Shown here: in pieces, positions 1 to 64,000 of the stretch
Layout of the letters: the number at the start of each line of letters is the position of its first letter
Numbering within the stretch: the first letter of the stretch is position 1
Source: Sedimentisphaerales bacterium
GTDB lineage: Bacteria > Planctomycetota > Phycisphaerae > Sedimentisphaerales > SM23-30
Assembly: GCA_963666285.1 (NCBI GenBank)
Contig: OY762711.1
Length of the DNA stretch: 64,000 nt
Direction: 5' to 3' (one strand)
Notes under the pieces: generated by a model
What the model was told of the DNA's origin: nothing
What the model saw: the letters and a program-made list of their open reading frames with translations, nothing else
The model's database searches: none
Translations under genes and position numbers: made by a program

Positions 1-2
1 AG

Positions 3-233
3 GGACTGGCTATTGATGATTTCAAAGTGGGTTATGCCAAGAAGGTTGGCCAGGGGACGCGTCGTTCACTTAGGTTTAAGGCAAACATCCTCGATGTTAC
101 GGCAATGAAAGATGATACGGGACCATATATAAATTTGAAATTTGAACTTCCGTCAGGTTCATACGCAACTACCCTGGCAAGAGAAGTTACTAAAAATAAA
201 AAAGAAAGCCTGGGTTTTTTCAGAGAGTTTTAA
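3..233 (+). CDS. truD: tRNA pseudouridine(13) synthase TruD, C-terminal part (truncated by window start)
   Basis: Frame is open from position 3. It contains G-T-R-R and the TruD C-terminal motif 'LKFELPSGSYATTLARE'. Confidence 0.85.
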   Translation, partial: GLAIDDFKVGYAKKVGQGTRRSLRFKANILDVTAMKDDTGPYINLKFELPSGSYATTLAREVTKNKKESLGFFREF

Positions 234-282
234 ATTATTTATAATTCTTTTTTGAAATATTCAGGCAGCAGGAAGTGAGTTT

Positions 283-1113
283 ATGATAAATCAAATACGA
301 ATTGGAAATGGAAATTCCGAGGTTATTCTTGGAGATTCCAGACTGGTACTTATGGCCGGCCCCTGTGTTATCGAAAGTCGTGATCTTTGCATGCAGATCG
401 CAGAACAGGCAAAGGCTATATGCGATAAGTTGGATGTTGGCTATGTCTTTAAGGCCAGTTTTGACAAGGCAAATCGTACCAGTGTTGATAGCTTTCGCGG
501 ACCCGGCATCGAAGAAGGTTTACAGATATTGCAGGATGTAGCTGCTGAGTTCAAAGTGCCTGTCCTCACCGACATTCATGAATCATGGCAGGCAAAAATA
601 TGTGGTGAAGTTGTAGATATTATCCAGATACCTGCTTTTTTATGTCGTCAGACTGATTTGCTGGTTGCCGCAGCAAATACCGGCAAGGTTGTTCAAGTCA
701 AAAAGGCTCAGTTTCTGGCACCTTGGGATATGAAAAATGTTATAGGAAAGCTGAACGCTTCTGATTGTCGAAAGATTACCCTTGTCGAACGCGGCAGCAG
801 CTTTGGATATAATCGTCTGGTGTGTGATATGACATCTATGCCTGCTATGAGAGAGTTTGGATACCCGGTAATTATGGACGCAACGCATTCTACCCAGCAG
901 CCTGGCGGGCTTGGCGGTGCTTCAGGGGGTGCTCCTGAAATGGCAGGTATTTTAGCTAAATCTGCAATTGCCGCAGGCGCTGACGGTTTGTTTATTGAGA
1001 CCCATCCTAATCCTGCTGAAGCTTTGAGTGATGCTGCTTGTATGCTGCCGCTGAGCCAGCTCGAACAGACAATTAAAGTTTGTAATGATATTTATAAGAT
1101 CGTTAAAAAGTAA
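283..1113 (+). CDS. kdsA: 2-dehydro-3-deoxyphosphooctonate (KDO8P) synthase
   Basis: Motifs AGPCVIES, FKASFDKANRTS, QIPAFLCRQTDL, ERGSSFGYN, DATHS and FIETHPNP. Confidence 0.97.
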   Translation: MINQIRIGNGNSEVILGDSRLVLMAGPCVIESRDLCMQIAEQAKAICDKLDVGYVFKASFDKANRTSVDSFRGPGIEEGLQILQDVAAEFKVPVLTDIHESWQAKICGEVVDIIQIPAFLCRQTDLLVAAANTGKVVQVKKAQFLAPWDMKNVIGKLNASDCRKITLVERGSSFGYNRLVCDMTSMPAMREFGYPVIMDATHSTQQPGGLGGASGGAPEMAGILAKSAIAAGADGLFIETHPNPAEALSDAACMLPLSQLEQTIKVCNDIYKIVKK

Positions 1114-1122
1114 GTTGAGCTA

Positions 1123-2088
1123 ATGAGCCAAAATAGTCAAAACGAACAACAAGGCAACGTTCATTATCAGATATTTAAGGTTGATTCAGAGCCGCATTGT
1201 GTCTGGGATGTGAAACTGCGTGAAAAGAATCTGGAAGCTATCAACTCTATAGATCCTGATTATTTTCTATTTCTCACCGATCTATATTACAGTCATTTAC
1301 AGACGTCTAATAAGGATAAGGCTGCAATGGCGATTCGTACAACGTATTATCATGCAGCTGAGACATTATTTTCTTTGATCGCCGCTACAATGCAGGCTCC
1401 TTATTGTATATATGCCTGGATGCTGAGATATTGGCCGCGTCATGTGCGAAGTGTAATTGAGAAATTTTTTGCTAATGAATTCCAACCATGTTTACATCAA
1501 GATTTTTCTGGGAAAGTTAACACATGGCAGGAATTTGTTTCTATGGTAAATTTTGGTGGGGTGCTTTTAGATAAGGATAAAGGTAATATTACTGAGCATT
1601 TTGCCAGGTTCTGGCATCAGATAGGTTCTGATTTTCTTGACGATCGTTATCGTAATGAATATAACAGTCTTAAACATGGTCATCGTGCAATGTCCGGAGG
1701 CTTTTTTGTTGCTTTCAGTAATGATGCGGATGAGCAGAGTAAGAAACTTCTTGGGAGTGAGTTTGGCAGCAGCTTTCTTACTACCAGGGATATGGGGGAA
1801 AATAATTTTTATACCCGTAAATTCTCGCTAAACTGGAATCCGCAGGGGTGTGCTTATGCGCTGAAGCTTATTGCTTTTTCAATACACAATATAAAGAGCT
1901 TTTTGTTATTTGTTAACAAAGCTGCGGATAAGATTGAGGTTAAGCTTCCGGAAAATTTAGAAGAATTTTCAATTCCGCAAAAGCTTCAGCCGCAGCCGGC
2001 ATTTATTGATATTGATTTCAATATAAATCTTAGCGAGAATCATATCATTTCAAAAAAGGATATGAAAGAAAGAGTAAGTTTGGATTGA
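1123..2088 (+). CDS. Hypothetical protein with possible HEPN-like motif
   Basis: 321 aa ORF directly after kdsA. No family recognised; contains 'RYRNEYNSLKHG'. Confidence 0.75.
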   Translation: MSQNSQNEQQGNVHYQIFKVDSEPHCVWDVKLREKNLEAINSIDPDYFLFLTDLYYSHLQTSNKDKAAMAIRTTYYHAAETLFSLIAATMQAPYCIYAWMLRYWPRHVRSVIEKFFANEFQPCLHQDFSGKVNTWQEFVSMVNFGGVLLDKDKGNITEHFARFWHQIGSDFLDDRYRNEYNSLKHGHRAMSGGFFVAFSNDADEQSKKLLGSEFGSSFLTTRDMGENNFYTRKFSLNWNPQGCAYALKLIAFSIHNIKSFLLFVNKAADKIEVKLPENLEEFSIPQKLQPQPAFIDIDFNINLSENHIISKKDMKERVSLD

Positions 2089-2105
2089 CTTTTATGTTTA
2101 TGCTA

Positions 2106-2306
2106 GTTTACTTTCGCAGTTTTTAAGTTGCAAAAAACGCTTAAAAGGGTCTTTCTGTAACGATTTGAATTAAATATATTTTCGCCAAAAAGCTCGAAAA
2201 TGCAATTTAGTGTTAAGTTTTTCATTTACAACGTCCTGTTCCCGATTTTGTGTATAACGTTGAACAGGCAAAAGTGCGCCATGTATATTATGCGAAGCAT
2301 ATACCG
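2106..2306 (-). repeat. Dispersed non-coding repeat R, copy 1 (inverted relative to copies 2 and 3)
   Basis: Reverse complement carries GCACTTTTGCCTGTTCAACGTTA and GCAACTTAAAAACTGCGAAAGTAAAC, matching blocks at 36010-36250 and 36409-36642. Confidence 0.8.
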
Positions 2307-2437
2307 CACTCAGAAGTAATTTCATTATATTAAAGATTATTTTTTTCTATGTAATTTTACTCTTTATAGGATATATATTTATAACAGTTAATATCTTCAA
2401 AAGAATAAGTTCATATTTAAAACAGGAGTAAGTGTAT

Positions 2438-3499
2438 ATGAAGTTGAAAGTTGTATTTGTATTACTTGTCTCAATTACAAGCCTTTTTGCTGACAGAATC
2501 AAAATGGATGACCAGGCAAGTGTAGAGAAATATGGTAAGTTGGTTGTAAATAATCTGCTTAGTCGAAATTATATGCTTTATAGAGATGGCGGTTTGCATT
2601 ATGCAGAAGCTTGCACTGCAATTGGTGCACTTAGAGTTACTAAAAGTTTAGGCGAAGACGAATTAATTGATAAGCTGGTTCATCGCTATGAAGGTTTTCT
2701 TACGAATGATAAAAAGCTTACTAATAAAGTTGAGCATGTAGACCACAATCTGATGGGTATCGTGCCTTTGCAGATTTATCTGGCAACTGGTGATGAAAAA
2801 TATAAGGCAGCTGGTCTGGACTATGCTGACAGGCAATGGGTAAAAGAAATTGAAGGTGGATTAACTTTCCAGACTCGCTGGTGGATTGATGATATGTATA
2901 TGGTTGGCAGTTTACAGATGCAGGCATATCGTGCAACAGGAGACAACAAGTATGTAGATAGAGCAGCTCGATTTCTTCATGCATATATAGATCGTCTTCA
3001 GCAGGCTAACGGCTTGTTTTATCATGGTCCGGAATTTAAATATCATTGGGGGCGTGGTAATGGTTGGGTGGCTGCGTCAATGGCTGAGGTGCTTAAAGAT
3101 CTGCCCAAAGATAATCCGCATCGACCGGCGATTGTTGCCAGTTATAAAAAAATGATGGAATCTTTATTGAAATTTCAGTCTGAAAACGGGCTTTGGCGGC
3201 AGTTGGTAGATAATAAATATTCCTGGACCGAAAGCTCTTGTACGGCAATGTTTGCTTATGCAATGTCGGTAGGTGTTAAGTTGGGCATTCTAGATAAAGC
3301 TGAGTATGAGCCTGCGGTAGTTGAAGCATGGAGAGGCTTGTGCTGGCAGGTAAATCGAGATGGCAATATCCGAGATATCTGTGTTGGTACAGGCCAGACA
3401 GACGATGTTGAGTTTTATTTGAACCGCCCAAGAACAACGGGTGATTTCCATGGCCAGGCGCCGTTTCTATGGCTGGCAGCTGAACTTATGACAGAATAA
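2438..3499 (+). CDS. Secreted GH105/GH88-family unsaturated (rhamno)galacturonyl/glucuronyl hydrolase
   Basis: Signal peptide; motifs WWIDDMYM, GLFYHG, WGRGNGW, GLWRQL, ESSCTAM. ATG at 2438 chosen after the AGGAG RBS (GTG at 2432 is an alternative). Confidence 0.9.
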   Translation: MKLKVVFVLLVSITSLFADRIKMDDQASVEKYGKLVVNNLLSRNYMLYRDGGLHYAEACTAIGALRVTKSLGEDELIDKLVHRYEGFLTNDKKLTNKVEHVDHNLMGIVPLQIYLATGDEKYKAAGLDYADRQWVKEIEGGLTFQTRWWIDDMYMVGSLQMQAYRATGDNKYVDRAARFLHAYIDRLQQANGLFYHGPEFKYHWGRGNGWVAASMAEVLKDLPKDNPHRPAIVASYKKMMESLLKFQSENGLWRQLVDNKYSWTESSCTAMFAYAMSVGVKLGILDKAEYEPAVVEAWRGLCWQVNRDGNIRDICVGTGQTDDVEFYLNRPRTTGDFHGQAPFLWLAAELMTE

Positions 3500-3521
3500 A
3501 CTATAGAGAACAAGTTATGCA

Positions 3522-3553
3522 AAAAGGGTTCATGTTTTAGCATGAACCCTTTT
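3522..3553. terminator. Bidirectional intrinsic terminator between convergent genes
   Basis: AAAAGGGTTCATG-ttttag-CATGAACCCTTTT inverted repeat. Confidence 0.8.
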
Positions 3554-3605
3554 CGATGGGTTTGAGAAAACCAAGAATTATTGCCTTATTATTATTGAGA
3601 AAGCT

Positions 3606-5378
3606 CTAACTGAGAAAGATTGCAAGATCGAAGTTAATTGAGTAATTAATTACCGGATCCTGATTGTAAGGTTCAGAGGTAACATTATTTATACCAAGAT
3701 CTGCATAGTTAAATGCTTCCAGTAATGTAACGTATCCATTGTCGTCTGAGTCAGCATTTCCAGACATTATTCCGTAGTTAAGCCAGGTTGCAAATACACC
3801 GCCTCCTCTAAACCTGTTTCCTTGAGGATAATAGCTTTCGACGGCATCCCACGCGGTCATATTATAACTTGTTGAAGCAATTACCGCTGTATTTGATACA
3901 TTATTGGCAATATCTAGCAATCCACCGGAATAGCAACTGTCCAGAATCAGTACTTTGTCAGTATCAGTATTTATGGTATTGAGCCAGCCTTCGATATCCG
4001 ATTGGTATACGCTGCTTGAATCAGGCAGGTATAAAGACTCATTGTCATCTACTGTTTCGCTGTCTCCTGAGGAACCATGACCGGAATAGTAAATAACAAC
4101 GTAATCATTTGAATCAGCATTTTCAGCCAGCCAAGCAAATTCAACTGAAATTGCTTCGTAAGATACGCTTGAACCGCCACTTAAGATGTGTATGTTATCT
4201 TCTGAAACTGAGTAATAGTCTGTAAATATTTCAGAAACCAGTTGAGTGTCATAGGCCGGGCCGGTGAGATCATTTTGGAACCCCTGGTAGTCGTAAGCAC
4301 CGATTATCAGGACCCATCCTTCACTGGCATCTGTTTCTGTATTACTATCAGCGTCATCGTCAGTTGTTGAACCGTCTGTAGTAGTATCGTCAGCTGAGGT
4401 TGAGTCATCATTTGTTGAACTGTCAGAAGTTGTGTCTCCGGTATCATCGCTTGCGTCTACCGTACTGTCAGTAGTGTCTCCGGTATCAATTGTAGTATTA
4501 TCAGTTGCTGATAGGTTGTCAACAGTCAACGTGTACGTTCCAGTACTGTTTTTCCAGGCATCAGCCCGAATATAGTATACTTCACCTTCCTCAGCATAAA
4601 ACTCTATATATGAATCAGTATTGGCTTTTTCGATATCATCGTTTCGATATACCAGTTTACCATCTTCGTTGTAGATATATAGGTATGTGTCGAGGGTGGA
4701 GCCGTCAGAAGTCATTGATATTGCATAGTTTCCGTCAGCCTGAACAGTAAAAGTGAAAACATCCAGGTCTCTTTCCGGGTATATAGCACCATAAATGGAA
4801 ATTGTACCATCGTCTTCTGCTATTGTGTTGACATCAAATGAATCAGCTACATTATTAGCATAATCAATTTCCTCGCCATAAGCTTCGCTGACAGTTGGGG
4901 TAGTCAGGATAATCTCATAATCACCGGTACTTTTTCTGTAGCCATCGGCCTTTATATAATATGTTTCACCGGCCTGAGCATAAAACTCAACATAAGAGTT
5001 TGTATCCTCAGTGCTTACATCGTCATTTATAGCGATTTTTTGTTTTCTTGAATTGTATATTGTAAGAAAAGTATCAAGGGCATAGTTATCAGTTTCCAAG
5101 GCTTCCATAGAAATTGTTATTGTGCCTGAATTTTCTACGGTAAACATGTAGTAATCCTTGTCTCTGGCACTACTTATATCACCTGTTATCGTGGTTTCGC
5201 CGGTTTCATCAAGATCGATTGTCTCGGCAAGCCTGGCATTATTATTCGGGCCGTAGTCATGATGTGATGCCATGCCACCAAAAACAGATAACAGCTGACG
5301 AGGCTCAAGAGTTTCCATGCGTAAAGTAGATGATTTTTGCTCGGAATAGCGTTTTCTCTTATCATTTCTCATAGTCAT
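3606..5378 (-). CDS. Caspase-family (peptidase C14) protein with planctomycete LEPRxLL leader and two PPC-like domains
   Basis: N-terminal 'RMETLEPRQLLS'; two repeats of 'LDT(F/Y)L.IYN...NDD...T.SY.EFYA..GE.YYI.AD'; D/T/S-rich linker; catalytic YYSGHG and ILDSCYSG. Confidence 0.85.
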   Translation of the reverse strand: MTMRNDKRKRYSEQKSSTLRMETLEPRQLLSVFGGMASHHDYGPNNNARLAETIDLDETGETTITGDISSARDKDYYMFTVENSGTITISMEALETDNYALDTFLTIYNSRKQKIAINDDVSTEDTNSYVEFYAQAGETYYIKADGYRKSTGDYEIILTTPTVSEAYGEEIDYANNVADSFDVNTIAEDDGTISIYGAIYPERDLDVFTFTVQADGNYAISMTSDGSTLDTYLYIYNEDGKLVYRNDDIEKANTDSYIEFYAEEGEVYYIRADAWKNSTGTYTLTVDNLSATDNTTIDTGDTTDSTVDASDDTGDTTSDSSTNDDSTSADDTTTDGSTTDDDADSNTETDASEGWVLIIGAYDYQGFQNDLTGPAYDTQLVSEIFTDYYSVSEDNIHILSGGSSVSYEAISVEFAWLAENADSNDYVVIYYSGHGSSGDSETVDDNESLYLPDSSSVYQSDIEGWLNTINTDTDKVLILDSCYSGGLLDIANNVSNTAVIASTSYNMTAWDAVESYYPQGNRFRGGGVFATWLNYGIMSGNADSDDNGYVTLLEAFNYADLGINNVTSEPYNQDPVINYSINFDLAIFLS

Positions 5379-5556
5379 GTCCTCTTAGTATTTGTATTTT
5401 CAAGATTTAAATGCAAAAGGCAGGTTTGTTACAGGCAGGCAGTATTTAAGCTGTCACGCAATTTTTTACTCTCTACACAATAACAAACGATAGTGAACGC
5501 ATAAATCATGCGTGGAAAATAAAAGAAAATGAAAAAAAGAAAAAGATAAAAGAACA

Positions 5557-5640
5557 TAGCCGAGGCGGGACTCGAACCCGCACGCCCTATTGAGCAGGGG
5601 ATTTTAAATCCCCATCGTCTACCAATTCCGACACTCGGCC
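5557..5640 (-). tRNA. tRNA-Leu(TAA)
   Basis: Reverse complement folds as acceptor GGCCGAG/CTCGGCT-A, D arm with GGTA, anticodon arm GGGGA-TTTAAAA-TCCCC, a long variable arm, and T arm GCGGG-TTCGAGT-CCCGC. CCA is not encoded. Confidence 0.95.
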
Positions 5641-5670
5641 AACGTTCTTTATTTACTTGTAAGAGGATAA

Positions 5671-5699
5671 AATATAAGTAACATTAACCAACAAGTCAA
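5671..5699 (-). promoter_or_regulatory. Sigma70-type promoter of tRNA-Leu
   Basis: Minus strand TTGACT-N17-TATATT about 30 nt upstream of the tRNA. Confidence 0.65.
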
Positions 5700-5753
5700 T
5701 ACAAAATAGTCGGTTATGTTAATTTTATTATTATAAGTATAGTTTTTTGCTAA

Positions 5754-6914
5754 TTACCCCAGTTTTTCGACTGGTTTTTTGCTCTTAGCCATTTTATAGA
5801 ACTCTTTGAACAGATAGTTAGAGTCATGCGGCCCGGGAGAAGCTTCCGGGTGATACTGAACGGCAAATAACGGAAGCTCTTTATGGGCAAAGCCTTCCAG
5901 AGTTTTATCGTTCAGGTTGATATGAGTAACTCTGATCTTATCTTTGTCAAGGGTGTCGAGATCAACCGCAAAACCGTGATTCTGAGAAGTAATTTCTACT
6001 CTGCCGGTGTCAAGGTTCATTACAGGCTGATTTCCGCCGCGATGACCAAATTTGAGTTTATAGGTTTTTCCGCCAAGAGCCTGGCCGATGAGCTGTAAGC
6101 CCAGGCAGATGCCAAACATTGGTACTTTTTTATCGAGCAGTCCCTTGATAGTTTCAATCGTATATTTGATCGGCTCTGGGTCGCCAGGGCCGTTACTGAC
6201 AAAAATACCATCCGGTTTAGTTGCCAGAATATCATCCACAGAACTTTGTGCCGGCAAAATAGTAACGTCAAACCCGGCTTCGACGAGGTTTCTGCTGATA
6301 TTGTCCTTTAGCCCGCAGTCGAATGCAACAACCTTTAGTTTGTCAGAAGCTTTATCTATTCCGGTAGGCCCAGCAAATTTAGATTCGTATCCTTTGTCCC
6401 ATTGGCATTTTTCTTTGCGGCAGACATTTTGTACCAGGTCGCGTCCGACAAGTCCCGGATATTCTCTGGCAAGCTTTACAAGTTCTGCATCATCAGTGAT
6501 TTCGGTACTGATTACGCCGTTCATAGCGCCTTTGATACGTAATTTGCGGGTAAGAGCTCGTGTGTCAATTTCACAAATACCTGGAATACCGTTGCTTATA
6601 AGATATTCCTGCAGAGACTGGCTTGCTCTGTGGTTACTGAAAACAGTAGAAGCTTCTTTTACCACAAAGCCAGATACCTGTACCTTTTCACTCTCAACGT
6701 CTTCGAGGGATACTCCATAGTTACCCTGCATAGGATATGTCATAGTGACGATTTGGTCGCTATAGCTGGGGTCGGTAAGAATTTCCTGATAACCGGTCAT
6801 GCTTGTATTGAAACAAACTTCGGCCTGTTTTGTCCCTTGAGCTCCGAAGCTAATTCCGTTAAAAACAGTTCCGTCTTCCAATGCAAGTTTTGCTGGTTGT
6901 CTTGTATTACTCAT
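5754..6914 (-). CDS. carA: Carbamoyl-phosphate synthase small subunit
   Basis: Motifs FNTSMTGYQEILTDPSY, SNGPGDP, FGICLG, KFGHRGGNQPV, QYHPEASPGPHD. Confidence 0.97.
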   Translation of the reverse strand: MSNTRQPAKLALEDGTVFNGISFGAQGTKQAEVCFNTSMTGYQEILTDPSYSDQIVTMTYPMQGNYGVSLEDVESEKVQVSGFVVKEASTVFSNHRASQSLQEYLISNGIPGICEIDTRALTRKLRIKGAMNGVISTEITDDAELVKLAREYPGLVGRDLVQNVCRKEKCQWDKGYESKFAGPTGIDKASDKLKVVAFDCGLKDNISRNLVEAGFDVTILPAQSSVDDILATKPDGIFVSNGPGDPEPIKYTIETIKGLLDKKVPMFGICLGLQLIGQALGGKTYKLKFGHRGGNQPVMNLDTGRVEITSQNHGFAVDLDTLDKDKIRVTHINLNDKTLEGFAHKELPLFAVQYHPEASPGPHDSNYLFKEFYKMAKSKKPVEKLG

Positions 6915-7088
6915 AATAATAAATACTTTGTTCTACGTTTTTGCAATAAGTAATTAAATTTCAATATCTTAGTAAAAAAGGCCATAGGTCGGCCCACTTT
7001 TTTTGTTGTATTATTTGGACTTACGGCCAATTTTATTCAATACTTATACTATTATTGACGATAAGATTATCAGCCTTTTGGCTATTAT

Positions 7089-7175
7089 AGGCTGTGGGTC
7101 ATCCGGCTTGTGCCGGAAAGCAGCCTGGCTTGGAGGGTCTGAGTTTTCGGCGGCTCAGACTCCTCTTTTCTTTTT
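7089..7175 (+). ncRNA. Candidate small structured RNA ending in an intrinsic terminator
   Basis: GC-rich island in an AT-rich intergenic region: AGGCTG..CCGGC-TTGT-GCCGG..CAGCCT stem, then GGAGGGTCTGAG/CTCAGACTCC hairpin plus TTTTCTTTTT. No + strand gene lies upstream. Confidence 0.35.
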
Positions 7176-7337
7176 AAAGCAATATTTTTTCAAAACTGCT
7201 AATTTATCTACTTTTAGGCAGTTAATGTATTTACACAACTATCTGTCTAGCCACGACATGATAAATCATTATCGTTATTTTAGCAAATAAAATATCAATT
7301 CATAAACAGCAAAGTTTTTGTTTGAAGATGGTTTTAG

Positions 7338-7931
7338 CTATTCCAGAATGCCATACATAACAAGTTTGGCTTCCTGTTTGATAGTGAGGACTTCTTTTAG
7401 TTCCTCCTGGGCCTTTACCAGTTCCTGCTGGGTAGCTTCTCTGGCAGCTCTAAGCTTTGTCAGGGCTTCTTTGATCTCCTCTGTGGTTGCGGTTTCGTTT
7501 TTTACCAGTTTTTCCAGATTGTCAGACGCTGTTTCTACCGGGTTTTTATCTTCCTGGTCATATGCTTTAATTGTTATACCACTATCGGTATACCATTTGC
7601 GGCTCATTTTGCGGAAAGTAGCCAGCCTGGCATTGTTGTTATTAGTCAAATCGATGACTCTATTCATCCTGGGGCCGATTATTGTCCATTCTTCATCAGT
7701 AATTTTCAAATCATTTTTGATCATTCTGACCATTCGGCTTTGAATACGATTCTCAAATTTCTTTATATCAAATTTGCCATTATCCATTACCTCAGAGAAA
7801 TCACTGAAATCGCCAAAGAAGCCAAATCCCTGGCCATTTCTATTACTTTTGCCGTTTCCCTGAGCGTAGCACATTACAGATATAACTAGAAACAGAATAA
7901 ATACCGTAGATACAAATGTTGCTTTTTTCAT
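7338..7931 (-). CDS. Exported helical protein (Spy/CpxP-like periplasmic protein)
   Basis: Signal peptide, Gly-rich linker, 'LKITDEEW' and a C-terminal 'ELKEVLTIKQEAKLV' LTxxQ-like motif. Confidence 0.7.
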   Translation of the reverse strand: MKKATFVSTVFILFLVISVMCYAQGNGKSNRNGQGFGFFGDFSDFSEVMDNGKFDIKKFENRIQSRMVRMIKNDLKITDEEWTIIGPRMNRVIDLTNNNNARLATFRKMSRKWYTDSGITIKAYDQEDKNPVETASDNLEKLVKNETATTEEIKEALTKLRAAREATQQELVKAQEELKEVLTIKQEAKLVMYGILE

Positions 7932-8195
7932 TTTTGACTCCTGATAAGTATTGTAATATTAGGGTTTTACGAATAAATATGTTTAAGTTGTTTTATGATG
8001 TGAAACGAAAATCATACTTTTAAAGATGAATTTTGGAAGCTAAATACATTGTCTTTGTCTAAAGCAATGCAAAGCATTCCATAAGGCATATATTATTTCT
8101 AACACTTCATGTACTAATATGGTTACATTAAGCTGAGGAATTATCTTATATTAGCATATATATACCGGCTTTAGTTAACAATTGCATTAGAAAGT

Positions 8196-8223
8196 TTGAA
8201 ATATTCAATTAAAGTCGTATAAT
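8196..8223 (+). promoter_or_regulatory. Putative sigma70 promoter of trpR-like gene
   Basis: TTGAAA-N16-TATAAT about 50 nt upstream of ATG 8276. Confidence 0.5.
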
Positions 8224-8275
8224 GAGATTATATAATAATTTATATTCAATCTGACGTGTTTTTCAGGATATAACA

Positions 8276-8578
8276 ATGGATCAAGTAAGAATTGATATTA
8301 TTAAGGATGAGATTGCCGGCATTTTGGCGAAAGAGACTAATACTTCACAAATTCAGGTGCTTCTGGATGAATTGTTCACCGAATCAGAAGTAAACGACTT
8401 GTGTATGCGCTGGGAGCTTATGAAGCTGTTATTGCAGGGTAAGTCGCAGCGGGTGATCGCAGATGAATTGGGTTTGAGTTTGTGTAAGATAACCCGTGGC
8501 TCAAAAATCCTGAAAAATGCTCGGTCTGTAGTCAAAAAGAGCCTGGAGGAGATATTAAGCAAGGACAAGGATTTATAA
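8276..8578 (+). CDS. trpR: TrpR/YerC-family repressor
   Basis: 'LFTESEVNDLCMRWELMKLLLQGKSQRVIADELGLSLCKITRGSKILK' matches the Trp-repressor fold (T..E...L..R, SQR.I, ITRGS). Confidence 0.8.
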   Translation: MDQVRIDIIKDEIAGILAKETNTSQIQVLLDELFTESEVNDLCMRWELMKLLLQGKSQRVIADELGLSLCKITRGSKILKNARSVVKKSLEEILSKDKDL

Positions 8579-8617
8579 GCATTTAGGAGTAGGAAGCCTC
8601 TGTTATTAGGGCGTCCT

Positions 8618-10705
8618 TTATTTAGTGCCAGCTGAGTTGATGATATCATTTACTAGTGGAATAAGTTTCATAAATGGTTGGCCCATTTCGATAGCATCTT
8701 CGAGTTGTTTTGCCGCATCTGATATATTTTTAACATCAAGTTTAGCAGCATCGCATGCCAGGCTTTCAGCAATTTTGCTCATAAGCAGAATGTCTTCTTC
8801 TTCGACGGCACAGATCAATTTTTCCAGTTCCAATCCTATTCGCAGTGCTTTAAGATCAGCTTCGTCAGGCATCTCATGTGGGCGGTCCTGAGAGCGAGCT
8901 GTAACGACTTCAGCGATCCGTTCGACGATTAGAGGATCGAACCGGGTGCCAGCCATCAAACGTAGTTCTTCAATAGCTTGTTCAGTTGAAATCCCTTCAC
9001 TGTAAACACTGTCAGTAATGAGGTTATCATAAGCAGAAGCGACAGCAATGATACGTGATCGAATCGGGATATTATCACCGGTCGGCATATCCGGATGGCC
9101 CGGAGTGCCACGATACCATGCAGAGGAATATTTCATAATACCAATAAGTTCGCTTGAATTAAAGGAAGTGCTGACAGTTTCTACTCCCATTCTCAGGTGA
9201 TAACTTAACAGCTTTTGTTCTTCATCAGTAAGCTTATGACGTTTAGCTAATATTTCGTCTGGAACACTTATTTTGCCAATATCGTGCAGAAGTGCAGCAA
9301 CTTCAAGTACATATGAGTCGACCTGGTTCATAAGTCCGCGTGCAGTATTAACACAGAGGTCAGCTACTCTTCGGCTATGCATTGCCGCCGCAGCGTCGCG
9401 TTGTTCCAGTGCCGAAAGCAGGGCATGAACCGCCTGGAAAGGAATATCAAAGTATGCTTTGTTGTCTTCATTTTCCTGGTTATTAGCAGGAGATTCCAGA
9501 GAAGTCTTTTCAGTATTTCTAGCATCATCAGGGAGTTTATCCCAGCGATGCATCTGGTTTCCGCCTTTATGCATGGAATAATGCATTGCTATATCTGATT
9601 GGTTGGTAAGCTCTTGCGGGTTTTTAGCGTTAGCCTGCATAGAGGACAGTCCAATTGATATTGTGGTAAGGATGTCGCATGGGTGACTTTCTTCCACTTT
9701 GCGTCTGATTTTTTCAGCAGTTTGTGCAGCAGCTTCTATCGAGGTATGGGGAAGAAGAATACAGAATTCCTCACCGCTTATGCGGCTGACATAGTCACTT
9801 TTGCGAATATTGTCTTTAATGAGTCCGGCAACGACTCTCAAGACTTCATCGCCGGCATTATGGCCGTGTTCATCGTTGATTTTACGTAACTGGTCTATAT
9901 CCAGTAAGATACAACTCATATCGTAGTCGTATCGCTTGGCCCCGCTCCATTCACCTTCGAATACTTCAAAGAAAGCGTGGCGATTGTAGCAGTTTGTGAG
10001 ATGGTCCTGCATTGCCATTTTCTTTAGCGCTTCATTTTGTGTACTGACTTTCTTGTGAGTTTCTTTGAGTTCAGCCATAGTTTTTCTGAACTTAGCTTTT
10101 TGATCAAGATATTTCGTAATGTCTCTAACAGTAATAATTACGCCGTCAACCTGGTTATTTTCATCTTTAATTGGAGTGGCGTTCACTGAAAGTGTTTTGG
10201 GAAGTTGCTCCTTAGGTTTTACCAGCAGTTGTATATCTTTAACAGGCAAAGATTTATCAATAGCAGCGGTCCAAGGCATAATATCAGGTTTTTTATGCCA
10301 GGAAATAGAATCAATAGATTGGTCTTTAATATCGCTCATATGTTTGTTGGTGATATTGAGAAACTCTTTATTAGCAACCAGAATATTGGCCGAAGTATCC
10401 AGAATTGCGACACCTTCGCTGATATTTTCCAGAATGTGGTATTCACGTTCAGTGATATCTTCGCTGCTAAACTCAATAAGTTTGCTAAGTGTTTTTCTGA
10501 CAAGTATTAAAAATCCAACAAGTGAAAAGGCTAATGCAGAAAACGCCAGAATTGAATAGCCGGTGAAAATGTTGTTAGTTTCCGGCTGTGATTCTGGTGT
10601 GTTAGAAGCGATGGATATACCTACTGCGATTGCAGATATTACGACAGTAGCCAGCAGTATTTCATAACTTATTATATTAAAATAGTTTATTGGTTTATTT
10701 TTCAT
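8618..10705 (-). CDS. Membrane PAS-GGDEF-HD-GYP protein with C-terminal Hpt-like domain (motifs partly degenerate)
   Basis: Two TM helices; PAS ending RDIT; DHLT..YNR, DID, RKSD..SRISGEEF; HSRRV, LHDIGK, SRIIAVASAYD, GTRFDP. Confidence 0.9.
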   Translation of the reverse strand: MKNKPINYFNIISYEILLATVVISAIAVGISIASNTPESQPETNNIFTGYSILAFSALAFSLVGFLILVRKTLSKLIEFSSEDITEREYHILENISEGVAILDTSANILVANKEFLNITNKHMSDIKDQSIDSISWHKKPDIMPWTAAIDKSLPVKDIQLLVKPKEQLPKTLSVNATPIKDENNQVDGVIITVRDITKYLDQKAKFRKTMAELKETHKKVSTQNEALKKMAMQDHLTNCYNRHAFFEVFEGEWSGAKRYDYDMSCILLDIDQLRKINDEHGHNAGDEVLRVVAGLIKDNIRKSDYVSRISGEEFCILLPHTSIEAAAQTAEKIRRKVEESHPCDILTTISIGLSSMQANAKNPQELTNQSDIAMHYSMHKGGNQMHRWDKLPDDARNTEKTSLESPANNQENEDNKAYFDIPFQAVHALLSALEQRDAAAAMHSRRVADLCVNTARGLMNQVDSYVLEVAALLHDIGKISVPDEILAKRHKLTDEEQKLLSYHLRMGVETVSTSFNSSELIGIMKYSSAWYRGTPGHPDMPTGDNIPIRSRIIAVASAYDNLITDSVYSEGISTEQAIEELRLMAGTRFDPLIVERIAEVVTARSQDRPHEMPDEADLKALRIGLELEKLICAVEEEDILLMSKIAESLACDAAKLDVKNISDAAKQLEDAIEMGQPFMKLIPLVNDIINSAGTK

Positions 10706-10907
10706 CTTGTTAGATATTATCGGCCATGTTAAATACCTACTTTGGCGGATAGTAGGAAAAGGAGGTGGATTAAGAATTCTTAAGTTGTTTTAAGCAAAAG
10801 ATTTGGTGGTTTGTTTTGGCTTGATTTGTATGAAATCTTATGGTACTATTTTTCTTTTATTGCGTAAGTAACCTTATATAACAACTTAAAAGAAGTGGGC
10901 TATTGAC

Positions 10908-11975
10908 ATGACCGAACCAGACAGAGGCGATAAGTTCCTGATCGTTTCATCCTCACCTCACCTGAGCGAGCCGGCAACAAGTCGGCGAATAATGGCCGAA
11001 GTAATTATTGGCTGTTCTCCCGCAGTATTATTTGCAGTATATTTCTTTAAGATATTGGCGATAAAGGTTTTATTGTCATGTATTATTGCTGCAGTGGTGA
11101 CAGAATATATCTTTAATGTGGTAAGGAAGAAGCGTCAGACGGCTTTAGACGGAAGTGCGATAGTTGCAGCTTTGATTCTGGGCCTTTCATTACCGCCATC
11201 GATTCCGTTTTGGGCGGCTATGATTGGTATGGTGGTGGCGATAGCGGTAGCGAAAATGCTATTTGGCGGTTTGGGATGTAATATCTTTAACCCGGCAATG
11301 GTTGGCCGTGCTTTCCTGATGGCGTGCTTTGGAACGATGATGACATTCTGGGTAACTCCCGAACATGTTGATTATAAAGGAATTAAGACAAATGATGCCG
11401 GTGAGTCGGTGGTTGCCGTGTCAGAAGCTACGCCTTTGAAGCATTTCAAAGAGCAGATAAAGCTAAAAGATACTCCGGTTGATGAATCATCAGAAGTAAC
11501 TGAAATAGAAGAAGTTACAGTAGAAGATACCCTGAGTAAAGCATTCTGGGGTAATATAGGCGGCTCGCTGGGAGAGACCAGTACGCTGGCCTGGCTGATC
11601 GGAGGATTATTCCTGCTGTTGAGAGGTACAGTTACCTGGCACACGCCGGTGGGGGTATTGGGCTCGGCGTTGTTAATATCTGGTATAGCGTGGCTTATAG
11701 ACGATAAGGCATATGTAAATCCGCTGATGCACCTTTGCAGCGGCGGTTTGATGATGTGTGCATTCTTTATAGCGACCGACCCGGTGACATGTCCTTTGAC
11801 GAAGAAAGGTCGTTTGATCTTCGGAATAGGCGTAGGCTCTCTGACAATGCTGATTCGCCTGATAGGCGGTTATCCAGAGGGTATAATGTATGCGATTCTG
11901 CTGATGAACTCGGTAACGCCGCTGATTGACAGCTGGACAGTTCCTAAGCCTTATGGAGATGTGCCGAAGCCGTAA
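10908..11975 (+). CDS. rnfD: Rnf electron transport complex subunit D
   Basis: SSSPH N-terminus, KMLFGGLGCNIFNPAMVGR, ATPL FMN site, GSLGETS, FIATDPVT, GYPEG. Confidence 0.95.
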   Translation: MTEPDRGDKFLIVSSSPHLSEPATSRRIMAEVIIGCSPAVLFAVYFFKILAIKVLLSCIIAAVVTEYIFNVVRKKRQTALDGSAIVAALILGLSLPPSIPFWAAMIGMVVAIAVAKMLFGGLGCNIFNPAMVGRAFLMACFGTMMTFWVTPEHVDYKGIKTNDAGESVVAVSEATPLKHFKEQIKLKDTPVDESSEVTEIEEVTVEDTLSKAFWGNIGGSLGETSTLAWLIGGLFLLLRGTVTWHTPVGVLGSALLISGIAWLIDDKAYVNPLMHLCSGGLMMCAFFIATDPVTCPLTKKGRLIFGIGVGSLTMLIRLIGGYPEGIMYAILLMNSVTPLIDSWTVPKPYGDVPKP

Positions 11976-12005
11976 AGCTATCTACCGTACAGTTACGGTG
12001 TTTAT

Positions 12006-12125
12006 GCGGCCGCTAATCGGCAGGTAACGGAAGTATCGCCGAGCAGAAGAGAGCCGAAACGGGCAACGGCGTTAAGCGGCGTCCTGCAGCGATATACTGA
12101 AGGGCGGCGGAGTATAGACGGCCGC
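12006..12125 (+). other. GC-rich multi-hairpin element between rnfD and rnfG
   Basis: GCGGCCG (12006-12012) pairs with CGGCCGC (12119-12125), enclosing three hairpins, one capped by GGAA. Confidence 0.45.
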
Positions 12126-12257
12126 GAATTGAGCCGGTGCGGCGGCCAACGAAAATCAGCAAAATTCAGCAAAAGCAGGTGTGGTAGTACCAGATAACAA
12201 AGTATTCAATAGCTGTCAAATGACGGTAAAAAATAAATTATACAAGGTGAAAAAGTA

Positions 12258-12851
12258 ATGAAAAAGTTTATTCAGGATTCCTGGCTGGTAATAGTCTCGT
12301 CGCTGGTATTTGGTTTACTGGTGGCAGGCGTTGATGGAGCATTGAGGGAAAGAATTAATCAGAATAAATTAAGTAAGCGTGACAAAAATATGACGGATCT
12401 TATGGGCGGTAATTGCAGTTTTGCAGAAAAGACTGTAAAGGATGCCGAAGGAAAAGAGCTGGTTTATTTTGAGGCACAAGAAAATGGCAATACAACAGGA
12501 TATTGCTTTACAGCCGAGGGAGCCGGTTTTGCCGACAGGATAGAGCTGATTGTTGCGGTAGACAGCAAATTTGAAAAGTGTAAGGGATTTGCAGTGATGT
12601 ACTCACAGGAAACTCCAGGCTTTGGCGATAAGATAGTGCCGGTTGGAGAAGGTACTTTTAGTGATGAGTTTAAAGGTTCACCATGTCCGACGCCGTCCAA
12701 GAAACTGGTAGTATCCAAGGTAGGAGATAAGACAAATCGGGAAGATACCGAGATCGTTGCTATAACAGGTGCAACAATAAGCTCCGAAGCGGTAACGAAG
12801 ATAGTAAATGACTCAATTTTATTGATGCGTGAATTGCTATTGCAAAAATAA
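12258..12851 (+). CDS. rnfG: Rnf electron transport complex subunit G
   Basis: N-terminal TM, GF...I...VAVD, ETPGFG, FMN-binding AITGATISS. Confidence 0.9.
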   Translation: MKKFIQDSWLVIVSSLVFGLLVAGVDGALRERINQNKLSKRDKNMTDLMGGNCSFAEKTVKDAEGKELVYFEAQENGNTTGYCFTAEGAGFADRIELIVAVDSKFEKCKGFAVMYSQETPGFGDKIVPVGEGTFSDEFKGSPCPTPSKKLVVSKVGDKTNREDTEIVAITGATISSEAVTKIVNDSILLMRELLLQK

Positions 12852-12929
12852 AAAGTGAAGAACAAAGCGAATAGTTGTTGAGTAAGTTTTTGGTCTCACA
12901 GCTAAGTAAGAAGATAAACGAGGTATAAG

Positions 12930-13552
12930 ATGGCAGAAAATGCTATAGAGAAAAAAGGTCCAAGTGCGACAAAGTCACTAATAGTCGGGCTATGGGAAGA
13001 AAACGCAGTATTTCGGCAATTGCTGGGAATGTGTCCGACGCTTGCGGTAACAGCAGATGTAAAGTCGGCGCTGACGATGGGCATGGCCACTACTTTTGTT
13101 CTAATATGTTCGAATGTAGTAGTCTCTATGATGAGAAAGCTTCTGGTTGGTCATTTGCGTATCCTGATGTTTACGCTTACGATCGCAACTTTTGTATCAA
13201 TAGCAGATTTGATATTACAAGCGTTTTTGCCGGAGATGTCGGCAAAGCTGGGGCCGTTTGTACCGCTGATTATTGTGAACTGTTTGATTATTGGTCGAGC
13301 GGAGGCTTGCGGCAGTAGAAACGGTGTGGTAGTAAGTTTTATGGATGCTGTTGGTATGGGTCTGGGCTTTACACTTGGCCTTTGCATCCTGGCTTGTGTT
13401 CGGGAACCATTAGCAGACGGGGCAATATTTGGTTATGTATTTATGCCAGAAAGTTTTGAGCGCTGGAATGTTATGAAGCTGCGGCGGGCGCGTTTTTGAC
13501 ATTGGGTATATTGCTTGGTTTGAATAATCACTTTAGCAAGAACAAAAAATAG
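12930..13552 (+). CDS. rnfE: Rnf subunit E, with a 1-nt frameshift near 13482 (error or pseudogenisation)
   Basis: Motifs LGMCPTLAVT, PLIIVNCLIIGRAE, RE. The called ORF stops at 13499, but the shifted frame continues (L-P)-A-G-A-F-L-T-L-G-I-L-L-G to TAG at 13550-13552, the canonical last helix. Confidence 0.9.
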
Positions 13553-13593
13553 AAATAAGGTCGATAACTGAAGTTTGACTTGAGGAAAATATA

Positions 13594-14193
13594 ATGTTAG
13601 GAACATTTGGTGAACAGCTAGGACATTTGGTATTACTTTTCATTTCGATGTCGATAGTAAATAACTTTGTATTAACAAAGTTTTTGGGTATCTGTCCGTA
13701 CCTGGGCGTGTCGCGTAAGGTTGATATGGCGTTCGGTATGGGTTGTGCCGTAACATTTGTTATGACTGTCAGTGCAGTTGTGACCTGGCTGGTTTATGTA
13801 TTGCTGGAAACACTTGGGATTCCGTTTCTTAAGTACATTGCATTTATCATGGTAATTGCTAGTATGGTGCAGTTGGTAGAAATGTTTATTCGCAAGTTTT
13901 TCCCACCTTTGTATAAAAGCTTTGGAATATTTCTGCCGCTGATTGTGACGAACTGTGCGATACTTGGCTGCTGTCTAATAATTAATCTGGAAAAGTATAA
14001 TTTCCTTGAGGCGTTGACAGTAGGTTTTGGCGGTGGTATCGGTTTTACTTTGGCAATCTGTATAATGGGCGGAATACGTGAACGTCTGGAGTCTTCTGAT
14101 GTGCCAGATTGCCTGAAGGGTGCTGGTATCACCTTGATAACAGCGTCGATAATGACACTGGCATTTATGGGCTTTTCGGGAATGGTTAAATAA
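13594..14193 (+). CDS. rnfA: Rnf electron transport complex subunit A
   Basis: NNFVLTKFLGICPYLGVS, VQLVEM, GIFLPLIVTNCAILG, GIRERL, LAFMGFSG. Confidence 0.95.
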   Translation: MLGTFGEQLGHLVLLFISMSIVNNFVLTKFLGICPYLGVSRKVDMAFGMGCAVTFVMTVSAVVTWLVYVLLETLGIPFLKYIAFIMVIASMVQLVEMFIRKFFPPLYKSFGIFLPLIVTNCAILGCCLIINLEKYNFLEALTVGFGGGIGFTLAICIMGGIRERLESSDVPDCLKGAGITLITASIMTLAFMGFSGMVK

Positions 14194-14220
14194 CTAAATC
14201 TGCTTCAGCAGATTTAGTTA
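14191..14220. terminator. Perfect inverted repeat at the end of the rnf operon
   Basis: TAACTAAATCTGCT-TC-AGCAGATTTAGTTA, overlapping the rnfA stop. Confidence 0.6.
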
Positions 14221-14277
14221 AGTGAAAAATGAAGAGTGAAAAGTGAAGAGTTGCGGTGTCCCGATGTACATCGGGAC
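14220..14277 (+). repeat. REP-like element: imperfect heptamer run plus TCCCGATG-N-CATCGGGA hairpin, copy 1
   Basis: AAGTGAA AAATGAA GAGTGAA AAGTGAA then GGTGTCCCGATGTACATCGGGAC. Related copies at 36087-36145 and 36487-36547. Confidence 0.65.
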
Positions 14278-14412
14278 CTTATTTTTTAAAAGCTAATGCA
14301 AATGAAGGTTGAGTAAAAATGGGGAAATAGTGATTAGAGGACAGCTGTTAGTTGGGAGTGATGAGAATTTGTAGGGTGCTTAGCGACCTTAAAGATAGGT
14401 ATTGGGTGCGGG

Positions 14413-16593
14413 TTAAATATTAAACTCAACGATATTTTCAGATTCTTTATTTGAAGTTTCATTGTTTATATTACTGGTGTAAGATATCGGCAATGTAACA
14501 GTAAAGATTGTTCCCTTATTATCACTTATCAGGCTAATAGAGCCGTGGTGTCTTTCGATAATTCTTTTTGATATATCAAGTCCAAGCCCTGTGCCTTCGC
14601 CTTTCCCTTTTGTAGTAAATAGAGGTTCAAAGATTTTATCCTGTATTGAAGGCGGTATTCCCGGGCCGGTATCAGCGATTTTGACCTGTACTGTATCTTT
14701 AATTTGTTTAAGTGATATTGTAAGTCTGCCGTTATTATTCATCGCCTGAATAGCGTTTTGTATTAGGTTTGTCCATACCTGGCAAAGTTCGTGGGAATGG
14801 CATAAGACAGGAGGGACAGCATCAAAATGAGTGACAAGTTCAATACCATGTTTGATTTTGTTTTTCCAAAGTAATAGTGCAGTATCAATAGTTTCCTGAA
14901 TATTAGTTTCAGTCATTTCCTGGAATTGTTCTGACCGGGCATAATCCTTGAGTGCCAGCACTACCCTGGAAGACTGGTGAACTGCAGAGTCAATAATCCT
15001 GGTACCATTGATAATAGTTGCTATTCTCTGAATAAAATTTAATATTTTGTCACTATTCCGGGATTGGAAAAGCGGTAAAAATTCTTCATAGTCAGTGACT
15101 ATCCCGGTGTTAGTAAGAAAAGAAGTCACAAGTTCAGGTTTATTTATATTCTTATAATTAAGTTTTTCAGAGATTTGTTTTTTGAGGCTGCGTATTTCCC
15201 TGGAAGATAAATTGTTGTTTGTAGAGTATATTCGATTAATTAACCCTGTAATCAAATCAGAGGAAGTGAAGATATCATTTTCTTCGCTGAGATTGTTTAT
15301 GAGTTCTTCGAACACTTTTTGCATTGTACTGTTGGTTGAGCCAATGGCTCCAAGCGGAGTGTTGACTTCGTGGGCGACACCGGCGGCAATTTGCCCGATA
15401 GTAGCCAGCTTTTCAGTTTGTATGAGTTGAGAAGTGGTATTTTTAAGTTCTATTTCTGCATTTTCCCTGATATGTATTTCCTTTTCCAGAATAAGATTTT
15501 TATCAGACAGTTCTCTAGTTCTTTCCTCGACTATTACTTCCAAGTGTTTTTTATGCCTTATCAGTTCATCCTGAGTTTTTGTGCGTAAATTAAGCTCTTG
15601 TGCGAGCTCGAACCTGTTTTTAAGAATATAATATACACTGGCAGTGAGTGCCAAGGATATAGCAACAGCCAACACTAACGGCCATGATCTCAGGTCTGAC
15701 ATATTGATATTTTTACTGATGTTGATTACATATTTCTGGTTATAGATAGAAATCTTGTATTCAGAGGCCAGTTTAACATTTCCCACAGTGTTGGTGATTT
15801 TTTCAGCATTTATATTAAGGATGGGGCTGATATTACCTTCAATATTGTTAATATCCGGCATGAGTGAGATGGAAATGCTATTGCTAAGCAGCACTTTTTC
15901 AATTAGTTTACCAGAGTTGACAATAAGAATAATCATGCCGTTATTGTTGTTTATTCTTTCTTCCTCAGTTTGAGGCCAGTATTTGCCCTCGTAAACAGGT
16001 ATGCAAATCATAAAATCACCCGGATCTTCAAATATCAGCCTGCTGCCGAAATAGTGTTCCGGTTTGCCGGATTTTAATGCTTTCTGAAAAGTAGTTTTAA
16101 TATTATCCAGAGAATTGATATCGCAGCCAAGATAACGAACATTTTCCGGTATATACGGTTCACAATATTCTATAGGGTAATATTGTTTTTTATTTTCCAG
16201 CTTAACCTGCTTATTCATATTGTCCAGACTATACACATCGTAATTTATAATTCCCCAGTATCTTTTCTCCTCAATAAATTTATTGAGTCTGTCAGCTTTT
16301 ACCCTGGGACTGTATGCCGCAGTTTTAACAGTTGGGTAGTTAGCCAGGGCATCTTCGGCAAAGATTCTGAATTCATCTACATCGATATAATCAGAAGCAT
16401 GAAAGAAAGACTGGAAATTGACAGAAAGATTATATACCTGGTTAAAATGTTCAGAAAGCAGGGTAACAATCTGGTTAGATTCATAGTCAAATCCTTTTCT
16501 TTCATGATCGATTATTTCCCGCCAAGAAAAAGTTAATGATAGTGTCAAGACACAAATCGCAAATATAATAGTAATTGAAATAGTTCTTTTCAT
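14413..16593 (-). CDS. CHASE-domain sensor histidine kinase
   Basis: TM-CHASE (YYPIEYCEP..N...LG.D)-TM-coiled coil; H-box AGVAHEVNTPL; NLIQNAIQA, DTGPGIP, FTTKGKGEGTGLGL. Confidence 0.92.
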   Translation of the reverse strand: MKRTISITIIFAICVLTLSLTFSWREIIDHERKGFDYESNQIVTLLSEHFNQVYNLSVNFQSFFHASDYIDVDEFRIFAEDALANYPTVKTAAYSPRVKADRLNKFIEEKRYWGIINYDVYSLDNMNKQVKLENKKQYYPIEYCEPYIPENVRYLGCDINSLDNIKTTFQKALKSGKPEHYFGSRLIFEDPGDFMICIPVYEGKYWPQTEEERINNNNGMIILIVNSGKLIEKVLLSNSISISLMPDINNIEGNISPILNINAEKITNTVGNVKLASEYKISIYNQKYVINISKNINMSDLRSWPLVLAVAISLALTASVYYILKNRFELAQELNLRTKTQDELIRHKKHLEVIVEERTRELSDKNLILEKEIHIRENAEIELKNTTSQLIQTEKLATIGQIAAGVAHEVNTPLGAIGSTNSTMQKVFEELINNLSEENDIFTSSDLITGLINRIYSTNNNLSSREIRSLKKQISEKLNYKNINKPELVTSFLTNTGIVTDYEEFLPLFQSRNSDKILNFIQRIATIINGTRIIDSAVHQSSRVVLALKDYARSEQFQEMTETNIQETIDTALLLWKNKIKHGIELVTHFDAVPPVLCHSHELCQVWTNLIQNAIQAMNNNGRLTISLKQIKDTVQVKIADTGPGIPPSIQDKIFEPLFTTKGKGEGTGLGLDISKRIIERHHGSISLISDNKGTIFTVTLPISYTSNINNETSNKESENIVEFNI

Positions 16594-17672
16594 GGGTTAA
16601 TGTCAACAGCAGAGTTAAGAATGGAAGATGGAAGTGAAATCCCTGCTTTTTCCAATAATTTACTATTTATATAAGTATTCCATTTACGGTTACTAATAAT
16701 CGGTATCTGGGCGGGGGCAGTTCCATCCAGTATTTTCAGCGTGGTATTTGCTGCGTATTGGCCTTGTTCTTCCGGTGAATTAGTGATTCCGAGCATAGCA
16801 TACGGCATGATCCAGTTATGAGTGGCAATCGATATAACTTTAGAGTTTTTATAGACTATCTCAAGAGCTTTGTTATTGTCCCAATCTGTGATAGTGACAG
16901 GATTGACGAAAATAATGAAATCAGTATATTGAGCCTTGATATACTCTGACTCGAAATCCTGCATAGATGATATTTCAGCTTTAATAATGTTAATGTTATG
17001 TGTTTGAAAGATATCATTTACCCGATTAGCATTTTTAATTGAAGATAAGCAGTCAGGGTAAATAATGGTACCTTTCTGAGTATTGGTGTCTACAGTTTTA
17101 AGGGTCGAGATTAAGTTATTAATAGGATATATTTCTATTATCCCGGTAATATTCGAGCAAGGGTATCCATATTCATCTGCAGTCCAGTTTATTCCGCAGA
17201 AAACAACCGGTATATCGCTATTTTTATAATATTCAGCGATGAGGTACTTATTGGCATTGTCATCAGCAGCGATGATGATATCCGGCTGCCATGCCTGTAT
17301 AATATTATGTGCTTCTAATGCTTTACCAGAAATAAAGTCAGGGTTGGTGTTGCGTTTAGAATCCATATAAAAAGACCTAAGATTGCATTTGTTGTCCAGT
17401 CCGTCAAACAATGCCTTGTCAATTTTATCCTGCCATTCGTACCCTTTATGATAGGAGGCAATGTAAAAGCATTTTTTTAGATTATTTTTGGCATCAGGTG
17501 CAATGTTTTCATTATCAGATGCCAGGAATTTTGGCGGATCAGGATCCTGTATCTTATCATATGTTTTTTCATACTTTATATAGATTAAGTAAGTTATTAG
17601 AAGCAGAATGAAAACCAAAGAAAGTATAAAAATGTTGTTTTTGACTTTAAACAAAAGAATATACCTTTTCAT
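16590..17672 (-). CDS. ABC-type substrate-binding-like periplasmic protein coupled to the kinase gene
   Basis: N-terminal TM; SYHKGYEW, FYMDSKR, PDIIIAADDNA, PVVFCGIN, EQGQYAA, ILDG.AP..IP. 4-nt overlap with the kinase gene. Confidence 0.85.
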   Translation of the reverse strand: MKRYILLFKVKNNIFILSLVFILLLITYLIYIKYEKTYDKIQDPDPPKFLASDNENIAPDAKNNLKKCFYIASYHKGYEWQDKIDKALFDGLDNKCNLRSFYMDSKRNTNPDFISGKALEAHNIIQAWQPDIIIAADDNANKYLIAEYYKNSDIPVVFCGINWTADEYGYPCSNITGIIEIYPINNLISTLKTVDTNTQKGTIIYPDCLSSIKNANRVNDIFQTHNINIIKAEISSMQDFESEYIKAQYTDFIIFVNPVTITDWDNNKALEIVYKNSKVISIATHNWIMPYAMLGITNSPEEQGQYAANTTLKILDGTAPAQIPIISNRKWNTYINSKLLEKAGISLPSSILNSAVDINP

Positions 17673-18171
17673 TAATTATAAATATAAGACTTTACAATAT
17701 TTAATTATTCGGTTTATTAGCGTGGACTACTAAAATGAAAAGTATAGATTATTGCTAATTATAGCAGGCTTGGTTTTTGAATGTAGTATTGTGTTTGGTA
17801 AGTCTTTTTCTAGTATGCGGTTACATTTTATGATGCTGGTGCGTCCGGCTGGCAGGTCAGTGTTTTGAAATATATTGAAGGAATTCTTATAGGACGTGAT
17901 TTGAGTAGATGTGTTAAAAAAGTTGTCAAAGGGCAAGGGTGTATATAATTAAATATGGTCTCCTTTTGAAATAGAAAACTATAACGCCTTAAAGATTATA
18001 ATTTGCTAAAAAGGTAAGATAATTTTACTTTTAATACCACCAGTGATAAGACAGGAAGCATACTTAAACTGAAGATAATCCAGGTATAATGGATCTGGAC
18101 TGCTGCTGAAGAGGACAACCAATAATTAGATGTCTGCTAAAATTTGTATGCTGAAGAATATAGCCAATAGG

Positions 18172-20256
18172 TTATTTTTGGAACTTATCGATATCGCTCC
18201 ATTTTTTGATGCCGATGGTTTTTAGGTAGGGAGCGAAAACGTCATCTTCGCGATCAGTATCGGCAGCCTGGAAGAGAAACCAGACCGGTTTGCGTCCGGC
18301 AGGATCGTCAGTCTGGTCGGGGAATTTGCGAAGTCCTATTCTCAGTCCGCCTTCGTGTCGGTTATCGATCCAGTTATGCCACTGGAAGCCATCTATGCCA
18401 TCGAGATCTTTCATTGATTTCCAGGTGTAGGCAAACCCGGCAGCCTGTTCGGTGAGATCTTTCTCGGAGTAAGATTTTGAGTTAGTGCCATTTTCGGAGA
18501 GCCAGAGAGAGCGTTTTTGAGTGCCTTCATATAGCATTTCAGTCGATTTGATCCATTGGTCTAGTACTTTCAGGTTTTTGAAAGTTATGAGTGGAGTGTC
18601 AATATTGAATTTAGCTTTTGTATCGAGCCAGGTTTTTGGTTCTAAAAGGCTTTCTGGGTATGGATGATGAGCTACAGCCCATTGGAAGTCACCTTCAACG
18701 CGGGAGAATTTAAGAAGGATTTCCATCAGGTCTTTGGAAGGGTAATAATGCGGGTGTGAAGTCCAAGCCCAGTAGTGGGTAAGAGAGATAAAGACTTCGG
18801 ATTGCGGATTATAGCTGCGGGCAATAGCGTAGCACATTCGCATGGATTTGATGTAGGTGTCCATAAAGACGAGGTCGGTTTTGACGCCCATATTTGTCCA
18901 GGTCCAGCCGGCATCGACTTCGTTGTGCATGATCCAGTGGTGGATTCTGCCGTATTTTTTGTCGGGGCGGCTATATCGTGAGGCGAGGAAATCGAGAGCT
19001 GCGGCGTAGCAGTTAACGCTTTCAGGGGTGGTCATATTGGGCATGGAGAAAATCCCGGAAGGGTCCATGTCCGGATGCTGAAGTAAGGCGTCCGGTGAAG
19101 GCTGGTTTTTGTCAATGAGGAGTATGGCAGCAACAATTATATTTCGTTTGGCAGCTTCCAGAAGAGTATGGTCCAGTTGCTGGAAATATCCCTGGTTGAA
19201 ATAGTACATTATGCCGTTATAGTTATGTTCAATATTGCCCGGCGATTTAGTCTTTGTCATAAAACGAGCAAATGGTATATTGACAGTGATACTAGCTATA
19301 TCGAGATCGTCGAGGTCGTTTGTATGTCCTCGTGATATGTCAAAGCCACCGATCCCTTTACGGCCTTTGAGGGCTTGCGGCATAATATTATATTTAGGTT
19401 CGATTTCGTCCGGGTAATGGGCGTGAGAAATGAGTTTCAATCCGGATGGAGTGTCCATAGCGAGAGCCCATTTGGAGAGCAGGCTGTCATATTTAATATC
19501 TTTTCGCTGTTGATATCTTGGAAACGATTCTGAGAAGTTAAGTTTCTTTATAGGCTTGAATTTGATTATGCTGTCGGTATCCGTGACGTCCAGATAAGGC
19601 GGTATTTCGCACAGGTATATATTATCTAATTTGTCTAACGTGCCTGAGATTGTAATGGTCTCAAAATTGGCAGATATTTTATCGATTTTGCAATTGAATT
19701 CGGTATCCAGGTATGTTTGCAGGTTTTTATGGAAGATGGCATCTCTTTGTTTTTTTGCTTCACGCTGCAGCGCGATTTGCTTTTCGCGGTCGGTGAAGGA
19801 TCTAAGGCGAAGATTACGCATCTGGATGTTGGTGTTGGGCTTTCTGCCCAAATCAAGGCGTAAGTAATCGCCAGGTTTGCCCCAGTCGAGCATTTTGTCT
19901 GAGAGGTCGACAGAGTAAGTCGTCCAGCCTTCGGCCATATCGATATTTTTTAGTGAAGCAGATTTTGATTCAGATTCAGGCGGCCCGAAGAAAACCTGAA
20001 AATCGCTAATGCCTGATGGGCAGAAGTATTCGAAAGAAAGTACCTTGTGGTTGTCGGGGAGGTTAACTTTGAGCGGATAAGTTTTTATGTAAGGGTCCGA
20101 GTCTGAGGTTATTATTTGACAGGTGCTGCCATCTTTTGTGCATTGCAGCTGGTTGGCAGAGTCCTGGTTGATGTTAAGAGAGGTTGAGGGAAGATCCTGG
20201 CTGTAAAGCTGGAGGGATAAAAGACTAAACAATATGATTCCAATGTAAAATTTCAT
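18172..20256 (-). CDS. Secreted DUF5722-like protein (probable clan GH-A TIM-barrel hydrolase)
   Basis: Signal peptide; LRLD beta-sandwich; KG.G; WIMHNEVD; AHHPYP; WLSENG. Confidence 0.75.
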   Translation of the reverse strand: MKFYIGIILFSLLSLQLYSQDLPSTSLNINQDSANQLQCTKDGSTCQIITSDSDPYIKTYPLKVNLPDNHKVLSFEYFCPSGISDFQVFFGPPESESKSASLKNIDMAEGWTTYSVDLSDKMLDWGKPGDYLRLDLGRKPNTNIQMRNLRLRSFTDREKQIALQREAKKQRDAIFHKNLQTYLDTEFNCKIDKISANFETITISGTLDKLDNIYLCEIPPYLDVTDTDSIIKFKPIKKLNFSESFPRYQQRKDIKYDSLLSKWALAMDTPSGLKLISHAHYPDEIEPKYNIMPQALKGRKGIGGFDISRGHTNDLDDLDIASITVNIPFARFMTKTKSPGNIEHNYNGIMYYFNQGYFQQLDHTLLEAAKRNIIVAAILLIDKNQPSPDALLQHPDMDPSGIFSMPNMTTPESVNCYAAALDFLASRYSRPDKKYGRIHHWIMHNEVDAGWTWTNMGVKTDLVFMDTYIKSMRMCYAIARSYNPQSEVFISLTHYWAWTSHPHYYPSKDLMEILLKFSRVEGDFQWAVAHHPYPESLLEPKTWLDTKAKFNIDTPLITFKNLKVLDQWIKSTEMLYEGTQKRSLWLSENGTNSKSYSEKDLTEQAAGFAYTWKSMKDLDGIDGFQWHNWIDNRHEGGLRIGLRKFPDQTDDPAGRKPVWFLFQAADTDREDDVFAPYLKTIGIKKWSDIDKFQK

Positions 20257-20300
20257 GAATACGCAGCTCCCTTAGTAAATGTTTTTCAAAACATATATTC

Positions 20301-21424
20301 TATACTATTCTCAATTGAAAATGTCTGTAAATTAATATTGGACCTCGTATATGTCCGATAAATATTATATATGAAGTATTACAGGTTGTCAAAAGCAGAA
20401 ATAGCTGAATTAGAAGCTTTGCATCGCAGTATGTTTGATCGTCGTCAAGCAGACCGAGTAAAAGCAGTTATAGCATTGGCTAAAGGCTGGTCTGCATCTC
20501 AATTGCAGAAATTCTTCTTTTTGATGAGAGAACTTCACGGCGTTATTTTATGCTTTATAAAGAAGGTGGCAGTCGAGCTTTGCTTGAAGCTCATTATTTT
20601 GGAGCAGAACCGAAACTTAATGATGAGCAGATGAAAGAATTGGAAGGTTATCTTACGGCTAATACTCTGCCAGATGCCAAAGCTGTCGTTGCTTATATTC
20701 TCAAACAATACGGCATTCATTATTCAGTTAGCGGCGTAACCCATTTGCTGCATCGTCTTGGTTTTTCCTACAAAAAGCCCAAGCATGTTCCAGGTAAGCA
20801 AGCCCCGGAAAAACAACATGAATTTATTAAGCAATACGAGCAAATACAGGCAGAAAAGGGTGAAAATGATCCTATTTACTTTGCTGATGCTACACACCCA
20901 CATCACAATAGTGTGCCTTCATACGGCTGGATAAAAAAGGGGCAGGAAAAAGAACTTAAGGCTAATTGTGGTCGCCAAAGACTGAATATAAATGGTACTC
21001 TTGACATTGAGACTCTTGAGCCGGTAACAGGTATTTATGACACAATAAATGCCCAATCAACAATAGATTTGTTTTCCAGAATAGAAGCAAAACACCCCAA
21101 GGCAGATGTCATATATATCATTGTAGATAATGCCCGATACTATCGCTCTCAAGTCCTGAAAGAAGCTCTGGAAAGAACGAAGATCAAACTGATATTTTTA
21201 CCTCCATATTCGCCGAATCTTAATTTGATTGAGCGATACTGGAAGTTCTTTAAGATAAAGGTCTTGAATAATTGCTACTATGAAACCTTTGATGAATTCA
21301 AATACGCGTGCATAAGTTTTTTTAGAAAACGGAAAAAGTACTTGCCTGAATTACAAACATTGATCACTGAAAATTTCCATATTCAAACTATTTGAAACGG
21401 ACATTCTCAATGATGGGTAGTATA
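20301..21424 (+). mobile_element. IS630-family insertion sequence
   Basis: Imperfect TIRs: left TA-TACTATTCTCAATTGAAAATGTCTG versus reverse complement of right TA-TACTACCCATCATTGAGAATGTCCG. TA flanks both ends. Confidence 0.9.
20371..21395 (+). pseudogene. IS630 transposase split by a 1-nt deletion near 20503
   Basis: The N-terminal HTH frame (MKYYRL..DRVKAVIALAKGWS) joins the DDE frame (YFADATHP, IVDNARYY, FLPPYSPNLNLIERYW) if one A is restored at CAA(A)TTGCAGAA, giving Q-I-A-E-I-L-L-F-D-E-R-T. Confidence 0.85.
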
Positions 21425-21812
21425 TTGTATGCTTCAGGGATATCAATAGAAATGTCTGAGGGGAAATTGATCCTGAGGGTAGATGCAGCAGCAGGTTTTA
21501 TCTCAATAAAAGACGGCTTGACTTTCGATGACTTTGCCGGGATATTTATGTCGCTGCTAAGTATCTTAACCTTGCGGGTAAAAGTTGATAATGCAAAGCC
21601 ATTGTCCCTCAGTAAGCCGGGATGTTTTGACCACTCGATTCAAACTTCTTAATCTCTGCCTGCCAGAATTCCTTGCTGCGGAATATGCATTTTTTGCCTG
21701 ATTGTGACATAAATAATCCTGTACTGATTGGGGTGTTGGTATATTCAATCAACCAGAACAGATTTTATCAACTCCATATAAACTTACAACGGGCGGTTCG
21801 CCGAACGGACAC
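21425..21812 (-). mobile_element. IS66-family remnant (left end plus frameshifted tnpA-like gene, ATG 21710), cut by IS630
   Basis: Minus strand reads MSQSGK..RSKEFWQAEIKKFESSGQNIPAY/[fs]RDNGFALSTFTRKVK..SFIEIKP..LRINFPSDISIDIP (TnpA pattern). Its end GTGTCCGTTCGGCGAACC resembles IS66 TIRs. Confidence 0.7.
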
Positions 21813-22137
21813 GTAACAGATTCAGAATAATACTTTTTGTTAATAATTTTTAGAGTATTATGTTTCCATTTTTACGAGCCTATGGTGGTTAAATGTATGT
21901 GAGTTATTGGCTGTTTTATATCTGTAGTGTGTTCTAAGTCTAAGTGGAGTATGTGTTTATGTTTTAAGTGGGTGTTTTTGTGTATGTTTTTTGTTTTTTG
22001 TGTCAGGTTCTATATTTTTGAATGATGTATTTTAATTTTTTTATAAAAAACTATTTTCCACCTAAAATAATATAAAAAAAAACATTATTATTAATGAAAG
22101 GTAAAATATTAAAACTTATTGAGAGTTGTAACAAAGA

Positions 22138-22668
22138 ATGAGAGATGAGAAATCGGATAATCTACTGTTTTTTAGGCTATATAACCGTGTTAGTGCCAGA
22201 ATATTTTCACTGATCCTGATTATAGTTCATGACCACAATGATGCCGAAGATATTCAGCAGGATGTTGCATCGGCGATGTGGGAAAAATTTGATCAGTTTG
22301 AAAAAGGAACAAATTTTGAGGCATGGGCGATTACAATTGCCAGAAATAAGGCATTAGAGTTTTTACGAAAGAATAAGAAAAGCCGGATGGTTTTTGGCGA
22401 TAAATACTATGATCTTATTTCTGAATATGCGGCAAAGGAGACTGAGGATGTTACTGATAATATTCAAAATGTTAAGCGTTGTATAAAAAAGCTGCCGGAA
22501 AAAGATGTTAAGCTGCTAAATATGAGATTTCGTAAAAATATTTCATTGAAGCAGATATCAAGTGTGACAGGCCGTTCGAGCAGCAGTTTGTGTCAGAGTT
22601 TTTCACGGATCCTTGATTTGTTGAGGGTTTGTATGAAGCAAGAAAGGGCTTTTCAGTCTAGCCTATGA
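22138..22668 (+). CDS. ECF sigma factor (planctomycete/verrucomicrobial type)
   Basis: DAEDIQQDV..MWEKFDQFEKGTNFEAWAITIARN; CIKKLP; region 4 HTH. Confidence 0.93.
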   Translation: MRDEKSDNLLFFRLYNRVSARIFSLILIIVHDHNDAEDIQQDVASAMWEKFDQFEKGTNFEAWAITIARNKALEFLRKNKKSRMVFGDKYYDLISEYAAKETEDVTDNIQNVKRCIKKLPEKDVKLLNMRFRKNISLKQISSVTGRSSSSLCQSFSRILDLLRVCMKQERAFQSSL

Positions 22669-24347
22669 GTAATGATTGGCAGAAAATTGAAATACTGCTC
22701 ATACGTCTCCTTGAGAATGAGTTAACAGATGCTGAATTTGAGACTCTCAAAGAATGGATGGCAGGAGATGAGAAGGCAGTTTCCAGGTATTGTGAATTTA
22801 TAAAGCACTATTCGGTAGTGCAAAATGCCATAAAAGGAGAATTGCTTGATAGCTGCAAGTCAGGTGAGGGGTTGGATGTTACAATTCTGGAGCGAATGCT
22901 TGATACGGAAGAGTTAGCTCCAGAAGTTGAGATATCTGATCCGGAAAGTCAAGTAGAAGTAGTAAAGGAAGTTGAAATTCCAGGACCGGTATCTCATAAA
23001 TCTAGTAAGTTATATTTCATATATAGCCTGATAGTTTCTACTGCTGCGGTATTTTTGTTAATGTTTATAGTTTATGCGACCATATTTCCACCCAAACGAG
23101 GAGAGGATGTTGCAAAGATTTCAGATCAGCTAAACGTACAATGGTGTCGAAATGGTGAAAAGCTGTTGACTAATGATCGTTTATTGACGAATCAGCCGCC
23201 ATACAGGATAGAAAGCGGTCTGATAAAAATCGAATTTGATAGAGGTGTGGAAGTTCTGGTTGAAGGACCAGCCAGTTTTTCGTTACCATCCGATAATGAA
23301 TTTGAAATCTTGAATGGAAAAGCGTATGCGAAGGTTCCTAAAAAGGCCACCGGTTTTACTATGTTGAGTCCTAACTCAAAGGTTATTGATTTAGGCACAG
23401 AATTTGGTATTAGCGTAGACAATTTTGGAGAAAGTGATATTCATCTGGTCAAAGGTAAAGCCAATTTGATCGCAGGATTCCGTGACCAGAATAAAGAAAG
23501 CATGATGTTGGAAGTTGGAAAAAGTAAACGTGTAGATTTGAATGCACAAGTAAATGATATAAAATTTGATGAAAATCTGTTTGCTCGTGAGATGTATTCT
23601 GAAGTGAATTTTGTGTGGCGAGGCGAAGGTAGTGTAGATGTAGTTGAATTGTTAAAGGGAAGATTTGGTTTTAACAAAAGTGATCATAGTTACTTTGCAA
23701 TTAACCACTCCACAGGCCAATGCTTTATTGAAAATCAGATATTTGATTATAATACTGATAATAAGTTCCATCCTGTTGAATACAGTCCATTTGTTGATGG
23801 TGTTTTTGTACCAGACAGCAGTAATTCATATCAAGTTATTTCGACAAGTAATATTGTTTTTGAAAATTGTCCGATGACTAATAGTGAATGGTGGTATCCG
23901 ATACTGACAAAACCAGTTGAGTATGTTAAAATTAGGCAAAAAGTAGTGTACAGGCTTAATGGTTTAGATTGGAAAATTGACGGGAAATTGTATGGTGATG
24001 ATGAAAGTGCATTTGTTCTGCATGCAAATAGCGGCATAACGTTGGACCTTTCAAAAGTCAGAGATGCCATACCTGGTGTAAGTGTACATTCTTTTACGGC
24101 AGATCTTGGAGTTGTTGAAGCTGACGGAGAAGATTCCAAGCGTAATATGACAGATTTCTGGATATTGATTGATGGCAAGCTAAAACAACATGTAACCAGG
24201 AAACAGGTTTTAGTTCACTCGGATTATGTGTTTATTGATTTTGATGTAGAGGACAGGTTTTTAACATTTATCGCTACTGACGGGGGTGACGATATAACAT
24301 GTGACTGGTGGGTTATAGGTAATCCAAAGTTAAATATCGGCAATTAG
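22665..24347 (+). CDS. FecR-like anti-sigma factor with C-terminal NPCBM-like domain
   Basis: 4-nt overlap with the sigma gene; TM; EGPA, GFT..SP..KVIDLGTEFG; FVDGVFVPD, HANSGITLDL, TDGGD...DW..GNP. Confidence 0.88.
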   Translation: MSNDWQKIEILLIRLLENELTDAEFETLKEWMAGDEKAVSRYCEFIKHYSVVQNAIKGELLDSCKSGEGLDVTILERMLDTEELAPEVEISDPESQVEVVKEVEIPGPVSHKSSKLYFIYSLIVSTAAVFLLMFIVYATIFPPKRGEDVAKISDQLNVQWCRNGEKLLTNDRLLTNQPPYRIESGLIKIEFDRGVEVLVEGPASFSLPSDNEFEILNGKAYAKVPKKATGFTMLSPNSKVIDLGTEFGISVDNFGESDIHLVKGKANLIAGFRDQNKESMMLEVGKSKRVDLNAQVNDIKFDENLFAREMYSEVNFVWRGEGSVDVVELLKGRFGFNKSDHSYFAINHSTGQCFIENQIFDYNTDNKFHPVEYSPFVDGVFVPDSSNSYQVISTSNIVFENCPMTNSEWWYPILTKPVEYVKIRQKVVYRLNGLDWKIDGKLYGDDESAFVLHANSGITLDLSKVRDAIPGVSVHSFTADLGVVEADGEDSKRNMTDFWILIDGKLKQHVTRKQVLVHSDYVFIDFDVEDRFLTFIATDGGDDITCDWWVIGNPKLNIGN

Positions 24348-24385
24348 TTATGTAGTTTTATTAACATTTTATTGGAGGAATTCTG

Positions 24386-26473
24386 ATGAACAGGCTATTG
24401 AAAGTATTTTTTGTATTGATGATGGGAGCAGCTACTGTAAATGCTGCCAGTATTGCTATGAACTTTATTGAAAACGCTTCAAATCAGGTTTTTAGTGGAG
24501 AAGAGTTAATTGGTCCAACAGATATAGACAGCAGCAATTGGAATAGTTCAGCTGATTCCAGCGACCTTGCTAATGGTACACTTAGTGATATGGTTGACGA
24601 TTCCGGCATGGCAACTACAGCAAATGTAACCTGGGTTTCTCCTAATACCTGGTATAATGGTTCAGGTACTGGTAGTGATGAGGCCAAGTTGACAGTTGGT
24701 TTTCTAGATGATAGTAATGGCGGTGCATATATTACAGTAAGCGATATTCCGTATGAAGTATATAATGTATACGTATTGCTGAATATTACCCCGAGTACCA
24801 GTGATTTCTTTCATTCGGATGTGATTGTTAATGGTGTGCAGTATTTCAATCAAGGTGGATATTTTCCTGTGCATGCCGGTGTTGTTGATGGAACAGGTTG
24901 GGTAGAATGTGATGGGACAGTTTATGGTAATTATCTAAAAGTGTCAGGTGAAATTGGTACTGAGTTAGTTGTAGATTCAATCGGTTATCTTGGTGGTATT
25001 GAAGGTGAACCTTATACAAATGCCAGAGGTGGTATTTCTGGTATAATTATCGAAGAAGTACCTGTGACTACCTATAATCGTATTCCAGAAAACAGAAAAG
25101 ACTTAGTTCCGTTGGATCAGGTACTTAGCTGGGAAGTTGGAGAAGGTGTAACTACAATTGATCTTTATCTGGGTGAGGACCCCAATTGTGATGCAACTGG
25201 AGATTTAAGGTTAGATAGTGTGGCTGCATCAACAGTTACTTATGATGCAACCGGTGTTTTAGATTTTGATAAAACATATTACTGGAGAATAGATACATAT
25301 AATTCTGCTAATAGAAAAACTGAAGGCTATGTGACAAGTTTTATAACAAAACCAGCTACGCCGGTAGTTGGTGACGTTCAACCAGCAATAGTAGCTGTAA
25401 GACCAGGTTATAGTCAAACACTTACAGTGTCTACACTTTATCAGGATACTTGTCAATGGTACAAAGACGGTCAGGCAATTTCAGATAACGGCATATATTC
25501 AGGAACCAATTCTGACACTTTGGAAATATTAAGTATGGCTGATAGTGCTGTAGGAGTTTATACTTGCGTTGCGACAAATCCTGCCGGATCAGTGACTTCG
25601 AACGTTGGTGGTGAAGTAGTTAAGGGTGAACTACTTATGCATTATCCTTTTGATGAAGTTATTTATGATTCGCAAGCAGGGAGTGTTGTTACTCCAGATA
25701 TTGCCTCTGGAGTTGATCTTAGTTTACAAGGTTCAGGTCCTGTAAATTCTATTGAAGGTGTTTATGACGGTATTGCCGGTGAAGGTTCAATCTTATTTGA
25801 TAATAGTGATGAGAGTGATCCAAATGCTTCTTATACATATGCTTCTGCTGAAGGATTTGATTTTGGTAATAAACTTAAGTCAAGTATTACGGTTGAATTT
25901 TGGGCCGCTATGATTGATGGAGGGTTAAATTATAGTGGTGATACTCCATTCTGGGCATCTCAGTCTGATTCAATTGAAGAAAAAGATCCAAGAGCGATGA
26001 ATGTGCATTTGCCTTGGGGTAATAATATTACCTGGAACACTGAAAATGGGGATGAGTTAACTGTTAATATCAATGATAACCCTTCAATTCCGTTGGGTTC
26101 CAGTGATTGGCATTACTGGGTGTTTACCAAGGATTGCAATTCAGGTGTAATGAAAATTTACATTGATGGTGAACTTCTTGCTACCAAAACTGATACATTT
26201 ACATTGCTTAATAGCTTCAAGTGGATTTCTATTGCCGAGCTGGATTACTTTAGTGGCTATCTTGATGATATGAAAGTTTATAATTATGCACGTACAACTG
26301 ATGATATTGCCCAGGACTATATGGCAGCTACAGGAGCTGAATACGTGTGTGATAAAGAAGGTAATGCTGATTTGACTTATGATTTTGACAATAATTGCAG
26401 AGTTGACATACTTGACTTTGCAACTTTTGCGTCAACCTGGTTAAATGATAATCGTATTTACTCTAATCGTTAA
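24386..26473 (+). CDS. Secreted Fn3-like/Ig/LamG protein with C-terminal dockerin-like motif
   Basis: Signal peptide; TYYWRID; WYKDG..Y.C.ATN (Ig); WHYWVFT..IYIDG..LDDMKVYNYA (LamG); YDFDNNCRVDILDFATFASTWL. Confidence 0.85.
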   Translation: MNRLLKVFFVLMMGAATVNAASIAMNFIENASNQVFSGEELIGPTDIDSSNWNSSADSSDLANGTLSDMVDDSGMATTANVTWVSPNTWYNGSGTGSDEAKLTVGFLDDSNGGAYITVSDIPYEVYNVYVLLNITPSTSDFFHSDVIVNGVQYFNQGGYFPVHAGVVDGTGWVECDGTVYGNYLKVSGEIGTELVVDSIGYLGGIEGEPYTNARGGISGIIIEEVPVTTYNRIPENRKDLVPLDQVLSWEVGEGVTTIDLYLGEDPNCDATGDLRLDSVAASTVTYDATGVLDFDKTYYWRIDTYNSANRKTEGYVTSFITKPATPVVGDVQPAIVAVRPGYSQTLTVSTLYQDTCQWYKDGQAISDNGIYSGTNSDTLEILSMADSAVGVYTCVATNPAGSVTSNVGGEVVKGELLMHYPFDEVIYDSQAGSVVTPDIASGVDLSLQGSGPVNSIEGVYDGIAGEGSILFDNSDESDPNASYTYASAEGFDFGNKLKSSITVEFWAAMIDGGLNYSGDTPFWASQSDSIEEKDPRAMNVHLPWGNNITWNTENGDELTVNINDNPSIPLGSSDWHYWVFTKDCNSGVMKIYIDGELLATKTDTFTLLNSFKWISIAELDYFSGYLDDMKVYNYARTTDDIAQDYMAATGAEYVCDKEGNADLTYDFDNNCRVDILDFATFASTWLNDNRIYSNR

Positions 26474-26487
26474 TAAATTTATGGTAA

Positions 26488-26516
26488 TTGGGGCTTTTCT
26501 TTATGAAAAGCCCCAA
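26488..26516. other. Intra-operon hairpin between LamG gene and prepilin gene
   Basis: TTGGGGCTTTTC-tttat-GAAAAGCCCCAA. Confidence 0.6.
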
Positions 26517-26535
26517 TACTACACAAGGAAAAGAT

Positions 26536-27330
26536 ATGAAACGTCAGAAAAAAGCTTTTACTCTTATTGAATTATTAGTTGTTATTTCAATAATAGCCCT
26601 ATTAGTTTCAATTTTAATGCCAGCATTAAATAGGGCAAAAGAACAAGCTAAAAATGTTTTATGTTTGACTAATGTCAGATCGTTATCGATTGGTTATCAG
26701 ATGTTTAATGATGAAAATGATGAAAAAGGTGTTACCTATAATAGCAATGGTCAAAACAATTTATGGCTTGAGCAGGTTGCCAAAAAATTAAGTAATATCG
26801 ATGAGGTTCGTTATTGTCCATCAACAAGAGATAATCAGGTTGTCGCTACAACCGGGCATATTGCAGGTTCTGCCAAGGAATACTGGGGGTGGTATGATTC
26901 TTCCCCTGAAGGTTCTAGCATATCATTTGGGTCATATGGCCTTAATGGCTGGTTGTATAATGATTCTGATTTATCAGGGATAACAGCCAATTGGACAAAA
27001 AACAAATTTGGTAAAGGTGCCGGAATGAAACATACTGCAGAAGTTCCTGTATTTTTTGATAGTGTGTGGATAGACGCCTGGCCAAATCATGGAGATACAG
27101 TTGCTGCTGATTTTGATCTTGACCAGACAAGTCAAAGCTTGCCAAATAATATGATGTGTCGTTTAATGGTAAATCGTCATTCAGGAAATCTTCCTGTATC
27201 ATTTGTTGACGGTCATATTGAAGAGATAGCTCTGAAAAGAATGTGGTCTTTAAAATGGAATAAAAATTTCCAAAGATTTCATGAAGACAAAACTCGTCAG
27301 GGCGGTACTCCGATTTATAAAAAAAATTAG
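26536..27330 (+). CDS. Prepilin-type N-terminal cleavage/methylation protein with H-X9-DG motif
   Basis: [30 protein letters not shown]...C..N; CPS; SYG.N; RHSGNLPVSFVDGH. ATG 26536 follows AAGGA. Confidence 0.92.
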   Translation: MKRQKKAFTLIELLVVISIIALLVSILMPALNRAKEQAKNVLCLTNVRSLSIGYQMFNDENDEKGVTYNSNGQNNLWLEQVAKKLSNIDEVRYCPSTRDNQVVATTGHIAGSAKEYWGWYDSSPEGSSISFGSYGLNGWLYNDSDLSGITANWTKNKFGKGAGMKHTAEVPVFFDSVWIDAWPNHGDTVAADFDLDQTSQSLPNNMMCRLMVNRHSGNLPVSFVDGHIEEIALKRMWSLKWNKNFQRFHEDKTRQGGTPIYKKN

Positions 27331-27393
27331 GGCTACCACAAAAACAATGTTATTTGAAACTAAGAGTCAAAACTACCGGCTTTTTAGCATAAA

Positions 27394-27442
27394 GTTAATA
27401 TGTAAAGTAAGTTATCCTTATTAAATTACTTTATATATTAAC
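27394..27442. repeat. AT-rich 17-bp inverted repeat
   Basis: GTTAATATGTAAAGTAA / TTACTTTATATATTAAC (16 of 17 match) between the prepilin and GH genes. Confidence 0.55.
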
Positions 27443-27551
27443 ATCTTATTACCGCAGCCTGGCAATCAGGTAAAATATTAATGTTTTAAATTATTTATTT
27501 GTATAAAATAAATGCCATCCCAGAAGAACTAAATCAATCCAAAGGGCCATT

Positions 27552-30269
27552 GTGAAAGATAAAACAATATTTAAGTTTTTTTTGTTGATTTTTGCATTTG
27601 TTGTTTTTTATTCCTTAGAAATAAATGCAGCATCTTCTCAATATAGTTCAATTAAATTATCTGATCTGGATCTAACCTGTATGTCACAGGGCTGGGGTAG
27701 TCCCGGAAAAAATACATCTGTTGCGGGTAATAAGCTAAGTATTGCCAATAAATCTTACGAGCATGGTATTGGGACCCATTCTGCCAGTTATTATGAGATC
27801 AATCTTTTTGGTAGTGGTAAGCAGTTTGAGGCTTTTGTTGGTGTTGATAGTGAGTCTGGCAATCTTGGTTCAGTAGAATTTGTGATTAAGCTAGATGGTA
27901 AGCATGCTTGGACTAGCGGAATAATGAAAGGGGGACAGCCGGCAAAGAAGGTTCAGTTAGCTTTGGATGGGAAAAAAAGAATGACTTTGATAGTCAGTTC
28001 TGTTGAAGATGACAGGTATGATCATGCAGATTGGGCAGATGCTGTGATTACCTATGTCGGCAAGAAACCAGCAGCATATCAAGAGGAATATTCTTTTCCG
28101 GCTCCGAAAGAGCTTCCGGGAGGTCCGTCAAATGCACCGGCAGAGATTGTTATTGATGAAAACAACAAAAGTATAAAAATTAAATACGATCATACCCCGC
28201 TTCTAGTTGCAGAATTTGATAATTCAGCCATTATCAGTTCTTCCTCTAAAGGTGATAATGCGATAGAGCAGCAGATTAACATTTCTTTTGATAAAGATTC
28301 AAATTTCGAAGCTGTTGTATATGGCAGTTGTGAGGCTCTGGCGGTAGAAACACTCGGAAAGGCACAGAAGAAGTTTCCTTTAGTCCGAACGTCACATGGC
28401 TTGAGTAATAATTTGCGTAATAATGCTATCTATGATAGAAATCTGGATTGGATGCTGGAAGCTCCAGAAGGTACCGTCATAACTTCTTCTAGAAATAGTG
28501 ATGGAACAACAATATTCAGGCTTACATGTTCTTCCAGAAAGATTACATTAACCTTCCGACCTCGTTATTATCAGAAACATAAAAATCTGCCATATTTTCA
28601 GCCATGGACTTACAGGGTTCGTAAAGACAGTATCACAGGATGGTGTACCTGGTGGGCGTATATGCGTAGCTGTAGGCAGGAAAATGTGGATGAGTTGATT
28701 CATGCCTGGCAGGATAAAAATCTGGCTGATTACGGATATAGATTTATTCAACTCGATGATGTTTATCAGGGCGGGGTAGATGCAGAGCGGCAGATTCCGG
28801 TAAATGCAATGCGAAATTATATTGGAGGCAGACCTGAAACATGGCTTGAGTGGAAGCGTGAATTATTTCCGGGAGGTATGACAGGGTATTATAATTCTGT
28901 TGATCGGGCAGGCTTTGAACCTGGATTATGGATGGGGTGCTTTTTTACAGATAAGGAAATTGCTGATTCTCATTCTGATTGGTTTGTACTTGGCAGTGAT
29001 GGTAAGCCTTTTGTTGGGAAATGGGTTACTTACGTGGTTGATTCTACTAATCCTGAAGCAGCGGACGCCTTGATAAGGCCGACTTTCAGAGGATTAAGAA
29101 ATGCAGGCTTTAAGTATCTTAAAATAGATCAGCTCCGTCACATGCTTTACGATAATCTGAACTTGAATCTAAACTATATGATTCAAAGTGGGAAAAGGCC
29201 TGACGATATTTTTCGGGCATATCTGTCAATTGCCAGGGAAGAATTAGGTGATGATTGTTTTATACTGTCTTGCTGGGGTGTGTTGCCGGAATCTATCGGT
29301 CTGGCGGATGCGTGTCGTATTGGTGGTGATGGTTATGGTCCTGTCACCATGCAGCAGTATAATTCCTGGAATGGTATTGTCTGGCGAAATGATCCTGATC
29401 ATTGTGATGTGTCTCCGCAGAAAGCCGGACAGGGAATAGGTAATGTTACTGAAACAAAAGCGGTTCAAGCGTTGGAAAATGATTCTATCATTCGACCCGC
29501 TCTGGCATCTATTGCCGGATGTGTGCTTATGTTAAGCGACAAACCTGAAATATATCTGGATGATCTGAATCTGAGAGGTGTGCGTCGATCATCTCCGGTT
29601 CTATTTTCTGTTCCGGGACAGCTTTATGATTTTGATCCGGTGAAAACAGACAATATAAAAAAGATTGATCGTTCCAATGTAAAAGGTGGTACGTCGGTTT
29701 CTGGTATTGATGCCGACCAGTTTGGTCAGGTTTGTCCATTCTGGTTGAATGAATTTAACAAGCCTTTTGAAAACTGGTATGTTTTACATAGGTTAAACTG
29801 GACTGATAATGCAGCACAGTCAGCTAAACCCGTTTCTGTAGATTTTGCTGATTTAGGTTTGGCGGCAAATAAAGAATACCTTGTTTATGAATTCTGGTCT
29901 GATATTTTTCTTGGAGTTTGCCGTACAAGTGTGGATTTGGCCGGTTTGAAGCCGATGGGAATCGAATCAATAGCTATCAGGGAAAATACTGGTCACCCTC
30001 AATTGATTTCTACCAATAGACACTTATCGCAAGGGGCAGTTGATATAGAGCAACTTCAATGGTCTGATTTGAACCTTAGGGGGCGAAGCCGTGTGGTCTG
30101 TGGTGACCGGTATGTAATTTCGATATATATTCCTGATGGTTACCAGTTTAATTCTGCTCTAATTAATAATGAGCTTGCGGAATATGAAATTATTGATGAG
30201 AATATACTAAAAATTTCATTTTTTCCCAAAGAGACAGCCTCTGTTGCGTGGGAGATTAGTTTTTTTTAG
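27552..30269 (+). CDS. Secreted NPCBM-domain clan GH-D (GH36/GH27-like) glycoside hydrolase
   Basis: NPCBM (GIGTHS, FVGVD, DHADWADA); GWCTWWAY, IQLDDVYQ, GLW, GFKYLKID, RIGGD, NDPD. Confidence 0.8.
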   Translation: MKDKTIFKFFLLIFAFVVFYSLEINAASSQYSSIKLSDLDLTCMSQGWGSPGKNTSVAGNKLSIANKSYEHGIGTHSASYYEINLFGSGKQFEAFVGVDSESGNLGSVEFVIKLDGKHAWTSGIMKGGQPAKKVQLALDGKKRMTLIVSSVEDDRYDHADWADAVITYVGKKPAAYQEEYSFPAPKELPGGPSNAPAEIVIDENNKSIKIKYDHTPLLVAEFDNSAIISSSSKGDNAIEQQINISFDKDSNFEAVVYGSCEALAVETLGKAQKKFPLVRTSHGLSNNLRNNAIYDRNLDWMLEAPEGTVITSSRNSDGTTIFRLTCSSRKITLTFRPRYYQKHKNLPYFQPWTYRVRKDSITGWCTWWAYMRSCRQENVDELIHAWQDKNLADYGYRFIQLDDVYQGGVDAERQIPVNAMRNYIGGRPETWLEWKRELFPGGMTGYYNSVDRAGFEPGLWMGCFFTDKEIADSHSDWFVLGSDGKPFVGKWVTYVVDSTNPEAADALIRPTFRGLRNAGFKYLKIDQLRHMLYDNLNLNLNYMIQSGKRPDDIFRAYLSIAREELGDDCFILSCWGVLPESIGLADACRIGGDGYGPVTMQQYNSWNGIVWRNDPDHCDVSPQKAGQGIGNVTETKAVQALENDSIIRPALASIAGCVLMLSDKPEIYLDDLNLRGVRRSSPVLFSVPGQLYDFDPVKTDNIKKIDRSNVKGGTSVSGIDADQFGQVCPFWLNEFNKPFENWYVLHRLNWTDNAAQSAKPVSVDFADLGLAANKEYLVYEFWSDIFLGVCRTSVDLAGLKPMGIESIAIRENTGHPQLISTNRHLSQGAVDIEQLQWSDLNLRGRSRVVCGDRYVISIYIPDGYQFNSALINNELAEYEIIDENILKISFFPKETASVAWEISFF

Positions 30270-30349
30270 TAGGTAATAATTAGCTGATAAACTATATATG
30301 TTAAATGCAATATAAATAATCCAGATTTATAATAATTGTTAAAACTTAA

Positions 30350-30510
30350 GGCCACCTCTAAAAATTCATTTTAAGCGAGAGATGGATCTTTTGCTTGCTG
30401 GTCTACGTCAGATAAAACCGCGAATATAGCCCAATATGCACGATTTTATCTTTCTTGCCAGCAAACAAAATACCTCACCTTCGCAATAAAAGCAATTTCC
30501 AGAGGTACCC
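30350..30510 (+). mobile_element. 161-bp palindromic MITE, copy A
   Basis: GGCCACCTCTAAAAATT...AATTTCCAGAGGTACCC, flanked by TTAA on both sides. Confidence 0.8.
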
Positions 30511-30602
30511 TTAAAATAAAAATGAGAAGATTGTGGATATTACTGTGCCAGTAAGTGGCTTGAACGTTATTAATTTTGATATTAAATCTAGAGGAAAGTT
30601 TC

Positions 30603-32606
30603 ATGAGAAAAATCTTACTATTGTTGTTTTCATTTGTAATGACTGTTCATGCGGCAGAAAAATCTGTTTGGCTGGATGAGTTAAATATTAAAGCTATGTC
30701 GTCAGGCTGGGGGGCAACTAAAGCTAATCTTTCAGTTGGTGGTAATACCATTAATATTGCCGGCGAAAAATATGAACGTGGGATAGGTACTCATGCAGTA
30801 AGTGAAATCAATGTAAAACTAGATGGAAAAGCCGTGAAGTTTACAGCTAATGTAGGTCTTGACAATGAGGTGTCAAGCGTTGGCAGCGTTGTTTTTATTG
30901 TTTTAGGCGATGATAATGAGCTATTTAATAGCGGGCTTATGAGTAATAATGTTAAAGCTGCTCCGGTTGATGTTTCTTTAACCGGTATTAAGCTGCTGAG
31001 ACTGCTGGTAAGTGATAATGGTGATGGTATGAATTACGATCATGCTGACTGGGCGATGGCAAAAATAACATATTCCGGAGCCAAGCCGACAATTGTTGAA
31101 CCGGTTAGGCCGGAGCCATATATTTTGACACCCAAACCGGGGCCTAAGCCACGTATCACCGGGCCAAAAATCTTTGGAGCTCGTCCGGGAAATCCATTTT
31201 TGTTTACTGTAACCGCTACAGGTGATCGTCCTATGGAATTTAAGGTCGATGGGCTTCCTGTCGGCTTGAAGCTGGATTCTGAAACCGGTCGTATCACTGG
31301 TACAGTTGTTGATAAAGGAGAATTTATTACAACAGTAATTGCATCAAATTCCAAAGGTAAGGCAAAACGAAAGTTCAAAATTGTTATCGGTGATACAATA
31401 TGTTTGACACCTCCAATGGGATGGAACAGCTGGAATTGCTGGGCCAGAGCTGTTGATGACCAGAAAATTAGAGATGCAGCCAAGTCTATCAAGGATTCAG
31501 GGCTGATCAATCATGGCTGGTCATATATTAATATTGATGACTGCTGGATGCGTAAGCTTAATCTTGAGAAAAGGGATGAGGTTGATTATTCAAGTAAAGA
31601 CTGGTATAAATCCCTGGTTTCAGATGATGCGGTATTAGGCGGTTCTGCTCGAGATGAAGAAGGCAATCTTGTTCCCAATAATGATTTTCCAGATATGGTT
31701 GCGTTGACTGAATATATCCATAATCTGGGGTTGAAAGCCGGTATATACATTGGTCCCGGCCCCTGGACATGCCAGGGATATGTCGCTTCCTGGAAATATG
31801 AAGATCAGGATGCGGCATCATTTGCCGAATGGGGTTTTGATTATCTCAAGTACGATTGGTGTGGCTATAGCCAGGTTTCCGGCAACCAGACGCTGGAAGA
31901 GCTGAAAAAGCCGTATGAGGTCATGCGTGATGCGTTAGGCAAGCAACCGAGGGATATTGTGTATAGTCTATGTCAATATGGCTGGGGTGATGTTTATGAA
32001 TGGGGCGAAGAAATGAATGGTAACTGCTGGCGGACTACCGGTGATATTGTTGACACCTGGAGTAGTCTGTACAGTATTGGTTTTTCCCAGGATAAGCAAT
32101 GGAAGTATGCAAAGCCAGGGTGTTGGAATGATCCGGATATGTTAATTGTCGGCCAGGTTGGCTGGGGTCCAAATTTACACCCGACTCGCCTTACTCCAGA
32201 TGAGCAATACACCCATATCAGTTTATGGAGTCTGTTGTCAGCACCGCTTTTGATTGGTTGCGATCTGACAAAGCTGGATGATTTTACATTAAGCCTTTTA
32301 ACAAATGATGAAGTACTGGATGTTAACCAGGATCCGTTAGGCAAGCAGGCACGCAGGCTATATAACGATTCTGATATGCAGATTTGGGCCAAAGAGATGG
32401 AAGACGGCTCTGTGGCGGTAGGTTTGTTTAATTTACATGGATTCAAATCCCAGTCAATAACTGTTAACTGGTCAGATCTTGGCATAAAGGGTAAATATAA
32501 AGTAAGAGATCTATGGCGTCAAAAAGATATCGGAAGCTTTAAAAAATCGTTTACTGCTGACGATGTTCCGGTTCATGGCGTTAAATTGATTTCAATCAGT
32601 AAATAG
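30603..32606 (+). CDS. Secreted GH27 alpha-galactosidase with NPCBM and putative Ig domains
   Basis: TPPMGWNSWN, INIDDCW, GFDYLKYDWC, WRTTGDI, WNDPDML, APLLIGCDL, VRDLW. ATG 30603 follows GAGG. Confidence 0.93.
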   Translation: MRKILLLLFSFVMTVHAAEKSVWLDELNIKAMSSGWGATKANLSVGGNTINIAGEKYERGIGTHAVSEINVKLDGKAVKFTANVGLDNEVSSVGSVVFIVLGDDNELFNSGLMSNNVKAAPVDVSLTGIKLLRLLVSDNGDGMNYDHADWAMAKITYSGAKPTIVEPVRPEPYILTPKPGPKPRITGPKIFGARPGNPFLFTVTATGDRPMEFKVDGLPVGLKLDSETGRITGTVVDKGEFITTVIASNSKGKAKRKFKIVIGDTICLTPPMGWNSWNCWARAVDDQKIRDAAKSIKDSGLINHGWSYINIDDCWMRKLNLEKRDEVDYSSKDWYKSLVSDDAVLGGSARDEEGNLVPNNDFPDMVALTEYIHNLGLKAGIYIGPGPWTCQGYVASWKYEDQDAASFAEWGFDYLKYDWCGYSQVSGNQTLEELKKPYEVMRDALGKQPRDIVYSLCQYGWGDVYEWGEEMNGNCWRTTGDIVDTWSSLYSIGFSQDKQWKYAKPGCWNDPDMLIVGQVGWGPNLHPTRLTPDEQYTHISLWSLLSAPLLIGCDLTKLDDFTLSLLTNDEVLDVNQDPLGKQARRLYNDSDMQIWAKEMEDGSVAVGLFNLHGFKSQSITVNWSDLGIKGKYKVRDLWRQKDIGSFKKSFTADDVPVHGVKLISISK

Positions 32607-32786
32607 TATTTATTGTGTTTAATGTTCATAATATGTCCTCAAAAAGGTTATAAGTAATGTAAGCCGTGGTACTTGGATAGTAAATCAGCGAGAGAATCAT
32701 AATTTATATTATTGTACGAGTTAAAAGCTAAATACAGTTTTTATAACCTTAAAAGTTCAACGAGCGAGATTCCCTCTCTCTGTTGA

Positions 32787-32826
32787 AGAAAACCTCGTTT
32801 TTGGTAACAAGAACGAGGTTTTTTCG
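32787..32826 (+). terminator. Intrinsic terminator after the GH27 gene
   Basis: GAAAACCTCGTTTTTG-GTAA-CAAGAACGAGGTTTTTT. Confidence 0.75.
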
Positions 32827-33158
32827 TTTGGATTTACAGCAAATGCGGTTTTGCAAGTTTAGTTATGTATCATTCTTGTCCAAAATAAATTTTAACAAGA
32901 GTGATTTTGGTTTTATAAGGAAGGTGATTAAGTTCCAAGTGAATGGTAACATTGAAATAAGGAGACGTACTCCTTTAATTTCACTTTGCCTGAATGATAT
33001 AAGGAATAAAAGATATATGGAATATTTCTTAGGTATTGTACTTATTCAAACGATTAGCTGTATTAAATTGTTGAAGGTGATATCTAAATATTGTAAAAAG
33101 ACTTTCGAATGGTGTATAAGTTGTTATAATATTAGGTTGATAATAGGATAATAGATAA

Positions 33159-34400
33159 GTGATAAATATAAAATTATATGACAGTAAAAATTGCCCGTGT
33201 CCTTCTGATTGCAAGCGTCGGGGAAAATGCAGAGAATGTTGTGAGTTTCATCATAATCGCGGTGACCAGACATATTGTGAATATATGGTGGCAAAAGTGA
33301 GTTCAGATAACAAAGCTCCAGCTTCGCCGGAAAGATCCATTGCGAGTGGCAGAAAGTTGCGTCTTTTGGATTACGGTCCTTGTGCAGGGTGAGTGGGGAA
33401 ATTAAATCCGACCACGTTGGCCGGAATCTTAGAACGATTACCCAAATATGAAACTGCGAACCTATTGGTTGGTATAGATACGATGGATGATGCCGGCGTA
33501 TTTCAGATTTCATCGAATATGGCATTAGTGCAAACTGTAGATTTTTTCTATCCTGTAGTTAACGATCCTCGTGCATTCGGTCGAATTGTAGCGGCCAATA
33601 GTTTATCCGATATTTGGGCGATGGGGGCGAAAGCCATGACAGCGATGAATCTGTTGTCTTACCCGGCAGGAAAGATTGATGTGTCAGGCATTGAAGAACT
33701 TCTTGCAGGTGGTAGTGAGAAGCTAACCGAGGCAAACGTTGCTTTAGTTGGTGGTCATACCATGGAACAGGAAGATCTGGTTTATGGTATGAGTGTTACA
33801 GGAGTAGTTTCTCCTGATGCAGTTGTGACCAACAGCAGGGCTCGTGTAGGAGATGTGTTGCTGTTGACCAAACCTTTGGGAACAGGTGTCTATTCAAATG
33901 CACTCAAGGAAGAAGGAATGTTGCCGGCCAATGATTATGCAGCGTTTGTCGGCAGTATGGAACGTTTAAATATGTATGCCGCGTCGATTCTGAGTAAATT
34001 CGATGTTAGTGCAATAACCGATGTGACCGGTTTTGGACTATTGGGCCATGCTTTGCCCATGGCGAGGAATGGTGGAGTTTCTTTGGTTATCGAAAGCGGA
34101 AAAGTACCACATCTTCCGGATATATTTGAATATTTATCCCGGTATTATCCTTTGGGCGTATGTAAATGTAAAGAATATGTTATGGCAGCGACAAACTGTG
34201 CATCGGCAGTTACTGATGCCGCAATGTCATTATTGTCTGAAGCCCAGACCTCAGGAGGGCTGCTGGTTGCGATTAGAGCCGGTCAAGTATCAGAAGCTGT
34301 GGCAGCGTTGCATGAATGTGGCGACCCGTATACGGCGATAATTGGGTATGTAAAGGAAGGGCCGGGTTCGCCTGACGGAGAGTACTTGATTATTACTTAG
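33159..34400 (+). CDS. selD: Selenide,water dikinase (selenophosphate synthetase), selenocysteine-containing, with N-terminal Cys-rich extension
   Basis: ORFs 33159-33392 and 33393-34400 are in frame, separated only by TGA (33390-33392) in 'RLLDYGPCAG-U-VGKL', the catalytic Cys17/Sec..Lys20 position. Also DDAGV, QTVDFF, ANSLSDIWAMG, GGHT, LTKPLGTG, DVTGFGLLGH, QTSGGLL. Confidence 0.92.
33407..33425 (+). promoter_or_regulatory. Bacterial SECIS-like hairpin downstream of selD UGA
   Basis: TCCGACCA-CGT-TGGCCGGA, with a GU-containing apical loop about 22 nt after UGA. Confidence 0.7.
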
Positions 34401-34559
34401 CATTTTAATGTGGTATCACGCAGGTATTTATTTATCTGAATGCTGACAGGTGTTTTGAATAGTGTTTATGAGGAAGGTAAAAGTTGGTGCTTCAATTTGC
34501 TATCAATCAAGTATCGGGAAGAGAATAAGGTTGTTTGGTAATACAATTGAAATTCTTAA

Positions 34560-34739
34560 GGCTACCTGAAAATTCATTTTGTGCAGCGAACAGGCACTTC
34601 GTGTGCGGCGAGAAAGATTTTGCATGCCGAACTGCGTCATATTACCCCTTAAATATCGTCAAATATGCACGCATAAAATTTCCTTGTCAGCAAACAAAAT
34701 ATCTAGATTTCGCATCAAAAGCAATTTCCAGAGGCAATT
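34560..34739 (+). mobile_element. Palindromic MITE, copy B (diverged, longer left half)
   Basis: TTAA-GGCTACCTGAAAATTCATTTTG...AATATGCACG...CCTTGTCAGCAAACAAAAT...TCGCATCAAAAGCAATTTCCAGAGG. Confidence 0.75.
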
Positions 34740-35195
34740 TAAATATTATGGATTAGTTAATTGTCAGGTTCTTTTAGTTTGAGAGCTTAATAGATTGTCT
34801 AAAAACATGTTACAATAATATGTAGATCCTGATTGTTCAGCTTGAGTAATAAATTATGTTGCAGGTTATCTTCAAGGCTATCCTGAATAAAATAATAGTG
34901 TGTTTTTTCTACCAGCAGGATCTGATGACTATGGTGATTTCGAAAAAAAAGCATCTTCTCGATTAGCTTAATTCCGACTCAAATGATACAGAAATGGTAA
35001 TGAGTTCTATGAAAATTTTAGTTTCAAGTTACTATTTTTAGACGATTTGGGTTAATACAAGCAGGACCTGAAAAGTTGAAATTATTCATTTTGTAAGTCA
35101 GAACTTCTTTATACTGCGATATTTGGGATAAATCCATATGGTATTTTTCATTATTGAAGGGAAGTACAAAATTTGAATAAAATGCAAATTTAAAC

Positions 35196-35225
35196 TTGAC
35201 CATAAAAAACGTTTAATGGTATAAT
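35196..35225 (+). promoter_or_regulatory. Near-consensus sigma70 promoter with no downstream ORF
   Basis: TTGACC-N18-TATAAT with an extended -10 TG. Confidence 0.45.
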
Positions 35226-35675
35226 CGGCTTAATAGTTATAATTGAATTTAATTTAGTTATAAACTAAGAAATAGTGCAATGTAAAAAGTAAAGATGGGA
35301 AGTGTAAGTTTTATTTATGGATAGGTCAATTGTGTAATTTGAATAACGTTATTATTTTCTAATAATGTCAGATTATTTAGTTTGGATGAATTTAATTTCC
35401 TGTACTGGCTTATTTCTCGTCTATTTATTTACTTGCTTCAAAATATATTAAACAAACAATTAAGTCAAAGTTATCTTTCTGTTCTTTGAATTTGCTTTCT
35501 TGCCTCACTTCTGCATAGATGATATTTGGCTTTTACTTGTAACAATGTTTTTAACTCAAAAGAGTTTGCTATTATATAAGTTTTAACTTTGTTTTTTGCA
35601 CATTAGATTTGTTATAGAGTTATATTTTTGGAGTTTCTGTGTTGAAGCGGAAGATATTGCCAAGATAAGGTTTAA

Positions 35676-35834
35676 GGTACCATCTGAAAATTCATTTTGA
35701 GCGACTAGTTTTTCTTTTGTTGCTGACATGTGTCACATGAAACAGTGAATATATTTCAATATGCACGATTTAATGTTTCTTGTCAGTGACCAAAATCTTA
35801 AACTAACGCATCAAAAGCAATTCCTGAGGTCACT
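35676..35834 (+). mobile_element. Palindromic MITE, copy C
   Basis: TTAA-GGTACCATCTGAAAATTCATTTTGAGCGACTAG...CGCATCAAAAGCAATTCCTGAGGTCAC-TTAA. Confidence 0.8.
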
Positions 35835-36009
35835 TAATATATAATTGTACTTTGCATATAGGAGGAATATTACAAAGAGCTTATCGCAAACTTTGGTCTC
35901 AATTATTTGTATTTCGAGAATGCCAGGGGGGTATGGTTTATGACACTGGTATGCAATGATTGCCCTTTACTTATTCATTTATACTGGATAAGTGATAGAC
36001 TTAAAAGTG

Positions 36010-36250
36010 TGTTTTATATTTTGCATTTTATACAAGGCACACTTTTGACTGTTCAACGTTTTATGCAAAGGCCAGACGTGCCAATTAAGTGAAAAATGAA
36101 TAATGATAAGTGAAAAATCAAGGTGTTTCCCGATGCTCATCGGGATTTCGCTTTGCTCAACATTGTGTCTTACGTTTCATTTAAATTGAAGGAGTTGCAG
36201 GAAGGACCGTTTAGGCGATTTTTACGACTTAAAAACTTCGAAAGTTAACT
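36010..36250 (+). repeat. Non-coding repeat R, copy 2 (contains REP-like hairpin at 36128-36145)
   Basis: CACTTTTGACTGTTCAACGTT..TGCAAAGGCCAGAC..CAATTAAGTGAA..GGTGT..ACTTAAAAACTTCGAAAGTTAAC. Confidence 0.8.
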
Positions 36251-36408
36251 AAGAACAGGTTTAAACTATACTAAAACATGCAAGTTATGCTACTAAAAAT
36301 TTAGATTTCCTGTCTGAGTACTGTGTTTAATTATTACATTATCATTAAGTGCATTTCAAGCGGTTAAATATGATTATACACTAGATTTATAAATTGTTTA
36401 TGAATGTT

Positions 36409-36642
36409 CGGTTTATGCTTTGCATCATATGCATTATGCACTTTTGACTGTTCAACGTTACATGCAAAGGCCAGACAGTGTCAATTAAGTGAATAATTTA
36501 TAGTGAAGTGAAAAATTAAGGTGTCCTGATGTACGTTGACATCAGGAATAATTCGCTATCGTCTCACGCTTTGTTTAAACATAAGTGTTGCATTAAGGCC
36601 CTCTTAGGTAATTATTGCAACTTAAAAACTGCGAAAGTTAAC
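36409..36642 (+). repeat. Non-coding repeat R, copy 3 (offset 399 bp from copy 2; contains REP-like hairpin at 36524-36547)
   Basis: GCACTTTTGACTGTTCAACGTTACATGCAAAGGCCAGAC..GCAACTTAAAAACTGCGAAAGTTAAC. Confidence 0.8.
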
Positions 36643-36761
36643 AGAATCAAAGAACAATAAATTCTTTCTTAGAAGAAAGAGAGGAGGTATTATCAGGATA
36701 ACTATTTTGTCACTTGGTTGTTATTGAATAAATTTCTAAATCTTTTGGAGGTACAGTTGCT

Positions 36762-39653
36762 ATGAAAGCAAAAAAATGGTTTTTATGTATTTCAATCTTG
36801 TGTTTAATGGGCAGCAGCTTTGCGTTTGGCAGTTCGCCTGTGATTGATGGTTTGATGTTTCATATTGATGCAAGCGAGATTACCGGTCTAAACGATGGAG
36901 ATGCGTTGACGGAATGGCCGGCTACCGCTGGTGATGACCCGACAATCAAAGGCAGCCCAACCCCGACTTATGTTGCGGACAGCGGAAACGGAACCCCGGC
37001 TGTAAGTTTTGTTGGCGGCGACAGTTATTTGAAATTCACCAGGATGACCAATATAAGAACGGTATTCTGGGTAATAAAAGAAAGCGATAATCCAGCAAAC
37101 ACTTTAGGATTCCTTCTAGGTGATGGTTCAGTATATCATTTCCACCGAGCTGACCCTCCAACAGCCCTGTTTAACTCAAATACCCATGAGAATATTACAA
37201 ATGGTATTACAAAGCTAAATGGTCATACGATTGATGGCACACGTGTTAATGCGCCAACAGATCTTTCTGTATTGAGCTTAAGAACTACCGGTGATGTAAT
37301 AGCTGAAAGTTTTTCTAAAGACCGTAGTGAAATGCAAAGAGGATGGGACGGTCAGCTGGCTGAACTACTCATTTATAATCGAGAGTTGACGTCAAAAGAA
37401 GAAGCACTGGTGGGATACTATCTTTCTGAAAAATATGGATTAACTACTAGTTATACAAATCCAGGCACTTTTGTGCAGAATTTAGCTCCGGAAGACGGAA
37501 GTATTGCCTATGATCTTAATGAGACAGAGCTCAGCTGGGCAGGCTATGGAGTTAGCGATCCTGTTTACAAACTGTACTACGATACAGATAGCGATCCGAA
37601 TAATGGTACTATGGTTGAAGTGGCAGGAACTTCACAAACCATTACCTTGGCAGTTGGCCAGCAATACTGGTGGCATGTATCAATGACAGGTGGCGGTACT
37701 ACTATCTGGACGCCGGTTAGTACATTTACTGCTGATGGTAAAGTTGACAGCCCGGCTCCTGCTGATGGTCCTTACCTTGCTTCGCCGGAAACAGCCTTGA
37801 GCTGGCGTGCAATTGATGCGGACGGTGTTAGTTATGATGTTTATTTTGGAACAGATGAAAATCCTCAAAAAATTGCGACAGTATCGGAAGCTACATACAC
37901 ACCTGATCCTGTTCTTGATCCTAATACTGCCTATTACTGGCGTATTGATACTGTACAAAATGGCACTACTATAACCGGAGATGTCTGGAGCTTCACAACT
38001 GGTTACCTTGCAGATTACTGGACATTTGATGGAGACCTGACAAGTTCAATTCCAGATACTGTTAGTTGTACCCGTACTGCTGACCACTTTGCAGAAGGCT
38101 TTATTGGCGAAGGTCAGGCTATAGAATTCCTGAATTCCAGTGATGCAGAAATAGCAAATCCGGCTAAATTCAGTACAGATGATTTTGATCCGGCCGGTAG
38201 CTGGTCATTTAGTTTCTGGGAATACAGCTATGATACAGGCGGCGGTTGGGAGACAATCCTTGGTTGTGGTAGTGATTCCGGTTATGAAGAATTTGAATTT
38301 GGACGATATAACTCTAATCGTTATGTTCTTGGTGTAAATAATTCGTCATATGCAGCCACTGCAAATGATTCAAGTTATCTTCGAGAAGGCTGGCATTGTC
38401 ACGTAATTTCCTATGATGCTCCTACCGAAACAGTAGCCTGGTACATAAATGGCTATCAGGTATTAGCTTATGAGGGTGAGGTAATGGACCTTGGAGATAA
38501 TTATGTATATATCGGTAATGTTAAAAACAATTCACAGCCGTTTATTGGTAAAGTTGATGACTTTAAGGTCTATAACTATCCATTAACTTCCGATCAGGTT
38601 CTGCAGGCTTATATTGATGGTGTAAATGGTGCTCCGATCAATCCTAAGCCGGTTAGCGGCACTACTGGAGTTGCCTGGGATGTTACCCTGGAATGGAGTT
38701 TTGCTGAAGAGCCAATAGCTGTAAGTATAGAGCTTGGCACTCAGGCAGATCTTTCTGATGCAACACCAATTGCCCTGGCAGCAGATGCAACCAGTTTTGA
38801 TGTAACAACAGCACTAGGTAACCTTGCTACTTCTACAGGATATTTCTGGCGGGTAACAGCTACATATTCTGATAAAACTGTTTCGGGGCCAATCTGGTAC
38901 TTTGTTGTTCGTGATCTAGAAGGTGACTTAAATGATGATTTGTCGGTTAATATGGTTGATTTTGGCCAGATTGCCGATAAATGGATGGATGACTCTCATG
39001 TGATTGTCCAGTCTGGTACGAAGTTTAACTTTATTGATCAGGAAGCCTGGGATACAACAGGCGGAGATCCTAATTTAGCTAATTATGATGCCTATGTAGC
39101 TCCGAGCGTTGACTGGGGTGCTTCTGAAATGGTAATTAATACTGATCCTACACCAGGTGATGATAATTATACTCCACCAAGTCAGACATTGGTATGGAGA
39201 ACCACTCAAGGTGACCCAGGCCAACAGCAGCTTGCAGGTATTGTATTCCTGGATAACTATGACTTCAATCAATTTGATAAGTTTGGTGTCTGGGTATATC
39301 AAAGAGACTGTGATGGCAATATGGAATATCGTCCATTGGATATGGACAATAATCGCCCATTCACTCAGACCTTATGGGGCTTTGGTTCTAATAATGATCA
39401 ATGGCATAATTATGAATGGGATATTAATGCTGAAGCCGAATCAAATATCCGTAAGATAGACCTTTGGGTAGGCGATAATGAATTCTCAATAGAGTTTGGC
39501 AATTTCTATCTGTTGAAGGAAGGAGAAGATGTAGAGATGTGTCTGGTAGAAAATGTAATTATTGAGGATTTGAATAGCGACTGCCAGGTCGATATTACTG
39601 ATTTTGAGATTATTGTACAGAATTGGTTGCTGGATGCCAGTAATCCTCAGTAA
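36762..39653 (+). CDS. Secreted multi-LamG/Fn3-like protein with dockerin-like motifs
   Basis: Signal peptide; GQLAELLIYNREL..E...YL..KYG; YDVYFGT, YYWRID, GDVWSFTT; second LamG (GKVDDFKVYNY); GDLNDD.VN..DF and DLNSDCQVDITDF..NWL. Confidence 0.85.
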   Translation: MKAKKWFLCISILCLMGSSFAFGSSPVIDGLMFHIDASEITGLNDGDALTEWPATAGDDPTIKGSPTPTYVADSGNGTPAVSFVGGDSYLKFTRMTNIRTVFWVIKESDNPANTLGFLLGDGSVYHFHRADPPTALFNSNTHENITNGITKLNGHTIDGTRVNAPTDLSVLSLRTTGDVIAESFSKDRSEMQRGWDGQLAELLIYNRELTSKEEALVGYYLSEKYGLTTSYTNPGTFVQNLAPEDGSIAYDLNETELSWAGYGVSDPVYKLYYDTDSDPNNGTMVEVAGTSQTITLAVGQQYWWHVSMTGGGTTIWTPVSTFTADGKVDSPAPADGPYLASPETALSWRAIDADGVSYDVYFGTDENPQKIATVSEATYTPDPVLDPNTAYYWRIDTVQNGTTITGDVWSFTTGYLADYWTFDGDLTSSIPDTVSCTRTADHFAEGFIGEGQAIEFLNSSDAEIANPAKFSTDDFDPAGSWSFSFWEYSYDTGGGWETILGCGSDSGYEEFEFGRYNSNRYVLGVNNSSYAATANDSSYLREGWHCHVISYDAPTETVAWYINGYQVLAYEGEVMDLGDNYVYIGNVKNNSQPFIGKVDDFKVYNYPLTSDQVLQAYIDGVNGAPINPKPVSGTTGVAWDVTLEWSFAEEPIAVSIELGTQADLSDATPIALAADATSFDVTTALGNLATSTGYFWRVTATYSDKTVSGPIWYFVVRDLEGDLNDDLSVNMVDFGQIADKWMDDSHVIVQSGTKFNFIDQEAWDTTGGDPNLANYDAYVAPSVDWGASEMVINTDPTPGDDNYTPPSQTLVWRTTQGDPGQQQLAGIVFLDNYDFNQFDKFGVWVYQRDCDGNMEYRPLDMDNNRPFTQTLWGFGSNNDQWHNYEWDINAEAESNIRKIDLWVGDNEFSIEFGNFYLLKEGEDVEMCLVENVIIEDLNSDCQVDITDFEIIVQNWLLDASNPQ

Positions 39654-39686
39654 ATATTAACTTCTTACTTATTTAGTGTAAACTAT

Positions 39687-39718
39687 GGCCTCCGGTGTAA
39701 AAACCGGGGGCTTTTTTA
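39687..39718 (+). terminator. Intrinsic terminator
   Basis: GGCCTCCGGT-gtaaaa-ACCGGGGGC followed by TTTTTT. Confidence 0.75.
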
Positions 39719-39800
39719 TATGCTTTGCGTTTTAAGCTTATATTTTGTAATGCAAGTAGACATTTTATATGCAATGAGGTTATGGTGCCGGAATATTATA

Positions 39801-39961
39801 GGCAACCTCTGAAAATTCATTTTGAGCGACTAGTTTTTCTTTTGCCTGCTGACATGTGTCACATAAAACAGTAAATATAGCCCAATATGCACTATTTTAT
39901 GTTCCTTGTCAGCAACCAAAATCTTAAACTATCGCATCAGAAGCAATTTCCAGAGGTCACC
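39801..39961 (+). mobile_element. 161-bp palindromic MITE, copy D
   Basis: TATA-GGCAACCTCTGAAAATT...AATTTCCAGAGGTCACC-TATA. Confidence 0.85.
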
Positions 39962-40332
39962 TATATTTGTATGTAAAAGGAATTCCATGAAACTATATTA
40001 AGCCCCCAAAAAGTCAATAATAATGGGGCTTGTTTTATAGATATCCGTGTGCTACAATAACAGCTGATTACTAATAAGGGTATTTCTAAAAATTTATATT
40101 ATCGACAAAAATGATTTGGACTTTTACTTGTTGACTGCGACTTATTATAGTGCTGATATCAGCAATATTTATGACTTTATGTTTGGAGTCAGCCGACAAA
40201 GCAGGATGTTCTAGGATTATATATTTCTTGAGATATTTTGAATATAGTAGTGTGTATAAAGGCGCGTAATTAATGTGGTTAATTATGTGATTGCCTATTC
40301 TATAGTGTCTATATTTTTAAGGAGGTAATGTT

Positions 40333-40935
40333 ATGAAAAAGCTGATCGTTTTAGTGTGTTTGTTTGGGTTTGCTATTGGTGTAAATGCAGGTATGCTTCC
40401 TATAACCAATAGTGGTTTTGAGAGTGGTTTTGCTGACTGGACACAAAACCCAATTGGGGAAGGTTCTACAATATCGATAACTTCGGAAGCATATAGCGGT
40501 AGTTCTGCAGCACTACTGACAACCGATTGGCAGAGCGGAGTTGGTGTAAAAAGCGAAATAATACAAGTTACAACGACTGGCTCGATTACTCCTGGTACCG
40601 CTTATGACTTTGAAATCTATGTAAAAGGTGTAATGGGGGTAGGAGGAGTAGCATGGGCAGAAATTATGTGGTTGGATACAGATGCCAGTGATGGTGGAGG
40701 AGTAAAAGGCAGTAGTGGTTTGATTAATCTTTTTGCCGGGCTTGACAGCAGTAATTATCAACTGAAAGGTGGTACTTACATTGCTGCAGCCGGGGCAGAT
40801 GCGGCGCAAATTTCAATTCGTTGTGAAGGTGGTGCAATGGCAGCGGTCAATACGCTTTATGTTGATGCCGTTCCAGAACCTGCATCATTAGGACTGCTGG
40901 TTATTGGCAGTCTTTTGCTTCGTCGCCAGAGATAA
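40333..40935 (+). CDS. PEP-CTERM protein with CBM4/9-like carbohydrate-binding fold
   Basis: Signal peptide, NSGFESG..W, AYSGS, C-terminal VPEPASLGLLVIGSLLLRRQR. Confidence 0.88.
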   Translation: MKKLIVLVCLFGFAIGVNAGMLPITNSGFESGFADWTQNPIGEGSTISITSEAYSGSSAALLTTDWQSGVGVKSEIIQVTTTGSITPGTAYDFEIYVKGVMGVGGVAWAEIMWLDTDASDGGGVKGSSGLINLFAGLDSSNYQLKGGTYIAAAGADAAQISIRCEGGAMAAVNTLYVDAVPEPASLGLLVIGSLLLRRQR

Positions 40936-40955
40936 ATGAATAAATATCAAATCTG

Positions 40956-40991
40956 AAAAGGCAATCCTGAATATATTGGGATTGTCTTTTT
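40956..40991 (+). terminator. Intrinsic terminator/attenuating hairpin after the PEP-CTERM gene
   Basis: AAAAGGCAATCCTGA-atata-TTGGGATTGTCTTTTT. Confidence 0.65.
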
Positions 40992-41091
40992 GGCATTTTT
41001 ATTAGTAGTAAGTGAAGAAGAGATATATTTTCTATTAATCTATTATATGTTTTGCTTAAATAAGAATAAATCAAAAGTAAAGGGAACTGTT

Positions 41092-44000
41092 ATGTCGTCA
41101 AAATTAACTATTGTTATTATTGCTATTTTATTTTTACAGTATGGTTGTGTGTATTCTGATATTGTATGGAGTGAGGAATTTGATGGAGACGAAATAGATA
41201 AAAATGTCTGGACATATGATGTTGGAGGGCATGGTTTTGGTAACGGCCAGCTCGAATACAATACGGCACGTCGCGAAAATTCTTATATAGAAAATGGCAG
41301 CCTGGTCATTGAAGCACGTCGGGAAAATTATTTTGATAATTCATTTACCTCTGCTCGAATGATGACCCAGGGAAGATTTGCTTTCAAATACGGTACACTT
41401 GAGGCCAGGATAAAATTTCCTGATGTTGCTAATGGACTGTGGCCTGCATTCTGGTTGCTGGGTAATAATTTTTCGGGTGTAACCTGGCCTGAGTGCGGTG
41501 AAACTGATATTGTTGAGATTGGTTCAAAAGCAGGCATTGATGAAGGCGTTCAGAATAAGAAGATCAATGCAGCGATACATTACGATACTGTTGATGATGG
41601 AGTTTTTAACCCGGATACTTATGATTTTGATGCTTCCTGGATTGATGCGGCTGTTGATCTGAACCTCGACTACCACATCTATAAGCTGGAATGGACTCCA
41701 ACTCAAATGACTGTTTCACTGAATGGTGTTCCGTTTTGGTCGTTTGACATTACTGCTGATTATTTACGTGAATTTCATCAGCCATTTTTTCCGATTCTAA
41801 ATATTGCCATTGGAAGTTGGCCTACCGGTTACACCGGGATCTATGATCCGGCAGGCATAACAGCTCCATTTCCCGGGAAAATGTATATTGACTGGATTCG
41901 CCTTGAAGACAATGGATTTACGGAAATCTATATGGGCAAGGACTCTGAAGAAAATGGTACTTTTGGTGTTTTTACCGAGACTATTCCGGTGGATAATGCT
42001 CTTGTTTATGGCGATGATACTGATCCGGAGTTTTATTATGGATCGGACGCAGCTGTGTACCTGTGGGAAAATACTATGACAGAGTCGGTAACTCCATCTG
42101 CGCCCTCAGAGGGAAGTGAATGCTGGACATTTGATGTCAGGGCCGGCGGCTGGTATGGAATGGGTATTTTTCTTCCTAATTTCAGGAATATGAAAAATTA
42201 TTCCGATGGTTTCCTTCATTTTGATATTCAGACAACACTTACCAACGCAATGAAAGTTGGTATTAAAAGTTCACGGGGCGGAGAATTCTGGCTGCCGCTG
42301 GGCGATGAAACCGATGAATTTGGTTTTATTCGTGACGGACAATGGCATTCAGTTACTATTCCGCTTAACCGATATGCAAATACTGATTTTAATACCATTC
42401 ATCAGATATTTATGCTCGCGGCTGATTCTGCTTCCGCTTCATCTGCCATATCGATAGATAATATATATTGGGAGCCGGGAGCGGCAAGCCCCACACCGGC
42501 AAATGGTAATTTCGGTGTTTACACAGAAACTACCGCAAATAAAGATGCCGGAGAATTTGCTCTGGGGGTTGACGGAAACTTTTTTGTATGGGAACACTCC
42601 CTTAATGATACAGCGCAGGCCCCATATGAAGGCAGTGAATGCTTAAGCTTACAATCAGCTGCCGGGCTAAACTGGTTTGGCGCTGCTTTTACACCAAATG
42701 TTAAATATAATCTCAGTGCGTTCAGCTATCCGGAAAGTAAATTACATTTTACGATGAAGACCGGTTCTTCCGTAACGTTCCAAGTTGGAATGAAAAGTGG
42801 AAATATGGATGGGGTTGGCCAGAAATGGATTACTTTTGCTGCCGGTAATGATCCATATGGTTTTGTTCGAGATGGGCAATGGCATGTAGTTGAGATACCT
42901 ATGACCGACATTTCCTCTGAAGTCGATCTTTTCGAGGTCTCTCAGCTCTTCCAGATATTAGGCACGAAGGGACCGGTTTCCGATATTCAGATTGACGATA
43001 TTTGTTTCACCGGTGGCGGTGAACCTTTAATTCCAGGCGGCGGAAGCAGTAACACGCCTCCGTCTGTAAGTATTTCCAGTCCTGCCAATGGGTCTTTTTA
43101 TAATCCGGGAGATGATATTACCATAATTGCCGATGCCGCAGATTCTGACGGTATTATTACCAAAGTGGAATTCCTGGAGGGGCTTAACTTATTAGGAGAA
43201 GATTTGACAAGTCCTTACACTTACACGATCAGTAATGTTTCTGAGGGAGCTTATACAATCAGGGCAAAAGTAACTGACAATGACGATCTTTCACGTACTT
43301 CTTCACCTGTAGCGGTTTATGTGGGAACTCCGCAACTTAGCTCAATCAGTATTTCACCATCAACGGCAACGGTCGAAGAAGGTCGGACCAAACAGTTTGT
43401 CGGAAAGGGCTATGACCAGTTTGGGCTGGAATTTCCGATACCGGCCGGGCTTCTCTGGTCGGTTTCTGATGGTGGAGTAATTGATGATAACGGCTGTTTT
43501 GCTGCTGTGGATGTTGGTGGACCATATACAGTTACAGCAGCAGATGCGGAAAATGGAATCTTAACAGCAGCTTCAACTGTAAATGTATTTGCCGGTGGGA
43601 TTTGTACCGGTCAGTCGGCCAATGGTGAATTTACCTGGGAAGCCAGTGGCATTGCTGACAGTCCTGCGATCACTTTTATTCCTTCGGAAGCCGGTATCGG
43701 AGATAGCCTGTTGATTCTTTACTATTCCCAAAATCCATCAGCTACATTCCCCGGATATATGGCCGAAGCGTCCGTGCCGTTTACAATTCCTAATGTCAGT
43801 CAGGGTGATATCATATACTTCTATTTCACTTATAATACGCCGGAAGGTCAGCATACTACATTGAACGATAAACATGTTTTCCAGGTGGGCAATTGTCCTG
43901 CAATATTAGCCGGTGATTTTGATAAAAATGGCCGGATCGATATGGCTGATTTCGCTCATTTCGCAACTTATTGGATATATTATGATTGTGATGCTGACAA

Positions 44001-44094
44001 TAATTTCTGTGATACCGCCGACTATGCCGAAGATGGAGATGTTGATATTTATGATCTGTATCTGCTTTGCTATAGCTGGATGAAGGTAAATTAA
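41092..44094 (+). CDS. Secreted GH16 beta-1,3-glucanase-like enzyme with duplicated CBM-like domains, Big domains and dockerin-like C-terminus
   Basis: WSEEFDG, GNGQLEYNT, FTSAR, GLWPAFWLLG, catalytic WPECGETDIVE; two repeats ending (F/Y)GF(I/V)RDGQWH; NTPPSVSISSP; GDFDKNGRIDMADF and DYAEDGDVDIYDL..W. Confidence 0.9.
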   Translation: MSSKLTIVIIAILFLQYGCVYSDIVWSEEFDGDEIDKNVWTYDVGGHGFGNGQLEYNTARRENSYIENGSLVIEARRENYFDNSFTSARMMTQGRFAFKYGTLEARIKFPDVANGLWPAFWLLGNNFSGVTWPECGETDIVEIGSKAGIDEGVQNKKINAAIHYDTVDDGVFNPDTYDFDASWIDAAVDLNLDYHIYKLEWTPTQMTVSLNGVPFWSFDITADYLREFHQPFFPILNIAIGSWPTGYTGIYDPAGITAPFPGKMYIDWIRLEDNGFTEIYMGKDSEENGTFGVFTETIPVDNALVYGDDTDPEFYYGSDAAVYLWENTMTESVTPSAPSEGSECWTFDVRAGGWYGMGIFLPNFRNMKNYSDGFLHFDIQTTLTNAMKVGIKSSRGGEFWLPLGDETDEFGFIRDGQWHSVTIPLNRYANTDFNTIHQIFMLAADSASASSAISIDNIYWEPGAASPTPANGNFGVYTETTANKDAGEFALGVDGNFFVWEHSLNDTAQAPYEGSECLSLQSAAGLNWFGAAFTPNVKYNLSAFSYPESKLHFTMKTGSSVTFQVGMKSGNMDGVGQKWITFAAGNDPYGFVRDGQWHVVEIPMTDISSEVDLFEVSQLFQILGTKGPVSDIQIDDICFTGGGEPLIPGGGSSNTPPSVSISSPANGSFYNPGDDITIIADAADSDGIITKVEFLEGLNLLGEDLTSPYTYTISNVSEGAYTIRAKVTDNDDLSRTSSPVAVYVGTPQLSSISISPSTATVEEGRTKQFVGKGYDQFGLEFPIPAGLLWSVSDGGVIDDNGCFAAVDVGGPYTVTAADAENGILTAASTVNVFAGGICTGQSANGEFTWEASGIADSPAITFIPSEAGIGDSLLILYYSQNPSATFPGYMAEASVPFTIPNVSQGDIIYFYFTYNTPEGQHTTLNDKHVFQVGNCPAILAGDFDKNGRIDMADFAHFATYWIYYDCDADNNFCDTADYAEDGDVDIYDLYLLCYSWMKVN

Positions 44095-44136
44095 AATCTA
44101 TATATTTAAGCAGGTCTTTAAGGTAAAGAGACTAAA

Positions 44137-44170
44137 GGGTACCTATGAAATAGTATTTTCAGAGGTACCC
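44137..44170. mobile_element. Collapsed MITE copy F (terminal repeats only)
   Basis: GGGTACCTATGAAA-tagtat-TTTCAGAGGTACCC matches the termini of copies A-E. Confidence 0.6.
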
Positions 44171-44419
44171 TCAATTCATCTTCAGTGTGTAGTTTCCAAT
44201 AGTTAAGAAATCCTTCATTTCGATAAATTGTATACAATTCTATTTGGGGGTCGAGTCGGCAATGTCTCAATTTCTTATAAGATGATCACTTTAATTTGTT
44301 TGGAATACAGTGATAATTTTGTATAATAATCGTCCAATAAGAAAGTATTGTTTATTTTATCTAATTTTTTCAATCATCAAATTGGAATAATGATTGAAAA
44401 TGAAAGGATGTAGAAAGTC

Positions 44420-46585
44420 ATGTCATTTCGATTTCTTTTAATATATTTATTTATGGGCTTACAACCTTGTCTGGCTGCCATTGGACAAGTTGAGCAGGTT
44501 GCCTCAGGTGTCTGGCGGATACGATTTGGCCAGCCGGAAACTTATACTCCTAACCAGTTTCGCGAAAAGGAGATCTGTAAAGAATCACTTTCAAGCTTAC
44601 CTTCGCCTAGTGAATTACCTTTTAACTTAAATGAAATTCAATGTCAGGTCAAACCCGCACGTACGGTTGTTTATATACCATGTAATGAGCCAGACGATCA
44701 GATATACGGTTTCGGGTTGGATAGCGGTGCGTTTGAGCAGAAGGGCCTGCGGAAATATCTGACTGTAAGTGCCCAGTCGATAGAGCGTACAGGCAGTAGT
44801 CACGGCCCGGTTCCTTTCTATGTCAGTACCAAAGGTTACGGTGTTTATGTTGATACAGCGCGGGTACCATTCGTGCATGTTGCCAGGCTGAGTCCTGTTG
44901 GGGCTGCGATAAAAAGTCAGACCAATGAAGATGGTTTGGGAAGAGCATTAAAAACTTCAGTGGAAGAGTTATATGCTGCTCGCTCAGCCGTTGGTCGAAC
45001 CGAGGTTGTTTTTGATTTGCCAGGTTCCAGTGGGGTAGATGTTTACATTTTTGCCGGTCCTGGAATTAAAGAAGCTGTCCAGCGATATAATTTATTTTCC
45101 GGTGGTGGAGTTGTCCCTCCTTTGTGGGGATTGGGTTTGAAATATCGTAATTATACCGGCGGTGACAAGGATTCTGTAATGGATGTTGCTAAGTCATTTC
45201 GTAAGTTTGGTATTCCATGCGATATGATCGGTTTAGAACCTGGTTGGCAGACAGCTGCTTATTCCTGTTCTCTTAAATGGTCAGATGACCGTTTTGCTGA
45301 TCATGATGCTTTTGTGAAAGAGCTTATAAGTTCAGGCTATCGCGTAAATCTTTGGGAACATGCCTACATCCATCCAAGTTCTCCAATATTTGATCAGCTC
45401 ATAGATAAATGTGGAGATTTCCTGGTTTGGGGAGGCTTGGTAATTGATTTTGCCAACCCGGAGGCCTTCAATATATTTTCCGATTATCATGGAAAAACTT
45501 TTATTGACCATGGTATTTCTGGTTTCAAAGCAGATGAGTGCGACAGGGAGTTTATCGACAATGCAACTCCGTTTAACTATCCATACTGTTCTACATTTAG
45601 CTCAGGTATTGATGGTGACCAGATGACTCAAATGTATGGTTATTTGTACCAGCGAAGTATTTTGCGAGCTTTCAAGGAGCGGAACCTTCGTACCTGGAGC
45701 GATGTTCGGGCTACATGTGGTTTAGCATCTCCAATGCCTTTTGTTTTGTATAGTGATTCATACGGCTTTGATGAATATCTTCGGCAGCTGGTGAATGCTT
45801 CATTTACCGGATTATTGTGGTCTCCGGAAGTTCGTGAGGCCGGTTCGCTTGATGAATTGCTTAACCGTGTTGCAATGTCTTCCTTTGCCCATCAAATGTG
45901 TCTGAATCCATGGTATGTCCCCAATCCATTATGGACACAATACGATCGAGGGAAAAATGAACGTGGAGAATTGCTAAGTGAAACAGAGCAAAAAGAAGTA
46001 GCAGAGGCATTCACTAAAATAATCAATCGGCGAATGAGTTTGATCCCATATTTATACGCAGCTTTTTATGAGTATTATTTACACGGTCTTCCTCCGCTTC
46101 GAGCACTGGTAATTGATTTTCCCGATGATATGAATTTGAGAAAAGCCGATGATGCCTTTATGTTTGGTGATTCGCTTTTGGTTGCTCCTTTGAAAGGAAG
46201 AGAAAAGCAGCGGACTGTTTATCTTCCGGCTGGATACAGGTGGTATGATCTTAATGCTGAAATATGGCTGGAAGGTGGAAAGGAAATACAAGTTATCTTA
46301 GAGCCGGGTAATGTGCCATTATTTGTTAAGGAGAATTCAATTGTACCATTTGCCAGGCCAGTTGAGTATGTGGCTGATAATACTGTTTTTGATCTAACCG
46401 TCAAGGTCTTTGGGGATACTCCTGAAGCATTTACTCTATATGCTGACGATGGCGTGACATGGAATTATGAAAAAGGCCAGTATAGCCAAATTAAACTGAG
46501 CTATAAAGATGGCAAGGGAATTGTTCAGGATAAAGGTGTTTACAAGAAAAAACGTTATGAGATAATTAGTTGGGAGCGTAAATGA
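44420..46585 (+). CDS. GH31-family glycoside hydrolase
   Basis: IYGFG, VPFYVSTKGYG, PPLWGLG, IPCD..GLEPGW, DFANPEA, GFKADECD, R.SLIPYLY, FMFGDSLLVAP, VYLP, LYADDG. Confidence 0.88.
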   Translation: MSFRFLLIYLFMGLQPCLAAIGQVEQVASGVWRIRFGQPETYTPNQFREKEICKESLSSLPSPSELPFNLNEIQCQVKPARTVVYIPCNEPDDQIYGFGLDSGAFEQKGLRKYLTVSAQSIERTGSSHGPVPFYVSTKGYGVYVDTARVPFVHVARLSPVGAAIKSQTNEDGLGRALKTSVEELYAARSAVGRTEVVFDLPGSSGVDVYIFAGPGIKEAVQRYNLFSGGGVVPPLWGLGLKYRNYTGGDKDSVMDVAKSFRKFGIPCDMIGLEPGWQTAAYSCSLKWSDDRFADHDAFVKELISSGYRVNLWEHAYIHPSSPIFDQLIDKCGDFLVWGGLVIDFANPEAFNIFSDYHGKTFIDHGISGFKADECDREFIDNATPFNYPYCSTFSSGIDGDQMTQMYGYLYQRSILRAFKERNLRTWSDVRATCGLASPMPFVLYSDSYGFDEYLRQLVNASFTGLLWSPEVREAGSLDELLNRVAMSSFAHQMCLNPWYVPNPLWTQYDRGKNERGELLSETEQKEVAEAFTKIINRRMSLIPYLYAAFYEYYLHGLPPLRALVIDFPDDMNLRKADDAFMFGDSLLVAPLKGREKQRTVYLPAGYRWYDLNAEIWLEGGKEIQVILEPGNVPLFVKENSIVPFARPVEYVADNTVFDLTVKVFGDTPEAFTLYADDGVTWNYEKGQYSQIKLSYKDGKGIVQDKGVYKKKRYEIISWERK

Positions 46586-46668
46586 TACCCTTGACGGTAA
46601 CGTTTCGATTATATTCAGGCATGGCTATATTAATTTGAGACGGGTGCTAACCCATAAACTTAATTGTA

Positions 46669-49600
46669 TTATTTGATAATATTGTTATTGTCTTTTCGTA
46701 ATCTTTTTTCTTTACCGTGAAACATAATCTGCGGAGCATATCTTTGTTTGATAGTTTCAAATAGATTTTGTGGTAAAATTGTCATAGGATTTTCTTGGAA
46801 GTATCCAATAATATGAAGAGGGGGGCTGTCAAATTGATGATATCGCTGCAGTGCGGCAAGATTCATAGGCGGATCAAAATGCAGCATCGCATCCGGATGC
46901 TTTCCTCCCTGCGGGTTAATATAAAACGAGACTTTCAAATCTGTATCTCCCAGTGCTAATGCGCCATATTCATAACCAGTCGGATCGCTCCAGAAATTGA
47001 AATTCCTGAGATAATAATTTGGCACATTTAGAACCAATTCATCATCATTAGAATCTCCTTTAATTGAAGGTATGACGTAAAAGAAACTATCGCACAAATT
47101 CATTTTTGTATTGGATTGATTGGTTAAACTGACAAAGCGGGTATCGAACCAAGGTAAATCCGGATAGATGGCCAGACGATGTTCAACCAGAAATGCCAAC
47201 GGTTGGTCCGGAGACTTTGTTTTAGAGCCTATAGTACTTTCATTGCCACCTTTTGCACGAAGGTGAACCAGCACCCTTATTGGTCCCTGGCTGACTTTAT
47301 AATCAACAAATTTACTTGCGTGCGCCCAAAAATTTTGCCCCTGGTTTTGATGTATCATTGGATTATAGCGGCCTAATAATACACCCTGAAAATAGCAAGC
47401 ATCCACGAGATCTCCATCCGGCTCATTCTTTTGGATTCGGATCGTATTGTTATCGATTATAAAGCCATTATCAAGTTTCTGGAAATTAACAGTAGTTTGC
47501 TTTTGTGGTAAATTTGAAGCCCGGTTGACATATAAAAAATATGTACGGTTTTCGTTTGCCCTTAAATGTGATACCTCAAAGCAAATTTCATCAAATAGAT
47601 CTAATTGATTGCCAAAGCAGTCAAGCTGCCATGAAACATCCTGATCTTCATTGTTCTTTAAACAAAGTGAATCTGTAGAAACACCAGACCATTCAAAATC
47701 GGGATCAACCTCATTTAGTGTGAAACTTATGATACCGTTAGTGACTTCTTTATTTGTACTATTTGAAACGGTTATTGGGTAACGAAATACTTCAGCCGGT
47801 AGATTTTGGGGCCAGGTAGATCCTGCTTGATATTTAATTACAGAGGAATTTTTCGATAAGTCCGGGATTACTGCTTTTTGATGCATTTCATACACCTTTG
47901 GATTCAATTGAGAGGCAGTTTTAGTCAACTCTTCGTATGGTTGATCATTTTCATTGACCAAGCCATAATTACTGTCTTCTGGAAATGTCGAACTGATTCC
48001 CAATGCCGGTTCGTCAACCCACATGAAGAAATTGGACCCCACTATAAACGGTAGACTGAATAAGGTAGATTGGTATATCTCAAATGCCTGACTTCTTTGC
48101 TGTTGTGTCTGGACTCTCATTCCTGCTCCATGTGTACAAGGTAAGCCACTGTCCAGAGAAGGGAATGACCATTCGGTCAACATTAACGGACGATCGGTCC
48201 ATTGTGAAAATCTTTTCAAATCACTTAATGCTTGAGGCAGCTGACAGGTTTCAAGGTCTATGAAGGGATATTGGTTTACTGAGACAATATCGCAATAATT
48301 TCCTGCCACAATCCAGCATGGCTTGGGGGCATCGCCGGCAAATCGACAACCAAGGATCATATGATGCGGATCGATCTCACGGATTGCAGCAGTTGTTATC
48401 GCAAAATATCTGTCCGCAACCAACTCAAGAAATTCCAGTTTATCTTGGGCTAACTCACTATTATCCGCGGAATCTTTAATAGTATTGATCTGTAAAATGG
48501 CATTGAAATCAGCAAAACTGGTTCCCCAGCTTTTATTCAGATGTCGGATATCGCTATATTTTGTCTGCAGCATATCTACCAGTGCTATTTTTGCAGAATG
48601 ATCCGCATCCTTTTTCATTGCTTCGTCAAAAACACCGCCCGGACTATAGTTTTTTCCATACCATTCCAGTTCATTATCGATAAAAATACCAAATACCCAG
48701 GGATCTTTAACGTGGTCTGCAAGCATTTGTTTTGCCTTCATCTTACAAAAAGAGGCAAATCGTGGATCAAAAACATTTGGTAATCCTGTCCAGTATATTT
48801 TGGGTACGATATCGCTGATTGACGAAAACTCTGCTCCCACACCAAGCCATAATGTATGTGCCAGTCCTCGGTATCGCAGCTGTTCGCTATGACCGGCAGC
48901 TATCAGATTGAACCCCCAGTTTTGCAGACGATCGGCTGTCTGTTTGGCCCATATATCAGCTGAAGCGTATTTTTGTCTGTTTTTTTGACCATAAGGGGCA
49001 TACCATAACTTTTCGCACCAATGGCCATTAAAATTGCAGTGATCTGTCCCGATAGCATAAAACCCATTGCCATCCGGTGCTATACACCACCAGCGATTAT
49101 CCACTTTTTCCACATGAAAATAACCTGTAGACGGACGATTTATGCCGTCCCATGTTTTTATTGAAAGTGCCGGCAAGACCGTTTCTTGCGGTGGTACAGG
49201 TTGGCTGCCTTTGACCTTTACATCATCAAAGCATATTTTTACCTCATTTCCATGCAATGCAGGTCGACCTGAAGTAACAGCAATATTATTGAAAGCATAT
49301 ACCTTCCGAGCTAGTTTGTTTCCATTTATATCTGACAGAATTCCTTCTATTCCAGCAGGTGTCATAATAATGCGTAAACGATAAGGCTGATTATACTGCC
49401 AGTCATAATCCATATGTTCCGATGCTGTCACGGTAAGATTTTCCTGTGCCAGCCACACATTATCACGTTTTTCGGATAGTTCTAAAAAATGCCTGTTATC
49501 TTTGTCTGAAGGTGATTCTACCAACGCAAAATGCCAGAAATTCTGTGGATTATTATAAATTGCAACCCCTGCAATCCGCCAGTTATCCAGCTGGGAATGG

Positions 49601-49911
49601 CTAAGCACCGTAACGATAGCTTCTATCTCTATGTTCCGGCAGATTTTAAGTCCGTCGGCGACGCTAAATGAATCGATTAAACCGCCAGACAGGTAGCTCC
49701 CATGTTTCATTGTCCAATCAACCGATCCGGCAGACCAGCGAGGATCGCCCAGAGAACCATCTGCATAAGATGAGAAATCATCGGCCCATTCGTATTCTTG
49801 TGCCCTCGATATGCCTATACATGAAATTAAGTAGAGCGTTATAATCAATATAATATGGCGGTTAAAAATATGAATTAACAGTGATTTATTATTTAAATTT
49901 ATATACAACAT
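46669..49911 (-). CDS. Secreted GH50/GH42-like clan GH-A hydrolase with extra N- and C-terminal domains
   Basis: GYFHVEKVDNRWW..PDG, RLQNWGFN, PNVFDP, FIDNELEW, LN..WGT.F, DPHHMILGCRF, PLMLTEWS, EDSNYGLV. ATG 49911 follows AGGA. Confidence 0.8.
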   Translation of the reverse strand: MLYINLNNKSLLIHIFNRHIILIITLYLISCIGISRAQEYEWADDFSSYADGSLGDPRWSAGSVDWTMKHGSYLSGGLIDSFSVADGLKICRNIEIEAIVTVLSHSQLDNWRIAGVAIYNNPQNFWHFALVESPSDKDNRHFLELSEKRDNVWLAQENLTVTASEHMDYDWQYNQPYRLRIIMTPAGIEGILSDINGNKLARKVYAFNNIAVTSGRPALHGNEVKICFDDVKVKGSQPVPPQETVLPALSIKTWDGINRPSTGYFHVEKVDNRWWCIAPDGNGFYAIGTDHCNFNGHWCEKLWYAPYGQKNRQKYASADIWAKQTADRLQNWGFNLIAAGHSEQLRYRGLAHTLWLGVGAEFSSISDIVPKIYWTGLPNVFDPRFASFCKMKAKQMLADHVKDPWVFGIFIDNELEWYGKNYSPGGVFDEAMKKDADHSAKIALVDMLQTKYSDIRHLNKSWGTSFADFNAILQINTIKDSADNSELAQDKLEFLELVADRYFAITTAAIREIDPHHMILGCRFAGDAPKPCWIVAGNYCDIVSVNQYPFIDLETCQLPQALSDLKRFSQWTDRPLMLTEWSFPSLDSGLPCTHGAGMRVQTQQQRSQAFEIYQSTLFSLPFIVGSNFFMWVDEPALGISSTFPEDSNYGLVNENDQPYEELTKTASQLNPKVYEMHQKAVIPDLSKNSSVIKYQAGSTWPQNLPAEVFRYPITVSNSTNKEVTNGIISFTLNEVDPDFEWSGVSTDSLCLKNNEDQDVSWQLDCFGNQLDLFDEICFEVSHLRANENRTYFLYVNRASNLPQKQTTVNFQKLDNGFIIDNNTIRIQKNEPDGDLVDACYFQGVLLGRYNPMIHQNQGQNFWAHASKFVDYKVSQGPIRVLVHLRAKGGNESTIGSKTKSPDQPLAFLVEHRLAIYPDLPWFDTRFVSLTNQSNTKMNLCDSFFYVIPSIKGDSNDDELVLNVPNYYLRNFNFWSDPTGYEYGALALGDTDLKVSFYINPQGGKHPDAMLHFDPPMNLAALQRYHQFDSPPLHIIGYFQENPMTILPQNLFETIKQRYAPQIMFHGKEKRLRKDNNNIIK

Positions 49912-50239
49912 GCTTTTCCTATAGTAATAAATTATTTGAATAATAAAGGAGCTATGCAAAGATATGCATATTTGTTTTTATCATGTTAATGGCTAAAACA
50001 TAAGATTGACTCCTTAAAAATCTTTTTACTATTGTACATAATTGCTCTCTTTAGAGCTAAGAAAAAACGATGGCATAGTGATCATTGATTATGTGTCATT
50101 TTAGCGGTTCGATAGCATCTGGCAGATAGTTATGATAAATATAGGAGAGAATATATATGAAGTTATATATAATGGTATGATAAAAGAGGTAGAACATTAG
50201 GCTAAAATATGTAAAATATATACATAGTTTTTATATTTA

Positions 50240-50399
50240 GGCAACCTCAGAAAATTCATTTTGAGCGACTAGTTTTTCTTTTGCCTGCTGACATGCGTCA
50301 CATATAACAGTGAATATAGCCAATATGCACGATTTTATGTTCCTTGTCAGCAACCAAAATCTTAAACTATCGCATCAAAAGCAATTTCCGGAGGTCACC
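50240..50399 (+). mobile_element. Palindromic MITE, copy E, 23 bp upstream of the GH106-like gene
   Basis: TTTA-GGCAACCTCAGAAAATT...AATTTCCGGAGGTCACC-TTAA; nearly identical to copy D. Confidence 0.85.
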
Positions 50400-50422
50400 T
50401 TAATTATACTGGATATAGAATT

Positions 50423-52555
50423 ATGAGAAAAAAACTAATACTTACTGTTCTTTTTCTTGCAAATACTGCTATTTTAGCTCAAAGCAGGCAAGATCTTTAT
50501 GAAATTTGGCAGAATCCTCCTTTAGAATATCGTATGAACAAAAATATCCATCATCTGCCTTCTGATCAACAAGGTCAAAATGCTCTTATCGAGAATACGC
50601 TGGCTAATGGCTGGGGAGGATTTTCATTGAATGTGTCTTTCAGCCACTATCTGACAGATAATGGGATGAAGACCGTCAGGCAGTTTTGTGAATCGGCTAA
50701 AGCAAAGGGTATGGATCTGTGGTTGTATGATGAGCAGGGTTATCCATCGGGAAGTGCCGGAGGGCGAGTTCTGAAGCAGAATATTGCACTGGAAAGTATG
50801 GGTATTTTTTTTACTGATGCTGTTGTCTCTGGTGGACTAAGTGAATTCAAGGTGCCTCCTGGCCGGCCTATTCAGATATCAGCTTTTCCAATTATAAATG
50901 GTGAAGCTGATTATACCAGATCGGTAAATTTATCTGATTATTATGATGGCTCGCAAGTTCATTGGGATGCACCCGAAGGAAAATGGAAATTATTTGCGGC
51001 AACTAAGAATAGCCTGTATAAGGGGTTTCAGGCTGATAGAAATTCCTACCCTTATCCATCATTGCTGATACCAGAAGTAACCGAAATCTTTCTTGATACC
51101 ACCCATAATAAATATGCCGAATATCTTGGCAATAATCTCGGCAGATATTTTACCTCAACATTTACAGATGAGCCATCAACTATGGCGATGCAGTTTCATA
51201 GCTATAGCGAGAAACATGCTGTAATACCATGGCAAGAAGTGTTATCGTCTGAAATGGCAACAAGATATGGTTATCGACCTGAAGACAGACTGGTTGAATT
51301 GTTTTATTATGATGGTTCGGCAGGTCAGCAGGTTAGGTATCAATACTTTAAGACAGTCGGAGATTTGATATCGGAAAACTACTTTGGAAAAATTAAAATA
51401 TGGTGTGAGGAGCATAATTTCCTGTCAGGTGGGCATTTACTGTTAGAGGAAACTATGCTAGCCCATGTACCTTTGTATGGTAATATAATGCAATGTTTTC
51501 GGCAAATGAATGCACCTGGAATTGATATTTTAAGTTGTTATCCTGAAAATTTCCCGGTACATTCACCAAAGCTTGCTTCCAGTGCAGCAGAACTGGAAGG
51601 TCAGAGTCGGGTTATGAGTGAACCTTGCCCGGTGGCTGATGGAGATAGCGAGCCACCTATGGAGTCGTTAAGAGGTTTCGTCAATATGCTTTTACTGGAA
51701 GGGGTAACAGATTTTAATTGCTATCTGAAGTTAAATGGATTGACTCAAGAAGAGCAAATAGAGTTTAATAAGTATGTTGGCAGAATTGGAATGCTGTTAA
51801 GGGGAGGGTATACCTCTGCTGATATTGGTGTGGTGTATCCTATCGAGTCTCTATGGACAAAATATAAGCCGGGATACCAGAAGGTTTCCGGGTGGAAACA
51901 TGTAATTGGAGCATCAGAGGAAGCAAATTCAATTGACAAGGCATTTAAGGATGTTTCCCGGTTTATGTATGATTATCGTTGGGAGTATATGCATTTAGAC
52001 TCTCAGGCTATTATTGATAGCATCGTTGATAATGGAAATTTAACTCATGGGAATCATCAGTTTAAGGTGATTGTATTGCCAGCCGTTGATACCTTACCGA
52101 TTGAAGCATGGAAGCGTCTATTGAGATTTGCGCAACAAGGAGGAAAATTAATCTTCCTTGAAGCAGTTCCATGTAATTCAGAGATTGCTTTTCCTGACAC
52201 TTATGTTCAGGCTGAGTTTGCCAGGATGATAAAAGAGAATAAAAATGTTCTATTTATGAAGGAATGGGCTTCAGAGGGGCTGGACAATATTATTAGTAAA
52301 TGGGTAAGAGCAAAAGTACTGGTTGAAGAAAAAAAATTGCCATTAAGGCTGGCCCATAAAAAAGTCGGCAGTGATGATGTTTTCTTTTTGATTAATGATT
52401 CACACGAAACTATTAGAACTAATATTGAATTTAATATTAAAGGTCGGGTTGAACAATGGGACCCTGAAAGTGGAAAAGTGTCAGTAATTTCTGGTATGGA
52501 AGAGATATTACTAATGCCATACCATGGAAAAGTGTATATGGTTAATACAAAATAG
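50423..52555 (+). CDS. Secreted GH106-like (alpha-L-rhamnosidase-type) glycoside hydrolase
   Basis: NPPLEYR, LWLYDEQGYPSGSAGG, THNKY, FTDEP, WCEEH...GH...EE, PGID, KLASS, VMSE, EQWDPESG. Confidence 0.8.
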   Translation: MRKKLILTVLFLANTAILAQSRQDLYEIWQNPPLEYRMNKNIHHLPSDQQGQNALIENTLANGWGGFSLNVSFSHYLTDNGMKTVRQFCESAKAKGMDLWLYDEQGYPSGSAGGRVLKQNIALESMGIFFTDAVVSGGLSEFKVPPGRPIQISAFPIINGEADYTRSVNLSDYYDGSQVHWDAPEGKWKLFAATKNSLYKGFQADRNSYPYPSLLIPEVTEIFLDTTHNKYAEYLGNNLGRYFTSTFTDEPSTMAMQFHSYSEKHAVIPWQEVLSSEMATRYGYRPEDRLVELFYYDGSAGQQVRYQYFKTVGDLISENYFGKIKIWCEEHNFLSGGHLLLEETMLAHVPLYGNIMQCFRQMNAPGIDILSCYPENFPVHSPKLASSAAELEGQSRVMSEPCPVADGDSEPPMESLRGFVNMLLLEGVTDFNCYLKLNGLTQEEQIEFNKYVGRIGMLLRGGYTSADIGVVYPIESLWTKYKPGYQKVSGWKHVIGASEEANSIDKAFKDVSRFMYDYRWEYMHLDSQAIIDSIVDNGNLTHGNHQFKVIVLPAVDTLPIEAWKRLLRFAQQGGKLIFLEAVPCNSEIAFPDTYVQAEFARMIKENKNVLFMKEWASEGLDNIISKWVRAKVLVEEKKLPLRLAHKKVGSDDVFFLINDSHETIRTNIEFNIKGRVEQWDPESGKVSVISGMEEILLMPYHGKVYMVNTK

Positions 52556-52601
52556 ATTATCCAGTGGTAATAATACAAAATACTTGATAAGGAGATTTGA
52601 T

Positions 52602-53588
52602 GTGACAAATAAAATGAAATACTTATCTGGTTTTATTGCATTATGTGTAATATTAACCTTTGCTAATATAGTTTTTGCTCAGAAGATTCCGGTAATTTAT
52701 GATTCTGATATTGGAGATGATATAGATGATACCTGGGCGATAAGTTTTGTGTTAAGATGTCCGGAACTAGATCTGAAACTTGTTGTTGGTGACCAGGGAA
52801 AGAATATCTATAGAGCTAAACTATTTGCCAAAATACTTGAAAATGCGGGCAGGTCAGATGTGCCTATTGGTATTGGTAAAGACCTTGATAACGGCCAGAG
52901 CGGAAATCAATCTGAATGGCTTGGCGATTATGACCTGAAGTCTTACTCGGGTAAAGTTTATGATGATGGAGTGCAGGCTATTATTGATACTATTATGAAA
53001 AGTGAAAAGCAAGTGACTCTCATCTGTGTTGGGCCGGTTCCAAATATAGCAGAAGCATTGAAAAGAAAGCCTGAAATTGCTCAAAAAGCCAGGTTTGTAG
53101 GCATGTATGGCAGTGTATATGTTGGTTATGACCGTACCGATAAGCTGAGTGCAGAATATAATGTTTATGCTGACATAAAATCATGCCAGTCTGTATTGTC
53201 GGCAGATTGGGATATAACCATAACTCCGGTCGATACATGCGGGATTGTCAAGCTGGTGGGAGAAAAGTACAAAAAAATGGCGAATTCTAACGATCCTGTT
53301 GCAAAAGCAGTTATGGAGAACTATAAAATCTGGATAGAACATGCAGGCTGGATGAAACATGATCGCGATGCCATTAAACATAGTACCAGTCCGCTATTTG
53401 ATACCGTTGCGGTATATCTGAGCTTTGCCGAAGATTTGCTGATCATGGAAAATTTGAATATAAAAGTAGATGATGGTGGTTATACCAGGATTGATAAATC
53501 GGCAAAGAATATGAATGTTGCAGTTAAATGGAAAGATATGAGCAAGTTTGAAGATCTGCTGCTTTCGAGGTTAACGTCTGAAAAATAA
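52602..53588 (+). CDS. Nucleoside hydrolase (IU-NH family) with signal peptide
   Basis: VIYDSDIGDDIDDTWA, GP..N, MYGS, AEYNV, LFDTVAV. GTG 52602 follows AGGAG (ATG 52614 is an alternative). Confidence 0.88.
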   Translation: MTNKMKYLSGFIALCVILTFANIVFAQKIPVIYDSDIGDDIDDTWAISFVLRCPELDLKLVVGDQGKNIYRAKLFAKILENAGRSDVPIGIGKDLDNGQSGNQSEWLGDYDLKSYSGKVYDDGVQAIIDTIMKSEKQVTLICVGPVPNIAEALKRKPEIAQKARFVGMYGSVYVGYDRTDKLSAEYNVYADIKSCQSVLSADWDITITPVDTCGIVKLVGEKYKKMANSNDPVAKAVMENYKIWIEHAGWMKHDRDAIKHSTSPLFDTVAVYLSFAEDLLIMENLNIKVDDGGYTRIDKSAKNMNVAVKWKDMSKFEDLLLSRLTSEK

Positions 53589-54219
53589 GGGTTTAAGTAT
53601 GTTGGCTTGAAGATATAATGTTCCGGTTTCTGTGGAAGCTGGCAATGTGTCAGTTTTTTTGTTAATTGTCAATAATCAGCGATTTAAGGCCATCTGTTTT
53701 GCAGAATGAATGATTTGGATGCGAATATATTGTAATTCCTTAGGAATAGAGTTAGGCTGAAAGCGGATGATTTTTTTATTTATTCCGCATAGGAACGGTA
53801 ATTTGAGCAAAATAATATAAAATATATCTTAATTTTATTAGATTTTTTTAAGGAAACAAAATGTTTTAGCTCTAATATCAGATCATTTTTGTTATAAAAT
53901 CTGAAAAAGCAAGGTTTTACACGTAATAAATATTAAAGTAGCTGCCAGTTGAGTGAATAGATTGAAAAACAGCAAAAAGCTTTTGTTTTTTGCCTGAAAT
54001 GTATTATAATAAATGCATCTTATTATTTTTGTTTAAAGGCTAGGCTATTTTTTGGACTTAGTTCGTCCTGCAACTCAGCAGAATAGGTAATTTTAATTAA
54101 AAGTGAATAACAATTACTAAAAATTGTACTATATTTTGTAATTTCTGAGCATGGAGTTACATATTTGTCGTTAATCTAAAAATCAAAGACTATTATGTCT
54201 CTGTGGGGCAGTTTTTTGT

Positions 54220-54269
54220 TTGCAATTAGTTAAGTAAAAAGGTATAATGCCTTTCACTTAAAAAGTGAA
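54220..54269 (+). promoter_or_regulatory. Sigma70 promoter with overlapping palindromic operator for the PEP-CTERM operon
   Basis: TTGCAA-N17-TATAAT (54220-54248), followed by TTCACTT-AAA-AAGTGAA (54253-54269). Confidence 0.55.
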
Positions 54270-54339
54270 GAGTATTTTTAAGGTAATATGTAAAAGGAAT
54301 ATTTTGTCAATTTAGTCACAAATTGAATGGAGAAAAACG

Positions 54340-55374
54340 ATGAAGAAAGCTTTAATTATTACGCTGTTAGGCTTGGCAGCCGGTATGGCTCAAGCTGGTA
54401 GTTATTATGAGGTACATGATTGGGATACAATTCTGAATGGGAATGAGGCAACATCTCATTTTTCTGCAGTTTCTGATGGTGAAAATACTTATCACATATT
54501 GTCCTTGGGCAACCAGCCGGCAATTACAAAGGTAGATGCTGATGGTAATGCAACAACACTAGTCAGTTCTTTAGACTGGGCATTTGCAGCCGGAACTACT
54601 GCAATTACTGCCATGCAGAGCGTATCTTTATATAGAGATAAGTTAATCTTTGCAGAAACTGGAACAGATGCTGTCTGGTCTGTTGATACTAATACCGGCG
54701 CATTGTCTGTAGTAGCATCTAAAGCGAATATTGATTCATATATTGGTGGGACCGGACCTTCACTGCTAAGTGCCGCATCTTGTTATAAAGGCAATATGTA
54801 TTTCTATGAGGGCGATACTGATAGTATCTTGGTTACAAATTCAGTTGGTTACGTAGAAACATATATCACAGATACTCAGCTGGCTTCAGTTGCTGGTACA
54901 GATACCGTTTCAGGTGGTATCTCATTTGATAATTCAGGCAACCTTATATGGGGTGTATCTGAAAGTTCAAAAGGTGAATATCCTGGAGGAATATACTCAT
55001 GGAATTGCAGTGATGGTGGTTCTGTTCTTTTAACTGATGCAGAGATTGCCGCGGTTACCGGAGCTACAGGAGCAATGCAGATGGGTGATATTCTTTATGC
55101 ACCAGATGGTTTGGTTTACTTCTTTGAGAGCCGTTCAGATAGTATTTTGAGCTTTGATCTAAGCGATCCTGCGGGTACTTTGACTACAGTATTATCAGAG
55201 GCTGATTTGCTTGCTGGACCTGCTGAATATGATAATGTTTATAAGTTGAGCTGGTATGATGGTAACCTTGCTTTTAACGAGAATGGTGCCAGAGGGTATT
55301 ATGCAGTTCCAGAGCCTATGACAATGTCTTTAATAGGACTTGGTGGTTTGGCTTTGATAAGAAAAAGACGTTAA
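54340..55374 (+). CDS. PEP-CTERM protein, probable beta-propeller
   Basis: Signal peptide; repeats 'YF.E..TD(S/A)(I/V)'; C-terminal VPEPMTMSLIGLGGLALIRKRR. Confidence 0.88.
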   Translation: MKKALIITLLGLAAGMAQAGSYYEVHDWDTILNGNEATSHFSAVSDGENTYHILSLGNQPAITKVDADGNATTLVSSLDWAFAAGTTAITAMQSVSLYRDKLIFAETGTDAVWSVDTNTGALSVVASKANIDSYIGGTGPSLLSAASCYKGNMYFYEGDTDSILVTNSVGYVETYITDTQLASVAGTDTVSGGISFDNSGNLIWGVSESSKGEYPGGIYSWNCSDGGSVLLTDAEIAAVTGATGAMQMGDILYAPDGLVYFFESRSDSILSFDLSDPAGTLTTVLSEADLLAGPAEYDNVYKLSWYDGNLAFNENGARGYYAVPEPMTMSLIGLGGLALIRKRR

Positions 55375-55421
55375 AAAAGTTTTATCACAATTGAATATCA
55401 TTTTTTGAAAAAGAATTAAAA

Positions 55422-55454
55422 GAGGTCCGGCAGTTGGTGCTGCCGGGCCTTTAT
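55422..55454 (+). terminator. Hairpin/terminator after the PEP-CTERM gene
   Basis: AGGTCCGGCAG-ttggtg-CTGCCGGGCCT-TT. Confidence 0.6.
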
Positions 55455-55479
55455 GTACGTTTTCTACAGGTGAAAATTG

Positions 55480-58400
55480 ATGAAAAAGAGATTAGTTATT
55501 ATAAATATATTGGTTGTAGCAGTTTCATTCCTACAGGCTGAACTACGATATCGTGTAACAGACTTAACAGAATCTGGAGAGGATTCTATTATTATTCCTT
55601 CTATTGGTTGCAGTATTAATGACAATGGTGATATCACAGGTATAGGAATACCTGTGGTTAATTCTAAGCCATTTAAGTATGATGCTGCCAGTGGAGAGTT
55701 CATTAACCTTGGTAATTTGAACGGCAATTTTACCGACGGCAAAGGCGGCAACAGCTATGGCATGAATAATCTGGGCCAGATTGTTGGAAGAAACAGTAAT
55801 GCGGATAAAAAATATGAATATCTGCCATTTGTTTTTATTGATTCTAATAACAACTATGTAGTTGATCCCGGTGAAATGGATAGTGTAGCTATAGCTGATA
55901 TTTATGATAACGGCGGTTGGGCTTATGACAACAACGATACCGGTAGGATAGTAGGTAAAGTAACGATTGATGCAAAAACAGTAAATGATGAAGATAGAGA
56001 TTATGGTTTTGTCAGTGTAGATAAAAATGGTGATGGGATATATTCATTAGGTGAAATCCAATATTTTGATGAAGATTACATTCCGATAAAAATCAATAAT
56101 TCAGGTGTGATATGTTTAAATCATTCTACTGATACTTATATATGGAAAGATACCGATAACGATGGTGTTTATGACCCTAATGATGGCTTGCAATTAATTC
56201 CTGTACCGTCAAAATATAATTATGGAGCTTTACAGGTTGGCATAGATTTTATGTCATTAAAATGTATTGATGAAAATGGTAGTGTATGCGGTGCGGTAGA
56301 GAACCAGTTTGGTGTTGGTAATGGTTTTTATTGGTCAGACGTTGACAGCGATGGCATTATTGAGGAATCTGAATATTTATATTTTGGTACACCGCTGAAA
56401 GAAATACATGTTCGAGCTATGAATGATAACGGTCAGGTTGTGGGAGGAACATATGACTTTTCTAAGCTTCGAAGGGCATTTATCTGGTCAGCTGCTGATG
56501 GAGAGTTGGATCTGAATACAATATCTGACATAACTGCAGGTGATTTAGGATTGCCTCGTTTGAGTCAGGCTGAGGGGATCAATAATAGTGGGCAAATTGT
56601 TGTTACTGCTCGATATGATATTAATGGGGACGGGAAAGATAATTTTGGCGAACCAGAGCATGTTTTAGTTTTGTCACCTTACACTGATGGTGGAGCGACC
56701 AGGTATAGCGTGATTGACCTGACCGAAGTTGCAGCTGCCCATGGAGCTGAGATATTACCAGATACTGCTTATTGCCTTAATGAAAATGGCGATGTTGCCG
56801 GCCATGGTTATCCGAATATTCAAATAACACCAAAGATATTTAAATACGATGCAAACAGAAGTGAGTTGGTTAATTTAGGTAATCTTGCCGTTAATTTTAC
56901 TGATGGCTATGGTGGCGAAAGTGCAGATATAAACAGTCAGGGTATTATTGTTGGTTATAGCAGTATTTCCAATGAGAGTCCTGAATACAGACCGTTTTTA
57001 TTCAAAGATAAAAACTTTAATGGATATGCCGATAGCGGCGAGATGATTAATCTTGTCTTAAGCAGCGATTTCAATTACGGTCAGGCGATGGCTGTAAATG
57101 ATTCAGGAGTTGCGGTTGGATTTAGTGAAGGCACTGATGAGACAGATAGAGGATGGGTAATACTTGACAGTGATGGTGATGGAGATTACGAAGAGTCTGA
57201 GTTACAGGTAATCGGGGAGGAATATTATCCGGTTTCCATAAATAATTATGGAGATATCCTGTTATATAAAGACGCAAATGTATATATCCTTTCGGATGTA
57301 AACGAAGATGGATTTTACAATGCAGCAGATATTGTTAGTTTAAGCCTGCCGACAAGCTATTACGATGAGCAGGTTGCTGAAAATGTTGACATTGCTGAGA
57401 TGATGCCAAAGTTAATTTCAGATTCTAATAAGATATGCGGCGAGGCTAAGAATGTCGATGGAAAATCTGTTGGTTATTTTGCGTCAGATCTTAATGGTGA
57501 TGACATTATCAGTGCAAATGAATATGTTTTTTATGATACATCGTTCAGTGGTGTTTATCCTGTTGATATGAATGGAGATTCTTTGGTTGTTGGCGGAGCC
57601 CTGGATCCTAACTCTGTTGCAGTTGCCTTTGCATGGTCACCAGATGACGGAATGATGGATCTTAATATAATGGCAGATTCTTATTCTGGCAGTTACCCTC
57701 GAATATTTACACGTGCCGAAAGCGTGAATAACTGGGGTGTAATATTGGTTTCTGGCTATTATGATGAGAATGAGAATGGTGTAAGAGATACAGTTGCAGA
57801 TGAAGATAATGATATTGAAGATGAAATTGTGTTTATACTCGAACCTTATTATGCCAATTTCTCTGGTACACCTGAATATATGTATAAGCTGATGACACCG
57901 GCACATGCATCCGGCACTGGCTTATCAACAGTAATTGGAAGTTCTGTGACAGGTGCATATGCGATAAAGACCAATGGAATGGAGTATAACCCTGAAGTTG
58001 GATTTGATCCTGCTAATGGCTTTGATCCGAATGATGGGGTGTATGAATTCTGGTCAATTAACTTTGGTGCGAATCAGTCTGTCAGAAAATTCACAATGGG
58101 AGTTGATGGTTCCAAATGGCTGGATCATTTTGATGGTTATGATTATACGACATATTATGGCCAATATGGGTCATATGTTGATCCGGAGGTTACTGCAGCT
58201 TCCATTGACAATCTGTATGGCACATCTATTGTATATGCATATGAATCAGTGCTTGGAAGAGTAGCTACTGGAGCCCCGGATTTCTCTACTGGTGATTGCA
58301 GTGTTTACAGGGGAGGTTCTTTGAGAGCAGGTTCTTTTGTTCTGAATCCTGTTGCTTTAACATTTAAAGGAGTTACCTATCAGCCAGGTGAGTTGGCATT

Positions 58401-59985
58401 GGTTACTAGTATTGATGGTTGTGAAGATCCTAAGTATCGCAAGGTAGTATTATTCTATGATCTCAGACAGGTAGGCGAAAAAACCAACCGTCAGCCTGAC
58501 TATGATACAGGTGAAGATGGAATAGGCAATAATACTCCTCAGTTTGGAGCATTTGGCCAGACAGACTGGAATGATGCATTTTATCCGCTGGTTACTGGTC
58601 AGAAAATACTAGATTCAGTCCCAGGTCTGTCAAGTGCCAAGACGTTTAACTTTGGCCGTCAGGCGGTTTGGGCACCAGACGGCAGTGCAATCTATTTTGC
58701 CGGCTTTATAGTAAATCCATCGTATAATGAGAATGATCCAAGTTCTGTTAATTATTATAATGGTATCTGGAAATATGATCTTATAAACGATAAGCTTGTG
58801 CAGATTAGAAGAAATAATACACGTGAAGAGCGTATGTATTATTGTGAAATGGCGGCGATGGATACAGGCTTGCGTGATTTTACCGATGGTCAGGAAAGTG
58901 GTATCCAGGTTATGTTTTGTTCTGAGTTTGATACCGGCAATGAGGGTGGAATTAGCTGTATTGTAGATGATGGTAGTGTCGATCCAAATGAATTAGCGAA
59001 TCAATCTGTGTATACTGTTCTTTCGGCAGATAAATTGTCTGAGATGAACGGACAAGCTCCGGAAGTTAATTATGTAAAGAATATTATTGCGACAGCAGAT
59101 GGAGAGATATATTTCTACTGTACTGGCAATTCTGCTTACCTCGGATCGGATTATGTGAATTCAGGAGGGTCATTGTATCGTGGTTCTTTTGCAATATATA
59201 GATATGACACCCGAGACAGGCTTTATGCGATAAGTAATCGGGCAACACATATGACTTTCAATGTCGGAAATGGTTCCAGCATAAGCGGCAGTACAGGTGC
59301 TATGGGTGCGATGCAGTACTATGATGATCTATTTGCCAAGAAGATGCTGGCCTTCCGGAATACTTCGCTGGCTGTTCCTTGTGGTATTGAGATATTTAGT
59401 CCATTGGACTTTAACCATGACGGCAGGGTGAATGTAAGTGATTTAAGAATTTTCAGGGATGAAAGAATTCAGAGTGAAAAATATCGTCATCCTATGGAAG
59501 GCGGAGCTGGTGAAGAGCAGATGCCGGGCATATTTGAAATATCTCTCGACCATATAAATTGTGATATTGATGGCAATGCAATGTATCAGAGTTATGTTAA
59601 AGATCAACGTACCGGTGAGATATTGAGTGATGAAGTATTAGAGCAGATGCTGAATGGAACTTACCCGGAAGACCCTAACTTTATTGTGGTTACTGACAAG
59701 AGAATTTTCAATGATAAAATAGTAACAGAATCAGATGCTCGCGTCTTGTACCAGTTTATCTCAGCTGGCGATGCTAACCTGGACGGCACTGTTGACATGG
59801 AGGATTTTGCCAGGTTAGCAGCGAACCATGAAAGTGGAAATTCGCTTGACAATAAGAAAGATTTCTCACAGGGTGATTTTGACTTTGATGGAGATGTTGA
59901 CCTGAATGACCTTCAACTGATGATTGTAAACTGGCTTGATAAATTGTCGTTAGTGGAGGGGCAAGAGCCGATTTACAGACAGTAA
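55480..59985 (+). CDS. Large secreted protein with duplicated HAF-type repeat domains, Ca-binding-like loops and dockerin-like C-terminus
   Basis: Signal peptide; repeated (I/M)N(D/N).G.(I/V)VG and AF.WS...G..DLN; many DxDxDG loops; DFNHDGRVN, GDANLDGTVDMEDF, GDFDFDGDVDLNDL..NWL. Confidence 0.85.
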   Translation: MKKRLVIINILVVAVSFLQAELRYRVTDLTESGEDSIIIPSIGCSINDNGDITGIGIPVVNSKPFKYDAASGEFINLGNLNGNFTDGKGGNSYGMNNLGQIVGRNSNADKKYEYLPFVFIDSNNNYVVDPGEMDSVAIADIYDNGGWAYDNNDTGRIVGKVTIDAKTVNDEDRDYGFVSVDKNGDGIYSLGEIQYFDEDYIPIKINNSGVICLNHSTDTYIWKDTDNDGVYDPNDGLQLIPVPSKYNYGALQVGIDFMSLKCIDENGSVCGAVENQFGVGNGFYWSDVDSDGIIEESEYLYFGTPLKEIHVRAMNDNGQVVGGTYDFSKLRRAFIWSAADGELDLNTISDITAGDLGLPRLSQAEGINNSGQIVVTARYDINGDGKDNFGEPEHVLVLSPYTDGGATRYSVIDLTEVAAAHGAEILPDTAYCLNENGDVAGHGYPNIQITPKIFKYDANRSELVNLGNLAVNFTDGYGGESADINSQGIIVGYSSISNESPEYRPFLFKDKNFNGYADSGEMINLVLSSDFNYGQAMAVNDSGVAVGFSEGTDETDRGWVILDSDGDGDYEESELQVIGEEYYPVSINNYGDILLYKDANVYILSDVNEDGFYNAADIVSLSLPTSYYDEQVAENVDIAEMMPKLISDSNKICGEAKNVDGKSVGYFASDLNGDDIISANEYVFYDTSFSGVYPVDMNGDSLVVGGALDPNSVAVAFAWSPDDGMMDLNIMADSYSGSYPRIFTRAESVNNWGVILVSGYYDENENGVRDTVADEDNDIEDEIVFILEPYYANFSGTPEYMYKLMTPAHASGTGLSTVIGSSVTGAYAIKTNGMEYNPEVGFDPANGFDPNDGVYEFWSINFGANQSVRKFTMGVDGSKWLDHFDGYDYTTYYGQYGSYVDPEVTAASIDNLYGTSIVYAYESVLGRVATGAPDFSTGDCSVYRGGSLRAGSFVLNPVALTFKGVTYQPGELALVTSIDGCEDPKYRKVVLFYDLRQVGEKTNRQPDYDTGEDGIGNNTPQFGAFGQTDWNDAFYPLVTGQKILDSVPGLSSAKTFNFGRQAVWAPDGSAIYFAGFIVNPSYNENDPSSVNYYNGIWKYDLINDKLVQIRRNNTREERMYYCEMAAMDTGLRDFTDGQESGIQVMFCSEFDTGNEGGISCIVDDGSVDPNELANQSVYTVLSADKLSEMNGQAPEVNYVKNIIATADGEIYFYCTGNSAYLGSDYVNSGGSLYRGSFAIYRYDTRDRLYAISNRATHMTFNVGNGSSISGSTGAMGAMQYYDDLFAKKMLAFRNTSLAVPCGIEIFSPLDFNHDGRVNVSDLRIFRDERIQSEKYRHPMEGGAGEEQMPGIFEISLDHINCDIDGNAMYQSYVKDQRTGEILSDEVLEQMLNGTYPEDPNFIVVTDKRIFNDKIVTESDARVLYQFISAGDANLDGTVDMEDFARLAANHESGNSLDNKKDFSQGDFDFDGDVDLNDLQLMIVNWLDKLSLVEGQEPIYRQ

Positions 59986-60043
59986 TTATTAAAAGTAAAT
60001 ATTTTGTAATAGCAATTAATGTGTATTCACGAGAGTCTCAATT

Positions 60044-60802
60044 ATGAAAAGTATAGATAGAAGAAAAAACAGTATTGGTTTTACGCTGATTGAACTTCTG
60101 GTTGTTATCAGTATCATAGCATTATTGGTGAGCATTCTTATGCCGTCTTTGAATCGTGCCAGAATACAAGCAAAAGCTTTAGTCTGTAAAACAAATCTTA
60201 AAAGTCTTTATATTGCAGAGATGTTTTATGTAGATGATAACAATGGGTGGGTTCCTTCTGCTGAAAAAACCCCAAAGTTAGGAGGTTTTTGGCCGTATAG
60301 AGCTGCTAAAGGATATAAGAAAGATAATGATCCGCAAGGATTGGCTGAAACAATGGGGCTGAATGCTTTATTTGATGATCTAAATTATATTCCTTATAAT
60401 AGTGATGTCTGGAAATGTCCTGATTCTGCTTCTAATTGGATGGCAGAAGAGTATGGGATTACATATCAATATAATTGGGTAGATAAATTAGCCGAACATA
60501 AGTTTGTTTCTCTAATGAAAAACCGTAGATTTCGTCGTTTTTATCTAATTGCTGATAATTTTACTAAATATCCTCCTTCACCAATTGGATTTTATGTAGA
60601 TAAAACATCCAAACCTATGTCTAGTATTCCAAATAATGAATGGAAGATTCCCCATAGAATATCAAAGGAAAAGACAAATGAGTATGGTGAAACTGAACAA
60701 GACGCTTCTTCATGGATGCTTGTAGCTATAGATGGTTTTGTGGGAAATAATGGTGAAAATGTTAAGCAAATGAGGCACTATACAGACGAGTCTAACGAAT
60801 GA
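60044..60802 (+). CDS. Prepilin-type N-terminal cleavage/methylation protein
   Basis: [29 protein letters not shown]....C..NL; WKCP; PH...DG. Confidence 0.92.
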
Positions 60803-61275
60803 AAAGCAAAATTAAAATAATTTTAATAGTTGTGATTTTTTCTGGCCTTGGTATTTATTATCTAATGGGAAGCTCTGAGGCTCGCAAAGTAAGTAGTTTT
60901 GAAGATATTTGTACATACCTTAGAAAAGCAAATTCAATAAGAATTTCTACACAAAGTTATGATTTTGAAAGGAAAATTGTTCTTCCTCCGGTTGTTATAA
61001 GTGAAAGTAAATCAGTGAGTATTATTTCTGATTTTGTTGACTTGCTGGAGAATGAAATGCATTCATGTGATGTGAAAACTACTATTGAATATGATCAACC
61101 CATTACAGCGAATTATAAAGTTGAATTGCAATGTGAACGTTATGTTTCCATTGATTTTGCTCTGTATGATAAATCGTACAAGGTTAATATGAGAAATAGC
61201 GACTATATCTTTTTTGCTGAATTAACAAAAGAAAATGCTGATAATTTTAAGATTTTTTTTAATATGCTTAAATAA
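60799..61275 (+). CDS. Hypothetical membrane-anchored protein
   Basis: N-terminal TM; 4-nt overlap with the prepilin gene. Confidence 0.7.
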
Positions 61276-61284
61276 TTTCGGCGT

Positions 61285-62826
61285 GTGATAGAATTTATGA
61301 GATTAGTTTTTGTAATACCCCTTTTAATACTTTCCGGTTGCCAATTGTGTTTTGCGGGAGTGGTGCCTTTTGAGAATATTGATGGTGTACCTTGTGTGAA
61401 CGTAGAGATTAAACATGGCGATCAGACGATTAAGACACACCTGATGCTTGATCTCGGTTTAAGTGAATCGCTTCTATTACATAGCGACTTATCAGAGGTT
61501 ATGGAAATTGATTCGGATGCAAAGCTGACAGTATGTTATGATGGGGGGCAGCTGGAAGGCTTGGAGTATTTTAGTGGCGATTTGAGTGAAATTGACGATT
61601 TTTCACGTCGTAATTCAGATGCCCTTGGCGAAATTCCAGTATGGGGCTATATAGGAGTAAAAGCATTTGATTCCGAAGTGGTATCAATGGATATTTCAAA
61701 TAAGATTGCCAGTTATGGCGACATAGACATTCCGGAAAATACAACCAAAATCCTTCTCAAAGTGGATAGTGGCAGATTTATTGCCGATATCGAGCCAGAT
61801 GAAGGTTATGTTTTGAGAGCGGTAATTGCGACTTCAGAATATGATTCAGTATTTGATCTTGATGCCGCAGCTCTTGCCGGAAGCGAGTCAGGTGATTTTG
61901 AGAATTGCAGGTTTTCAAATCTAAATCTTCGGAAATATACTGCTGTCAGATCAAAACAGGATTTTAGTGATGAATTAACCATTGGTGACTGCGTTATAGC
62001 TAATAGTTTCTGGCAGAATTTTGTTGTTTACTATAAGCAGGACGAACAGTGTCTGTATTTGTCTGAACTGCCTTCCGGGTGTATATCTGATCTGAACGAA
62101 CAGCATTTCTTTAATGCGTTTGTTAGTGAGGATATCGACGAGATATATGAATGTATTAACGAATACCCGGATTCCAGGCTTATATTTGAAGCGTACAATT
62201 TGATTCTTAAGTATGCAGTTGAAGCCGGGTATGAAGATGATATCAAAACAGCAATTACAAATCTACTGGAAAGCCAAAGTGATGTTACTGCAGCAAATAT
62301 ATTAATGAATTATGCAGAGAGTTTCATAGAAGTAACTGACTTCAAAACAGCAAAACTGATGTTGTCTTATGCAAAAGAAGAGTTGATTAGTATGGATCAG
62401 CATCCTCTTAAACTAGCAAAGGTAAATACCTGGCTAGGCCAAATAGCTTTGGCTGAAAATGACTTAGCGTCGGCCAGAAGGTACCTGATGAGTGCGGTTT
62501 TTGCCAATCCGGCTGATTGTGATGCAAATTATTACATGGGGAATTATTATGAAAAGAACGGAGATACAGTAAGAGCCTGGGTAAGGTATTTGAAAGCATT
62601 TATGAGAGATGATTCTTATACTCAGGCACTTTCATCGCTGGTTAAAATTAGCTCAGATAGCAATTTTGAGAAAAACTTCACATCAGAAGATGCAATAGAT
62701 TTTCTGGAAGGTCATATATATGATGAGGAAGGCAATTTAACAACATCAGCTTCTATCTTAAAGAATCATGGTGGTGATTTATTTAGAACTGCTATTGTCA
62801 GCCTGGAGGAGCAACATGGAAAATAG
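61285..62826 (+). CDS. Secreted protein with retropepsin-like (aspartyl protease-like) N-terminal region and TPR C-terminus
   Basis: 'VPCVNVEI..THLMLDLG' and 'GYIG'; TPR-like 'WLGQIAL', 'ANYYMGNYYEKNG..RA..RY'. Start may be ATG 61297. Confidence 0.65.
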   Translation: MIEFMRLVFVIPLLILSGCQLCFAGVVPFENIDGVPCVNVEIKHGDQTIKTHLMLDLGLSESLLLHSDLSEVMEIDSDAKLTVCYDGGQLEGLEYFSGDLSEIDDFSRRNSDALGEIPVWGYIGVKAFDSEVVSMDISNKIASYGDIDIPENTTKILLKVDSGRFIADIEPDEGYVLRAVIATSEYDSVFDLDAAALAGSESGDFENCRFSNLNLRKYTAVRSKQDFSDELTIGDCVIANSFWQNFVVYYKQDEQCLYLSELPSGCISDLNEQHFFNAFVSEDIDEIYECINEYPDSRLIFEAYNLILKYAVEAGYEDDIKTAITNLLESQSDVTAANILMNYAESFIEVTDFKTAKLMLSYAKEELISMDQHPLKLAKVNTWLGQIALAENDLASARRYLMSAVFANPADCDANYYMGNYYEKNGDTVRAWVRYLKAFMRDDSYTQALSSLVKISSDSNFEKNFTSEDAIDFLEGHIYDEEGNLTTSASILKNHGGDLFRTAIVSLEEQHGK

Positions 62827-64000
62827 CCTTGTTATCGAAAAGCTGTTAAACCCTATATCCAGGCAGTACAAAAGAAACAAAATTAAAAGTGCTATCATTA
62901 ATTCAATAAATGATTGTATGAAAGTGTTATTATTCTGGCTGGTATTGCTGGTATTTCTAAAATTGCTATTCGCTGACTTGAAACCATATTTAGATGCTGC
63001 AAACATAGTTGTATTTGTTGGAATTTCGGTTTATTTTCTAGTTGTGGTTATAATGTCAGCTATTGATAAAATAAAAAGCATCGAGACAGCTTTAGTAGTT
63101 GATCAAATTACCAATCCTCATGATATTGTAGTTTCAGGCTTAGAATATGAAATTACAGGTCGTAAATCGGATTTTGCATTATTTTCAATATCAAAAGCGT
63201 GCAGTATATTGTCAGATTTCGAGGTGACAAAAGTTTGTATAATGGCCAGGCCATTGCGATATAAAATGATATTGATGGTTTTGTTTCTGATTGTAACTTA
63301 TGTATTAATTCCTGATCATGTTGCATTATTAAATAATAATGATTTTAATGCTGATGCAGCGCTAAAAACAGAAAATCAGCTTAGTACAGATAATATTCCC
63401 GGAGTGTTGCAAAATAACAAGACAGATGCTAATCAAGTTGCGAGAGAAAGATCTTTATTCATCACTGCAAACGCAAACTCACAAACGTCAGCAGGAGATT
63501 CCAATTATATTACAATTGGTAATCAGGAAAACAGCAACGCATTTGCAATTAATCAAAGTCTTTCACGCAAGATGGTTTCTGATAACAAGGTAAATGAGTA
63601 TCAGGAAGACAGCTTCCAGATGAATAGTGATAAAACTGCGTCTTCGTCGCTTTCAAATCTGTCAGAAAGTAATGTTAAAACAGGTGATTTGTTTGCAGAT
63701 ACTGCCGATCAGGATAATCAGCTGGAAAGCGATTCAAATGATAAAAAGGAAAAAGGAAATAATAATAGCAGTGGGCGAAGTCCTATGTTAGATGATAATG
63801 CTTCGGCTCCTGGAAGAGAGCTGGGGCGGGCCGGCAAAAAGAATGGTAAGCCTGGTAATGGGCGTGGGGGACTTGGTTCGGTGAAAAAATCAAGGGCTAC
63901 TGCTTCTATCATGGCAGGCAAGCCGGTTCCCGTATTTATAAAAAGTCGCCAGAATAAGGGACGGTCAAAATCGATTATTTTAAACTCTCCGCCTGGCAGA
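62816..64000 (+). CDS. Hypothetical membrane protein with low-complexity polar C-terminal region (runs off window)
   Basis: ATG 62816 follows GGAGG and overlaps the previous stop. MENSLVIEKLL...; about 3 TM segments, 'TALVVD...DIVVSGLE', then an S/N/D/G-rich tail. Frame is open to the window end, so it is absent from the ORF track. Confidence 0.75.
   Translation, partial: MENSLVIEKLLNPISRQYKRNKIKSAIINSINDCMKVLLFWLVLLVFLKLLFADLKPYLDAANIVVFVGISVYFLVVVIMSAIDKIKSIETALVVDQITNPHDIVVSGLEYEITGRKSDFALFSISKACSILSDFEVTKVCIMARPLRYKMILMVLFLIVTYVLIPDHVALLNNNDFNADAALKTENQLSTDNIPGVLQNNKTDANQVARERSLFITANANSQTSAGDSNYITIGNQENSNAFAINQSLSRKMVSDNKVNEYQEDSFQMNSDKTASSSLSNLSESNVKTGDLFADTADQDNQLESDSNDKKEKGNNNSSGRSPMLDDNASAPGRELGRAGKKNGKPGNGRGGLGSVKKSRATASIMAGKPVPVFIKSRQNKGRSKSIILNSPPGR

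Follow-up and report, generated by a model that had tools for sequence, protein, structure and literature searches.

Selenophosphate synthetases (SelD) that contain selenocysteine (Sec) have long been known, and the in vivo selenium donor of the enzyme is treated as unresolved in the accessible text of PMC13188914. Sec-type bacterial SelDs, as represented by the TIGR00476 model and the structures 2yye, 2zod and 3u0o, combine the AIRS and AIRS_C fold with a catalytic Sec or Cys that is followed by Lys at +3. The extensions of SelD described in the accessible text of PMC4561486 are Ndh, NifS, a methyltransferase and that of Plasmodium; extensions seen in single species were observed but left unreported, according to the available part of its Supplement S2. 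A CxxC/CxxU motif is present in all Ndh- and NifS-fused SelDs, the corresponding values for single-domain SelDs being <5% and ~5.6% (PMC2398784, accessible part), and, in the same partly available literature, NifS-SelD usually occurs alongside a second SelD. The N-terminal loop of SelD is flexible, and contacts have been proposed for it (bioRxiv 2020.01.28.922716, accessible part).

The gene described here lies in a stretch of 64,000 nucleotides (the window) of a 97% complete genome (G000), which, to judge by its genes, is probably that of a planctomycete. Its product has in common with the Sec-type enzymes the Asp/Asn set, the UxxK motif and a UGA with a hairpin downstream, but adds ~60 N-terminal residues with a module of six Cys and one His; the clade to which it belongs has an invariant CxxU, and a subclade swaps the PGG segment for VCKC. 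As in Ndh-SelD and NifS-SelD (accessible parts of PMC2398784 and PMC4561486), the fusion is N-terminal and CxxC/CxxU resides in the active-site loop, whereas the partner is a 40-residue Cys/His module rather than a flavo- or PLP-enzyme. Ndh and NifS enzyme domains are absent from the window protein, and its ~60-aa extension has no match in Pfam or NCBIfam. The prokaryotic SelD fusions in the accessible text of PMC4561486 are of the Cys type with one Sec exception, whereas the module-fused loci are all Sec and often represent the sole SelD. At most by analogy, the window SelD might act like the known N-terminally fused SelDs. Our literature search, which covered sources other than subscription journals, returned no description of a module-SelD fusion. 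Given that Sec-containing SelD is textbook material, what is new here is the module, together with a fused clade that is Sec throughout and the selenoproteins that are candidate clients. The key features of the gene are as follows.

33159..34400, + strand: full selD gene, 413 aa with UGA as Sec, GTG start, TAG stop
33171..33302, + strand: six-Cys/one-His N-terminal module (~residues 5-48), DUF6485-related, predicted to bind metal
33303..33350, + strand: variable linker, predicted to be disordered (pLDDT <50 at residues 51-53 and 58-66)
33381..33401, + strand: catalytic loop C75-A-G-U78-V-G-K81 with the CxxU motif, TGA at 33390-33392
33408..33424, + strand: SECIS-like hairpin with covariation, loop CGU at 33415-33417, 22 nt past the UGA
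33486..34367, + strand: SelD core, AIRS (residues 110-217) and AIRS_C (229-403), from Pfam
34158..34169, + strand: subclade motif V-C-K-C (residues 334-337), which replaces P-G-G-T of E. coli SelD

The frame (413 codons) is preceded by AGGA at 33145-33148, ahead of the GTG start, and contains one in-frame TGA, within G-P-C-A-G-U-V-G-K, so that translation with table 11 yields two ORFs, one of 77 aa and one of 335 aa. The sequence-only reading of the window had taken these two ORFs to be a single frame split by TGA at the catalytic position, which is confirmed by translation and by alignment with E. coli SelD, where U78 corresponds to Cys17 and K81 to Lys20. TGC or TGT in the reads was to count against this interpretation; contigs from three runs all have TGA, with no alternative letter, although these runs were made on two samples within a single study, are probably the data behind the assembly and give no independent support.

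The read-through protein scores 317.4 bits against TIGR00476 (cut-off 125) and 278.1 bits against the narrower PRK00943 model, below its cut-off of 299. Foldseek of the predicted structure gives 2yye (E 3.9e-33), 2zod and 3u0o as the best matches, the former two being Aquifex SelD and the last E. coli SelD. Residues D111, D128, N147, D151 and D288 are invariant and align with D51, D68, N87, D91 and the DVTG Asp of the E. coli enzyme, presumably the metal-binding residues of SelD. Judged by sequence and predicted fold, the gene belongs to the SelD family. At the PGG site, 56 loci could be scored: 32 have VCKC, 12 have VCKx, 11 have PGG and 1 has another motif. A strict coupling between the module and VCKC was considered and dropped because 11 loci with the module retain PGG.

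Bacterial SECIS elements are hairpins located just 3' of the UGA, with a G early in the apical loop. The hairpin in selD lies just downstream of the UGA, and the early G of its apical loop is invariant; the SECIS-like hairpin with a GU loop ~22 nt past the UGA that had been noticed initially thus is present, with the loop CGU, and covaries in 29 homologs. The energy of the single sequence is unremarkable (z 0.38) and Rfam has no match near the gene. Across the 29 homologs, 98.9% of the cells of the six-pair stem are paired, a value reached in 0 of 500 shuffles, and the covariation score is 0.343, whereas shuffles give 0.073 and slid pairings no more than 0.022, the latter a lenient control because the structure was drawn from the same 29 sequences. 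One covarying pair links two wobble positions; 27 of the 29 sequences pair there, with several pair types. Both partners being third codon positions, protein constraint does not explain this covariation. Three further in-frame TGAs of the genome have a comparable stem, with an N-G-N loop, 20-23 nt downstream. A hairpin rule, fitted after the fact to these four genes and hence not an independent test, matches 18 of 7236 TGA, 3 of 9235 TAA and 1 of 4260 TAG stops of the genome; five of the TGA matches have a long downstream frame, and four of these are selD and the three other hairpin-bearing genes.

The UGA matches the catalytic Cys of homologs and is kept as UGA in all 58 distinct fused loci. 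The machinery for Sec incorporation is encoded in the genome: selA and selB (both above cut-offs) and tRNA-Sec map to C1:4.438-4.447 Mb, ~2.5 Mb from the window gene. The observation that the window itself lacks selA, selB and selC accordingly holds, and the search proposed for Sec machinery and a second selD found all of these, the second selD being of the Cys type. Taken together, these sequence features make it very likely that the in-frame UGA is decoded as selenocysteine.

The N-terminal module has seven invariant residues, C12, C14, C18, C24, C27, H31 and C40, of which the six Cys are also invariant in an alignment of 124 sequences that includes free-standing relatives. The Cys pattern proposed originally is correct as to its letters, but C28, which it contains, is peculiar to the window sequence and does not belong to the conserved ligands. 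Modeled from the 124 sequences, the module consists of a Cys-rich loop and two helices (pLDDT 92) and is predicted to fold independently. With seven invariant Cys/His residues within 29 positions, the module probably binds metal; the ligands would be appropriate for a pair of Zn ions bridged by a thiolate or, alternatively, for an Fe-S cluster and a redox Cys pair. Comparisons with solved structures gave a best Z of 2.3 for VIA and no match by Foldseek or hmmsearch, all of these being weak searches with a model of 50 residues. A predicted complex of module, core dimer and zinc scored 0.00, which is no answer either way.

HMM searches with residues 1-60, the check suggested at the outset, yield no Pfam or NCBIfam match for the window peptide, and none of 59 fused N-terminal peptides matches PF20095 (DUF6485; cut-off 24 bits) at E up to 1; among 70 module relatives scanned with this model, one is above the cut-off and six are weak matches. 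Profile comparison does reveal the kinship. Aligned by hhalign with the standalone DUF6485 protein of the genome, the module scores 94% (E 1.3e-7), and its profile retrieves that protein at E 4.4e-8; in the Atlas, the neighbours of the module carry DUF6485 (0.91), with 200-213 shared features. The likeness to DUF6485 that had been suspected thus stands as remote kinship, without membership: by these comparisons, the module is remotely related to DUF6485 but falls outside the Pfam family. The Cys/His spacing of PF20095 is the same as in the fused module, but compared with the DUF6485 protein of the genome, the fused module lacks C-C-x-C and the C-terminal helix region, and whereas that protein is free-standing, the module shares its frame with SelD in 58 loci. 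No paper giving a function for DUF6485 was found in the literature. The module profile retrieves 424 representatives at 50% clustering; the best 150 of these include 18 that stop at the SelD Sec site, 104 further proteins of 40-70 aa and 7 with two module copies, and some relatives are arranged in tandem or joined to unrelated proteins (P0270). The free-standing DUF6485 gene of the genome (64 aa; C1:5034399-5034593, - strand; L078:1489-1683) is divergent from a gene of the CMD/AhpD family. More distant fused Sec-SelDs are found at L147 and L148 (G377 and G402), where the module keeps C-C-x-C like the DUF6485 protein of the genome.

The fusion is conserved, even though database proteins conceal it. 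All 60 matches to the N-terminal ORF, including that of the window itself, stop at C-[AP]-G, the site of the TGA, and the best 120 matches to the whole protein all begin past the TGA, none being a full-length fusion; in GenBank, the pieces are labeled 'hypothetical protein' and truncated SelD. In 58 distinct fetched loci, the module is in frame with SelD, and Sec and CxxU are present in all 58. This bears out the CxxU motif with Lys three residues on that had been read in the window, and the homolog check suggested at the outset gives an aligned Sec and a conserved fusion. The spacing between CPC and Sec ranges from 54 to 70 codons in homologs and reaches ~440 in P0329, the frame always being kept, and 27 of the 58 loci lack a start codon 5-20 codons ahead of Sec. 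The median dN/dS of the module, 0.18 (76 non-independent pairs among 44 sequences), indicates purifying selection. No Cys form of the fused SelD was found with the queries used, which made for a weak search for longer module proteins; the one such protein found likewise ends at the Sec site. P0329 itself is a 451-aa N-terminal piece in which the module is followed by ~400 acidic low-complexity residues up to the SelD Sec site.

A quickly computed tree covers 70 core sequences with 13 outgroup rows, duplicates, fragments and most resident-type rows being omitted. The fused forms comprise one clade in it (SH-aLRT 99), with three module-less Sec-SelDs that still have CxxU (L049, L052 and L050) nested inside. 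Homologs without the extension, which had been named as evidence against the fusion, therefore do exist, alongside the 58 distinct loci that keep it in frame. There is no module upstream of the Sec-selD of L049 and L052, and the 5' end of L050 is cut; these nested members imply that the module is dispensable in some lineages. The module-less genes with intact 5' ends are located at L049:337-1152 and L052:459-1286, and the gene ahead of each presumably resembles an acyl-CoA dehydratase activase.

The distribution of the fused form is uneven. In the phylum that contains Candidatus Aegiribacteria and G041, which we take to be Fermentibacterota (70 genomes, incomplete MAGs), SelD is matched in 63/70 genomes, the fused form, scored as a match that begins in the module and has an in-frame TGA, occurs in 61/70 and is the sole SelD type found in 53/70, as tallied by hand from the search table, with 30 loci inspected directly; selA is above the cut-off in 63/70. 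Divergent (head-to-head) pairs of selA and fused selD are found in G085, G088, G091 and G101, and ~12 genomes of this phylum encode two fused paralogs. In the order of the window, SelD is present in 61 of 251 genomes and the fused Sec form only in G000 and G015, in both as a second copy that accompanies the resident Cys-type SelD of the order; three genomes of the window's genus have no SelD match. Throughout the window's phylum, the fused form occurs in 5 of 401 genomes, and in two of the four others it is the sole SelD found. G000 and G015 are long-branched sisters in the quick tree (SH-aLRT 92). The proposal that this is a separately acquired second SelD is likely in view of these counts, and acquisition of the fused selD as an extra copy in the G000/G015 lineage appears to be the most likely scenario. 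Base composition (selD GC 0.45 and GC3 0.38; neighbours GC 0.41-0.42 and GC3 0.32-0.38) bears no clear mark of recent transfer.

The resident enzyme maps to the sel locus of the genome.

C1:4445146-4446777 of G000 (L012:15147-16778), + strand: resident Cys-type SelD, 543 aa, six-Cys module + SelD + CMD/AhpD

Like the window SelD, the resident Cys-SelD starts with a small six-Cys module, but it has Cys in place of Sec, no CxxC and a C-terminal CMD domain, and it sits in the sel locus; the two SelDs are 37% identical, and their modules show no homology (hhalign 5%). The module pattern of the resident enzyme, C-x-C-x5-C-P-C-x8-C-x-C, is present in 40 locus records of the order, some of them duplicates, and the module has no family or structure match by blastp, hhalign, Pfam or PDB. 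The C-P-C-x8-C-x-C spacing is one that we take to be ferredoxin:thioredoxin reductase-like; a shortened domain of this kind found no support with blastp, hhalign (2%), Pfam or PDB. Ahead of the resident selD lies an NMT1/SsuA-like ABC transporter, and tRNA-Sec comes directly after selD.

The window selD stands alone between a gene for an NPCBM/alpha-galactosidase protein and a LamG gene, so the original description of a solitary selD in a glycan locus is accurate. The neighbours are glycoside hydrolase, NPCBM and LamG genes, and the flanking terminator corresponds to a terminator-like hairpin.

32787..32824, + strand: intrinsic-terminator-like hairpin that closes the upstream alpha-galactosidase unit
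34550..36650, no strand assigned: intergenic stretch with two repeat families, context outside the gene

The 2.36 kb downstream of the gene contain copies of one repeat family at ~34550-34750 and 35650-35850 and of the other at 36000-36250 and 36400-36650. Both families have tens of copies across the whole genome, the first with a further window copy at 30346-30505, and are therefore uninformative on transfer and no mark of insertion. Promoter-like sites number 21, against 17.6 by chance, that is, chance level. Around 54 fused loci, no selenium-related neighbour is conserved, the neighbours being lineage-specific (clustered, mostly unnamed), and no selenium operon shared by these loci was found. 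A search of the genome for fdhA likewise gave no match.

The three further genes with an in-frame TGA and hairpin have signal-peptide-like starts and are candidate selenoprotein genes.

C1:4460979 of G000 (L081:9250-12159), - strand: candidate secreted or membrane-anchored selenoprotein of ~960 aa, F5/8 + LamG, with Y-G-U-G-G-T-C and a conserved hairpin
C1:5547769 of G000 (L082:6757-8079), - strand: candidate secreted selenoprotein with FG-GAP repeats, a G-U-C motif and a hairpin
C1:4496149 of G000 (L083:5784-7019), + strand: candidate secreted selenoprotein of 412 aa, with Y-M-U-N-C and no Pfam or NCBIfam match

The LamG/F5-8 candidate has relatives in 24 of 121 genomes of the order, nearly all with one in-frame TGA, which occupies the same site in all 11 relatives' loci inspected. 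For the FG-GAP candidate, there is a 72% identical TGA-bearing relative in G015 and a distant TGA-bearing one in G005; the close form is confined to G000 and G015 among the 121 order genomes (E 1e-40). The Y-M-U-N candidate has one in-frame TGA, at whatever position, in each of six matching genomes (five besides G000). Table 1 of PMC13188914, in its accessible form, lists none of the domain types of the three candidates. It is plausible that these candidate secreted proteins are clients of the window SelD, in which case the presence of two SelDs calls for no new selenium pathway.

Which role the module plays is a question of weighing several readings. We would give roughly even chances to a 413-residue selenophosphate synthetase that feeds Sec synthesis, with a tethered metal-binding module aiding selenium loading or reduction at CxxU. 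Very probably, SelB would read the hairpin, and Sec78 and Lys81 would convert selenide and ATP to selenophosphate for SelA. More tentatively, and by analogy, the flexible linker could let the module reach the N-terminal loop, where together with Cys75 it might capture selenium or re-reduce a Cys75-Sec78 selenenylsulfide; a relay or re-reduction function of this kind has been proposed for the domains fused to SelD in Ndh-SelD and NifS-SelD. We favour such a loading or re-reduction role because the module is tethered by the active-site loop, CxxU is invariant and the CxxC/CxxU pattern in the accessible part of PMC2398784 points the same way. In G000, the resident Cys-type SelD would start selenophosphate synthesis Sec-free, and the Sec copy would add capacity once selenium is present: the resident enzyme being made without Sec, the Sec-dependent copy would presumably be on only when selenium is available. 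As counterpoints, the nested module-less SelDs have kept CxxU, the relatives of the module are mostly free-standing, which suits a generic metal-binding module equally well, and the resident SelD bears a different Cys-rich module and has no CxxC. It is somewhat unlikely that the module serves as a zinc knot of structural purpose or as an element for docking, involved in stability, dimer formation or SelA contact, outside selenium chemistry. Its seven invariant ligands, its confident compact predicted fold and its mobile, mostly free-standing occurrence would fit such an element, but the adjacent CxxU is invariant and is the motif of redox and selenium-donor fusions (PMC2398784, accessible part), and the extra core Cys (VCKC/VCK) occur in module-bearing proteins and in none of the three module-less ones, even if 11 module-bearing proteins are also without them. 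A sensor, or a two-product switch at the UGA that would yield the free 77-aa metal-binding protein when selenium is scarce and the full enzyme when it is plentiful, seems quite unlikely. The 77-aa product would be the whole module, predicted to fold independently and resembling its free-standing relatives, and a switch would be in keeping with Sec in 58/58 loci, the lack of any Cys version or full-length fusion among the best 120 matches and the stop of the single longer match at the Sec site as well; Sec-to-Cys swaps are documented for SelD in the accessible text of PMC13188914, yet the Cys form is unseen here. Catalytic need, however, explains the strict Sec equally well, and where the fused form is the sole SelD, strong termination would starve Sec synthesis.

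The sequence-only reading had envisaged a second SelD that serves an unknown selenium use. The location of the second copy far from the sel locus in G000 and G015, the ~12 genomes with two fused paralogs and the confinement of the close FG-GAP candidate to G000 and G015 would agree with a separate pathway of this kind. Nevertheless, searches of the 97% complete genome for selU, yqeB and senB gave no match; the fused form is the sole SelD type found in 53 of the 70 genomes of a selA-rich phylum and adjoins selA in four; G000 and G015 are related, and a TGA-bearing FG-GAP gene occurs in G005, where fused SelD was not found. With other Sec candidates present in the genome as well, the postulated use is not upheld, and we consider a separate pathway highly improbable. 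From the fusion in 61/70 genomes of the Aegiribacteria phylum, its status as the sole type found in 53 and its presence as a second copy in 2 of 251 order genomes, the window SelD most likely is an ordinary supplier of selenophosphate for Sec synthesis that was acquired as an extra copy. Two separate genes, for a 77-aa Cys-rich peptide and a SelD that starts near the UGA, or a pseudogene, are barely credible. GenBank annotates the homologs in this manner, and in-frame TTG codons at L67 and L70 leave a short form possible for the window gene alone, but a start past the UGA would drop Sec78, the frame is kept over varied linkers in 58/58 loci, 27 of which offer no usable internal start, and the TGA and hairpin are conserved across phyla. 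Also unlikely is a broader scheme in which an anaerobe SelD clade has its own metal-thiolate module that catches or reduces selenium for CxxU while the UGA doubles as a selenium-dependent switch. If true, DUF6485-like proteins would gain their first function and SelD a built-in route for its selenium, which here would serve secreted selenoprotein families absent from the current catalogue.

The position of the small, separable module ahead of the catalytic loop, combined with the existence of natural module-less kin, offers a direct test of how SelD gets its selenium. The fusion also opens a way into a family of Cys/His microproteins that is so far uncharacterised, with its 424 representatives. 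Gene callers cut off the small Cys module in front of SelD, and the main SelD of one bacterial phylum is consequently annotated as a hypothetical peptide and a truncated enzyme without the catalytic residue.

Two further observations concern the surroundings of fused and resident genes. At L044:826-6239, a run of genes for an FtrB-like protein, an NMT1/SaoX-like ABC transporter and one unnamed protein ends with a fused Sec-selD, the transporter being of the same kind as the one that precedes the resident selD in G000. Elsewhere in that genome, nine tRNA genes form a cluster on one strand (C1:5226832-5229866, - strand), possibly on a mobile element.
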